Positions 1 through 64,000 of a stretch of 64,000 nt of DNA are shown here, piece after piece. A program made the translations under genes and the position numbers. Under the pieces are notes generated by a model that saw nothing but the letters and a program-made list of their open reading frames with translations, ran no database searches and was not told where the DNA came from. Numbering within the stretch: position 1 is the stretch's first letter; each line of letters starts with the position of its first letter. Source of the DNA: Octopus vulgaris (lineage: Eukaryota); assembly GCA_951406725.2 (NCBI GenBank), contig OX597823.1, positions 9,920,001 through 9,984,000 of the forward strand. The letters run 5' to 3'.

Positions 1-242
1 ATGTACACACTCAGAGTCACACACACACATAGATATCTATACAATTATATACGCTTTCGTTCCCACATATCAGTACACGCACGTGTATAGTTATGTATCT
101 CAGTGTGTGAATATATATATATATATACATTCACACACTGAGATACATAACTATACACGTACGTGTACTTATATGTAGGAACGAAAGCGTATATAATTGT
201 ATAGATATCTATGTGTGTGTGTACATATGTGAGTGTATACGT
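1..242. repeat. Long near-perfect inverted repeat (~110-bp arms) centred on a (TA)n tract
   Basis: Left arm ...catagatatctatacaattatatacgctttcgttcc...tatctcagtgtgtgaat is mirrored by attcacacactgagata...ggaacgaaagcgtatataattgtatagatatctatg. Centre is at ~120. May continue left of the window. Confidence 0.9.
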
Positions 243-1000
243 ACACACATATAACTGCATTTGCATTTGGACAGGGTTACATTCTTTACAGCTGCAGACA
301 TATGCTGCAACATTTTCATACCATTAGCACAATATTTTTTCCATTTTACACTGGGATATTCACAGATCTCTATACATTTATCTAATGTTATTTAATAGTC
401 CTCATATTTATTCGTTATTAAAATTATTGCCGTTAAATTGATGATGACGTATTTCCAAATGATAAGTATCATTTGTCAAAAAAATTGTAATGTGAAATTA
501 TGCGATATATTCGTTTTGTTCCAACACAACTGATGTCACAAGTTCTGAATTTGAGATTCTAGAATGTTTTTCCTTCAGTTACCATTATGAATTAAGAGAT
601 TTTATAGATTTCTACATTGTTTCGTTTGTAATAACACTTGCTTTTATATATAGACAGAACTGCCTCTTCCTCTGCGAATAGGCCTTACCTACCTTCTATA
701 TTTTGGACCATTCTGTCATTATGTGTAGTGGTCCCGTTTAACACCGTTTATGGTAGATAAAAACGCGCATTTCTCATTTCATTGTTGTCACTGAAGAATA
801 ACTATCGGAACTATGAATGTTTAGAATTAGACTGTATCAAATATTGTCGGTATTTTGGTTGTCGGCATTTTCGGTATTGGCGTCTCGACATGCAGCATTC
901 TCTAGACAGTCAGTGGAAAGATACGATAGTGTACACTTTATGAAGTTAGTGCCAGTTTACACATCACCAGAGTCTGTATTCATTTAATGTGGACAAATAT

Positions 1001-1163
<163 letters not shown>

Positions 1164-1706
1164 GAGTGAGAGAGCAGTTCATGCCATCAAAGTGACACTT
1201 GGGTAAAATATACGAAGCCCAATATACCCATCATGACTAACCGTCTGATTAGGGTACACCAGGCACGTGCATCACAACCATATGTGCGCGACATGGTGAT
1301 CTCATATCAAGATAAACAGCACATGACCTTGCAGGTGGGGCCCAGTTAGAATTTTCTTCAGGTTGAGTAGCCCATCCTGCTCAAAAGATCCCTGAATAAC
1401 GGTTGTTTAAGGATGTTGAAAGAACCACCCATGTTTCCAGAGGGGAATTATTCAAACCCCACAGAATCCCTCTCAACACATGGCTATGATGCTCCCCCAC
1501 TACTTCTGCTCGTGATCAAAGATGCACATATCGTCAGCCACTAAGGGACATGCTCAACACTTTAAGGTCAAACAACTGACAAGCAAATCTGTGGTATTGA
1601 GCAGAATATTTGCTGTAGCTCAAAAACAATGTACATGATAACACTTCCAATCAGTTAAGATCAGAAGCCATGAGAGCCACTGTTAAGATCAGAAGCCATG
1701 AGAGCC
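1164..1706 (-). mobile_element. ~520-bp non-coding retroposon with (TAA)n tail (family 'T520', copy 1)
   Basis: Minus-strand 3' end ...gcatgaactgctctctcactc runs directly into (AAT)n. The same sequence recurs at 3295, 30537, 32483, 34190 and 53487. Confidence 0.85.
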
Positions 1707-1957
<251 letters not shown>

Positions 1958-3255
1958 TATTGTTCACGCACAGCTTCTAACGCTGGAGATGTACTACGAT
2001 ATCACCAGTGAACTAAGGTAACGCCCCTTATTTTTCGAGCAACATCCGGAGTATTCGAGAGGTTCCAAAAAGTGCTGTTTTCTGCAAGTGCTCCACTCTT
2101 CTTACCGCCCCTATTTGTTCCGTATATTTCTCAAGATTTTTGCACACTGTTCCTAGGTCTCCGACAATTATTGGTACTACTAACACCTTTTTCATTGATC
2201 ACAACTGCTTAACCTCCCAAGCTAACCTGTCATATCTATCTACTTTTCTTTATTTCTTATCGCATACCTTATTGTTAGCTGGGCATGCTATATCTATGAT
2301 CCAGCATAGTTTACTTTCTTTCTCAATTAACACTATGTCTGGTTTTCTATTCGCTCTCTTATAACCGCACTGAATCATAAAATTCCATAGGATCTTTGCA
2401 TTTCAGTTTCAAGGATGCCTTCGGGTTTATGTTCGTACCACTTTTTTTACTCTTTCAAGTTCATACTGGTTGCAAAGTGTCCAATGGACTATCCTTGCCA
2501 TATTGTCATGGCGTTTCTTATATTCTTTCTAGATTAGAGGCGTACATTGACTGGCAATATGCCATACGGTTCCACCATTTTGACCACAAACTCTGCACTT
2601 ACCACTTTCTGATGTGTTGTTTATTCTGTATTAGATGTAATTCGTTCTTAGTGCTTGCTCTGGGGCAGCACAGATTAGAGCATCCATTTCTGATTTTAAA
2701 TCAATTTTAGTCATCCTTAGACATCTTTTTTCTCTGTCTGTCTTATCTTCAACATCCCTATGAAATTGTCCATGCATTCTCTTCTTTATCCACCTATTTT
2801 CAGTTTCATTCATTCTTAAGTGCATGTACAGTGCATTATCTTAGCAATCTTTCATCCTACACAAGCCTGACCTTCCTACTTCTAATTATGGTGGTTCTGT
2901 GGCATTTTTTACATATCATGCTATGTTGTTTTCTTCAGCTCTAAAGCTATGTTCGCATCCAAATAGTCCTCTTCCCCATTCTTTTTCTTCGTACACACAG
3001 TCTGTCTATGTCACTTTTGGGGTTGAGTATCCAATATCTGGTCAGCAACTTCCTTGTCTTTGTGTCTAAGCTGTTTAGTTCGTCTACTGCCCATGCAACT
3101 ACCCCTACTCCATGTCTAATTAGTGAAACCGCCCAGGTGTTGATAGCTTCGATCTTATTCCGTCCGTATAATCTCAATCTGCGTAAGTACTCCACCTTAA
3201 ATTTTTCTGTCATTTCTTTCTCCATCAATTTATCCTCTCCAATATCCTCAATTGC
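1958..3255 (-). mobile_element. Decayed, 5'-truncated R4/Dong-like RLE non-LTR retrotransposon (family B)
   Basis: Minus-strand fragments NKIEAINTWAVSLIR, PKSDIDRL, MHGQF, LKSEMDALICAAPEQALRTNY, and C-terminus HLQKTALFGTSRILR, followed by a short 3'UTR and (TAA)n. Confidence 0.9.
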
Positions 3256-3294
3256 TTATTATTATTGTCGTTGTTGCTATTGCTGTTGTTATTT

Positions 3295-3817
3295 AGTGAG
3301 GGAGGAACGCATGCCATCAAAGTGAAACCATCATGACCACCTGTCTCATAGGGGAACACCAGGTACATGCATCACAACAATATGTGCTTGGCATGGCGAT
3401 CTCATATCAAGACAAACAGCACATGATCTCGCAGGTGGGGCCCAGTTAAAATGTTCATCAGGTCGTATATCTCATTCTGCTCAAAAGGAAGCTGAATAAA
3501 GTTGTTCAAGTGTGAACGAAACACCCATGTTTCCAGAGGTGAACTATTCTAACTTCAAAGAATTCCTCTCAACGTATGGCTATGATGCTCCCTCACTACA
3601 ATTGCTCCTGAGCAGGGATGCACATATCGTCATCGACTAAGGGACATCCACTAAGGCACACTGGTGAAGGTCAGCAACCGACAAGCAACCGACAAGGAAA
3701 TCTGTGGTAGTGAGCAGAGTATTTGTTGCAGCCTATCTTTTAAACCAAGGCAAAACATATACACGATGACACTTCTAATGAGTTAAGAACAGAAGCCAAG
3801 GGCTCCACTGCCTGGGT
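3295..3817 (-). mobile_element. T520 element, copy 2 (more diverged)
   Basis: Colinear with 1164-1706 (gcaggtggggcccagtta, tggctatgatgctc, gatgcacatatcgtca). Confidence 0.85.
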
Positions 3818-3994
3818 ATTATTATCATTCGTATTATTATTGTATACAATTGTTTCTTGGACAGTAAAGAGGCGCTTTAGCCCGACTGCTTTAGATTCTT
3901 TTTGGAATACACTTATAATGCTGCATACACGCCCGTGTTTTGTGTATGCAGAAATTATACTACACGTACTCGTCTCATATATATATATATGTGT

Positions 3995-4025
<31 letters not shown>

Positions 4026-4027
4026 CG

Positions 4028-4076
<49 letters not shown>

Positions 4077-4643
4077 TATATACATATGTGTGTCTGTGTG
4101 CGTGTGTGTGTAATCCCTATGAACGAAAATCCGTCTCATTGAGATGCCCAGATTCGCAGAAACACTGCTTTTTGCCGCTAATCAATAATCAAGCGTGCGT
4201 GTTACTTTCAGTATTGGAAAAGTATGTTAGCACATAATGTATGTAAATATTTCAGTGATTGTGCCAATAATTCTTTATTGCAGATTAATTATTATTAACC
4301 AAATTAATTCACTTCATCAAGGTCAAAGCGTTAAATATATTAATATAAAAATGATCACATGTAGCACACGGATATCAAATCAAGAACTAGATTATAACTG
4401 TCATCCGGGTATTTCTAATATCAATATTTGCTAAACTAGCGTGATATCATTCGTAACCTAATAGTTGCTCCTTTCATTACAGTAAGTGCACAGAACTCAC
4501 AAGCTTTGTGAAATGAAGAATGTGGGCAGCACAAGCAAGTGTGTCTATCTGTGCGTTTAAAACACATAATGGCTTTATCTTGGTCGGTACATAATTAAAT
4601 AAAAGTCTAGCAACGAATATGAACATTTATGTGTTAGAATATT

Positions 4644-4838
4644 CTCTTTTACTCTTTTACTTGTTTCAGTCATTTGACTGCGGCCATGCTGGAGCACCGC
4701 CTTTAGTCGAGCAAATCGACTCCGGGACTTATTCTTTGTAAGTCCAGTACTTATTCTATCGGCCTCTTTTGCCGAACCGCTAAGTGACGGGTACGTAAAC
4801 ACACCAGCATAGGAAGTCAAGCAATGCTAGGGGGACAA

Positions 4839-4871
<33 letters not shown>

Positions 4872-5043
4872 CATATATACGACAGGCTTCTTTCAGTTTC
4901 CGTCTACCAAATCCACTCACAAGGCATTGGTCGGCCCGGGGCTATAGCAGAAGACACTTGCCCAAGATGCCACGCTGTGGGACTGAACCCGCAACCATGT
5001 GGTTGGTTAGCAAGCTACTTACCACACAGCCACTCCTGCGCCT
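4644..5043 (-). mobile_element. tRNA-derived SINE family A (abundant octopus-type SINE with internal (TA)/(CA) tract), full length
   Basis: Head aggcgcaggagtggctgtgtggtaag...ggttcagtccc (Pol III A/B boxes); tail cagtcaaatgactgaaacaagtaaaagagtaaaagag; ~10 copies in the window. Confidence 0.9.
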
Positions 5044-5074
5044 ATAAAAATATATCAGTTTTAAATTTTGTTAT

Positions 5075-5330
5075 AAGACCAGCAATTTCGGAGAATATGC
5101 TAAGTCGATTACATCGATCCCAGCGTTCATCAGTTTCTTATTTTATCGATCCTGAAATGATTAAAGACAAAGTGACCTCGCCGGAATTTGAACCGCAAGC
5201 GAAAAGACAGACAAATTTCCGCTCACCATTTTACACGGTGCAGTAACGATTCTGCCAGCTTTTAATGAATTCGACCTCGGCAAGATTCGAACTCAGAATG
5301 TAAAGACCTAACAATTCTGCTAGCTCGCCG
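5075..5330 (-). mobile_element. SINE family B fragments
   Basis: cctcgccggaatttgaac, ctcggcaagattcgaactcagaa and gattctgccagct match the family B consensus. Confidence 0.7.
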
Positions 5331-6482
5331 GTTTCATGTTAGAATATATTACAAATTCTATGTAACTGATAAATTCCATGCTCCACCTGAATTAATTAAT
5401 CTATAAACATCTCTATTTTGATAATTCCAGTAAATACACTTGCGGCAAAGTTATGCTTTGATATTAAGTTCAGTATAAAGCCGAAACATCTCTGGAGTTG
5501 TCTCGCTTACCACAAAAGGAGAAAAAAAATCAATTAAAGTAGCCTTAGTTATTACACAGTTATTGATTTTGTAACCTTTATGTATTAATATTCAACAATG
5601 TAATTTTCGATTGACACATATACACACCACACACATACTTAAGGTGATCGTCTGTGAAGATATGTTTGCTTCCAAAATTATAGATTCCATTTGAACAACA
5701 ACTATCAACCTTTATGAAATAGTTTGATCAAATTTTATGGTAGCCTCCAATGGTGTCTTGACAGTGGTTCCTTCAAAACTACTATTTCGCTTGCACTTAG
5801 ATGAGGAAATATATAAAAATATTGATATAGAAATACTGATGGCTAAAATGTATTTAGCTGAAAACATGCATTTTGGTGACAATTGCATCTTGGGATATGA
5901 TATGTCATACGGGTTAATTAGGGGCTACAATTATTGAGCAAGTCATTAAATACCATGAGTCCGTTTCGGTGGTAGTGTTTTCAAATGCACTGATGACAAC
6001 TTTTTTCATCTTTATGGGTACATATGTTACGTAACCATAGTTACGGAATGCAGCCAATTGTATTAGTTACACACTTGGAGATAGTGCCAAAAATGATCTC
6101 AACTCAATTATTAAATCGTATGTGGAGTGGGGATGGGGGGTAATTCAAAGGCACTAGTTGACATATGTGATGTTTCCAGCTTCCCACATGAGTATCGCCA
6201 GTAAATTTCTGTTGCTAGCATATACACACATCAGGTATATGTACGTAAATATGTGATAGGTATGCACGTTGGACTTTTGAACAGCTTCTATCTGATAAAA
6301 TTCATTCATGGATAGAATTTGAAATATAGCAGAAAGTAACTTAGGTGCATGGAACCTGATCGAATGCGAAATCTCTTGCTTGTAAAACAAAGGTCGTAAC
6401 TACATACCAGAATCTCCGCATATAATACTAATATAAAATGTATGATGCTCAATTTAATATATGAAATAATGATTTCAGATAT

Positions 6483-6683
6483 TTTCCACAAGGGCAGCTT
6501 GGGGAAGGGGGATTAAGTCGATTGCCTCAACCCCAGTGATTCATTGGTACTTAATTTATCGACCCAGAAAGGATGAAAGGCAAAGTCGACCTCGGCGGAA
6601 TTTGACCCAAGAACCTAGCGAGGGGCGCAATACGGTTAAGCACTCCGTCCAGCGTGCTAACGATTCTGCTAGTTCACCGCCTT
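6483..6683 (-). mobile_element. SINE family B
   Basis: aaaggatgaaaggcaaagtcgacctcggcggaatttga...gctaacgattctgctagttcaccgcctt. Confidence 0.85.
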
Positions 6684-7708
6684 TTTTTAATATATGAAAT
6701 AATGTCCTGTTATAATTTTTATAATTTCAGTTCCCAGTTAACGCCAGTATCATCTGTGAGGTCACTCGAGATGCTGGAAATAGAAGCATAATATCTCTCA
6801 AATCAATCACAACTGAATGAAAATAAGGTAGGATATTTGAATAATTTAGCGAAAACTCGATTGTTTTTGACGAAGCCTGAATGTGATGGTAAATCGGAAA
6901 ATCTACAACAAAATCACCTTGAACAACAACGCCATTATCAATCTCTTAATTATAATATTCATTAGAATTCATTTAAAGTATCATCAAATAATATTAAATG
7001 ATAAGAATTTTTTTTTCCGCTGATGATATTCATAATTTCAGTCAATTTATGTCACTCTCTCGCCTGTTGATCTTCTGTATATATTTACTTGATTATGTAT
7101 CGTGTGTTATCAGACATATTGTTTTATTTTGTTTTCTATTTCCTTTCTTCGTGCTTTGCGTAATTCCATTCTAAAATCATTATTTTGCAGACAGATAAAT
7201 GCTATTTCAGCTTCCAATGAACTGTACGTGAAAGGTCGTTCAACTCAAATATTTACAATGTTAACCACTCTGTTTTCTATATTCTAAACATGTATATTGC
7301 TAATACGAACCAAGCTTATTGATTATATAAAAGTAAGCAAGGATGAGAACTGGAGAGCGTAAACAAAAGAGGTGAGATAAAGACTGGGATAAAAGATAGA
7401 GAGAACAAGGAAGAGCGGGAATGTACATGCGTGTGTATATGAGTGTGTGTGTGAGTAATATGTGAGTGTGCGTTATAGGTGTTATGTTTTGAATTTATTA
7501 TGTCGTAATAGGTAATTGGCAAAGATAGAAATATATTGCTATAAACTCGAGCAGCTATATCTTCTGCGAAATGGTTTTTTGATAGGACACCAGAGAAAAG
7601 CATTATGATATCTACTTACTTCCCTTTCTAATCCCATAACTTGACGAACAGTGGAAGATTTCTTGAAAGTCTATCATGTATGCACGTCTGTGTCTGTGTA
7701 TGTGAGTG

Positions 7709-7786
<78 letters not shown>

Positions 7787-8074
7787 AATATATATATGTG
7801 TGTGTGTATATATATATGTATGTATATATATATAAAGTCCGTTCCCTTGTTTTTATGTCTTCGTTTCTCGTTGAGTTCTACGTCTATTTGTGGTGTCCTC
7901 TACTCACATATATATTTTTATATATGCATGTATATATATACATGTAGATGTAGGTACGTACATATATGTATGTATGTATGTATGTATGCATATATTTTAT
8001 TTATTACCTTATTGTATGACTGAGCGCCCTCGAGTCGTTTCGTTTCGTTTCTTTCCTTTCTCCCAGTATGCTTT

Positions 8075-8106
<32 letters not shown>

Positions 8107-8640
8107 CACATATATGTATGTATTAAACATAAAAATGAAGGAGGTATGAGATGTGAATATATTTTCTTAACCCTTGGACATCCTTGCAATTACAACCAAT
8201 TCGCAGGCTTCATGTAATGATAGCTTTAATGTAAAGTTAATTGTGCCTACATGTCTTCATCAATACGCCTGTTATACATTAGACAAAACAATTCTATATT
8301 CAAAGGTCAATGCAAATAAAGAAATCTAGCCATCCGATCATCATAATATCATTGTTATACAAGCGACTCAACTTTAAGTATACATACAATATTTTCTTGT
8401 TACGCACATACACACACAATATATATAGAAGCCCGAAACGAGGTAAAATTTACTTGGTCTGGTTAACAAAAAAAAAGGATACGTTGTTTCCTATCATTTA
8501 AGGTCCTAGACCTATGTTCAGGGAATTGAGCATCCTTAATGATAATAAGAAAACAGGAAGGCATAAAAAGGCGAAGTAAAGTAGTTATCGTAAATATTTG
8601 AAAAAATAAATGGCTTTAAAATGTATATATAAATACACGT

Positions 8641-8947
8641 GGAGGCGCAATGGCCCAGGGGTTAGGGCAGCGGACTCGCGCTCGTAGGATCGCGGTTTCG
8701 ATTCCCAGACCGGGCGTTGTGAGTGTTTATTGAGCGAAAACACCTAAAAAGCTCCACCAGGCTCCGGCAGGGAATGGTGATCCCTGCTGTACTATTTCAC
8801 CACACTTTCTCTCACTCTTTCTTCTGTTGGCCTGCTCGCTTAGCCAGCGGGGTGGCGTCATTCGAAGGCTAAAACAATGTGAACGCATTGTGACCAGCGA
8901 TGTGTAACAACATCTGATGGTCTGGTCGATTACGGGATCACGTGATA
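8641..8947 (+). mobile_element. tRNA-derived SINE family C (OR-type head, tail type 1) with TSD
   Basis: ggaggcgcaatggccca..ggttagggcagcggactcgc..ggtttcgattccc head; flanked by a duplicated atataaatacac. Confidence 0.88.
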
Positions 8948-9224
8948 TAAATACACATAAAAAGTATAATAGGAATGGATTAAACAGGGAACAGAAAATG
9001 GGAAATGTAAAAAACAATGTTACTTTTTAATCATATTTTCTGACTACGCTTTACGAAACCTAAACCAATGAACCATAATGAAACTAAAAACCGCACCGGT
9101 ACCTACAAAGAAGCACATGACCAGAAGCATTAACATAAAAAAAGGAAATGAGAAAACAACCACTTTCACAAAACTATACTCTCATACCTATTAATATTCA
9201 TATGAACCAAGCATACACACAGAA

Positions 9225-9726
<502 letters not shown>

Positions 9727-9735
9727 AAGTACATC

Positions 9736-9773
9736 AAGGCGACGAGCTGGCAGATATACCAGCACGCTTCCGG
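9736..9773 (+). mobile_element. 5' end of a SINE family B copy, interrupted; it resumes at 11206-11405
   Basis: aaggcgacgagctggcaga... head here; continuation gggcgaaatgcttggcggtatttcgtctgc at 11225. Confidence 0.8.
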
Positions 9774-11205
9774 TGTTTTTCAAGGTGTACGTGAGTCATT
9801 TTTAATGGTATTTCCATAGTGTTAACATCGTTTTGTTTTTGTATCACTGTTCTAAACATTTTGTTAATTGATTTTGTGTTGCTTTGCAGCAACTTGTTTG
9901 TGCTTTCTCTCCTGTTTTGAGGAGAGTTGACTATGGAGAAAAATAAGTCTATGTTTTTTTTTCAGACCTTATTGGGTCTGAATTATCATCGTCTGAAGAG
10001 GAACTCGTGCGAGCGGTGAAAAGAATAGATAGTCAATTAAAGAAGAAAAGTTTTGCGGATGTGGCGGAAGTTGCGAATAAGGAGATGGATCTTGTCAATG
10101 TTGAAAATTTATGAGAAGGTGGTATACAGAGAAAGAGCGACGTAAAATTGTCACCATCCCAGTAAGTAATAAAAGATATACAGGAAAGGACTATTGAGTA
10201 CAAGAGAATTTAAATCGTATCATCGGAGAAAATTGAAAAACCCTTGAAGTCTATCTGGCAAGAAACAGCATATCTTGCCAGAGGAAGTCGATATAAAACA
10301 GTGGTGGTTCACTTTAAAAAGGCAGCAAAGGCAAAGCAACACTTGGCAACCGCTTTAAGGACGGAATGTGTGGTCCTCCTACGCACATACCTTGGAAGGA
10401 AAGCTTCCAGAGTTAGGGTAGTGGGGATCCCACCCGAAATAGATGTGGCTTGGGTAGCGGCTGCTATACGTCTAGGCAACGAAGAGGAAATAGCCGTTCT
10501 CCAAGTCATGAAAATAGAAACAACCAATTGGAAAGGACAAACGTTGGATATAATTATACAAAATTGAAAGGAAAACCTAGAAAAAGTGATGGAAACAGTA
10601 ACAGCTAGAGATGTGGCATTAAGAGTCAGGATGGAGGACAGAATCCATCGATGTTTCAAATGTGGCCAAAAGGAGCTACATTAGAGTGGACTGCCCTTCA
10701 CCGACTGAGAAAATTCAGGAAGAAGTCATGAAGGAAGCAGAGAAGGTGGAGGAGGAAATTCAAATAAACAACGACGAACCGTGGAAAGTGGTAGAAAAAA
10801 AAACAGAAGGAGAGAAAGAAAGCAGGTCAGACGGAGCGGGAACTCCAAACCACATCCACCCAATCCACACCTTCTCAGCCCCAGCCTCCCACCTGCAGAC
10901 ACCAAACCCACCCATTGCCCTCCGAGATAAAAACAAAAAAAATAAGTCACTGACACACATGAACCCACAAAATTCCCCCCCCCCCACTGAAAGTTGTTTT
11001 GCATGTATGTGACGTAAAGGTGCAGATGAGGAACTGATTAACAAAGTAACGAAATGAAAGAACACATTGTTTATTCATGTGGAAGGAAAGACTTTATGTA
11101 TGTTAGTATCAGAGAAACAGAAGAATGAAATAGAAAAGTATAAATGTGGGTACAAGTGTTTCTGTATTGTCCCTCCTCTGTTCGCCGCCAGAGGGCAATA
11201 AAAAA
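9774..11205 (+). mobile_element. Non-autonomous L1/Tx1-like retroelement carrying only a decayed gag-like ORF1 (RRM-like region + CCHC knuckle)
   Basis: ORF pieces ...RVRVVGIPPEID..., then CFKCGQK../IRVDCP (10652-10697, frameshifted zinc knuckle) and WKVVEKK. 3' hairpin cctctg/cagagg, AATAAA and short A run. Flanking duplication includes gcttccgg. Confidence 0.7.
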
Positions 11206-11405
11206 GTCAGAAACGTTTGCTTCCGGGCGAAATGCTTGGCGGTATTTCGTCTGCTTTTACGTTCTGACTTCGAATTCCGCCAAGATCGACTTTGCTTTTC
11301 ATCATTTTTGGGTCGATAAATTAAGTACCATTTGCGTACCGAGTCGATCTAATCGACTGACCCCTTCCACCAAAATTTCGGGCCTTGTGCCAAGAGTAGA
11401 GAAGA
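11206..11405 (+). mobile_element. SINE family B (3' part)
   Basis: ttcgaattccgccaagatcgactttgcttttcatc...gtcgataaattaagtacc. Confidence 0.85.
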
Positions 11406-11413
11406 TGGGATAT

Positions 11414-11505
<92 letters not shown>

Positions 11506-11510
<5 letters not shown>

Positions 11511-11708
11511 ATCCAAACATGAAAATACAAAGAGAAAACACAACAACGCGAGGACGTGGAACAAGTATAGTATTATTGGACTCTCAGGAAAGAAGTAAAG
11601 TAGGAGGGTTTATCGTTTCGAGCGGAGCTCTTCGTCGGAAACATAGGAAAAGGAAAGATCCAAAGAAGAGAAGACGGAGGAAAGAAATCGCCTACGGTAC
11701 ACACGCGG

Positions 11709-11712
<4 letters not shown>
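11506..11712 (-). mobile_element. Short Penelope pLTR-like element (family P1b) between (TA)n and (CA)n, containing an HHR motif
   Basis: Reverse complement of 23552-23762. Motif gttt-CCGACGA-A-gagc-tcc-gctc-GAAACGAT-aaac at 11608-11642. Confidence 0.75.
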
Positions 11713-11781
<69 letters not shown>

Positions 11782-11900
11782 TTGAATCTGCCGACTGGAT
11801 TGTACTTCCTTCTATTGGATTATTGCGTGGTTTGTTACCCGAGGCCATTAGTGGAGCTCCCTGTGAAAGTCGTACAATCCTATGAATCCGATAGATAGAA

Positions 11901-12012
<112 letters not shown>

Positions 12013-12161
12013 GTATAATAGGTTTTGAGTATTTGAATGCGAAGTTCATAGAGACAACAAATTGGCCTTCTAGATGTTAGAAATGCAGCAAATCAATTGC
12101 GTTATTCGAATCCAGTAACCAATAAAACTGTCGTTCACAAGACTCATCCTTATATCTTAAA

Positions 12162-12555
12162 CTAGCAGTATCGCCCGGTGTTGCTCGGGTTTGTAAGGGA
12201 AATAACTATATAAGCATTTTTAGAGATGTAAAGTATAATAGCCATCTCAATATGGCTAACCACAAAGGGGGGGTACTGTAGCTTTTTACGTTCTAAGATT
12301 TAATAATACATTTTTAGAGAGTTACTTCCCTTATATAATAGCAAAAGAATGCATTAAAAATGGGGAAAAAATGATGGTAATTTTTTTTTTTAATCGTAGA
12401 CTCATCGTAGACGCGCGCTAATACCCAGAAGGGCTCGATATGAATCACGACTATAAGATACCCGCTTTTGGTTACACTGCACCGCAAAATGTGGGAGTAG
12501 TTAGGAATCTAAATCGTAGGAGACAGACACACAACTTGACTTTTATATATAAAGA
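12162..12555 (-). mobile_element. Non-autonomous Helitron
   Basis: 5'-TC start, 3' hairpin cccgagcaacaccggg then CTAG, inserted between A and T. Copies at 15607 and 48857. Confidence 0.88.
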
Positions 12556-12649
12556 TTAATAACTAATTCTGTGACACTATGTTCATGTTGGATAAATTTT
12601 TATAACACGGGTATGAAAACAAAATAAATAAAATAAAAATAAAAATAAA

Positions 12650-12898
12650 TGCACCCTTTTAAAGCCTAGCCAGGCTCTTGGGCCCAGTTTCCCGGTTTCT
12701 ATGTCGTATGTGTCCCTCAGCTAGACGGGACGCCATTCCATCGCAGCGTTACTCATTTTTGCCAGCTGAGTAGACTGAAGCAACGTGAAATGGAGCATTT
12801 TGCTCATGAACACAACGCGTCGCCCAGTCCAGGAATCGAAACCACAATCTTACGATCATGATACTGACACCCCCTGACCACTAAGCCACGCGCCTCCA
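12650..12898 (-). mobile_element. tRNA-derived SINE family D (Nin/Deu-like central domain)
   Basis: Head ggaggcgcgtggcttagtggtcag...ggtttcgattcc; central cagctggcaaaaatgagta..gcgatggaatggcgtcccgtc; A/T-rich tail. Confidence 0.75.
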
Positions 12899-13183
12899 CA
12901 TGAAAACAAAACACATTTTAATATTTACAATGATCAATGTAATGATTTCAGTCAAAATCAGTTATATTTACACAAAAGGTAGATATTTATACAGCTTAAA
13001 TAGCTACACATAATCAATATCGCTTGGGGTTTTTTTATTAAAAGAACACTGATATATCATTATTAACTGTTATGAGAATTTTATCCGTGAGGCAGTATAT
13101 TATTGCAAGCTGTGATCGTATTGGAAGGGTAAATGTCGTAAACCTTACAATAACCCTATAATATTTAATACAAAGGTAGATTA

Positions 13184-13516
13184 AAGCCAGCCATCCTTCC
13201 TTCACAAGGGAGTATGTGTTGGGTTGGTAACGTAGGATTATTTTACTCGTTCTTTCAAGCTCCTCCGTATTCAGAAATGATCATAGGGACTCTATCTTTA
13301 ACCTTAGACCCTAATCCACCGAAGCTTTTAAGCTGCAACACCTGGACGGACATACGGTTGCATCAGAAACCGGCATGGGTTCGTTTACAGTCAGCTAACT
13401 GGAGAATCGGGAAGTTAATTGCCTTGATCAAGGACACACTGTGTCACTCGTCCCAGAAATTCAACTCACAACATTATGATAATAAGGCGACAACTCTAAC
13501 CATTAGGCCACATACC
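13184..13516 (-). mobile_element. Old tRNA-derived SINE (CORE-like box)
   Basis: Minus strand gtggcctaatggttagag...gagttgaatttc...gtgtccttgatcaaggcaattaact. Confidence 0.6.
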
Positions 13517-14348
13517 ATAGAAGTTAAAGAAAACTCGTAATATCAGAAGCATATTCGCTGGTGGAATGATTTCATATCGACTGTGATCGATTGTGATTTG
13601 TTCGTTTGTTGGAAAGCCTTTTAAGATTTGAAGACTCTTGCAAACATAATCAACATCTAAAGATTACTAGAACTGGTTCTATAATATTCTATTCTGTAAT
13701 GGTTATTAGCTTACTTCTTTGTAGATTTGCCTTCTGCAACGGTAGAAGTTGAATATTTCAGCTAGAATGTTCCCTTTAAAGGTCGTGCGTGTAACAGTAT
13801 ATAATTCTTATTGAAACGCAAAGAAAGAATATATAATATATTTCAAGGGCGCTAAATGAAGAAATGAACAAACTATCATATACCTAACATAGTCACAAGC
13901 AGCGGACTTCCTGAGAAGTAATAATCGGGTTTATAGTATCCAGTGATTTACTCGTAGATTATTTAGTCGACCGTTGAAGCGTGAAGGACAAACCTTTACC
14001 ATCGTGTTTTAAATAAGAATATAAGCATGTGGTCTGCTGATTTACCTATTCAGCATAATTCTCATTATCACTATTTATTATGCTACGAGATACACATTCA
14101 AATATAAAATAAGGGCAGTAATTGTTATGTTTTAAGGAACTATTCCCTGTCCACATCTGCCATACACACTAAAGTTTAAAAGTGCCCCTAAATAGACTAG
14201 ATGGAATGGATCGTAGAAAACTAGACTATCATTCGTTATCACATATTACTCTAAGGTCTATAAGAGCATAATTGTCGGATGTAGAATATATATTGTGCCA
14301 ATCAATTCTCTGTCTCTATCAAGAATTAATTCCAAATTTACCCCAGGC

Positions 14349-14409
<61 letters not shown>

Positions 14410-14432
14410 TGTGTCTGTGTGTTTGTGTGAGT

Positions 14433-14471
<39 letters not shown>

Positions 14472-15606
14472 GTGTGTGTGTATGTGCGCTCTGAAGAGAA
14501 TATTAGTAGAATGTTTGTTTCAACTGAGACATATAAATAGCATTAAATGTTTATAGTAACGCTAGTTGTATCGTTACATATTCATTCTATCTATCTATGG
14601 CAATCCCTCAAGGTCGAGGATGATGGTCTTCGTGCAAATTTATTGGTGAGTCCGCATTGTTCCATATTCATTAATACCTTTTCGCTATAACATATTAGAC
14701 TAAAATGAACGATTGTAACCTATTTATCTAAAAATAAAGTTCGTCATAAATGTAACTGACACAAATCTTTAGAATTGTCAGCACAACGCTAGACATTTTT
14801 TTCACTTTGACCCAAATACTTTATCTCCAATGAACTAAGAAGGTGAATTTGTTTTCTATAAAGAATTATGAGTAGATAATAATTGCAAAGATTTACAAAT
14901 AAATCCTGTGAAATCCGTATAACTTAATACAGTAGAAGGATGGAGGAATTATATTAATTAGAGATTGATTCATCGTATGTGTAGTTCCATTACTTGCCTA
15001 AATCATTTTTATCAATCAACCACTTTAAGCTAGACTGTTATTAGTTTAGTAGGAAATGGCATTGGTATGGCACTGTAGGAGAACCGTAGCTAACTGACTG
15101 ACAGGACGAAATTATTACTGGTCTTCTATAGATTTCGACTGAATTAGTCATATCTGATCTACTCCATATAAATAAGCTCTTCTAAGGAAATGGAATATAT
15201 TCGAAATGTGTCCTGATCAAATTATAGAGAGAACTGGAAGAAGACACGTTAGCATCGAAGAGCAAGGAATGGAGCGAGGAAAATAAGTGTTTGCTTAAGT
15301 AATAAGGGACGCGCTAATGGAACTGTCTGATGTAATTATCAGAGATTGTGAGAATGGCGGTGTGCATCAAGTGAAATTTTGAATTCACAGTTACTTCTTC
15401 CTCTTATCACGTCACTTCTTACATTTCACATATAGTTGCTTTCTAATAAGCGATGTTTTAAAAGTATTCACAATCACGACAATGTAGGCGAGCCCATAAC
15501 TTTAAGTAAAGAAAGTAAGGCATATCGCATTTCGAATCAGGTGTTTGGTTGTTCAGGATTTATTTGCAAATCGTGTCATTTGTCAAAAGCTTGTAGCTAT
15601 TACACA

Positions 15607-16010
15607 TCTTTATATATAAAAGTGAGGTTGTGTGCTGTCTGTCTCCTACGATTTAGATTCCTAACTACTCCCACATTTTGCGGTGCAGTTTAACCAAAAC
15701 CGGGTATCTTATAGTCATGATTCATATCGAGCCCTTCTGGGTATTAGCGCGCGTCTACGATGAGTCTACGATTTAAAAAAAAAATTACCATCAATTTTTC
15801 CCATTTTAATGCATTTTTGGCATATATATAAGGGAAGTAACTCTCTAAAATTTTATTATTAAATCCCAGAACGTAAAAAGTTACAGTAACCTCCCCCCCC
15901 CCCCCTTTGTGGTTAGACATATTGAGATGGCTATTATACTTTACATCTCTAAAAATGCTTATATAGTTATTTCCCTTACAAACCCGAGCAACGCCGGGCG
16001 ATACTGCTAG
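15607..16010 (+). mobile_element. Non-autonomous Helitron
   Basis: a|TCtttatatataaaag ... aacccgagcaacgccgggcgatactgCTAG|t; no TSD. Confidence 0.9.
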
Positions 16011-16467
16011 TTAAAAAATAAAGGAACGACGTCGGGTGCTTACACATTAAAGGACGAATATCATCTGCATTATTCTACATAGGTAGTATATGCAACTAAT
16101 TAAGAAAAACCATTCAATATTTGACATCTGGCGACGAGAAACCTTGAGAGTACATCAAGGAATGACAAGTAATTTGTATGAAGGCCAGAAGTGGTGTATA
16201 ATGAAATTTTAACGTGCCGGATTTAGTTGACATCCTAGTGTTTCATTCTATCAATTCTCAGTCCTTAGATATGTCAACACGTGAGAAATAACGGTGTGAC
16301 TATAAAACTAGGTTGAGTGAAGGTGTCATGAGACAGTAACATTGCACACGATAGGTTTCGCTTATATATGTAGCTTAGTTTTAGTTTTAGCTTTATATTT
16401 AAGATTCATCGTCGTCATTCTGCAGAAAGAATCGTGGACGCATGAATAATTTAAAGAGTACATACGC

Positions 16468-16511
<44 letters not shown>

Positions 16512-16739
16512 AAGCTGCAAAAACATCAAAAAGATATCACCAAAAAAAATGTTCGTCGGACAGTTAAGATTGAGAATAATAAAGCATATTACTCTACCAC
16601 GGATATTCGAGTACCTTTTCCCCCCCACATTGTTTCACATTTATGTGCTTACGTTGGTAAGTCTGCTTATTGGCATCTTTGGGTGAGGTCGTACTGCCAC
16701 GTAGTGCTTCTTTGGTTTGCAGTGCTTCTGCCCTGTTCG

Positions 16740-17290
16740 TTGATATATGCGATGGCTTCTGTTAAATACGGTTTTATGCTGGGGAAAAAACATCGGCCGG
16801 AAGTGTTGTCATGCTGCAAACAGCATACAAAAACGCTACCATGAGCAAAACAGAAGTTTACGAGTGGTTGTCACGCTTTTGGATAATTCTTTTGTCGCCT
16901 GAAGACCAACCTCTTTCAGGGCAACCGCCGGCCTCCCGAACGAATGAAATCATCATGAAAATTCGTGAACTGATCCTGAAGGACCGTCAGCGAAAAATTG
17001 ACCAACAAAACACCTTGTTACAGCCTCTAAGATGAACTGAAGGCAAGAATTATGGCAGCATTGATCACCTTAAACAAGGAGACCGCCCAGAAGAGTTGCA
17101 GGAGATTCTGAATGCTTCTGAAGGCTGTGATTGAAGTCAACGGCGATTTTATTGAATAAATTTACACTTTAGTACTTCAAGATATTCTTATATAAATTTG
17201 GTAAATATATCTGTTAAAATGTTATGTTATTGTCAGTGTTATTTTCCTTTTTTCTTAATTTAGACGACAGTTCATTCACCGCATCATGTA
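16740..17290 (+). mobile_element. Decayed Tc1/mariner transposase remnants
   Basis: MSKTEVYEWLSRF...EDQPLSGQP...IRELILKDRQ (mariner HTH region), then a C-terminus resembling ..LKAVIEVNGDFIE*. Confidence 0.75.
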
Positions 17291-17324
17291 TATATGTATG
17301 TATATATGTATGTATATGTGTGTA

Positions 17325-17446
<122 letters not shown>

Positions 17447-17489
17447 CGATAAGATTCTTTCAGTTTCCTTCTAGGAAATCCACTCACAA

Positions 17490-18410
17490 GACATGAAATG
17501 ACGTGTTGCCAGTCAGCTCGTGGCCGAGACGGAGGGACACCATCACTGGCGATTAAGAATATTGTGCACGCAGACAAATTTATACTTTATACCTGTGGCT
17601 CCGCTTCTGTCGATTCGTTTTTAAGCAGTTCACTTAAATTCTTCATCTCCTTCCTTTAATTGTTTCCTCTATTAGTGTCGATAACAATATTTTTGTTTCC
17701 CATTTGCCCTCCCATAATCCACAAGCGTTCAACGAGGAATTTACGCAATCATTAAATTATGTTTCTTTCTTTTCTGTTTTTGCTTTTGAATCTGGTTTTC
17801 TACCTAGACGCACGCCGTATAGTATCTGGATAGGTATTCTTTGATCATCATTCCGAACAATATATCCAGTCCAAAGTTAAATGGTGCTTGTGCACCATCC
17901 CAACAACTTTCCCTTCAAGAACTCTGTGTCTGGAGTCCGCAGGTAGTTTCAGCTGAACTGTTCTTTCTATGTACAAAGATACTACGCAAAACTGTATCTA
18001 TCAGAAACGATACAATCACGCCATCGTTGGTTTCAAGTCACAAATAGTCTTGTTCACAGATATTCCGACAAATCCACAGCCACATACTCCACGTATGAGT
18101 AATCAAATTCATGACTTCGACAACTGTCCTTCGTTGGTCCGAACAGAAAGAAATCGAAGTGCACTAAGTTCTTCTCTGTGCAGTGGACGGGAGCCCATTG
18201 ACCAGTTGAATTTGCCATTTCTCACTTGTTGCCAAAAATGTGTATCTGTGCGTGATCAGAGCATTTGAAATCGGTTTCACTTCTCACTCTTCTTTGAGAA
18301 GCACATTGAATAATAATGCTTCTAAAGCTTTCTATTTGGATAAAAGACAAATTCCATCCTACATCTATTTGAACAGGACTGACCTCGTGCTAAAATAAAT
18401 GAAAACAAAA
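17490..18410 (-). pseudogene. Heavily decayed RTE-clade LINE 3' region
   Basis: Minus-strand LWTGYIVRNDDQRIPIQILYG resembles the RTE motif LRWxGHVxRMxxxRIPKQxLYG; many stops and frameshifts. Confidence 0.6.
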
Positions 18411-18488
18411 CAGTTAATAAAAAGCAGAACTTGGAAATAATAAGAAGGGTCAGAGTACATACAACATCAACAACAACAAATATCTTAA

Positions 18489-18716
18489 ATCTCTTTTACT
18501 CTTTTCCTTGTTTTAGTCATTTGACAGTGGCCATGCTGGAGCACCGCCTTTAGTCGAGCAAATCGACTCCAGGACTTATTCTTTGTAAGCCTAGTACTTA
18601 TTCTATCGGTGTCTTTTGCCGAAACGCTAGATGACGGGGACGTAAACACACCAGCATCGGTTGTCAAGCGATGTTGGGGGGACAAACACAGAAATACAAA
18701 CATTTACACACACACA
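18489..18716 (-). mobile_element. SINE family A, 3' half
   Basis: ggccatgctggagcaccgcctttagtcgagcaaatcgac. Confidence 0.9.
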
Positions 18717-18730
18717 CGTATATATATATA

Positions 18731-19300
18731 GGGGCTTCATTGAAAGAAAAATGATAACGCTATTCAAAAGAAGATTTGTTTTTTGATAAGCTTGGAGCTG
18801 AGAAAACTAATGAGAGTACAGGAGGCGGTCGAAAAAGCCAGCTTCTATATATGGCTGAAGCGAGAAGACCAAAAATGACTTGAAAGTCATAACATGCCAG
18901 CAGGAAAATAACATCACTAGGTGAGACAAGCTGACACTGAATCAGCTTTGCTGACTGATAGGTGATGGTCATTTATAAGAATGTGTGGGCTAAGATTACG
19001 CGCCTTCATTGGTCAGTTAAAGTTGAGACAGTGTCACGTGACAACTTGCTGGGGCTGCCTGCTGGAGTCCAGAAGCAGGTATTTAAAGGGGAAAATTTGA
19101 CAAGTCAGTCAGTCGCCCGCTGACACTCGTTGACGCTACCTCGTAGAGGCCAGGGAACAGAAGAAAGAAGACATGCACCCAACACCAGAGCTGACCACAC
19201 CCCCGAAACGGGGGGTCCCCACCACCTTAAAACGGTAGAGGAGTAGGGGCCGAAACCGGACGCGGTTCCTCCTGATGATGTCTTGAGCTAACTGGATCCT
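18731..19300 (+). mobile_element. 3' end of a HERO-like RLE non-LTR retrotransposon plus 3'UTR
   Basis: Translation GFIE...LQEAVEKASFYIWLKREDQK resembles the RGF...AEKASxWxWLKR C-terminus of HERO-type elements; GC-rich structured UTR follows. Confidence 0.6.
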
Positions 19301-20588
19301 ATAAAGGAGCTGTTGTGGTAGCAGACCACGAAACACGGTTGAAATTCCTCCAAACTCTGATTTGGATATTCTTCACCGTTTGAATAGATATGACAAAACT
19401 TCTACAAATATTACAAGATAAATACTCGTGAGATTTTCTTCACTTTGTTACTGCCTGGTTGACCTTAAACAGGTATAAACTTCTACCTTCAGTAATAGTT
19501 TCTTCTCCAGAGCTCTCAAACAGCCGATGTCACATTTTCTAGCATAGACCTGTAGGAACATAGATGTGAGCTTCATTGCGCAATGATATTAATAATTGTA
19601 TTATCTTGTTTCTTGAATTATTGTTGTTATATATGTATCAGGCTGAGTTAACATATGCTATTTTATTTTGTATTCTGATGAGACTTCCTATCGTATAATT
19701 ATAGTTATATTTTAGTTATTTGAATATTCTATCTGAATATATACGATATTTCATTGGAGACAAACATATTGTTTTCTTTTTAAATACAATGACAATACAT
19801 TTTATTGAAATGAATATTTATAATGCTTACATACAATAAAATATAACATATTGTAATTAAAACGAAAGGTTCTAATAATTATGAATTTACATATTTTTAG
19901 GATTATCTACACAGCACAATAATACTCTTCACAGTATATCTTCCGTCAACTTGTAATATTCAAATGCAACAAAGAAGAAGCTCATAAAAATGTTTATAAA
20001 TTTTCAAACGTAAATTTGCATCTATTATATCAAATTTTAAGGAAGTTAAGTGGTATAATCATTAGAATGTCTGATAGAAAGCGTTGATACTTTGTTTAGT
20101 TTTCTGCTCCGAGATATTTAATCCTGTTGCGACCATCGTTCACTATTCATCCCTTCGGAATAATTCAATAAAAAATCAACCTCGCACTGATGCACCTTAC
20201 TCTCCCTCACTCTCTCCCTTCTCATCGTTTTTCTCTCTACCCCGTCTTTCTATCTGTCCACCTGTAACATCCTAGACATTCAGCTGGCCCAAAGGGTGGA
20301 AGGCTAAGCTGGTAACTGTGGCAGCTCACGAATACACGGGAACTTAAAATGAAAACTGAAAGTGTGGTACCGACAAACAACTCATCTTTTCGAATCATCA
20401 AAAGAACATCAACAAAGTAGACCACCTGTTTAATCTAACAATTTAAATTTGATTTAAACATCATTAAAGCACATTATACGGATCTCAAATTTTAGCACAA
20501 GGCCAACAATTTAGGGGGAATATACGCATGCGCAAATGACCAAAATGTTCAGCTGCACGGAGATAAATCAAATTGTTTTTCAATTGTA

Positions 20589-20794
20589 TCTCTTTTAATC
20601 TTTTACTTGTTTCAGTCATTTGACTGCGGCCATGCTGGAGCACCGCCTTTAGTCGAGCAAATCGACCCCAGGACTTATTCTTTTTGTAAGCCCAGTACTT
20701 ATTCTATCGGTCTCTTTTGCCGAACCGCTAGGTGACGGGGACGTAAACACACCAGCATCGGTTGTCAAGCAATGCTAGGGGGACAAACACACAA

Positions 20795-20827
<33 letters not shown>

Positions 20828-20956
20828 CATATATATACGACAGACTTCTTTCAGTTTCCGTCTACCAAATCCACTCACAAGGCATTGGTCGGCCCGGGGC
20901 TATAGTAGAAGACACTTGCCCGAGATGCCACGCAGTGGGACTGAACCCGCAACCAT
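20589..20956 (-). mobile_element. SINE family A (5'-truncated)
   Basis: Identity to 4644-5043. Confidence 0.9.
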
Positions 20957-21145
20957 ATATCTATATACATAGACAGATATACATGCAGGCAGGTAGGCAG
21001 ACAGACAGACACACACATATAAAAGTGTGTGTGTGTGTGTGTGTGTTTTGTCGCAATCCTGCTTATAATCTGTTTGTGAGCCCGAGTTTTCAGTGGAAGT
21101 CTTTTGTCCCAGAATTTGCCAACGAGATAACGTATTATGAGAATT

Positions 21146-21310
21146 TAGGGCAGTGAGCTGCTTGGACCCTTAGCATGCCGGGCTAAATGCAGTGCGGCAT
21201 TTCGTCCGTCTTTACGTTCTGAATTAAAATTCTGCCGAGGTCGACTTTGCCTTTCATCCTTTTGGGGGTCGATAAAATAAATAGCAGTTGACCACTGGGT
21301 CGATGGGATC
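21146..21310 (+). mobile_element. SINE family B
   Basis: tctgccgaggtcgactttgcctttcatcc. Confidence 0.8.
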
Positions 21311-21606
21311 CTAATTGGCAAATATATTTATGTCTACAGCATTTCCTATCGGATTTATACTAATTTATATGAGCTTGGCAAGCCTAAGTAGGTAGAAGCC
21401 CCCAATTGTTTTTTATTGAAAACAGTACTCTGATTAGGGAAAACAATCTTGCCGACGCACCGGTATTTCAGATTTCGCTACATCAGTGAATCATGTGTGT
21501 TATAAAAAACACATTTTGTTTAAAAGACGTTTTACTCTTTTAACGGAATTCATCAGTGAAATGATTTCCGTGTTCAAGCCTACCGGAGCACATAACGAGC
21601 TCAACC

Positions 21607-21664
<58 letters not shown>

Positions 21665-21974
21665 TGTGTGTGTACATGGGCAATAACTTTTGTGTTTTAA
21701 CACATCTTTTATAGCAAAACACGCATGTTTGCTATCGGAACCCTGTGAAATATAAAAAAACAAATAGAGATGTATCTAGATCGCTGCCAAACTTTCTCAG
21801 GATGTTATGTGTTTGTGTGTGGGTGTTAGCTTAATTTTACTTCTATCTATAAACTGCTGTTAACTTATCTTGTATCCCTTTATGTTCTATATCAAGAGAC
21901 TGGTGAAATAGTTGCCAAATTGAAATAAATAAATGTTGACCTTTTCGAAAATTATATATATATATATATATTAT

Positions 21975-22178
21975 ACATCGCCATGATATATCGTTAGCCA
22001 CTACACACATTTTTGCTCTCCTTGTTTCTCTCCTTGTTTTTTCTGTGTCCCTTTCTGTAGAAAAGCGTAGGCTCGAAACGTAAAAGACCTTTTTCTATTC
22101 CCGAGCGTTATGCTAATACATCTGTTTGTTTTCTACACCACCTGTCTTCGTCTTTTGTTTTTTTCGTAAACTCTCCCT
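21975..22178 (+). mobile_element. Short Penelope pLTR-like element (family P1a) in (TA)n with HHR variant CUGUAGA
   Basis: cttt-CTGTAGA-A-aagc-gtag-gctc-GAAACGTA-aaag at 22051-22086; homologous to 45831 and 62766. Confidence 0.75.
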
Positions 22179-23551
22179 ATATATATGTATGTTTGTATAT
22201 ATTTATATATGTAAGAAAAGAATCATTCTGCAAGCGATGCTTCAAATTAGAGAAAACGAGTCGTGAATTCATATATTATCTCATTTACATTTCATTATAA
22301 ATATTTACTTTTTAATTTAAAAATTATTTCTAAATTATATAATGTATTATTATTCGACATCTATTTGCACTCATTAATCTTTTAATTGATTGAATTGTTC
22401 TCAGATTCTTTAAATAGGAACGTCTATTGGCAATTCATCTTAACTCTCCGTGCTCGAGCCCTCTTAAATTAACTCTTATAATAATTTGGTGTATCGTTGT
22501 CATTAAAACAAGGACCAGATTTATCCGCACGTATTGTTTCCGGTATCCGTTTTAATCCACTGCAATTATCCAGAATAATACACACCGTATGTTTCTCTTG
22601 TCTAAAATAGTATCATCAATAAAACAATTGGAGGGTATCTTCACTGAAATATGAACAATAAACAGACTTACACACTACATCTAAATAATGCAGTCTGTGA
22701 GTAAAGTGCCTGACACATTACATATTCGTTCATTGTTGACATTTTTACTATTCATGCGGTGGTGTGAGAGTTTTATGAATTCCTCTTGTTTTATTTCAGT
22801 CATATCCATTATTATTCAGCTTAACAGGAAGAAAAAAAGAAACACTGCGATGAACAAAAACTGAGATTGAAAGTAAAAATATGAAAAAAGCAGATAAATA
22901 TACAAAATCGAATCTATTAGATTAGATGTGAAGGAAGGTTCGGCAAAATACGAAATATTAATTAGATTTAGCTTCACAAAAAAAGAAACATATATAAACA
23001 TACAAAGACACTCCATTATATATGCGTATATATACATACATACATATACGTATTATATATATATATATATATATATATACATAGACGTATATATTTTTGT
23101 GTGTTTGTGTATAGGTGATTTAATATAATTGATATTAGCACCAATACTAGTAAACTTTATACTTATTTGAATTCTTGACACCAACGAGTGAAGCAGATAA
23201 TCCATAGTAGATTTAATTACATCAGATCAAAGCTAGGTAGTACATTAAAAATTTCGACATAGAAAGCAACGAATATCCTAATAAGCAAATCACAGAAAAT
23301 CATTGATCGGTTTTAATAAATTAAAAACAATCATTTAGATAAAATAAGCTACCAACATTAAATAAAATAATGAGAATTTTATACAGTTTTTTTAGAAATC
23401 AATAATGCATTGTGAACAATATCTTATGCTCATTTTGTATAACAATGAAGAGGCATACACCATATATACATACATATTTACATATATTCATATTTACTTA
23501 TATATATATTTATATACATGTAGAGAGAGATATAGACATATATAGTTCAAA

Positions 23552-23758
23552 ATGTGACCGCGTGTGCACCGTTGGTGATTCTTTTTCCTCAGTCTTCCCT
23601 TCTCTGGATCTTTCCTTTTCCTATGTTTCTAACGAAGAGCTCCGCTCGAAACGTTAAACCCTCTTTCTTCCCTTCCTTCTTGGGCGTTCAATAATACTAT
23701 ATTTGTTCCACGTCCTCGCGTTGTTGTGTTTTCTTTTGGTGTTTTCATGTTTGGATTA

Positions 23759-23762
<4 letters not shown>
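23552..23762 (+). mobile_element. Family P1b pLTR-like element with a mutated HHR motif
   Basis: gttt-CTAACGA-A-gagc-tcc-gctc-GAAACGTT-aaac at 23625-23659; ends in (TA)n. Confidence 0.75.
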
Positions 23763-23807
<45 letters not shown>

Positions 23808-23811
<4 letters not shown>

Positions 23812-24395
23812 TTGTATTTAGGAATGGTCATTTTACCAGTTTAGCCAATAAAAACATACGCACTATATATTTGGTGTTATTTTGCTTCAGCGTTATTTAT
23901 TTTTTACATTAATCTTAATCTTATTTCGGCCAGAGTTCTTTCGTCACACTCCTGTGACCGCAGCAGTGGTCTTTTGCTTACTAAACATCAGCCATTTTGT
24001 ATTTCTATTGTACGTGTCTTCATTCGCGCATGCGTATTTCTCTATATGCGTCTATGTTTAGTTAGTGTGTGTGTGGGGGGGATGCCTGTAATAATTGTAT
24101 CTCCTGTTTATATACGTTCGTGTAATTTGTTTTTGTTTGTGTTTATTCTTATAAAGACACATAAAATAGAAATACACAATGGCTGACGGTTAGTAAGGAG
24201 AGACACACAAATATGAAAGAAGAAAGCAAAGGACCACTGATGCGGTCACTGGAGTGTGACGAAAGAACTCTGGCCGAAATAAGATTAAGATTAATGTAAA
24301 AAATGAATAACGCTGAAGCAAAATAACACCAAATATATAGTGCATGTGTTTTTATTGGCTAAACTGGCAAAATGACCATTCCTAAATACAACAAT
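23808..24395. mobile_element. Head-to-head inverted element (~200-bp arms) with an HHR-like motif in each arm (family P2)
   Basis: gttgtatttaggaatggtcatttt... mirrors ...aaaatgaccattcctaaatacaac. Motifs at 23928-23972 (-) and 24231-24275 (+). Confidence 0.8.
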
Positions 24396-24451
24396 ATCTG
24401 TTTCAACACATGATTTCACATCAAAAATATTGCAAAACAAATATATAAACG

Positions 24452-24511
<60 letters not shown>

Positions 24512-24603
24512 ATGTATATATATAATTGCAACGTGGAAGGTGTTTGTTAGCCATTTCAGAAACACACAAAAGCCGTTCGATTCACTTCAACATTTAAGTT
24601 TAA

Positions 24604-24653
24604 TTTGTCAAAATATTTTCGTCGCTAAAATCCGCGACCTGTTCACTGACAAA
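24604..24653 (-). ncRNA. Mirror copy of the G3-C8 hammerhead
   Basis: Exact reverse complement of 24669-24718. Confidence 0.72.
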
Positions 24654-24668
24654 AATCCGTGCTGCATC

Positions 24669-24718
24669 TTTGTCAGTGAACAGGTCGCGGATTTTAGCGA
24701 CGAAAATATTTTGACAAA
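24669..24718 (+). ncRNA. Type I minimal hammerhead ribozyme with compensatory G3-C8 core
   Basis: tttgtca-GTGAACA-G-gtcgc-ggatttta-gcgac-GAAA-atat-TT-tgacaaa: 7-bp stem I, 5-bp stem II, palindromic stem III. Confidence 0.72.
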
Positions 24719-24852
24719 TTAAACTTAAATGTTGAAGTGAATCGAACGGCTTTTGTGTGTTTCTTAAATGGCTTACAAACACCTTTCACGCTGCAATTGT
24801 TTTCGTTTCAGCACACGATCTCAGATCAAATCACTTGCTATGCGAGTACATC

Positions 24853-24900
<48 letters not shown>

Positions 24901-24906
<6 letters not shown>

Positions 24907-25037
24907 GTCGACGCCCCCAGACGATGAAGTAGACTAGCCCAATATGTAAATACAAAGGGAGAAGTCTAGATATCGAGGAGTTGAGTAGAGGTCATCCGAA
25001 CGTGCGATATAACATACATGCATACATACATATATAC

Positions 25038-25085
<48 letters not shown>

Positions 25086-25269
25086 GTTTATATCTACTAA
25101 TGTTATATCAAATGCTTATATGTGTGCACATACAGATATATAAACAGACCAACGACATTACACTAAAACGATTGAATGAGTGCAGCGAATGAGCTAGAGG
25201 GAGAGGCGGAAAAGACTGCGACTTTACTCGCTGGAGCGAAGACGGGGCGGATATGTATTAATCTACACA
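24901..25269. mobile_element. Possible solo LTR (TG...CA) interrupted by microsatellite
   Basis: Begins tgttgtg and ends ctacaca, with a GC-richer interior. No PBS, PPT or TSD confirmed. Confidence 0.25.
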
Positions 25270-25556
25270 TGGAACACTCTAGAAGGGCTAGTAACTAATT
25301 TCTGCTTTGAATGTTAAACAAATGCCAGTTCAAATTCTGCCGAGGTCAACTTTGCCGTTCAACCTTTCGGGGTCGATAAAATAAGTTCCAGTTGAGCGGT
25401 GGCATCGACGTAATCGATTTACTCCCTCTCCCAAATTTGCTGTCCTGGTGCCAAAATTTAAAACCGATACATTTTACAATCCTTACACTGCGGCATTGCA
25501 TATACGAGTGTACGTATACCTCTGTGAGAGCTTATATGAGCAACTTATGAGTAAAC

Positions 25557-25594
<38 letters not shown>

Positions 25595-25597
<3 letters not shown>

Positions 25598-26021
25598 CGT
25601 AAGAGTAGCTGTGTGGTGAGTAGCCTGCTTACGAACCACGTGGTTCCGGTTTCAGTCCCACTGAGTGGCACCTGCGTCAAGTGTCTTCTACTATAGCCTC
25701 GAGCTGACCAGAGCCTTGTGAGTGGATTTGGTAGACGGAAAATGAAAGAAGCCCGTCGTATAAATGTATAATTATATATATATGTATATGTAAGTGTGTG
25801 TATATGTTTGCGTGTCTGTGTTTGTCCACCCCACCCCCACAACATCGCTTGACAACCGATGCTGGTGTGTTTACGTCCCCCTAACTTAGCGGTTCGGGAA
25901 AAGAGACCGATAGAATAAGTACTAGGCTTACAAAGAATAAGTCCTGGGGTCGGTTTGCTCGACAAAAGGCGGTACCCCAGCATGGCCACAGTCAAATGAC
26001 TGAAACAAGTAATAGAGTAAA
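25595..26021 (+). mobile_element. SINE family A, full length
   Basis: aggcgtaagagtagctgtgtggtgag...aaatgactgaaacaagtaatagagtaaa. Confidence 0.9.
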
Positions 26022-26031
26022 AAAGTATACA

Positions 26032-26074
<43 letters not shown>

Positions 26075-41870: not shown

Positions 41871-41885
<15 letters not shown>
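41383..41885. repeat. Local direct duplication (~150-bp block at 41383 and 41693)
   Basis: gaatatgttcatgtgaatggatatata...cagtccttctgaaccagccgtgcgtgaa occurs twice. Confidence 0.85.
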
Positions 41886-41906
<21 letters not shown>

Positions 41907-42135
41907 GTATAGTTTTGGTATATTTTGTTACGAACGTAGTAGAGCACAGTATAAAGCTCGACCACCTTCAGATTCCACCCCGTGCTACCCACTAGTAGTA
42001 TTATACATACTCCTAGGTTTGCTTTCAGGCATCTGTCGTGTGTGAATAGATAGGGAAAAATGGAAAAACTTTGTATGTGTCTATCTGAGTGGGAGTACAT
42101 ACCTGTATATGTGTGTGTGTGTGTATGTATATATG

Positions 42136-42204
<69 letters not shown>

Positions 42205-42231
42205 ATGTATGTATGTGTATATATATATATG

Positions 42232-42547
42232 TTTTTACTTGTTTCAGTCATTTGACTGCGGCCATGCTGGAGCACCGCCTTTAATCGAGCAACTCGACCC
42301 CCGGGCTTATTCTTTGTAAGCCCAGTACTTATTCTATCGGTCTCTTTTTGCCGAACCGCTAAGTGACGGGGACATAGACACACCAGCATCGGTTGTCAAG
42401 CAATGCTAGGGGGACAAACACAGACACACAAACATATAAATATACATATATGTATACATATATACGACAAGCTTCTTTCAGATTCCGTCTACCAAATACT
42501 CACAAGGCATTGGTCGGCCCGGGGTTATAGAGAAGACACTGTGCCAA
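42232..42547 (-). mobile_element. SINE family A (truncated)
   Basis: Identity to the family consensus. Confidence 0.88.
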
Positions 42548-43198
42548 GTGTGTATGTCTGTGCTTATGCAGTGTGTGTGTCCGCATGTATGTATGTGTAT
42601 CATATATACACAGCCACTTAAATATAAATATATATATATATATTTATATATAAACGGGAGTATGTGTGAGTGTCTCTGTGCATGTGTGTGTGTCTGTGCT
42701 TATGCGTGTGTGTGTTTGTGTGTGCATGTGGCCGAGCGTTAATGCGTATATAGATGTATATGTGAACGACTACGTGTATTTAAGTATAGGCCGATTTGTA
42801 AAGGTCAGCTAAGGACAATCGCATGTGTAAACAACGATGAAGAAAGAAACAGCAGAAACAAATAAAATGGCAACTCCTTTAAAACGGCAATCACTTTAAC
42901 TATAGCAGAATCGCCATCCCACTACATCTACACATCAAAACGGTCCCTCAGCAACTCAACACCATGATAAACTGATACTATTAAATTGAGGCTACGACAG
43001 ACAGAGAGGGTGTTCTTGAAGCCGAGAATGTGAAGTTACGGAAACATTTTTTATATATCGCCTGTGGAAACAGAACTAGATCTCATAATGCAGGGAAACA
43101 GTTGCATAATCGAGTACCTGAACATCTGGAGAACTACATGGCGTGGAAACAATTGTAGCGCTCCTTGTTGACATTATATATATTATATATAGTCTTTC

Positions 43199-43236
<38 letters not shown>

Positions 43237-43238
<2 letters not shown>

Positions 43239-43445
43239 GAGTAAACACATAAATGTGAAACAAGGTGGAAAAAAGAGTACTCAAATACCAGTGGTAGAGT
43301 AATATGCTTTATTTAAAGCAGCAGAAAATTCAACAAAACCTGTTACTCTGAGTTTCCCATTGCAAAAACTGTCCGATGAACGGCAACGGGAAACTCAGAG
43401 TTACAGGTTGTGTTGAATTTTCTGCTGCTTTAATTAAAGTATATA
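43237..43445. mobile_element. Asymmetric palindromic element in (TA)n with HHR variant CCGAUGA (family P4)
   Basis: Arms 43308-43358 and 43388-43439; ctgt-CCGATGA-A-cg-gcaa-cg-G-GAAA-ctc-a-gag-TT-acag at 43369-43406. Confidence 0.7.
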
Positions 43446-43510
43446 TATTTATATATAAGGTCCGTAAACACACATACTTAAACATACACATGCACAGATG
43501 TATATATATA

Positions 43511-43780
43511 GAAGAATTGAGAGACAGAACCTCCATCAAAGTAATTCAATTAATAATAAAAGATATAATCTATAATAAAATATAAATTTAAATATATTAT
43601 TAATATTGCACTAAAAATTACTATACTAAATAATACACATTAAGTCAACTTAATGTATATTATTTAGTATAGTTATTTTTAGTACAGTATTAATAATATA
43701 TTTAAATTTATATTTTATTATAGATTATATCTTTTATTATTAATTGAATTACTTTGATGGAGGTCTGTCTCTCAATTCTC
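43511..43780. mobile_element. ~270-bp near-perfect fold-back element in (TA)n
   Basis: gaattgagagacagaacctccatcaaagtaattcaatt... mirrors ...aattgaattactttgatggaggtctgtctctcaattc; centre cattaagtcaacttaatg. Confidence 0.9.
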
Positions 43781-43870
43781 TATATATATATACATCGTGA
43801 AATTTGATTTAGTATCACTAAATTGAGTTTGTTTTCTCCTGTTGCGTTGGAATTTTGTATTCCCTATTAT

Positions 43871-43915
<45 letters not shown>

Positions 43916-44224
43916 TTCTATACATATGTATTTTTATATTTTTATATATATATATATATATTTATATTTTTTTATATATTTATTATTCTAGATGTTATAA
44001 TGCTATAAATTTTTTTTTTAGTTACTAAAGTATTAATTATTAATTTTTAATCGCGATAGACTGTAATCACGCGTTTCTCTTATATGCTTGTCTAAATTAA
44101 TTATGCTTCATCTTCTGGATTTATGCCGCTATATTCTATGTATAAGAAAATGCATTATGTTCGAGATGTGATATGTTAGCTGGATGTCCTTATATCTGTT
44201 GTTTGTTCTCTCTCTCTCTATATA

Positions 44225-44618
44225 TATATATATATCAAGCGGAATTTCTCTGTGTATGGCAGGTTTTGTAGCCTTCAACTAACACTACCTCCTCCGAGAC
44301 CCTGCGGCGCAAGTTAACCAGAATTGAAAGTATGATAGAGGAACGTTTGCTTTTCCTTTCGTTGTAAAAAAATTCAAATCGGACCATGTTAACACCAAAA
44401 AATATTTACATCAAAAAAGTGCTTTTTTTTCTATAAAAAAAACCCCTTATTTTCACGATTTTCTGATTGCTGTGACGCCATTTTTCGGTGTATTTCAACC
44501 AGAAAAATGTCAACTTAAAGAGAACAATAAGCTACATAATGCAAAAGTTTTACTTTTCAAAAATTCCAATTCTAAAGGGTCGGAAACAAACCCGAGCAAC
44601 GCCGGGCGATACTACTAA
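44225..44618 (+). mobile_element. Non-autonomous Helitron, second subfamily (shared 3' end, different interior)
   Basis: Ends acaaacccgagcaacgccgggcgatactactaa, as in the 15607 copy. Confidence 0.75.
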
Positions 44619-45150
44619 TATATATATATAGTTTAAGAAATAATTTATGGTACGTTGCGTCAAGTTGCCAAATATATTAGCACTCTGTATCTAAATCACA
44701 CTGCACACTCAATCTCCAGTTGCACTCAAAATAATTTTTAAACTCCATATCGTTAGATTTAGGCTACAGAGAAGAAAACAATCTCATAAAGCCTAAATTA
44801 TCGCAGATTAATTATACACCAGACCCTATCATAACATTCAAATATCTTATAAAATTAAGCTACCCTCTTCTGAAATAACCAATCTTCCTACAACGTTATA
44901 AAATTAGCCGAATATTCTATGTTACTGATAGGGAATGGAATTCGTGTTTATCTTCTCTGAGGGTAGTTAATAACATTGGGAAACTGTTCGCCAAATGAAT
45001 TCTCTATTTTTATGCATATCGAAATCATACAATATCATGTGTACAAACCTATTCTTTGCACAACTAAAACATTTCCTCGTATCTAAATTTGATTCCCTCC
45101 TCCTACTTAAACACCTCGAAAGTAAGATTTGTTGTGCTATATATATATAA

Positions 45151-45181
<31 letters not shown>

Positions 45182-45240
45182 CATACATACATACATACAT
45201 ACATACATACATACATACGTATACATATATATATATATAT

Positions 45241-45767
45241 AATTATTATTTGAGGGAATACTATTCCTAACTTATAGGGAAAAATTCAATTTTGAAAAAC
45301 TAAAGTAAATTTCACAAAATATAATATATATATGAAAAAAAAACATATTTTAGCAATTCAAAATGAACAATTAAATTACACCATCTAGAAAATTACATAT
45401 TATAGAAATATTAAAGATGAAATATCAATAGTATAGCAATGATTAAGTAAAATGCAAAATAATAATAAAAACGTATATATTTGGTATATGCACACGATAT
45501 TTCGGTATCGTGTTGGCATTTAGTATAGCAAATTGCATTTTATATGGGACCATGCTGATGATGGTTGCACTTTTCCTTGCGGAAAATAACAACCGAAACT
45601 AAATTTAGTACATGGGTAAATATTTATTTCGTATATTTTTCACTTGTTTATTGCTTTGGTTTTTGTGTTGAATTTGATCTGAGAACATAGACTTTTTGTG
45701 GAGAATGGCGATTTGACGTCTATATCTAGCATGTTGACTGTCCACTTTTAGTATTCAGTCCTTAATT

Positions 45768-45770
<3 letters not shown>
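45241..45770 (+). mobile_element. Penelope pLTR-like insertion(s) in (TA)n carrying a canonical HHR (family P5)
   Basis: HHR at 45550; the downstream segment tttgatctgagaacata..atggcgatttga recurs at ~51324; the left end resembles 62640-62700 in reverse. Confidence 0.65.
45550..45615 (+). ncRNA. Canonical type I hammerhead ribozyme
   Basis: ccatg-CTGATGA-T-ggttg-cac-ttttcc-ttgc-ggaaaa-taa-caacc-GAAA-ctaaatttag-TA-catgg. All core nucleotides present; GUA cleavage triplet (cut after 45610). Confidence 0.9.
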
Positions 45771-45830
<60 letters not shown>

Positions 45831-45834
<4 letters not shown>

Positions 45835-46033
45835 ATTCGCTAGCTTCTGCACGCATTTTTTTTCTTCCTTGTTTCTCTCCGTGTTTCTGTTCTGTGTATC
45901 TTTCTGTTGAAGAGCGTAGGCTCGAAACGTAAAATACTTGTTTCATTTATATTCCTGAGCGCCATACTAATACAATTGTTTGTTTGTATTCCACCTGCCT
46001 TCGTCTTTTATTTATTTTCATAAAGCTTCCCGT

Positions 46034-46035
<2 letters not shown>
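45831..46035 (+). mobile_element. Family P1a pLTR-like element with HHR variant CUGUUGA
   Basis: ttt-CTGTTGA-A-gagc-gtag-gctc-GAAACGTA-aaa at 45901-45934; (TA)n on both sides. Confidence 0.78.
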
Positions 46036-46077
<42 letters not shown>

Positions 46078-47097
46078 CGAAATGCAGAGTATTGAGACTA
46101 TAATATCTTATACAAGAAGGCAAGAATTACGTTATACTTGAGAAGAAACTAAAACACAAACCCGCCCTTAATTAAATCGTGAAAAAATATTAAACAGCCA
46201 TCGTATACAACGAACATATTTTTATGTATATTCATACCGTTTATATTTTAGTGTACACTCATGCCGCTAATATTCACGTTGATAATTATTGATAAACGTA
46301 ACATTCCAGGATCTTTGCTTTGTCGAATTTCTTATGGTTTCGGCCGTCATGTTTTAGAATACTTACATCAACTTATTGTTTTAACGCATGAGAGTCTCTA
46401 TAAGAAATTTGCATTAAATTTGTTTCTACTAATTCGTTAAATGATACCATTGTTGAAGAGGAATGAATTTACATTTGATCTGATTTTGGTTTGGCCGTAA
46501 CCGACATGGAATGATTTTGCATAGGCCGTCATTTGGGAGTTAATCTAAACTTTTAAAGCGTAATCCGACATAATGCATTTGCTACGGATTTTCATGGGTG
46601 GTTTGGTTTTACTCGCTCAAATACAAGATGCTTCTCCATACTTAGGTAACTTTTCATGCTAGGTTTGTTAATTTACAGTTGATTAAAAGCTCCAAATACA
46701 TTAACATCATGTTAGTAATACTGGTACATTTGTACCGAAAAGAATGGAATACACCGTTAGGTGATTTGCGGATTATATCACATGCTAAAAGCCTCTGATT
46801 CCATAGTGTATATATGCTTGAATGCATGCACGTAACAATACCTGTAATTCAAACTTACCACTTTGTCAGTGTGCGTCATTCTTTTTCTATTAAGGAATTT
46901 CGATAACGCTACACACGCATACTGAAATCTCACCCAGGTATCCAATCATCCAGTGAACAGGTAATGCGTTTGATCGAACAACTAAATACTCATCGACAAA
47001 AGCAACGGTGATCCATTAATATGAGTATTTATACTCACACGCAGTTCACAGACGTTCACACGCACGCACACACATAAACACAATACATACACACAGC

Positions 47098-47805
47098 GCG
47101 CCGGGCGAAATGCTTATCGGTACGTTCTAAGTTCAAATTCCGCCGAGGTCGACTTTATCTTTAAAAGGCGGCGAGCTGGCAGAAGCGTTAGCACGCCGGG
47201 CGAAATGCGTAGCCGTATTTCGTCTGCCGGTACGTTCTGGGTTCAAATTCCACCGAGGTCTTCTTTGCCTTTCATCGTTTCGATGTCTATAAATTAAGTA
47301 CCTATTTCTTTACTGCCCACAAGGGGCTAAACACAGAGAGGACAAACAAGAACAGACAAAGGGATTAAGTCCATTACATCGACCCCAGTGCGCAACTGGC
47401 ACTTAATTTATCGATCCCGAAAGGATGAAAGGCAAAGCGGACCTCGGCGGAATTTGAACTCAAAACGTAGCGGCAGACGAAATACCGCAACGCATTTCAC
47501 CCGGCCTGCTAACGTTTCTGCCATAAGTACCAGTTACGCACTGGGGTCGATGTAATCGACTTAATCCGTTTGTCTGTCCTTATTTGTCCTCTCTAAGTTT
47601 AGCCCCGTGTGGGTAGTAAAGAAATAGGTATTTCGTCTGCCGTTACGTTCTGAGTTTAAATTCCGCCGAGGTCGACTTTGCCTTTCATCCTTTCGAGGTC
47701 TATAAATTAAGTACCAGATACGCACTGGGGTCAATGTAATCGACTTAATCCGTTTGTTTGTCCTTGTTTGTCCCCTCTATATTTAGCCCCTTGTGGAGTA
47801 ATAAA
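47098..47805. mobile_element. Nested/tandem cluster of SINE family B copies
   Basis: + copy from 47165 is interrupted at taagtacc by a - copy (47300-47523), resumes at 47525, and is followed by another + copy from ~47627. Confidence 0.85.
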
Positions 47806-47983
47806 TAAATAACAATACACACACATATGCCTGCACATAGACACACAAATAAATACACACACACACGCATACGCATGCATACACGTAGACACACACACAC
47901 ACACATACATACGTAGATGCATAAACACGTACACACATACATATATATGTGGGGGGAAGGTGTGTGTGAGTGTGTATGTATGT

Positions 47984-48832
47984 GTACACAAATGGTGGTT
48001 TCAGGAGTTTTGAACCACTTTTCAGGAGAATATTTTCCAGACAATTAATTATTCCAGTGATGTACAACACATAGTTCCCATGCACTTGCCTCTCACCAGG
48101 CATTTCATGAGGCCCCTACTGATGTCATACAAAGCAAAAGTGTCCATGACCCTTGTCACAATTTCCTCCATCTTATCAGCTTAGGGGAAAAACAAAATTC
48201 ACAAAGAACATGGTGTAGACAGCAGGGAGAATAAGGGACAGTCTTCATACCCCTCTCTATCAAGTAGTTGGTTGCAACGACGGAATTTTGGACTGGTGCA
48301 TTGTCCTCGTGCAGATGCTCTGGCCTTTTGCGACGAAATCTCTTCTTGAACACCACCAGACCCTTCATAAAGTAGGCTTTGTTGACTGCCTGGCCAGACG
48401 TAACTCAGACGATGTCGTTGCTGTAGGAAAAGGGGATCAGCATGAGATTCCCGGTGGACCTCTTTGCTTGGCCTCTTGCGGCAACGTAAAAAGAGGTGCT
48501 TAACTCAAACAAGTTAACCCATAATTAGACTGAAGCAACTCTTAAATTTCTGTGGTGCTTTTACTCAGTTTAAAGCGAAACGTTATTGCATCGAGAGCTT
48601 TCAAATTGTCTTCCCAGCACAATTGTATTCTGTAAACTTGGCAGCTGTGAGGAGCAGTCTTTAGTATGGAGTATTCAAAGTGCCGCTGCAGCCTCCCTTT
48701 CAATATGGAATAACAAAAGTTGGGACGTCAGCTTATTAAGCATTTAATAATACACTAAAGTTACAATAGTCTAAGACAGTTATAACCACCTACCGTAACA
48801 CTGTCTCAAAGCTTCTGGATGCACCTCGTCTA
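47984..48832 (-). mobile_element. Decayed mariner (DD34D) element
   Basis: HLHEDNAPV...VPYSPCCLHHVLCEFCFSPKL resembles HHDNAPAH...HPPYSPDLAPCDFxLFPKL; degenerate TIR-like ends next to TA. Confidence 0.8.
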
Positions 48833-48856
48833 AGTATATGAATATATATATATATA

Positions 48857-49247
48857 CTAGCAGTATCGCCCGGCGTTGCTCGGGTTTGTAAGGGAAATAA
48901 CTATATAAGCATTTTTAGAGATGTAAAGTATAATAGCCATCTCAATATGGCTAACCACAAAGAGGGGGTGTTATTGTAGCTTTTTACGTTCTGAGATTTA
49001 ATAATACATTTTTAGAGAGTTACTTCCCTTATATAATAGCAAAAAATGCATTAAAAATGGGAAAAAATTATGGTAAATTTTTTTTTTTAATCGTAGACTC
49101 ATCGTAGACGCGCGCTAATACCCAGAAGGGCTCGATATGAATCACGACTATAATATACCCGCTTTTGGTTGCACTGCACCGCAAAATGTGGTAGTAGTTA
49201 GGAATCTAAATCGTAGGAGACAGACACACAACTTCACTTTTATATAT
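48857..49247 (-). mobile_element. Non-autonomous Helitron
   Basis: Near-identical to 12162-12555. Confidence 0.9.
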
Positions 49248-49249
49248 TT

Positions 49250-49880
49250 ATAATTCCAAGAGAGTTAGAGGTTGTGAATCCAACCAACTAAGGGATAATA
49301 TCTATCCAATATACTGCTAATAGAATACCCGATTATTAATACACAAGTGATTTTTCATTGCATCGCGGTTACATTACCGAGTATAATAAATGGGTGAGTG
49401 TAAAGAGTTATCTTACCATTAATTTATAGAGCAATAATAAAATGGAGGCGGTTAATAGGTGGTATTCATCAACTTTTAGACATTAAATTATGTCAATTTA
49501 TTTATTTGCTAAAATGACAATTATAACAATATACATACATGTATAACATATTATGCTTCACATATATAATATATAAAGATATCAGTAATTATTGAAATAT
49601 ATACGATACATGAATAGAAATTGGGAAAAGTGTCTTACAGCTGTTTCAGCCAAGAGGCAAAAATACCTCATTCTACATATATCCCTCCAGTAGACTGAAG
49701 TAGTTAGCAGATGAAATTGAAGTACTTGGGTGTTTCTGTAGGCGTCGTCAGAGTTTTTAGAAAGTACATAAGGTTAAGTTATAAATATAAATACACACAC
49801 GTATACATACTTTGACGTAATATAATGTCTAAAAGTTGATGAATACGACCTATTGATCCCCTACATTTTCTTATTGCTTG
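49250..49880 (-). mobile_element. pLTR-like element with long-stem-II HHR and a partial inverted arm (family P6)
   Basis: Minus-strand CTGACGA-c-gcc...ggc-t-GAAACAGCTGTA at 49630-49756; inverted repeat 49430-49497 / 49811-49878. Confidence 0.65.
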
Positions 49881-49907
49881 CCCTCTCTCTCTCTCTATCT
49901 CTCTCGT

Positions 49908-49943
<36 letters not shown>

Positions 49944-50730
49944 TTCTTTTAAATCGCTACACGGAGGCTGTATTTTCAGAAGTGTGAATAGAACAAGAGT
50001 GAAATATCTGTATACGTGGTGTTTGAAATCAGGTTATCTACATCCTTCGCTCGAAGCCAGAATTTATCTACATCCAAGGAGCTCACAATAATCGCCTTCC
50101 AAATCTGAGTATAAACCCAAACAATCAGGAACAATATTAATGTCTTAAATACTACTTGAAACAGTAATTCGTCGTTGGAGATAAAAGTATTTCTGATAAA
50201 CAAACATCATTTTGAACTTAAAGTCTTAAGCGAATCAATACAAGGATTAAAATAAAATCTCAGTCCGATATAGGATTCTTTCAGAAGTACACAGTGATGG
50301 TAGGAAACGGAGGAACGATTGAAATTCTGCTGCAAAATTTCATTATTACGTGGGAAAAAAAATTGATGTAAAATAGAAATAAAATTCATCAATATATTAT
50401 CTTGTATAAAATGAATAAATATTTATTAGCGGAAGAGAAGTAGTTAGAGATTTGAAGTGCAAAAGAGAAAATAATCCAACGGAAGTAGAGGGGGAGGTGG
50501 GTAAAATTGGAATTCTGAATAAAACAAAATACGAGAAAAGTAATATAAAGAATGAGTGGTAATAATTTGGAAGAGAGAAAAAAGAAATAATGTCTGTGAC
50601 CTGAAACGGTAGGACAGAAGCGGAAGAGTGCGATGAAGATATGCATAGAGATAAATATATACACGTACAAACAGTCAAGCATGAACGAACCACGCAAAGA
50701 CACATGTACACACTTGCATATATATATATA

Positions 50731-50761
<31 letters not shown>

Positions 50762-50784
50762 ATGTATGTATGTATGTATGTATG

Positions 50785-50825
<41 letters not shown>

Positions 50826-51734
50826 ATACACATATATACAAATGTATATATATATATATGTATATGTGTATATGTATATCTATAGATGTATATATATGTG
50901 TATATGTATCTTCGAAACGTAGAGTAGATGAAACCATGGCGACCGAAGAAGGAGTTTTTTCCTTGTGTTATTTGTCCTGTACTCTATTTTTTTGTTGTTG
51001 AAGAAAAAATGTCCAGTTCTTTGGGTTTGTGTCTATGATTTCGTTTCTCATTGTGTTCGACGCATTTTTTTGTGTCCTGTACTCATATATGCGTGTATAT
51101 ATACATGTAGAGGTAGGTACGTACATATATGTATATATATATGCATATGTTTTATTTATTAATATATTATATATATATATATTAATATAGAAATTGATAT
51201 TTATCAATTAAGACCAGTGGTCTAGTATATTAAAAAAGAATCGAAGATTAAAATATTTATATATACCAATAAGAAAACGAAAAGGAACACACACCACAAA
51301 GATATGTTCTCATAAACTGAGTTTGATCTGAGAACATAATAATGGCGATTTGATCTATATCTATACTATTTTCGTGTTATAATATATATGTATACATACA
51401 TATACATATATACATATGTATATATATGTAGATATAGATGTGTGTATATGTATGCGTGTATATATATACACGCATACATACACATACATATATACGCATA
51501 CATAGGAATATATGTGTGGAATTGAGTGATCTTGTGCCTGTGCATGCATGTGAGTATGCGTCTGCGTGAAAATAAAATAAAAGTTGAAATTGTGAAATGG
51601 CGTAGGAGGCCTAGACCATGTATATGCCAAAAGAAGAAGAAGAAGAAGTAGGAGGAGGGGAAGAAGAAGAAGAAGAAGGAGGAGGAGGAGAAGAAGAAGA
51701 AGAAGACGAAGAAGTAGAAGAAGGGGAAGATGAG

Positions 51735-51783
<49 letters not shown>

Positions 51784-51844
51784 CAGCAGCAGCCGATCTG
51801 CTAGTTAATAAAAACTAAAAATCCGCCAACGACTAAACAAATAC

Positions 51845-52135
51845 CAATTTCTTTACTACCCACAAGGGGGCTAAACACAGAGGGGATAAACAAAGACAGA
51901 CAAAGGGATTAAGTCGATTACATCGACCCCAGTGCGTAACTGGTACTTAATTTATCGACCGCGAAAGGATGAAAGGCAAAGTCGACCTCAGTGGAATTTG
52001 AACTCAGAACGTAACGGCAACCGAAATACCTTTTTTTTTTTTTACTACCCACGAGGGGCTAAATACAGACAGGACAAACAAGGACAGACAAACGGATTAA
52101 GTCGGCGTGCTAACGATGCTGCCAGCACGCCGCCA
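51845..52135 (-). mobile_element. SINE family B (composite)
   Basis: Identity to 47300-47523. Confidence 0.85.
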
Positions 52136-52419
52136 TCGACTAAACAGACACATTTGGAGTGGCAATAAGAGCAAAATGAAAATAACAATGAAGAAAAGCA
52201 GGTTTTGAGAATGAAGAATTGATAGTATAATGATATTCAAAATAAAAATAAAGATTTCTTGGATTATAATGAGCCACGAGGCCCATCATAGGTGTGGAGG
52301 CAGTTACAAAGGCAGTAATCGATTTATGTGGGTGAGTAGATAAAAGGTGAGGAGAAAGGATTATGGGAAGGTTGATTAAATGCGATAATAGTAAACATTG
52401 CATATAAAGGTGTGCGATA

Positions 52420-52439
52420 CTACTACCTCTACAACAACA

Positions 52440-52474
<35 letters not shown>

Positions 52475-52692
52475 AACTACTAATACTACTACAACTACAT
52501 CTACAACTACTACTACTACAACTACTACTACTACTACTACTACTACTACAACTACTAATACTACTACAACTACATCTACAACTACTACTACTACAACTAC
52601 TACAACTACTACTACTACTACTACTACTACTATTTCTTCTCCTTCTTCTACTACAACTACTACTACAACTACAACTACTAATACTGCTGCTG

Positions 52693-52726
<34 letters not shown>
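52420..52726. repeat. (ACT)n/(ACA)n compound microsatellite
   Basis: Direct reading; source of the poly-T/poly-V ORFs. Confidence 0.95.
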
Positions 52727-53524
52727 CCTATTCATTCTACCCTAGGCACATAGTATGAACATTTTGCGGGAGCGGAGTTAGGTGATTCCGTCGCCCTTAG
52801 TTTTTTAACAAGCATTTATTTCATTGACACCAAAAGAAGAAACGGCAACGTCCACCTCGGCATGATTTGGATTCATTCAGAAGGTGAAGACGGACGAAAT
52901 GCCGCCAAACATTTTGTTCGGCGTGCAAACGATTCTGGATAACAAGAGAGAAATTTGGGATCAGGAAAGGGAATAAGTATGGTGGGGAAGAATTGTGGTG
53001 GAAGAGATGAACGGGGCTGATGGGTGGAAGGGTTGTTTCACTTAGGTGCTCCCATACACAGATATACTCATACATACACACATAAATACACATACGTATA
53101 GATATATATATAACTTAATTCCCGTGTTGTGTTGCTGTTGCTGATCTTTCTTGACATAATCCACTCGATTTTGCATTCGTGTGTGTTCATCGCCCCTTTC
53201 CAGGTGAGGTGTGAAAGCGGAGGAGTCTGACGTGTGATGCAATCTGTTAGAGCCACCTCTGGCTTCTTCCATGTAACTGAGCAAAGCAGACATCACCACG
53301 TTTGGTTTTGAAAATATCTTTTTCAAAACGAATTTGAAACAAATTAACCAACCAGATCTATGAGGCTCCGGTCACTTTAAGAAATGGTTTTGTAATAAAA
53401 TAAGAACTTTTGCAGGTACAAATAACAGATAAAATTTACGAACGAAACGACGCGCGTCTAATCAGTACGAATAATAATGATAATAACCCATGTCACTTTG
53501 ATGGCATCCACTGCTCTCTCACTC

Positions 53525-53586
<62 letters not shown>

Positions 53587-53589
<3 letters not shown>

Positions 53590-55475
53590 TCATAAAATTC
53601 ATAGAGCACTCTATGAATAAATGGCAAACAGTCCTACACCTCCAAACAAAAGAGGGACTCATGAAAACCAAAGACATCCCCATTAGAAGAGGAATATTCC
53701 AGGGAGACACGCTCTCTCCACTCCTTTTCTGCTTGGCACTGTCACCTCTATCTGATATGCTAAATAGAACTGGATGCGGATATAAATGTTACGGCAAAAT
53801 GATCAGCCACCTTTTATATATGGATGACCTAAAACTATACGCTGCAAATGACAAACAGCTAGAAACACTATTAAAGACAGTTCATGGATTTACCAAAGAA
53901 ATAGATATGAAATTTGGATTAGAAAAATGCGCCAAAGTAACCATGAAAAGAGGAAAACTAGTTAAGAGTAACAACATCACACTAGATAAAACCAATGAAA
54001 TAAAAGAATTAGACCAAAGCCAAACTTACAAATACTTAGGAATCCATGAACTAGATAAGACACAACACACACAAAGGAAAGAGAAAATAAAAAAAGAATA
54101 TTATAGACGAGTTATATCAATACTAAACACAGAGCTCAATGCCAAAAACAAGATAATAGGTATCAACACTTTAGCTGTCCCAGTTATAAGTTACAGCTAC
54201 AATATCCTTAACTGGACACGAAATGAACTGACCAAAATAGATAGGAAAACAAGAAAAATAATGACAGGATCTAGGATGCATCACCCAAAATCTGACATAG
54301 AAAGACTATATATACAACGTATAGAAGGTGGTAGAGGCCTTATACAGCTGGAAAACTACTATAAAATAACCACCATAGGACTGCAAAAATATCTACTTCA
54401 GAAGGAAGGAAAACTGATCCAGATAGCGGCAAAACACGAGCAAAACAAAAAACTGTTCTCAGTATTTAAGGAAGCTGACAAATACAAACAAGAAATCATA
54501 CCACCTAATAAACATGAAGAAGAAGAAGAAGATGAAGAAACAACAAAAGCTATAAAACAAATGAAATCCAAACTAAAAATAGAACAGCAACGAATCATGA
54601 TAAAACGATGGCAAGAAAAGCCCCTTCATGGTAAATACTGGACTAAACTAAACGCAAAAGAAATAGACAAAGAAAAATCCCAGCAATGGTTGAGAAGCTC
54701 AGGACTCAAAGCAGAAACAGAGGGATTTTTAATTGCAGCACAAGACCAAAGCCTCCCCACCAGAAATTACCAAAAACATGTAATGAAAAGAAATATTACA
54801 AGTAACTGCAGAATATGTGGAGATGGACAAGAAACAATAAATCATATTATCTCTAGCTGCCCAGTCCTGGCTAAGAAGGAATATATTCACAGACATGACA
54901 GAGTTGGAACCTACATACATTGGAAGCTATGCCAACATTATGGAATAACAACAGAAAAAGATGGTATAGGCACACACCAGAAAAGGTCACAGAAAACGAG
55001 AAAGCAACCATACTCTGGGATATGCCGATACACACAGATAGAGAAATTAAGGCCAACAGACCAGATATAGTTGTCAGAGACCATGAAGAAAAAAAATGCT
55101 TTCTAATTGATGTATCAATACCGGCTGATGACAACGTTTCTCTAAAAGAAATGGAGAAACTCTCAAAATACAAAGACCTGGAAATAGAGGTAACTAGAAT
55201 GTGGAATCTGAAAACAGAAACAATTCCTATCATAGTAGGTGCATTAGGCATGATAAAAAAATATTCAGACAAATACATAACAAAAACACCAGGACTTACA
55301 AACACATATAACATACAGAAAATTGCACTACTAGGCACTGCACACATCCTACGCAGAACACTTTCCATACAATAACCATCAGAGCATCACAACAAATCAC
55401 AGCACATACCCAAGGCACACAGAGCTGCGCTCGGTAGTGAAGTGAAATCACGCTATAAAAATAAAAATAAAACTA

Positions 55476-55480
<5 letters not shown>
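53587..55480 (+). mobile_element. Young 5'-truncated R4/Dong-type non-LTR retrotransposon (family A) inserted in (TAA)n
   Basis: Continuous RT-to-RLE coding, ~105-bp 3'UTR, and (TAA)n on both sides. Confidence 0.95.
53613..55375 (+). CDS. Reverse transcriptase (partial) + CCHC zinc knuckle + restriction-like endonuclease; single -1 frameshift at ~54955
   Basis: GIFQGDTLSPLLF, HLLYMDDLKL, YKYLG, GGRGL, CRICGDGQETINHIISSC, RHD; then, in the 54920 frame, NRPDIVV, LIDVSIP, KLSKYKDL, PIIVGALG, QKIALLGTAHILR. Confidence 0.93.
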
Positions 55481-55537
<57 letters not shown>

Positions 55538-55629
55538 GAATAATAATAATAATAATAAAAGAAGAAGAAGAAGAAGAAGAAGAAGAAGAAGAAGAAGAAG
55601 AACAACAACAACAACAACAACAACAAATA

Positions 55630-57540
55630 TAATATGGTGTTACCTCTGCCGTACAGAGGCGGGTGTAACCTCTGCGTCTGTGGCTGGCTTCCAGGAAGTT
55701 ACACAGGGCGAAATTGGTGTCCCAAAGCCTTGCTCGACAACCAAATTAGAGCTGGTGTTGTATTTGGGGATAACTCGTTACATGAAAATCTGAAATAAAC
55801 ACACCCGTGGAGCAAACCATGCAAAAATCATTCTAATTCGTTGCAACGATGACAACAATTTCAAACTCAAATAACGGCATGGAGGGAAAGACTCGCCTAG
55901 ATGTCCAAGAGGCCAGATCCCTTGCGCCCTGCAGGGGCTCCTGAAAGGGCAATTAATTGGGAGAGCAGACTTCACCCAATTGTAATCCTTACTGGTCAAA
56001 ATATGCAACGTTCTCGCAAGTGCAAGTGGTCTGTAGATAAAAACAAAAACGCAATTAAGTGTCATGAAGAAGTCTTACTAGACAAGAACAATGGCAAATG
56101 AAAAGCAGTCGGAAAAAGATCATTAAAATTTGGAACTGGCTGGGTATGTTCCAAATTATTGAAAATGGTCTCATGAATCATTTGTTAATGAGGCCCAGAT
56201 ACAGACAACCAGGAAAAGCCTCCGTAGTGATGATAACTTTGAGGAGAATAATGCAGGTGAAGATCAGCGAATACGTTGGCACTGTGTAGTAGAGGATAGG
56301 CTGGCCAATCAATATAATGGGGATAACCCTGTATTACGAGAGGGTTGTACTAAGGAACAGAAAAACCCCAGGATAAGACTCAAGGATATAATAGTTACAA
56401 GAACAGAGACCAAGCCAGTGAATTTGAGAAGCTTCATTGAAACGCGCGACAGCAAAAGGGTTGATCAGATTCTGAAATACATCCTAACAAAACATCTAAC
56501 AGAAACAAGGGATTTGATCAGATCCGCTTCAATTTTTGTAGGTGCACTGGTTGGAAAGAAACAGAGGAAAACGGAGGGGCAGAAGAAGCCATGTCCAAAG
56601 AGAAGATTTGAAAGCGATATCAAAACTGGCAGAATATGTGGTAAACCGCAAACAAGACCTGCTACAGTATGCTGCTAATCCAGAAAGATTTACCAAAAAT
56701 GGATTTAACAGTGCTAATTAATTCCGATCACGAGTAGCCAACGAGAGAGAAAAACCTCTACTCCGCATGGAATTGCATGGTCAGTTCCATCGTGAAACTA
56801 ACAACTTAAAGGACCAGGAATCATCATGGAGGTGATTCAGCAAGTGTAACCTAAAAAAGATTCAAAGACTAATCATTTCTGCTGAGGATCAGGCATTGAA
56901 TACCAACTCAGGGTGCAACGAACCTCTACAAAATGTGTGGTAAGAGGGTCGAAAGCGAGTGTGAAAGTCTTGTGCAGAAATAGTACAGACGCAGACACGA
57001 TAAGGTAGCGCAAAACCTTTACTAGCTACTAAGGCGGAAGTGTGGATACGACTTAACGGGTGCTTGGTACAAATATGCATCACAAAAGGTAATGAACGAA
57101 AAAAGGATGGCAGAAATCCTCTGGGACTTTGACATGCAGTCAGATATGGTGTTAGAGCACCGAGGGTAGGATATATTAATATTTAGGAGGGACAAACAAG
57201 AGTACCTAAAATCGACATGGTAGAGCAAGGAGATCAACTTATTGTCATGAAAGAAAGAGAAACGATTGATGAATATGGAGACCTAAGAATTGAGATCGCC
57301 CAGATGTGGCAGGTACGAGAGTCAAACATAAAGTTTGCCCCTATTGTCATCGGAGCTTTGGATTCAATACCACCCAACCTGAAGAAAGATATGTAAACTT
57401 TGAAAATACCCTACAATCTAGGTGTATTGCTAAAATCGGCCTTACCTGAAACTGCATGCATATTGCTGTCTGTCTATGGTCTTTGTTGTGGCTTGACAGA
57501 CAGTACAAACACTCGGTAGACACAATATATTCAATCAACA
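55630..57540 (+). mobile_element. Old, internally deleted R4/Dong-like element (family C) retaining a 5' region
   Basis: Remnants EILWDFDMQSD, EYGDLRIEIAQMW, PIVIGALDSIP and LLKSAL..TACIL; N-terminal-like IWNWLGMF; adjacent to TAA/GAA/CAA repeats. Confidence 0.75.
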
Positions 57541-60500
57541 ACATCACGATATTGGATACTGTGCGGAAAGCAAGGATTATCAGGAGGGTTCTGAGCACTT
57601 GAAAGTCTACTGGAAACTTGTTATCGACATAAATCTTACCAGGAATAACACCGAACCTGAGTCAAACCAAAGAATAAGACTTATAAAATATATTTTTTAA
57701 TATAATTTAGACACATGGTATCTCATATGGTATAATCTGTTGACTTGGAAGTTTGGATAAATGATGCTTCTCTCTAACAGATGGTACTTACAAAACGTAC
57801 ATTTAAAACAAACATGTAATAATCATTTGGTTGATATAATAATCAGTTGTGGTCGAAGATATAATTTTCAGAGGCCACGTGACCTTGGATTACATGGCAG
57901 ACGCCTTCGTTATTTTGCCGGCATGATATGCTACCCACTGCCAAACAGACATGGTTAACATCTCTCAGCGTATCTATATTCATAAAATGTTCATCGCTCG
58001 ATTATCAGATTTCCAGATTTAACACTGGTTTGCTAACACCTAAGATACATTGATTTCTCTTTGGTCCGGATAATTCACTTTCAAAATCAATACAAGACGT
58101 GTTGGCTACAGATACTTTCATGATGCAATTGATCAAGAAATCTTAGATTTGCAGGCTTTATTTTATTCTCTTGACTACGTAATCTACACAGTTTCCACTT
58201 CACGATTTAACACGTTAAAACCATTTATAATTGCTATTTTCCTTAGAGTTGTTTCTCCTCATATGTTTTTATTATCAATTTTGAGTTGATTCATACCGAG
58301 GAAATCATTAGATTTGTGAGGCGTATTGCCATTAAGAAGACAGATAGCTCTTGATCACATTGTCATGCGATACACGTGAGAATTCAACAATATCTATTCA
58401 TTTTCAAAGAACTCAGTTCTATATTGATACGCGAGAAAATTAATACCCATCTACGAGTGTATTTATGTATGTATAAGTGTATCATGTGTACATGTATGTG
58501 TATATGTTATATTGTACCTAAGAACTTAAAGCACCTTATCTTTTGAAGTGGAAATGAAACTATCCAACAATATTCTGTGTCATGTACGACAATCAACACA
58601 GCACTATGTCTATAAAACAAACGCTCTGATATATCAGTCATTCAGTCCGCCCACGTATGAATAGATGTAATGCATGTGTGAAGAGTTTACCGTTAGAAAA
58701 TAACGAGAGGGTTGTGTAATAGCGTTGTTGTGGTAAATTTAAAGTCTTTTATTTGTAACATTATTTGAACTAGTGTTTAATCCAGGGACAGAGATATCTT
58801 TCAACTATTTAGCTCTTTGAACAAGGATATATATATACATATACTTTACACAATTTGATGATACCTTCTAGGATAATAAATAATACTGAACACCTTATAT
58901 AACCTAATACTGCACGGTCGTTATTTTGGATGCGATAATAAAATAGAGAAAATGTTACAACAATCATTGTTTGCACGCATTCGGTATACAGTGTCGTTCA
59001 ATGATTGAAACAAGAGAAAATACATAATCATCTAGTTTTAGTTACCGTGCCAAGTCTAAGGAAGATGGAAGTGTTGCAGCCGGAATTAATCAGAAGGGTA
59101 CTGATTCAAGGAAGGAGTGATTCTATAGAACACATCCAACAGAACACGGTATTTCCTACAAAATTTAAAACAGGAAATGAACAGTCTCCACTAATAGATT
59201 CTTTTTTACTATTAACGTAAGTGTAAATATGCGTTGAATTGTTCTCTTCAATAGATGTAGCTCACTTGAATGTATTAATTGCCAGTTTCCTCAGCCGGCT
59301 TGAATGGGCTTGTTCTGGTTTGACATTATCTGTCTATATCAGTAACAGTACGTTCTCGCTAAATGTCATTGCCGCCGCCACAGATGTCACCACAGTTTGC
59401 TTTGTAGGCCGCCACCGTCCCTGCCCTGCGGTATGTTTACTCATTTAGTACGTTTTTTTCTCTTATGTTGAACACGAAACACGCCACGTCTTTATGCAGC
59501 AAAGTAACTTCATGCACTATATAAAGCCAGACAGACCAAAGTAAACTCATAGCCTGATGACAGCTACTTAGCGGAGACTTCGGAACCACTGCCAACTTTT
59601 TGTAAAGATTAATAGATATGTCCTCCACTAAAATATATTAAATGACGCTTCTCCTCGTCAATATTAGATCATTTTTATATATAAGGTTACACACATATAC
59701 ATACACACTCACACATATTTATGCATACATGCATATATATATGTACATATGTGTGTATGTGTGTGTGCGCGTGTATATATATATATGTATATCAATGTAT
59801 AATGTTGATCTATATTTCTATTCAATTAGAATAATAAATAGTGTAAGGCTACAGCCAGTGTTATCATACATAATGTTTGGAGTAATAAAAATCAAAAGGA
59901 AACCAGGACTAAATAGAGAAATATAGTACTAATCGATGATATATTCTCCCCCAGGGAGTACGAGAAACAGCATTGGCAAGTATTCGTTCTATTCAAATAT
60001 CAGTGAATCATCTACAATATATAAGAACATATACTTATTAGAACAAGAATGTATATTTAATTGTTTCAGATTATATAATATTCAGACTCCACACTGAATA
60101 GTAACATTTCAGTGGGTTAGTGTAAATATATTTTATTAAAAAGAAATAAAAAAGATACGATAAATAGAAGTTTATCTGCGGTGGCAGGTAAAAAGACTAT
60201 TTAGTAGTCAATCGCATAAAAGTCATCATTAATTTTTCTTCTCTCAGCAAGTAAATTCAGTTGTGTTTCTCTTTTTTTAAAATTTTTTCTGGTTACGGTT
60301 AAATAATTGTGTCTTAGAAGCTCTCTTATATGCACATTGAGAGATAATATATTACGCAGAAGAAAGAACAATGGCTTGCTACAACATGGACGGCTAGGGA
60401 AAGCTCTGAACTATGAAGTGCAACCGAAACTAGGTGATTCAAGAGAAGCGATGAGTAAATGATGCGGTCGCAGAATGCCCACAGGAATAAGTCTGCTGAG

Positions 60501-60920
60501 CGAGACACCATACAAACTTCACAGACAATTATAAAATCTGTGTAGCTATCAGGATGCAGGATTTGTTTCGAGTTAATTTCAGTTCGATTGACTGCTGTAA
60601 CTGAAAGTCCCCCACCTGCCTGAGTCCGTTGGAGTGAATCTCAATGATCATCTCCCGTAGGCAATTTCGTGACAAGATAATTAACCTATAGCTAAAGCCC
60701 TGATTTGTGTTTCTAGTGCGGGCCGGGTCAGAGTAAACCTGAAAACAATATTGGCTGAAAGGTGATTCCACACTCCTGCAAATGCCGGAAGTGCCGAACG
60801 TGGGTCACACCAGTGGAAGCAGTCATACAAAGACAAAATTTCTCCCTTACCTTCTCCCTCTCTCTCTCATTCTCCCTCTCTATCTCTCACTTCCTCTATC
60901 TGAATATCTATGTCTCTTAA

Positions 60921-61226
60921 TATCACGTGATCACGTGACCGACCAGACCATCAGATGTTGTTACACATCGCTAGTCACAATGCGTTCGCATTGTTTTAGC
61001 CTTCGAATGACGCCTCGCCGCTGGCTAAGCGAGCAGGCCAACGGAAGAAAGAGTGGAAGAAAGAGTGGTGAAAGAGTACAGCAGGGATCACCCCACCCTT
61101 GCCGGAGCCTCGTGGAGCTTTTAGGTGTTTTCGCTCAATAAACACACACAACGCCCGGTCTGGGAATCGAAACCGCGATCCTGCGACCGCGAGTTCGCTG
61201 CCATAACCACTAGGCCATTGCGCCTC
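60921..61226 (-). mobile_element. SINE family C (tail type 1) with 14-bp TSD
   Basis: Reverse complement of 8641; tatgtctcttaata duplicated at 60909 and 61227. Confidence 0.92.
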
Positions 61227-61237
61227 TATGTCTCTTA

Positions 61238-61272
<35 letters not shown>

Positions 61273-61643
61273 TGTATGTATGTATGTATGTATGTATGTA
61301 TGTATGTATGTATAGACTTCCATGGAGCCTTTACTAGATGGCTGGAGTGCTATAAGTGCATTGAAGTCAGAGCGTCGTTTGAAATTAATAAATATTTCCC
61401 TTGAAAAAAAACCCTTAAAACTTATGGAATGTACTTTGAATTCATATATATAATATATAATTCAAATCATGTGAATCTGCGTGGAACTGTTATAGTAAAT
61501 ATAAGAAACTCTTACCAAATATGTTAATTGAAGCTTTCGTGTGATCACTTACTCGTATACGTTTATATACACACACAACGGTTTTATAAAATTATTTTAG
61601 CATTTTCTATCTGGACTTTTTTCCACATATATATATATATATG

Positions 61644-61793
61644 CTCTTTTACTCTTTTACTTGTTTCAGTCATTTGACTGCGGCCATGCTGGAGCACCGC
61701 CTTTAATCGAGCTAAGTAACGGGGACATGAACACACCAGCATCGGTTGTCAAGCAATGCTAGGGGGACAAACACAGATACACAAACACACACA

Positions 61794-61848
<55 letters not shown>

Positions 61849-62009
61849 GACAGGCTTCTTTCAATTTCCGTCTACCAAATCCACTCACAAGGCTTTGGTC
61901 GGCCCTAGTCTATAGTAGAAGACACTTGCCCAAGGTGCCACGCTGTGGGACTGAGCCCGGAACCATGTGGTTGGTAAACAAGCTACTTACCACACAGCCA
62001 CTCCTGCGC
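61644..62009 (-). mobile_element. SINE family A (internal deletion)
   Basis: Identity to consensus with a ~60-bp gap after taatcgagc. Confidence 0.9.
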
Positions 62010-62059
<50 letters not shown>

Positions 62060-62083
62060 CTATATATATCTTCATGCACACAC

Positions 62084-62133
<50 letters not shown>

Positions 62134-62409
62134 GTATGCTGTTAAATTTGTTATAGTTTCCATTTCTATTCCTCCTAAATCTTTCTCTTCATTCAGATTG
62201 ATATATAGCATATCACGAAGCTTTTCATCCTCTCGTATTTCTTCCACTGTTATATTATTTTTATTTCGCAGGTTCGTATTGATTCGTCTCATTTTCTACA
62301 TCTTTTCTATCACGTATCTGTTCTAATTTCAAACACTTTTTCTTATTCATACCTCATCTTTATTCATTTGTTTTAAACATACACATACAGAGACTCAAAC
62401 ACAGATAAA

Positions 62410-62477
<68 letters not shown>

Positions 62478-62709
62478 AAAATTTATAAGTTTAAATTATT
62501 TAAATAATTTTTTAATTTTTAACTTTTATATTTTAAATTAATTTTATGTATTGGCTTATGTTTTTCACTGTTTGATTTGCCTAATAGTGGTTTTATCTCT
62601 AATTTAATATAATATAATATAATATATTTATACTATAAAATTGGATTTAATCCTAAATCTAATTTTTCCCAGTAAGTTTGGATTTATTCCCTAATATTAT
62701 TATTATTAT

Positions 62710-62753
<44 letters not shown>

Positions 62754-62765
62754 AGAGATAGAGAT

Positions 62766-63152
62766 AGAGTATTCGCAAAAAATAACAAAAGAGGAAGACG
62801 GGAGGTGTAGACAACAAACAGATGTATTAGTATAACGCTCGGGAAGTGAAAAAGCCTTTAACGTTTCGAGCCTATGCTCTTCCACAGAAAGGAACACAGA
62901 AAGAGACAAGGAGAGAAAATAAAGAATGTATAGTGGCTAGCGATCTATCATGGCGAATGCCGGGCTGAGGGTTTACACAGGAGAGCTAGGGAGAAGGGGA
63001 GATAATAAAGTAGTGGTGATCCCAAAACGAAGGTGTGCGTACGTGTGTATAAGAGAGTTTCTATGTGAGCGTGGAAGAGGGCTGGTGATCTTGACGTATG
63101 CGTGTGTGTGTTTGTAGGTGTGAAAATGTGGGTCTGTGAAGTGGTCAGTGCT
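62766..63152 (-). mobile_element. Longest family P1a pLTR-like copy, with HHR variant CUGUGGA
   Basis: Minus-strand cttt-CTGTGGA-A-gagc-atag-gctc-GAAACGTT-aaag at 62856-62891. Confidence 0.78.
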
Positions 63153-64000
63153 GCCCTATCTCTCTCTCACACACTCTCACTCTCTTTCTCTATATATACA
63201 CACACACGTATATTTACACAAATTTGTGTCTATGTATGAGCATGTGCATATGCATACGCCAGAAATAAGAGATTTCCATCAGGACTATTGGACACACCAA
63301 CGTAATCTTTAGTGTAAGCACAGGAATGGCATAACCAAGTATGACTCATAAGGTATATAGTTTCGACATGGTTTCTTCTTTTGCCTGGGCATCCGCTAGA
63401 GTGTGACACAGGGCAGATATGACTTTGTTTTTACCAAAAGAGACAAATATTTCGCTGCGGTAACTGAGTGAATTCGCCTTTAGAAGCTGACATTTGTCAC
63501 AAACATATTGTAGTTAACCTAAAGTTCCCTTATACCTAGACATTGCTTTGCGGTTTATACTGCGGAGTTTTTTTCTGACATGCCATTCAATTAATGCAAC
63601 TCAGTCAATGTTGCTGGTCGCATTTTAGCTAAAGCTGTAGCTTTAAATCTGTTCATAGTTACCTATTTCCTATTAAATACGGATAAAGAGCTAGAAATGC
63701 AGCGTCTGGGAATCCCATAGAGGGCAACACTTAGCAGATATTGTAACTAACCCAAAGTTCGCTAATGCTTAAAGACTGCTTGGAGCTGATACTACCGAAT
63801 ATATGTTTGTGTGTGTATGTTTGTGTTTATGTGTATGTATTATGTAAGTATGCATGTAAGTATGAATGTCTCCCTCTATTTTTGTTCCGAATCATTGCGT
63901 TCACAGTTAAAATTTTGTGAGGTCTTACCTGCACGGTGAAAAATAACCCGTCACTGTTTATTTTTTTGTGTGAGCTTGAATGGAATTCATTCAGGCGAAT

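What the first reader, a model, noticed from the sequence alone, without database searches (positions are those of the whole stretch)
24604..24718. Natural hammerhead with swapped tertiary pair (G3-C8: GUGAACA), present twice back-to-back
Seen: tttgtca-GTGAACA-G-gtcgc-ggatttta-gcgac-GAAA-atat-TT-tgacaaa with perfect stems I and II, and an identical mirror copy. Established: C3 and G8 form a tertiary Watson-Crick pair in the active HHR, and the double swap preserves that pair. Inference: the simultaneous C3G+G8C change in otherwise intact stems implies selection for catalysis. A standard CUGANGA search would miss it. The predicted triplet (UUU) is also atypical.
Basis: partly seen in the sequence, partly recalled or inferred. 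Interest (0 to 1): 0.85.

Follow-up and report, generated by a model that had tools for sequence, protein, structure and literature searches.

The report
Swapped-core hammerhead in octopus Penelope retrotransposon
This is the end repeat of a Penelope-like jumping gene, present thousands of times in this genome, whose small hammerhead RNA has two paired core letters swapped (G3-C8 instead of C3-G8); related elements keep that pair in other forms, so it likely still self-cuts slowly, but cutting is untested and the mirror copy is the usual inverted by-product of insertion.

Summary
Observation confirmed: identical 50-nt motifs at 24669-24718 (+) and 24604-24653 (-). They are the pseudo-LTR of a Penelope-like retroelement (RT + GIY-YIG ORF; near-full copy L097), with the ORF's ATG 92 nt downstream of G3. 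G3-C8 is the family state: 5,786 exact genome matches (reversed control 0), and 75 of 78 scorable copies in a sample chosen independently of the core. At the homologous site, 10 relatives found by protein homology all have a Watson-Crick 3-8 pair (6 C-G, 4 U-A), so the swap is likely compensatory. The mirror copy is the ordinary 5'-truncated inverted copy (61 of 70 pairs carry the Penelope 'tail' on one arm only); opposite strands cannot form a dimer. U17 is ordinary for these ribozymes. Against: inserted copies come from uncleaved RNA (1 of 100 starts at the cut site), G3-G8 mismatch copies are in unexplained excess, and activity is untested. I found no natural G3-C8 in print, but could not read Lunse 2017. 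Earlier scan notes report the same swap in two other genomes (unchecked). New variant of a known kind.

The parts
24666..24856 (+). 5'-truncated pseudo-LTR copy of a Penelope-like element, long ('tailed') 3' end, followed by (AT)n
   Evidence: blastn to ORF-linked copies
24524..24669 (-). Inverted 5'-truncated pseudo-LTR copy with the short 3' end; begins at the family's commonest 5' end (-23 from G3) and overlaps the + copy by about 4 nt
24669..24718 (+). Minimal type I hammerhead motif with G3-C8, extra G before stem II, palindromic AAUAUU helix III, U17; predicted cut between 24711 and 24712
24604..24653 (-). Identical hammerhead motif in the inverted copy (G3 at 24646, C8 at 24641)
24676..24682 (+). 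Variant core strand GTGAACA (C3G + G8C)
24768..24856 (+). First 89 nt of the element's RT-endonuclease ORF (first ATG at 24768), cut off at the long 3' end
   Evidence: in near-full copy L097 this frame runs on into the ORF and aligns by eye with the sister family's N-terminus
24800..24856 (+). Optional ~55-nt 'tail', present on the + copy and absent from the - copy
   Evidence: loose ends at both positions in laid contigs

Best explanation
The motif is the minimal hammerhead in the pseudo-LTR of a Penelope-like retrotransposon, its C3-G8 core pair is exchanged to G3-C8 throughout the family, and the exchange was likely kept by selection on the active master elements for a slow self-cleavage that would need an RNA dimer or the element's protein. 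Shown: position in the pLTR 92 nt upstream of the first ATG, family-wide G3-C8, Watson-Crick 3-8 pairs in all relatives found, inverted copy with one-sided tail. Inferred: transcription likely starts about 23 nt upstream of G3; uncleaved RNA is the template for insertion; reverse transcription starts at two sites inside the ORF start, one per target strand, giving one long and one short arm; cleavage after U17 would cut tandem read-through RNAs into units. Also inferred: a non-C residue at 17, common in this clade, likely made the swap tolerable, because G3 would pair with C17 and extend stem I.
For: Linkage to the ORF: 22 of 25 loci retrieved with the ORF end carry GTGAACA within 1.5 kb downstream (a 23rd further out); near-full copy L097 has the unit at both ends; GIY-YIG PF01541 E 1.6e-5, above its cut-off. 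Family state: 5,786 matches; G3+C8 in 75 of 78 scorable copies of 100 picked by a downstream anchor, none C3-G8; same core in four loop-II subfamilies, whose shared variants fall in 5 of 9 loop-II columns, 0 of 18 core, 0 of 10 stem II and 1 of 14 stem I columns, the last an A-U to G.U change. Clade covariation: a descriptor blind to positions 3, 7, 8, 9, 17 and stem I gave 9 sense and 0 antisense hits in 20 related loci (0.21 expected in shuffles), all 9 Watson-Crick at 3-8 (5 C-G, 4 U-A); the sister family in this genome has C3-G8; 12-motif alignment: 3-8 paired 12 of 12, stem I 80.6% paired, covariation 0 of 500 shuffles. Engineered C3G/G8C partly restores cleavage in a Penelope hammerhead (PMC11167929). 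A G3-C8 variant was more active with G17 than C17 (PMC3884650, one passage, data not shown there).
Against: No cleavage data. Only 1 of 100 copies starts at the predicted cut, against 55 of 100 at -29 to -15, so cleaved RNA is not the insertion template; PMC11167929 found catalytic mutants insert normally in vitro, and Naiad elements spread without hammerheads (bioRxiv 2021.04.23.441226). G3-G8 mismatch copies number 173, about four times the mirror change (38 vs 9), including both arms of one pair and a cluster on contig C16. Within the family, 0 of 18 core columns against 5 of 78 downstream columns is too few changes to show selection by itself. G-C arose once in my sample and the tree does not resolve its branch. 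The descriptor was written after first-pass hits were seen; 11 of 20 loci gave no hit; 2 of the 12 aligned motifs (this one and the older C3-G8 family) were not picked blind to 3-8. The active monomer fold is 6.8 kcal/mol above the MFE, and the swapped dimer (-27.2) does not beat two monomers (-29.4).
Confidence: 0.68

Rival explanations
1. Vestigial or non-catalytic hammerhead: cleavage became dispensable in this lineage, the core drifted, and G3-C8 was fixed by chance or kept only as part of a fold that the element's protein binds.
For: Insertion templates are uncleaved; G3-G8 copies are in excess and sometimes on both arms; catalysis is not needed for insertion in vitro (PMC11167929); two relatives also carry A9C.
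Against: Exactly two transversions that restore a Watson-Crick pair, with U4, G5, A6, A9, G10.1-C11.1, GAAA and U16.1 intact; 10 of 10 blind relatives are paired at 3-8; G8 copies are scattered over all subfamilies rather than forming one lineage.
Confidence: 0.2
2. The ribozyme cleaves, but its job is translational: cutting leaves a 5'-OH RNA starting 56 nt upstream of the first ATG, which is translated without a cap, while uncleaved RNA serves as insertion template.
For: Geometry (cut at G3+36, ATG at G3+92); uncleaved RNA is the template; type I hammerheads in viral 5' UTRs drive cap-independent initiation (PMC13725137, abstract and passages).
Against: No expression or translation data; shown only for RNA viruses and reporters; the 5'-end pattern suggests a normal start 23 nt upstream of G3.
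Confidence: 0.1
3. The two back-to-back copies form one functional unit at this locus (paired ribozymes or a regulatory hairpin gene).
For: The two motifs are identical; the locus could yield a long hairpin RNA.
Against: They lie on opposite strands, so no transcript holds two sense motifs; head-to-head pairs with one tailed arm are the family norm (61 of 70); the neighbouring sister-family insertion has the same layout; miRNA matches are far below gathering score.
Confidence: 0.02

Closest known systems
Minimal type I hammerheads (min-HHRs) of metazoan Penelope-like elements (Cervera and De la Pena 2014, PMC4209133)
   Same: Located in the pLTR; extra nucleotide between 9 and 10.1; G10.1-C11.1; GAAA; short palindromic helix III; NUH site; often as dual motifs on opposite strands close together.
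   Different: G3-C8 instead of C3-G8 or U3-A8 (0 of 56 rows of their Fig. S3 have G3-C8 by my reading); extra nucleotide is G, their consensus is H; stem I is 7 bp.
PAc (Poseidon of Anolis carolinensis) hammerhead and tail (Frangieh et al. 2024, PMC11167929)
   Same: Hammerhead at the pLTR/ORF start; two RT start sites inside the ORF give an optional tail; AT-rich targets; uncleaved RNA is the template.
   Different: PAc is naturally C3-G8 and its C3G/G8C form was engineered; here it is the natural state. Here the ATG lies downstream of the ribozyme, the tail is ~55 nt, and the ORF has a Cys-rich linker.
Natural U3-A8 core variants (Perreault et al. 2011, PMC3088659; S. mansoni Cercyon elements)
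   Same: Natural covariation of the 3-8 pair.
   Different: U3-A8 needs two transitions and can pass through a U.G wobble; G3-C8 needs two transversions through a mismatch.
Neptune/Nematis clades of endonuclease-bearing PLEs (as described in bioRxiv 10.1101/2021.04.23.441226)
   Same: C-terminal GIY-YIG, Cys-rich motif between RT and endonuclease, tandem and inverted pLTRs, tail on one end.
   Different: Clade not fixed here: no named reference elements were available for a tree.

Membership tests
Penelope-like element (EN+) | Single ORF with RT followed by GIY-YIG endonuclease | tested here: met
   998-aa stop-free stretch in L099 with YVDD and DKSG motifs; PF01541 E 1.6e-5 above cut-off. Pfam RVT_1 does not hit this protein; it hits two relatives below cut-off.
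Penelope-like element (EN+) | Pseudo-LTRs from tandem arrangement, ORF starting inside the repeat | tested here: met
   L097: unit at 3882-4057 running into the ORF and again at 8835-9022.
Penelope-like element (EN+) | Inverted 5'-truncated copy with a tail on one end only | tested here: met
   61 of 70 scored head-to-head pairs have one short and one long end; one more dropped at a locus edge; about 7 pairs are copies of one amplified composite.
Neptune/Nematis clade | Zn-finger motif in the RT-EN linker and phylogenetic placement | tested here: inconclusive
   Four-cysteine linker seen; no reference elements in the tree.
PLE minimal hammerhead | Consensus CUGANGA core strand | tested here: not met
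   GUGAACA; positions 3 and 8 exchanged.
PLE minimal hammerhead | Watson-Crick pair between positions 3 and 8 | tested here: met
   G-C here; 12 of 12 motifs paired, CG 7, UA 4, GC 1.
PLE minimal hammerhead | Stems I and II, G10.1-C11.1, GAAA, extra nucleotide after 9, palindromic helix III, NUH | tested here: met
   (stem pair probabilities 0.69-1.0 in the predicted 5' RNA).
Hammerhead ribozyme | Site-specific self-cleavage after H17 | not testable with these tools
   Needs an in vitro assay or 5'-end mapping.
Rfam hammerhead families | Covariance-model score | tested here: not met
   No hammerhead family hit at gathering score or up to E=10; the neighbouring C3-G8 motif is missed too.

The most novel reading that the evidence does not exclude
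This is the first natural, catalytically working G3-C8 hammerhead family on record: one Penelope clade uses three of the four Watson-Crick pairs at the core 3-8 position, crossing a two-transversion gap to G3-C8 because its cut site avoids C17, and the variant then spread to more than 5,000 copies; descriptor-based ribozyme censuses miss a whole class of such elements.
Probability: 0.45. Interest if true: 0.65.

Novelty: new variant of a known kind. Interest (0 to 1): 0.5.

Why it matters
G3-C8 was known to me only as an engineered rescue mutant that proved the tertiary pair of the active hammerhead. A natural, high-copy family with this pair, beside close relatives with C3-G8 and U3-A8 at the same site, is evolutionary evidence that the pair and not the letters is under selection. 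It also gives a ready set of natural alleles to test the open question of why Penelope elements keep hammerheads that are not needed for insertion in vitro. In practice, CUGANGA or YUGANRA descriptors will call such families ribozyme-less.

Tried and rejected
Rfam: no hammerhead; miRNA hits are hairpin artefacts below gathering. Expression: the look-up of sequencing runs listed no holder on record as RNA; read laying used a copy truncated inside the core, so it says nothing on positions 3-8, other species or cleavage ends; it only shows loose ends at the two 3' ends and far more pLTR than ORF-start sequence. Tree of 16 RT cores: the finding's branch is unresolved and 5 rows are under half filled, so number and direction of 3-8 changes are not established. 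G3-G8 as an ancestral intermediate lineage: not supported, such copies are scattered over subfamilies. Splice acceptor as cause of the 5'-end peak: a branch-point/pyrimidine/CAG signal is there, but many copies keep the AG and share no upstream exon, so a transcription start is preferred, unproven. First pair count used a mis-registered structure, redone. Literature: searches for natural G3-C8 (general 9, 47) gave only engineered mutants. Lunse 2017, Przybilski and Hammann 2007 and Nelson and Uhlenbeck 2008 are not held; Lunse 2017 catalogues Penelope hammerhead variants and could already hold G3-C8. Supplement file 1 of PMC4209133 and the sequence dataset of PMC3088659 were not read.

Full report
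Observation. The described motif is present at 24669-24718 (+) and, letter-identical, at 24604-24653 (-). Both fold stems I and II. They sit in a 133-nt inverted repeat between (AT)n tracts. A relaxed scan of the 64-kb window gave five short-helix-III hits: these two, two other hammerhead-like motifs within 1.1 kb, and one long-loop hit that I regard as chance. Rfam has no hammerhead match here.

What it belongs to. A DNA search of G000 gave 348 candidates, 40 scored, at 96-100% identity; all 30 fetched main matches have G3 and C8. Longer copies run upstream into an ORF end; of 25 loci retrieved with that ORF end, 22 carry GTGAACA within 1.5 kb downstream. [quoted passage not shown] L097 is near full length, with the repeat at both ends; at the 5' end it runs into the ORF, whose first ATG lies 92 nt after G3. 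This is a Penelope-like element, and the motif is at the place where such elements carry a hammerhead (PMC4209133, main text parts 1-2 of 4; PMC11167929, parts 1-2 of 4). The host is likely an octopus: a protein named from Octopus vulgaris matches G000 at 100%.

The mirror copy. The repeat has two 3' ends about 55 nt apart. Of 70 scored head-to-head pairs, 61 have one short and one long arm (5 long/other, 2 long/long, 1 short/other, 1 short/short; one more dropped at a locus edge; about 7 are copies of one composite). The window's pair is one of the 61. This is the published PLE layout: inverted 5'-truncated copy, tail on one end (bioRxiv 2021.04.23.441226, 12 passages), with the tail explained by two RT start sites in the ORF start. 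I infer one cDNA primed from each target strand. The motifs are on opposite strands, and read-through RNA folds into one hairpin (-220 kcal/mol), so the duplication is no evidence of function.

G3-C8 is the family state. The scaffold pattern with G3-C8 has 5,786 exact matches, reversed control 0; G3 with another base at 8 has 333; C8 with another base at 3 has 156. A downstream 19-mer has 10,178 matches. In its first 100 places (all on contig C1), 78 have all seven core positions aligned: 69 GTGAACA, 75 G3+C8, none C3-G8. The core is shared by at least four loop-II subfamilies and by an older ~87%-identical group. Shared variants fall in 5 of 9 loop-II columns, 0 of 18 core, 0 of 10 stem II, 1 of 14 stem I (A-U to G.U) and 5 of 78 downstream columns; this fits constraint but is too few changes to prove it.

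Relatives. The sister family in the same genome (57% protein identity, many intact ORFs; one insertion is the window's neighbour) has CTGATGC at the same place: C3-G8 with A9C and U17. An older family found by pattern has C3-G8 in nearly the same scaffold (173 matches; it resembles the sister family by blastn). Of 76 metagenome loci I scanned the 20 whose match nears the ORF end, with a descriptor blind to positions 3, 7, 8, 9, 17 and stem I but written after first-pass scans. It gave 9 sense hits 97-397 nt after the match end, 0 antisense, 0.21 expected in shuffles; 11 loci gave none, two of them lacking downstream DNA. All 9 are Watson-Crick at 3-8: 5 C-G, 4 U-A. In a 12-motif alignment the 3-8 pair is CG 7, UA 4, GC 1; stem I, not used in selection, is 80.6% paired with two-sided changes at all three pairs; 0 of 500 shuffles reach the covariation score, and slid controls are far lower. 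Stem II and 15.1-16.1 were selected for, and two rows were not blind to 3-8. The RT tree leaves the finding's branch unresolved.

How it likely works. In 100 copies chosen without regard to the core, 55 begin at -29 to -15 from G3 (mode -23) and 1 at the predicted cut (+36), that one at an inverted junction with microhomology. So the inserted template is uncleaved RNA that likely starts at about -23; an extra G often precedes this point, as a copied cap would give (inference). This matches the in vitro result for PAc, where catalytic mutants insert normally and cleavage needs the protein. The active monomer fold costs 6.8 kcal/mol over the MFE, in which G3 wobbles with U17; the palindrome AAUAUU allows a 6-bp helix III in a dimer (-27.2 against -29.4 for two monomers). 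I therefore expect slow cleavage that depends on a dimer or the protein and acts on tandem read-through RNA. Engineered C3G/G8C partly restores activity, and a G3-C8 variant worked better with G17 than C17 (PMC3884650, one passage, data not shown). U17, present in 7 of the 12 motifs, likely made the swap tolerable. U17 is ordinary: 24 of 56 rows in Cervera's Fig. S3 (my count, supplement file 2 parts 1-2 of 3), one with the same UUU triplet.

Against. Nothing here shows cleavage. G3-G8 copies number 173, 2.9%, against 0.5% C-to-G at six other ACA sites (4 of 813) and 38 versus 9 for the mirror change in position-matched lists that I counted by hand. They occur in all subfamilies, sometimes on one arm only, once on both arms, and in a cluster on C16. 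Recurrent mutation, duplication or copying of mismatched RNAs are all open.

Novelty. Natural covariation in what I could read is U3-A8 only (PMC3088659 section 8 and supplement legends; PMC4209133); 0 of 56 Fig. S3 rows are G3-C8. Searches found G3-C8 only as an engineered mutant. Lunse 2017, the most relevant catalogue, was not held. Other papers were seen as passages or first parts only. Two earlier notes of this scan describe a G3-C8 motif behind Penelope-like RTs in other genomes (unchecked, not counted as support). Verdict: real, a new variant of the Penelope minimal hammerhead with good comparative support and untested activity; interest 0.5.

Noticed in passing
window 23810-24143 (-) and 24159-24453 (+): Head-to-head pLTR pair of the sister Penelope family; its hammerhead has C3-G8 but A9C (CTGATGC at 24237 +; the - copy at 23966 has a further A6C change). 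The family is young, with many intact ORFs of about 1,310 codons.
   Followed up: partly
window 23625-23660 (+): Third hammerhead-like motif (CTAACGA, G5A in this copy); another copy reads CTGACGA downstream of an inverted GIY-YIG-like fragment in L004. Three hammerhead-bearing repeat families lie within 1.2 kb, separated by (AT)n tracts.
   Followed up: no
G000, pattern; cluster at C16:1.6-10.6 Mb: Unexplained four- to six-fold excess of C8-to-G copies (G3-G8 mismatch) across all subfamilies.
   Followed up: partly
L072-L096 (older group): These copies carry a fixed inverted piece upstream that can pair with stem I and GUGAAC, apparently an inverted junction that was itself amplified. A second amplified composite shows in 7 of 100 copies with the same +3 junction.
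   Followed up: no
L038, 340 to 21 nt upstream of G3: Possible retained intron: donor-like GTAAG and branch-point/pyrimidine/CAG ending 21 nt before G3; no spliced copy recognised.
   Followed up: partly
L131:4973-5017: Related element's hammerhead has U15.1-A16.1 instead of A-U; L133 combines U3-A8 with A9C. The clade seems unusually tolerant of core changes.
   Followed up: no
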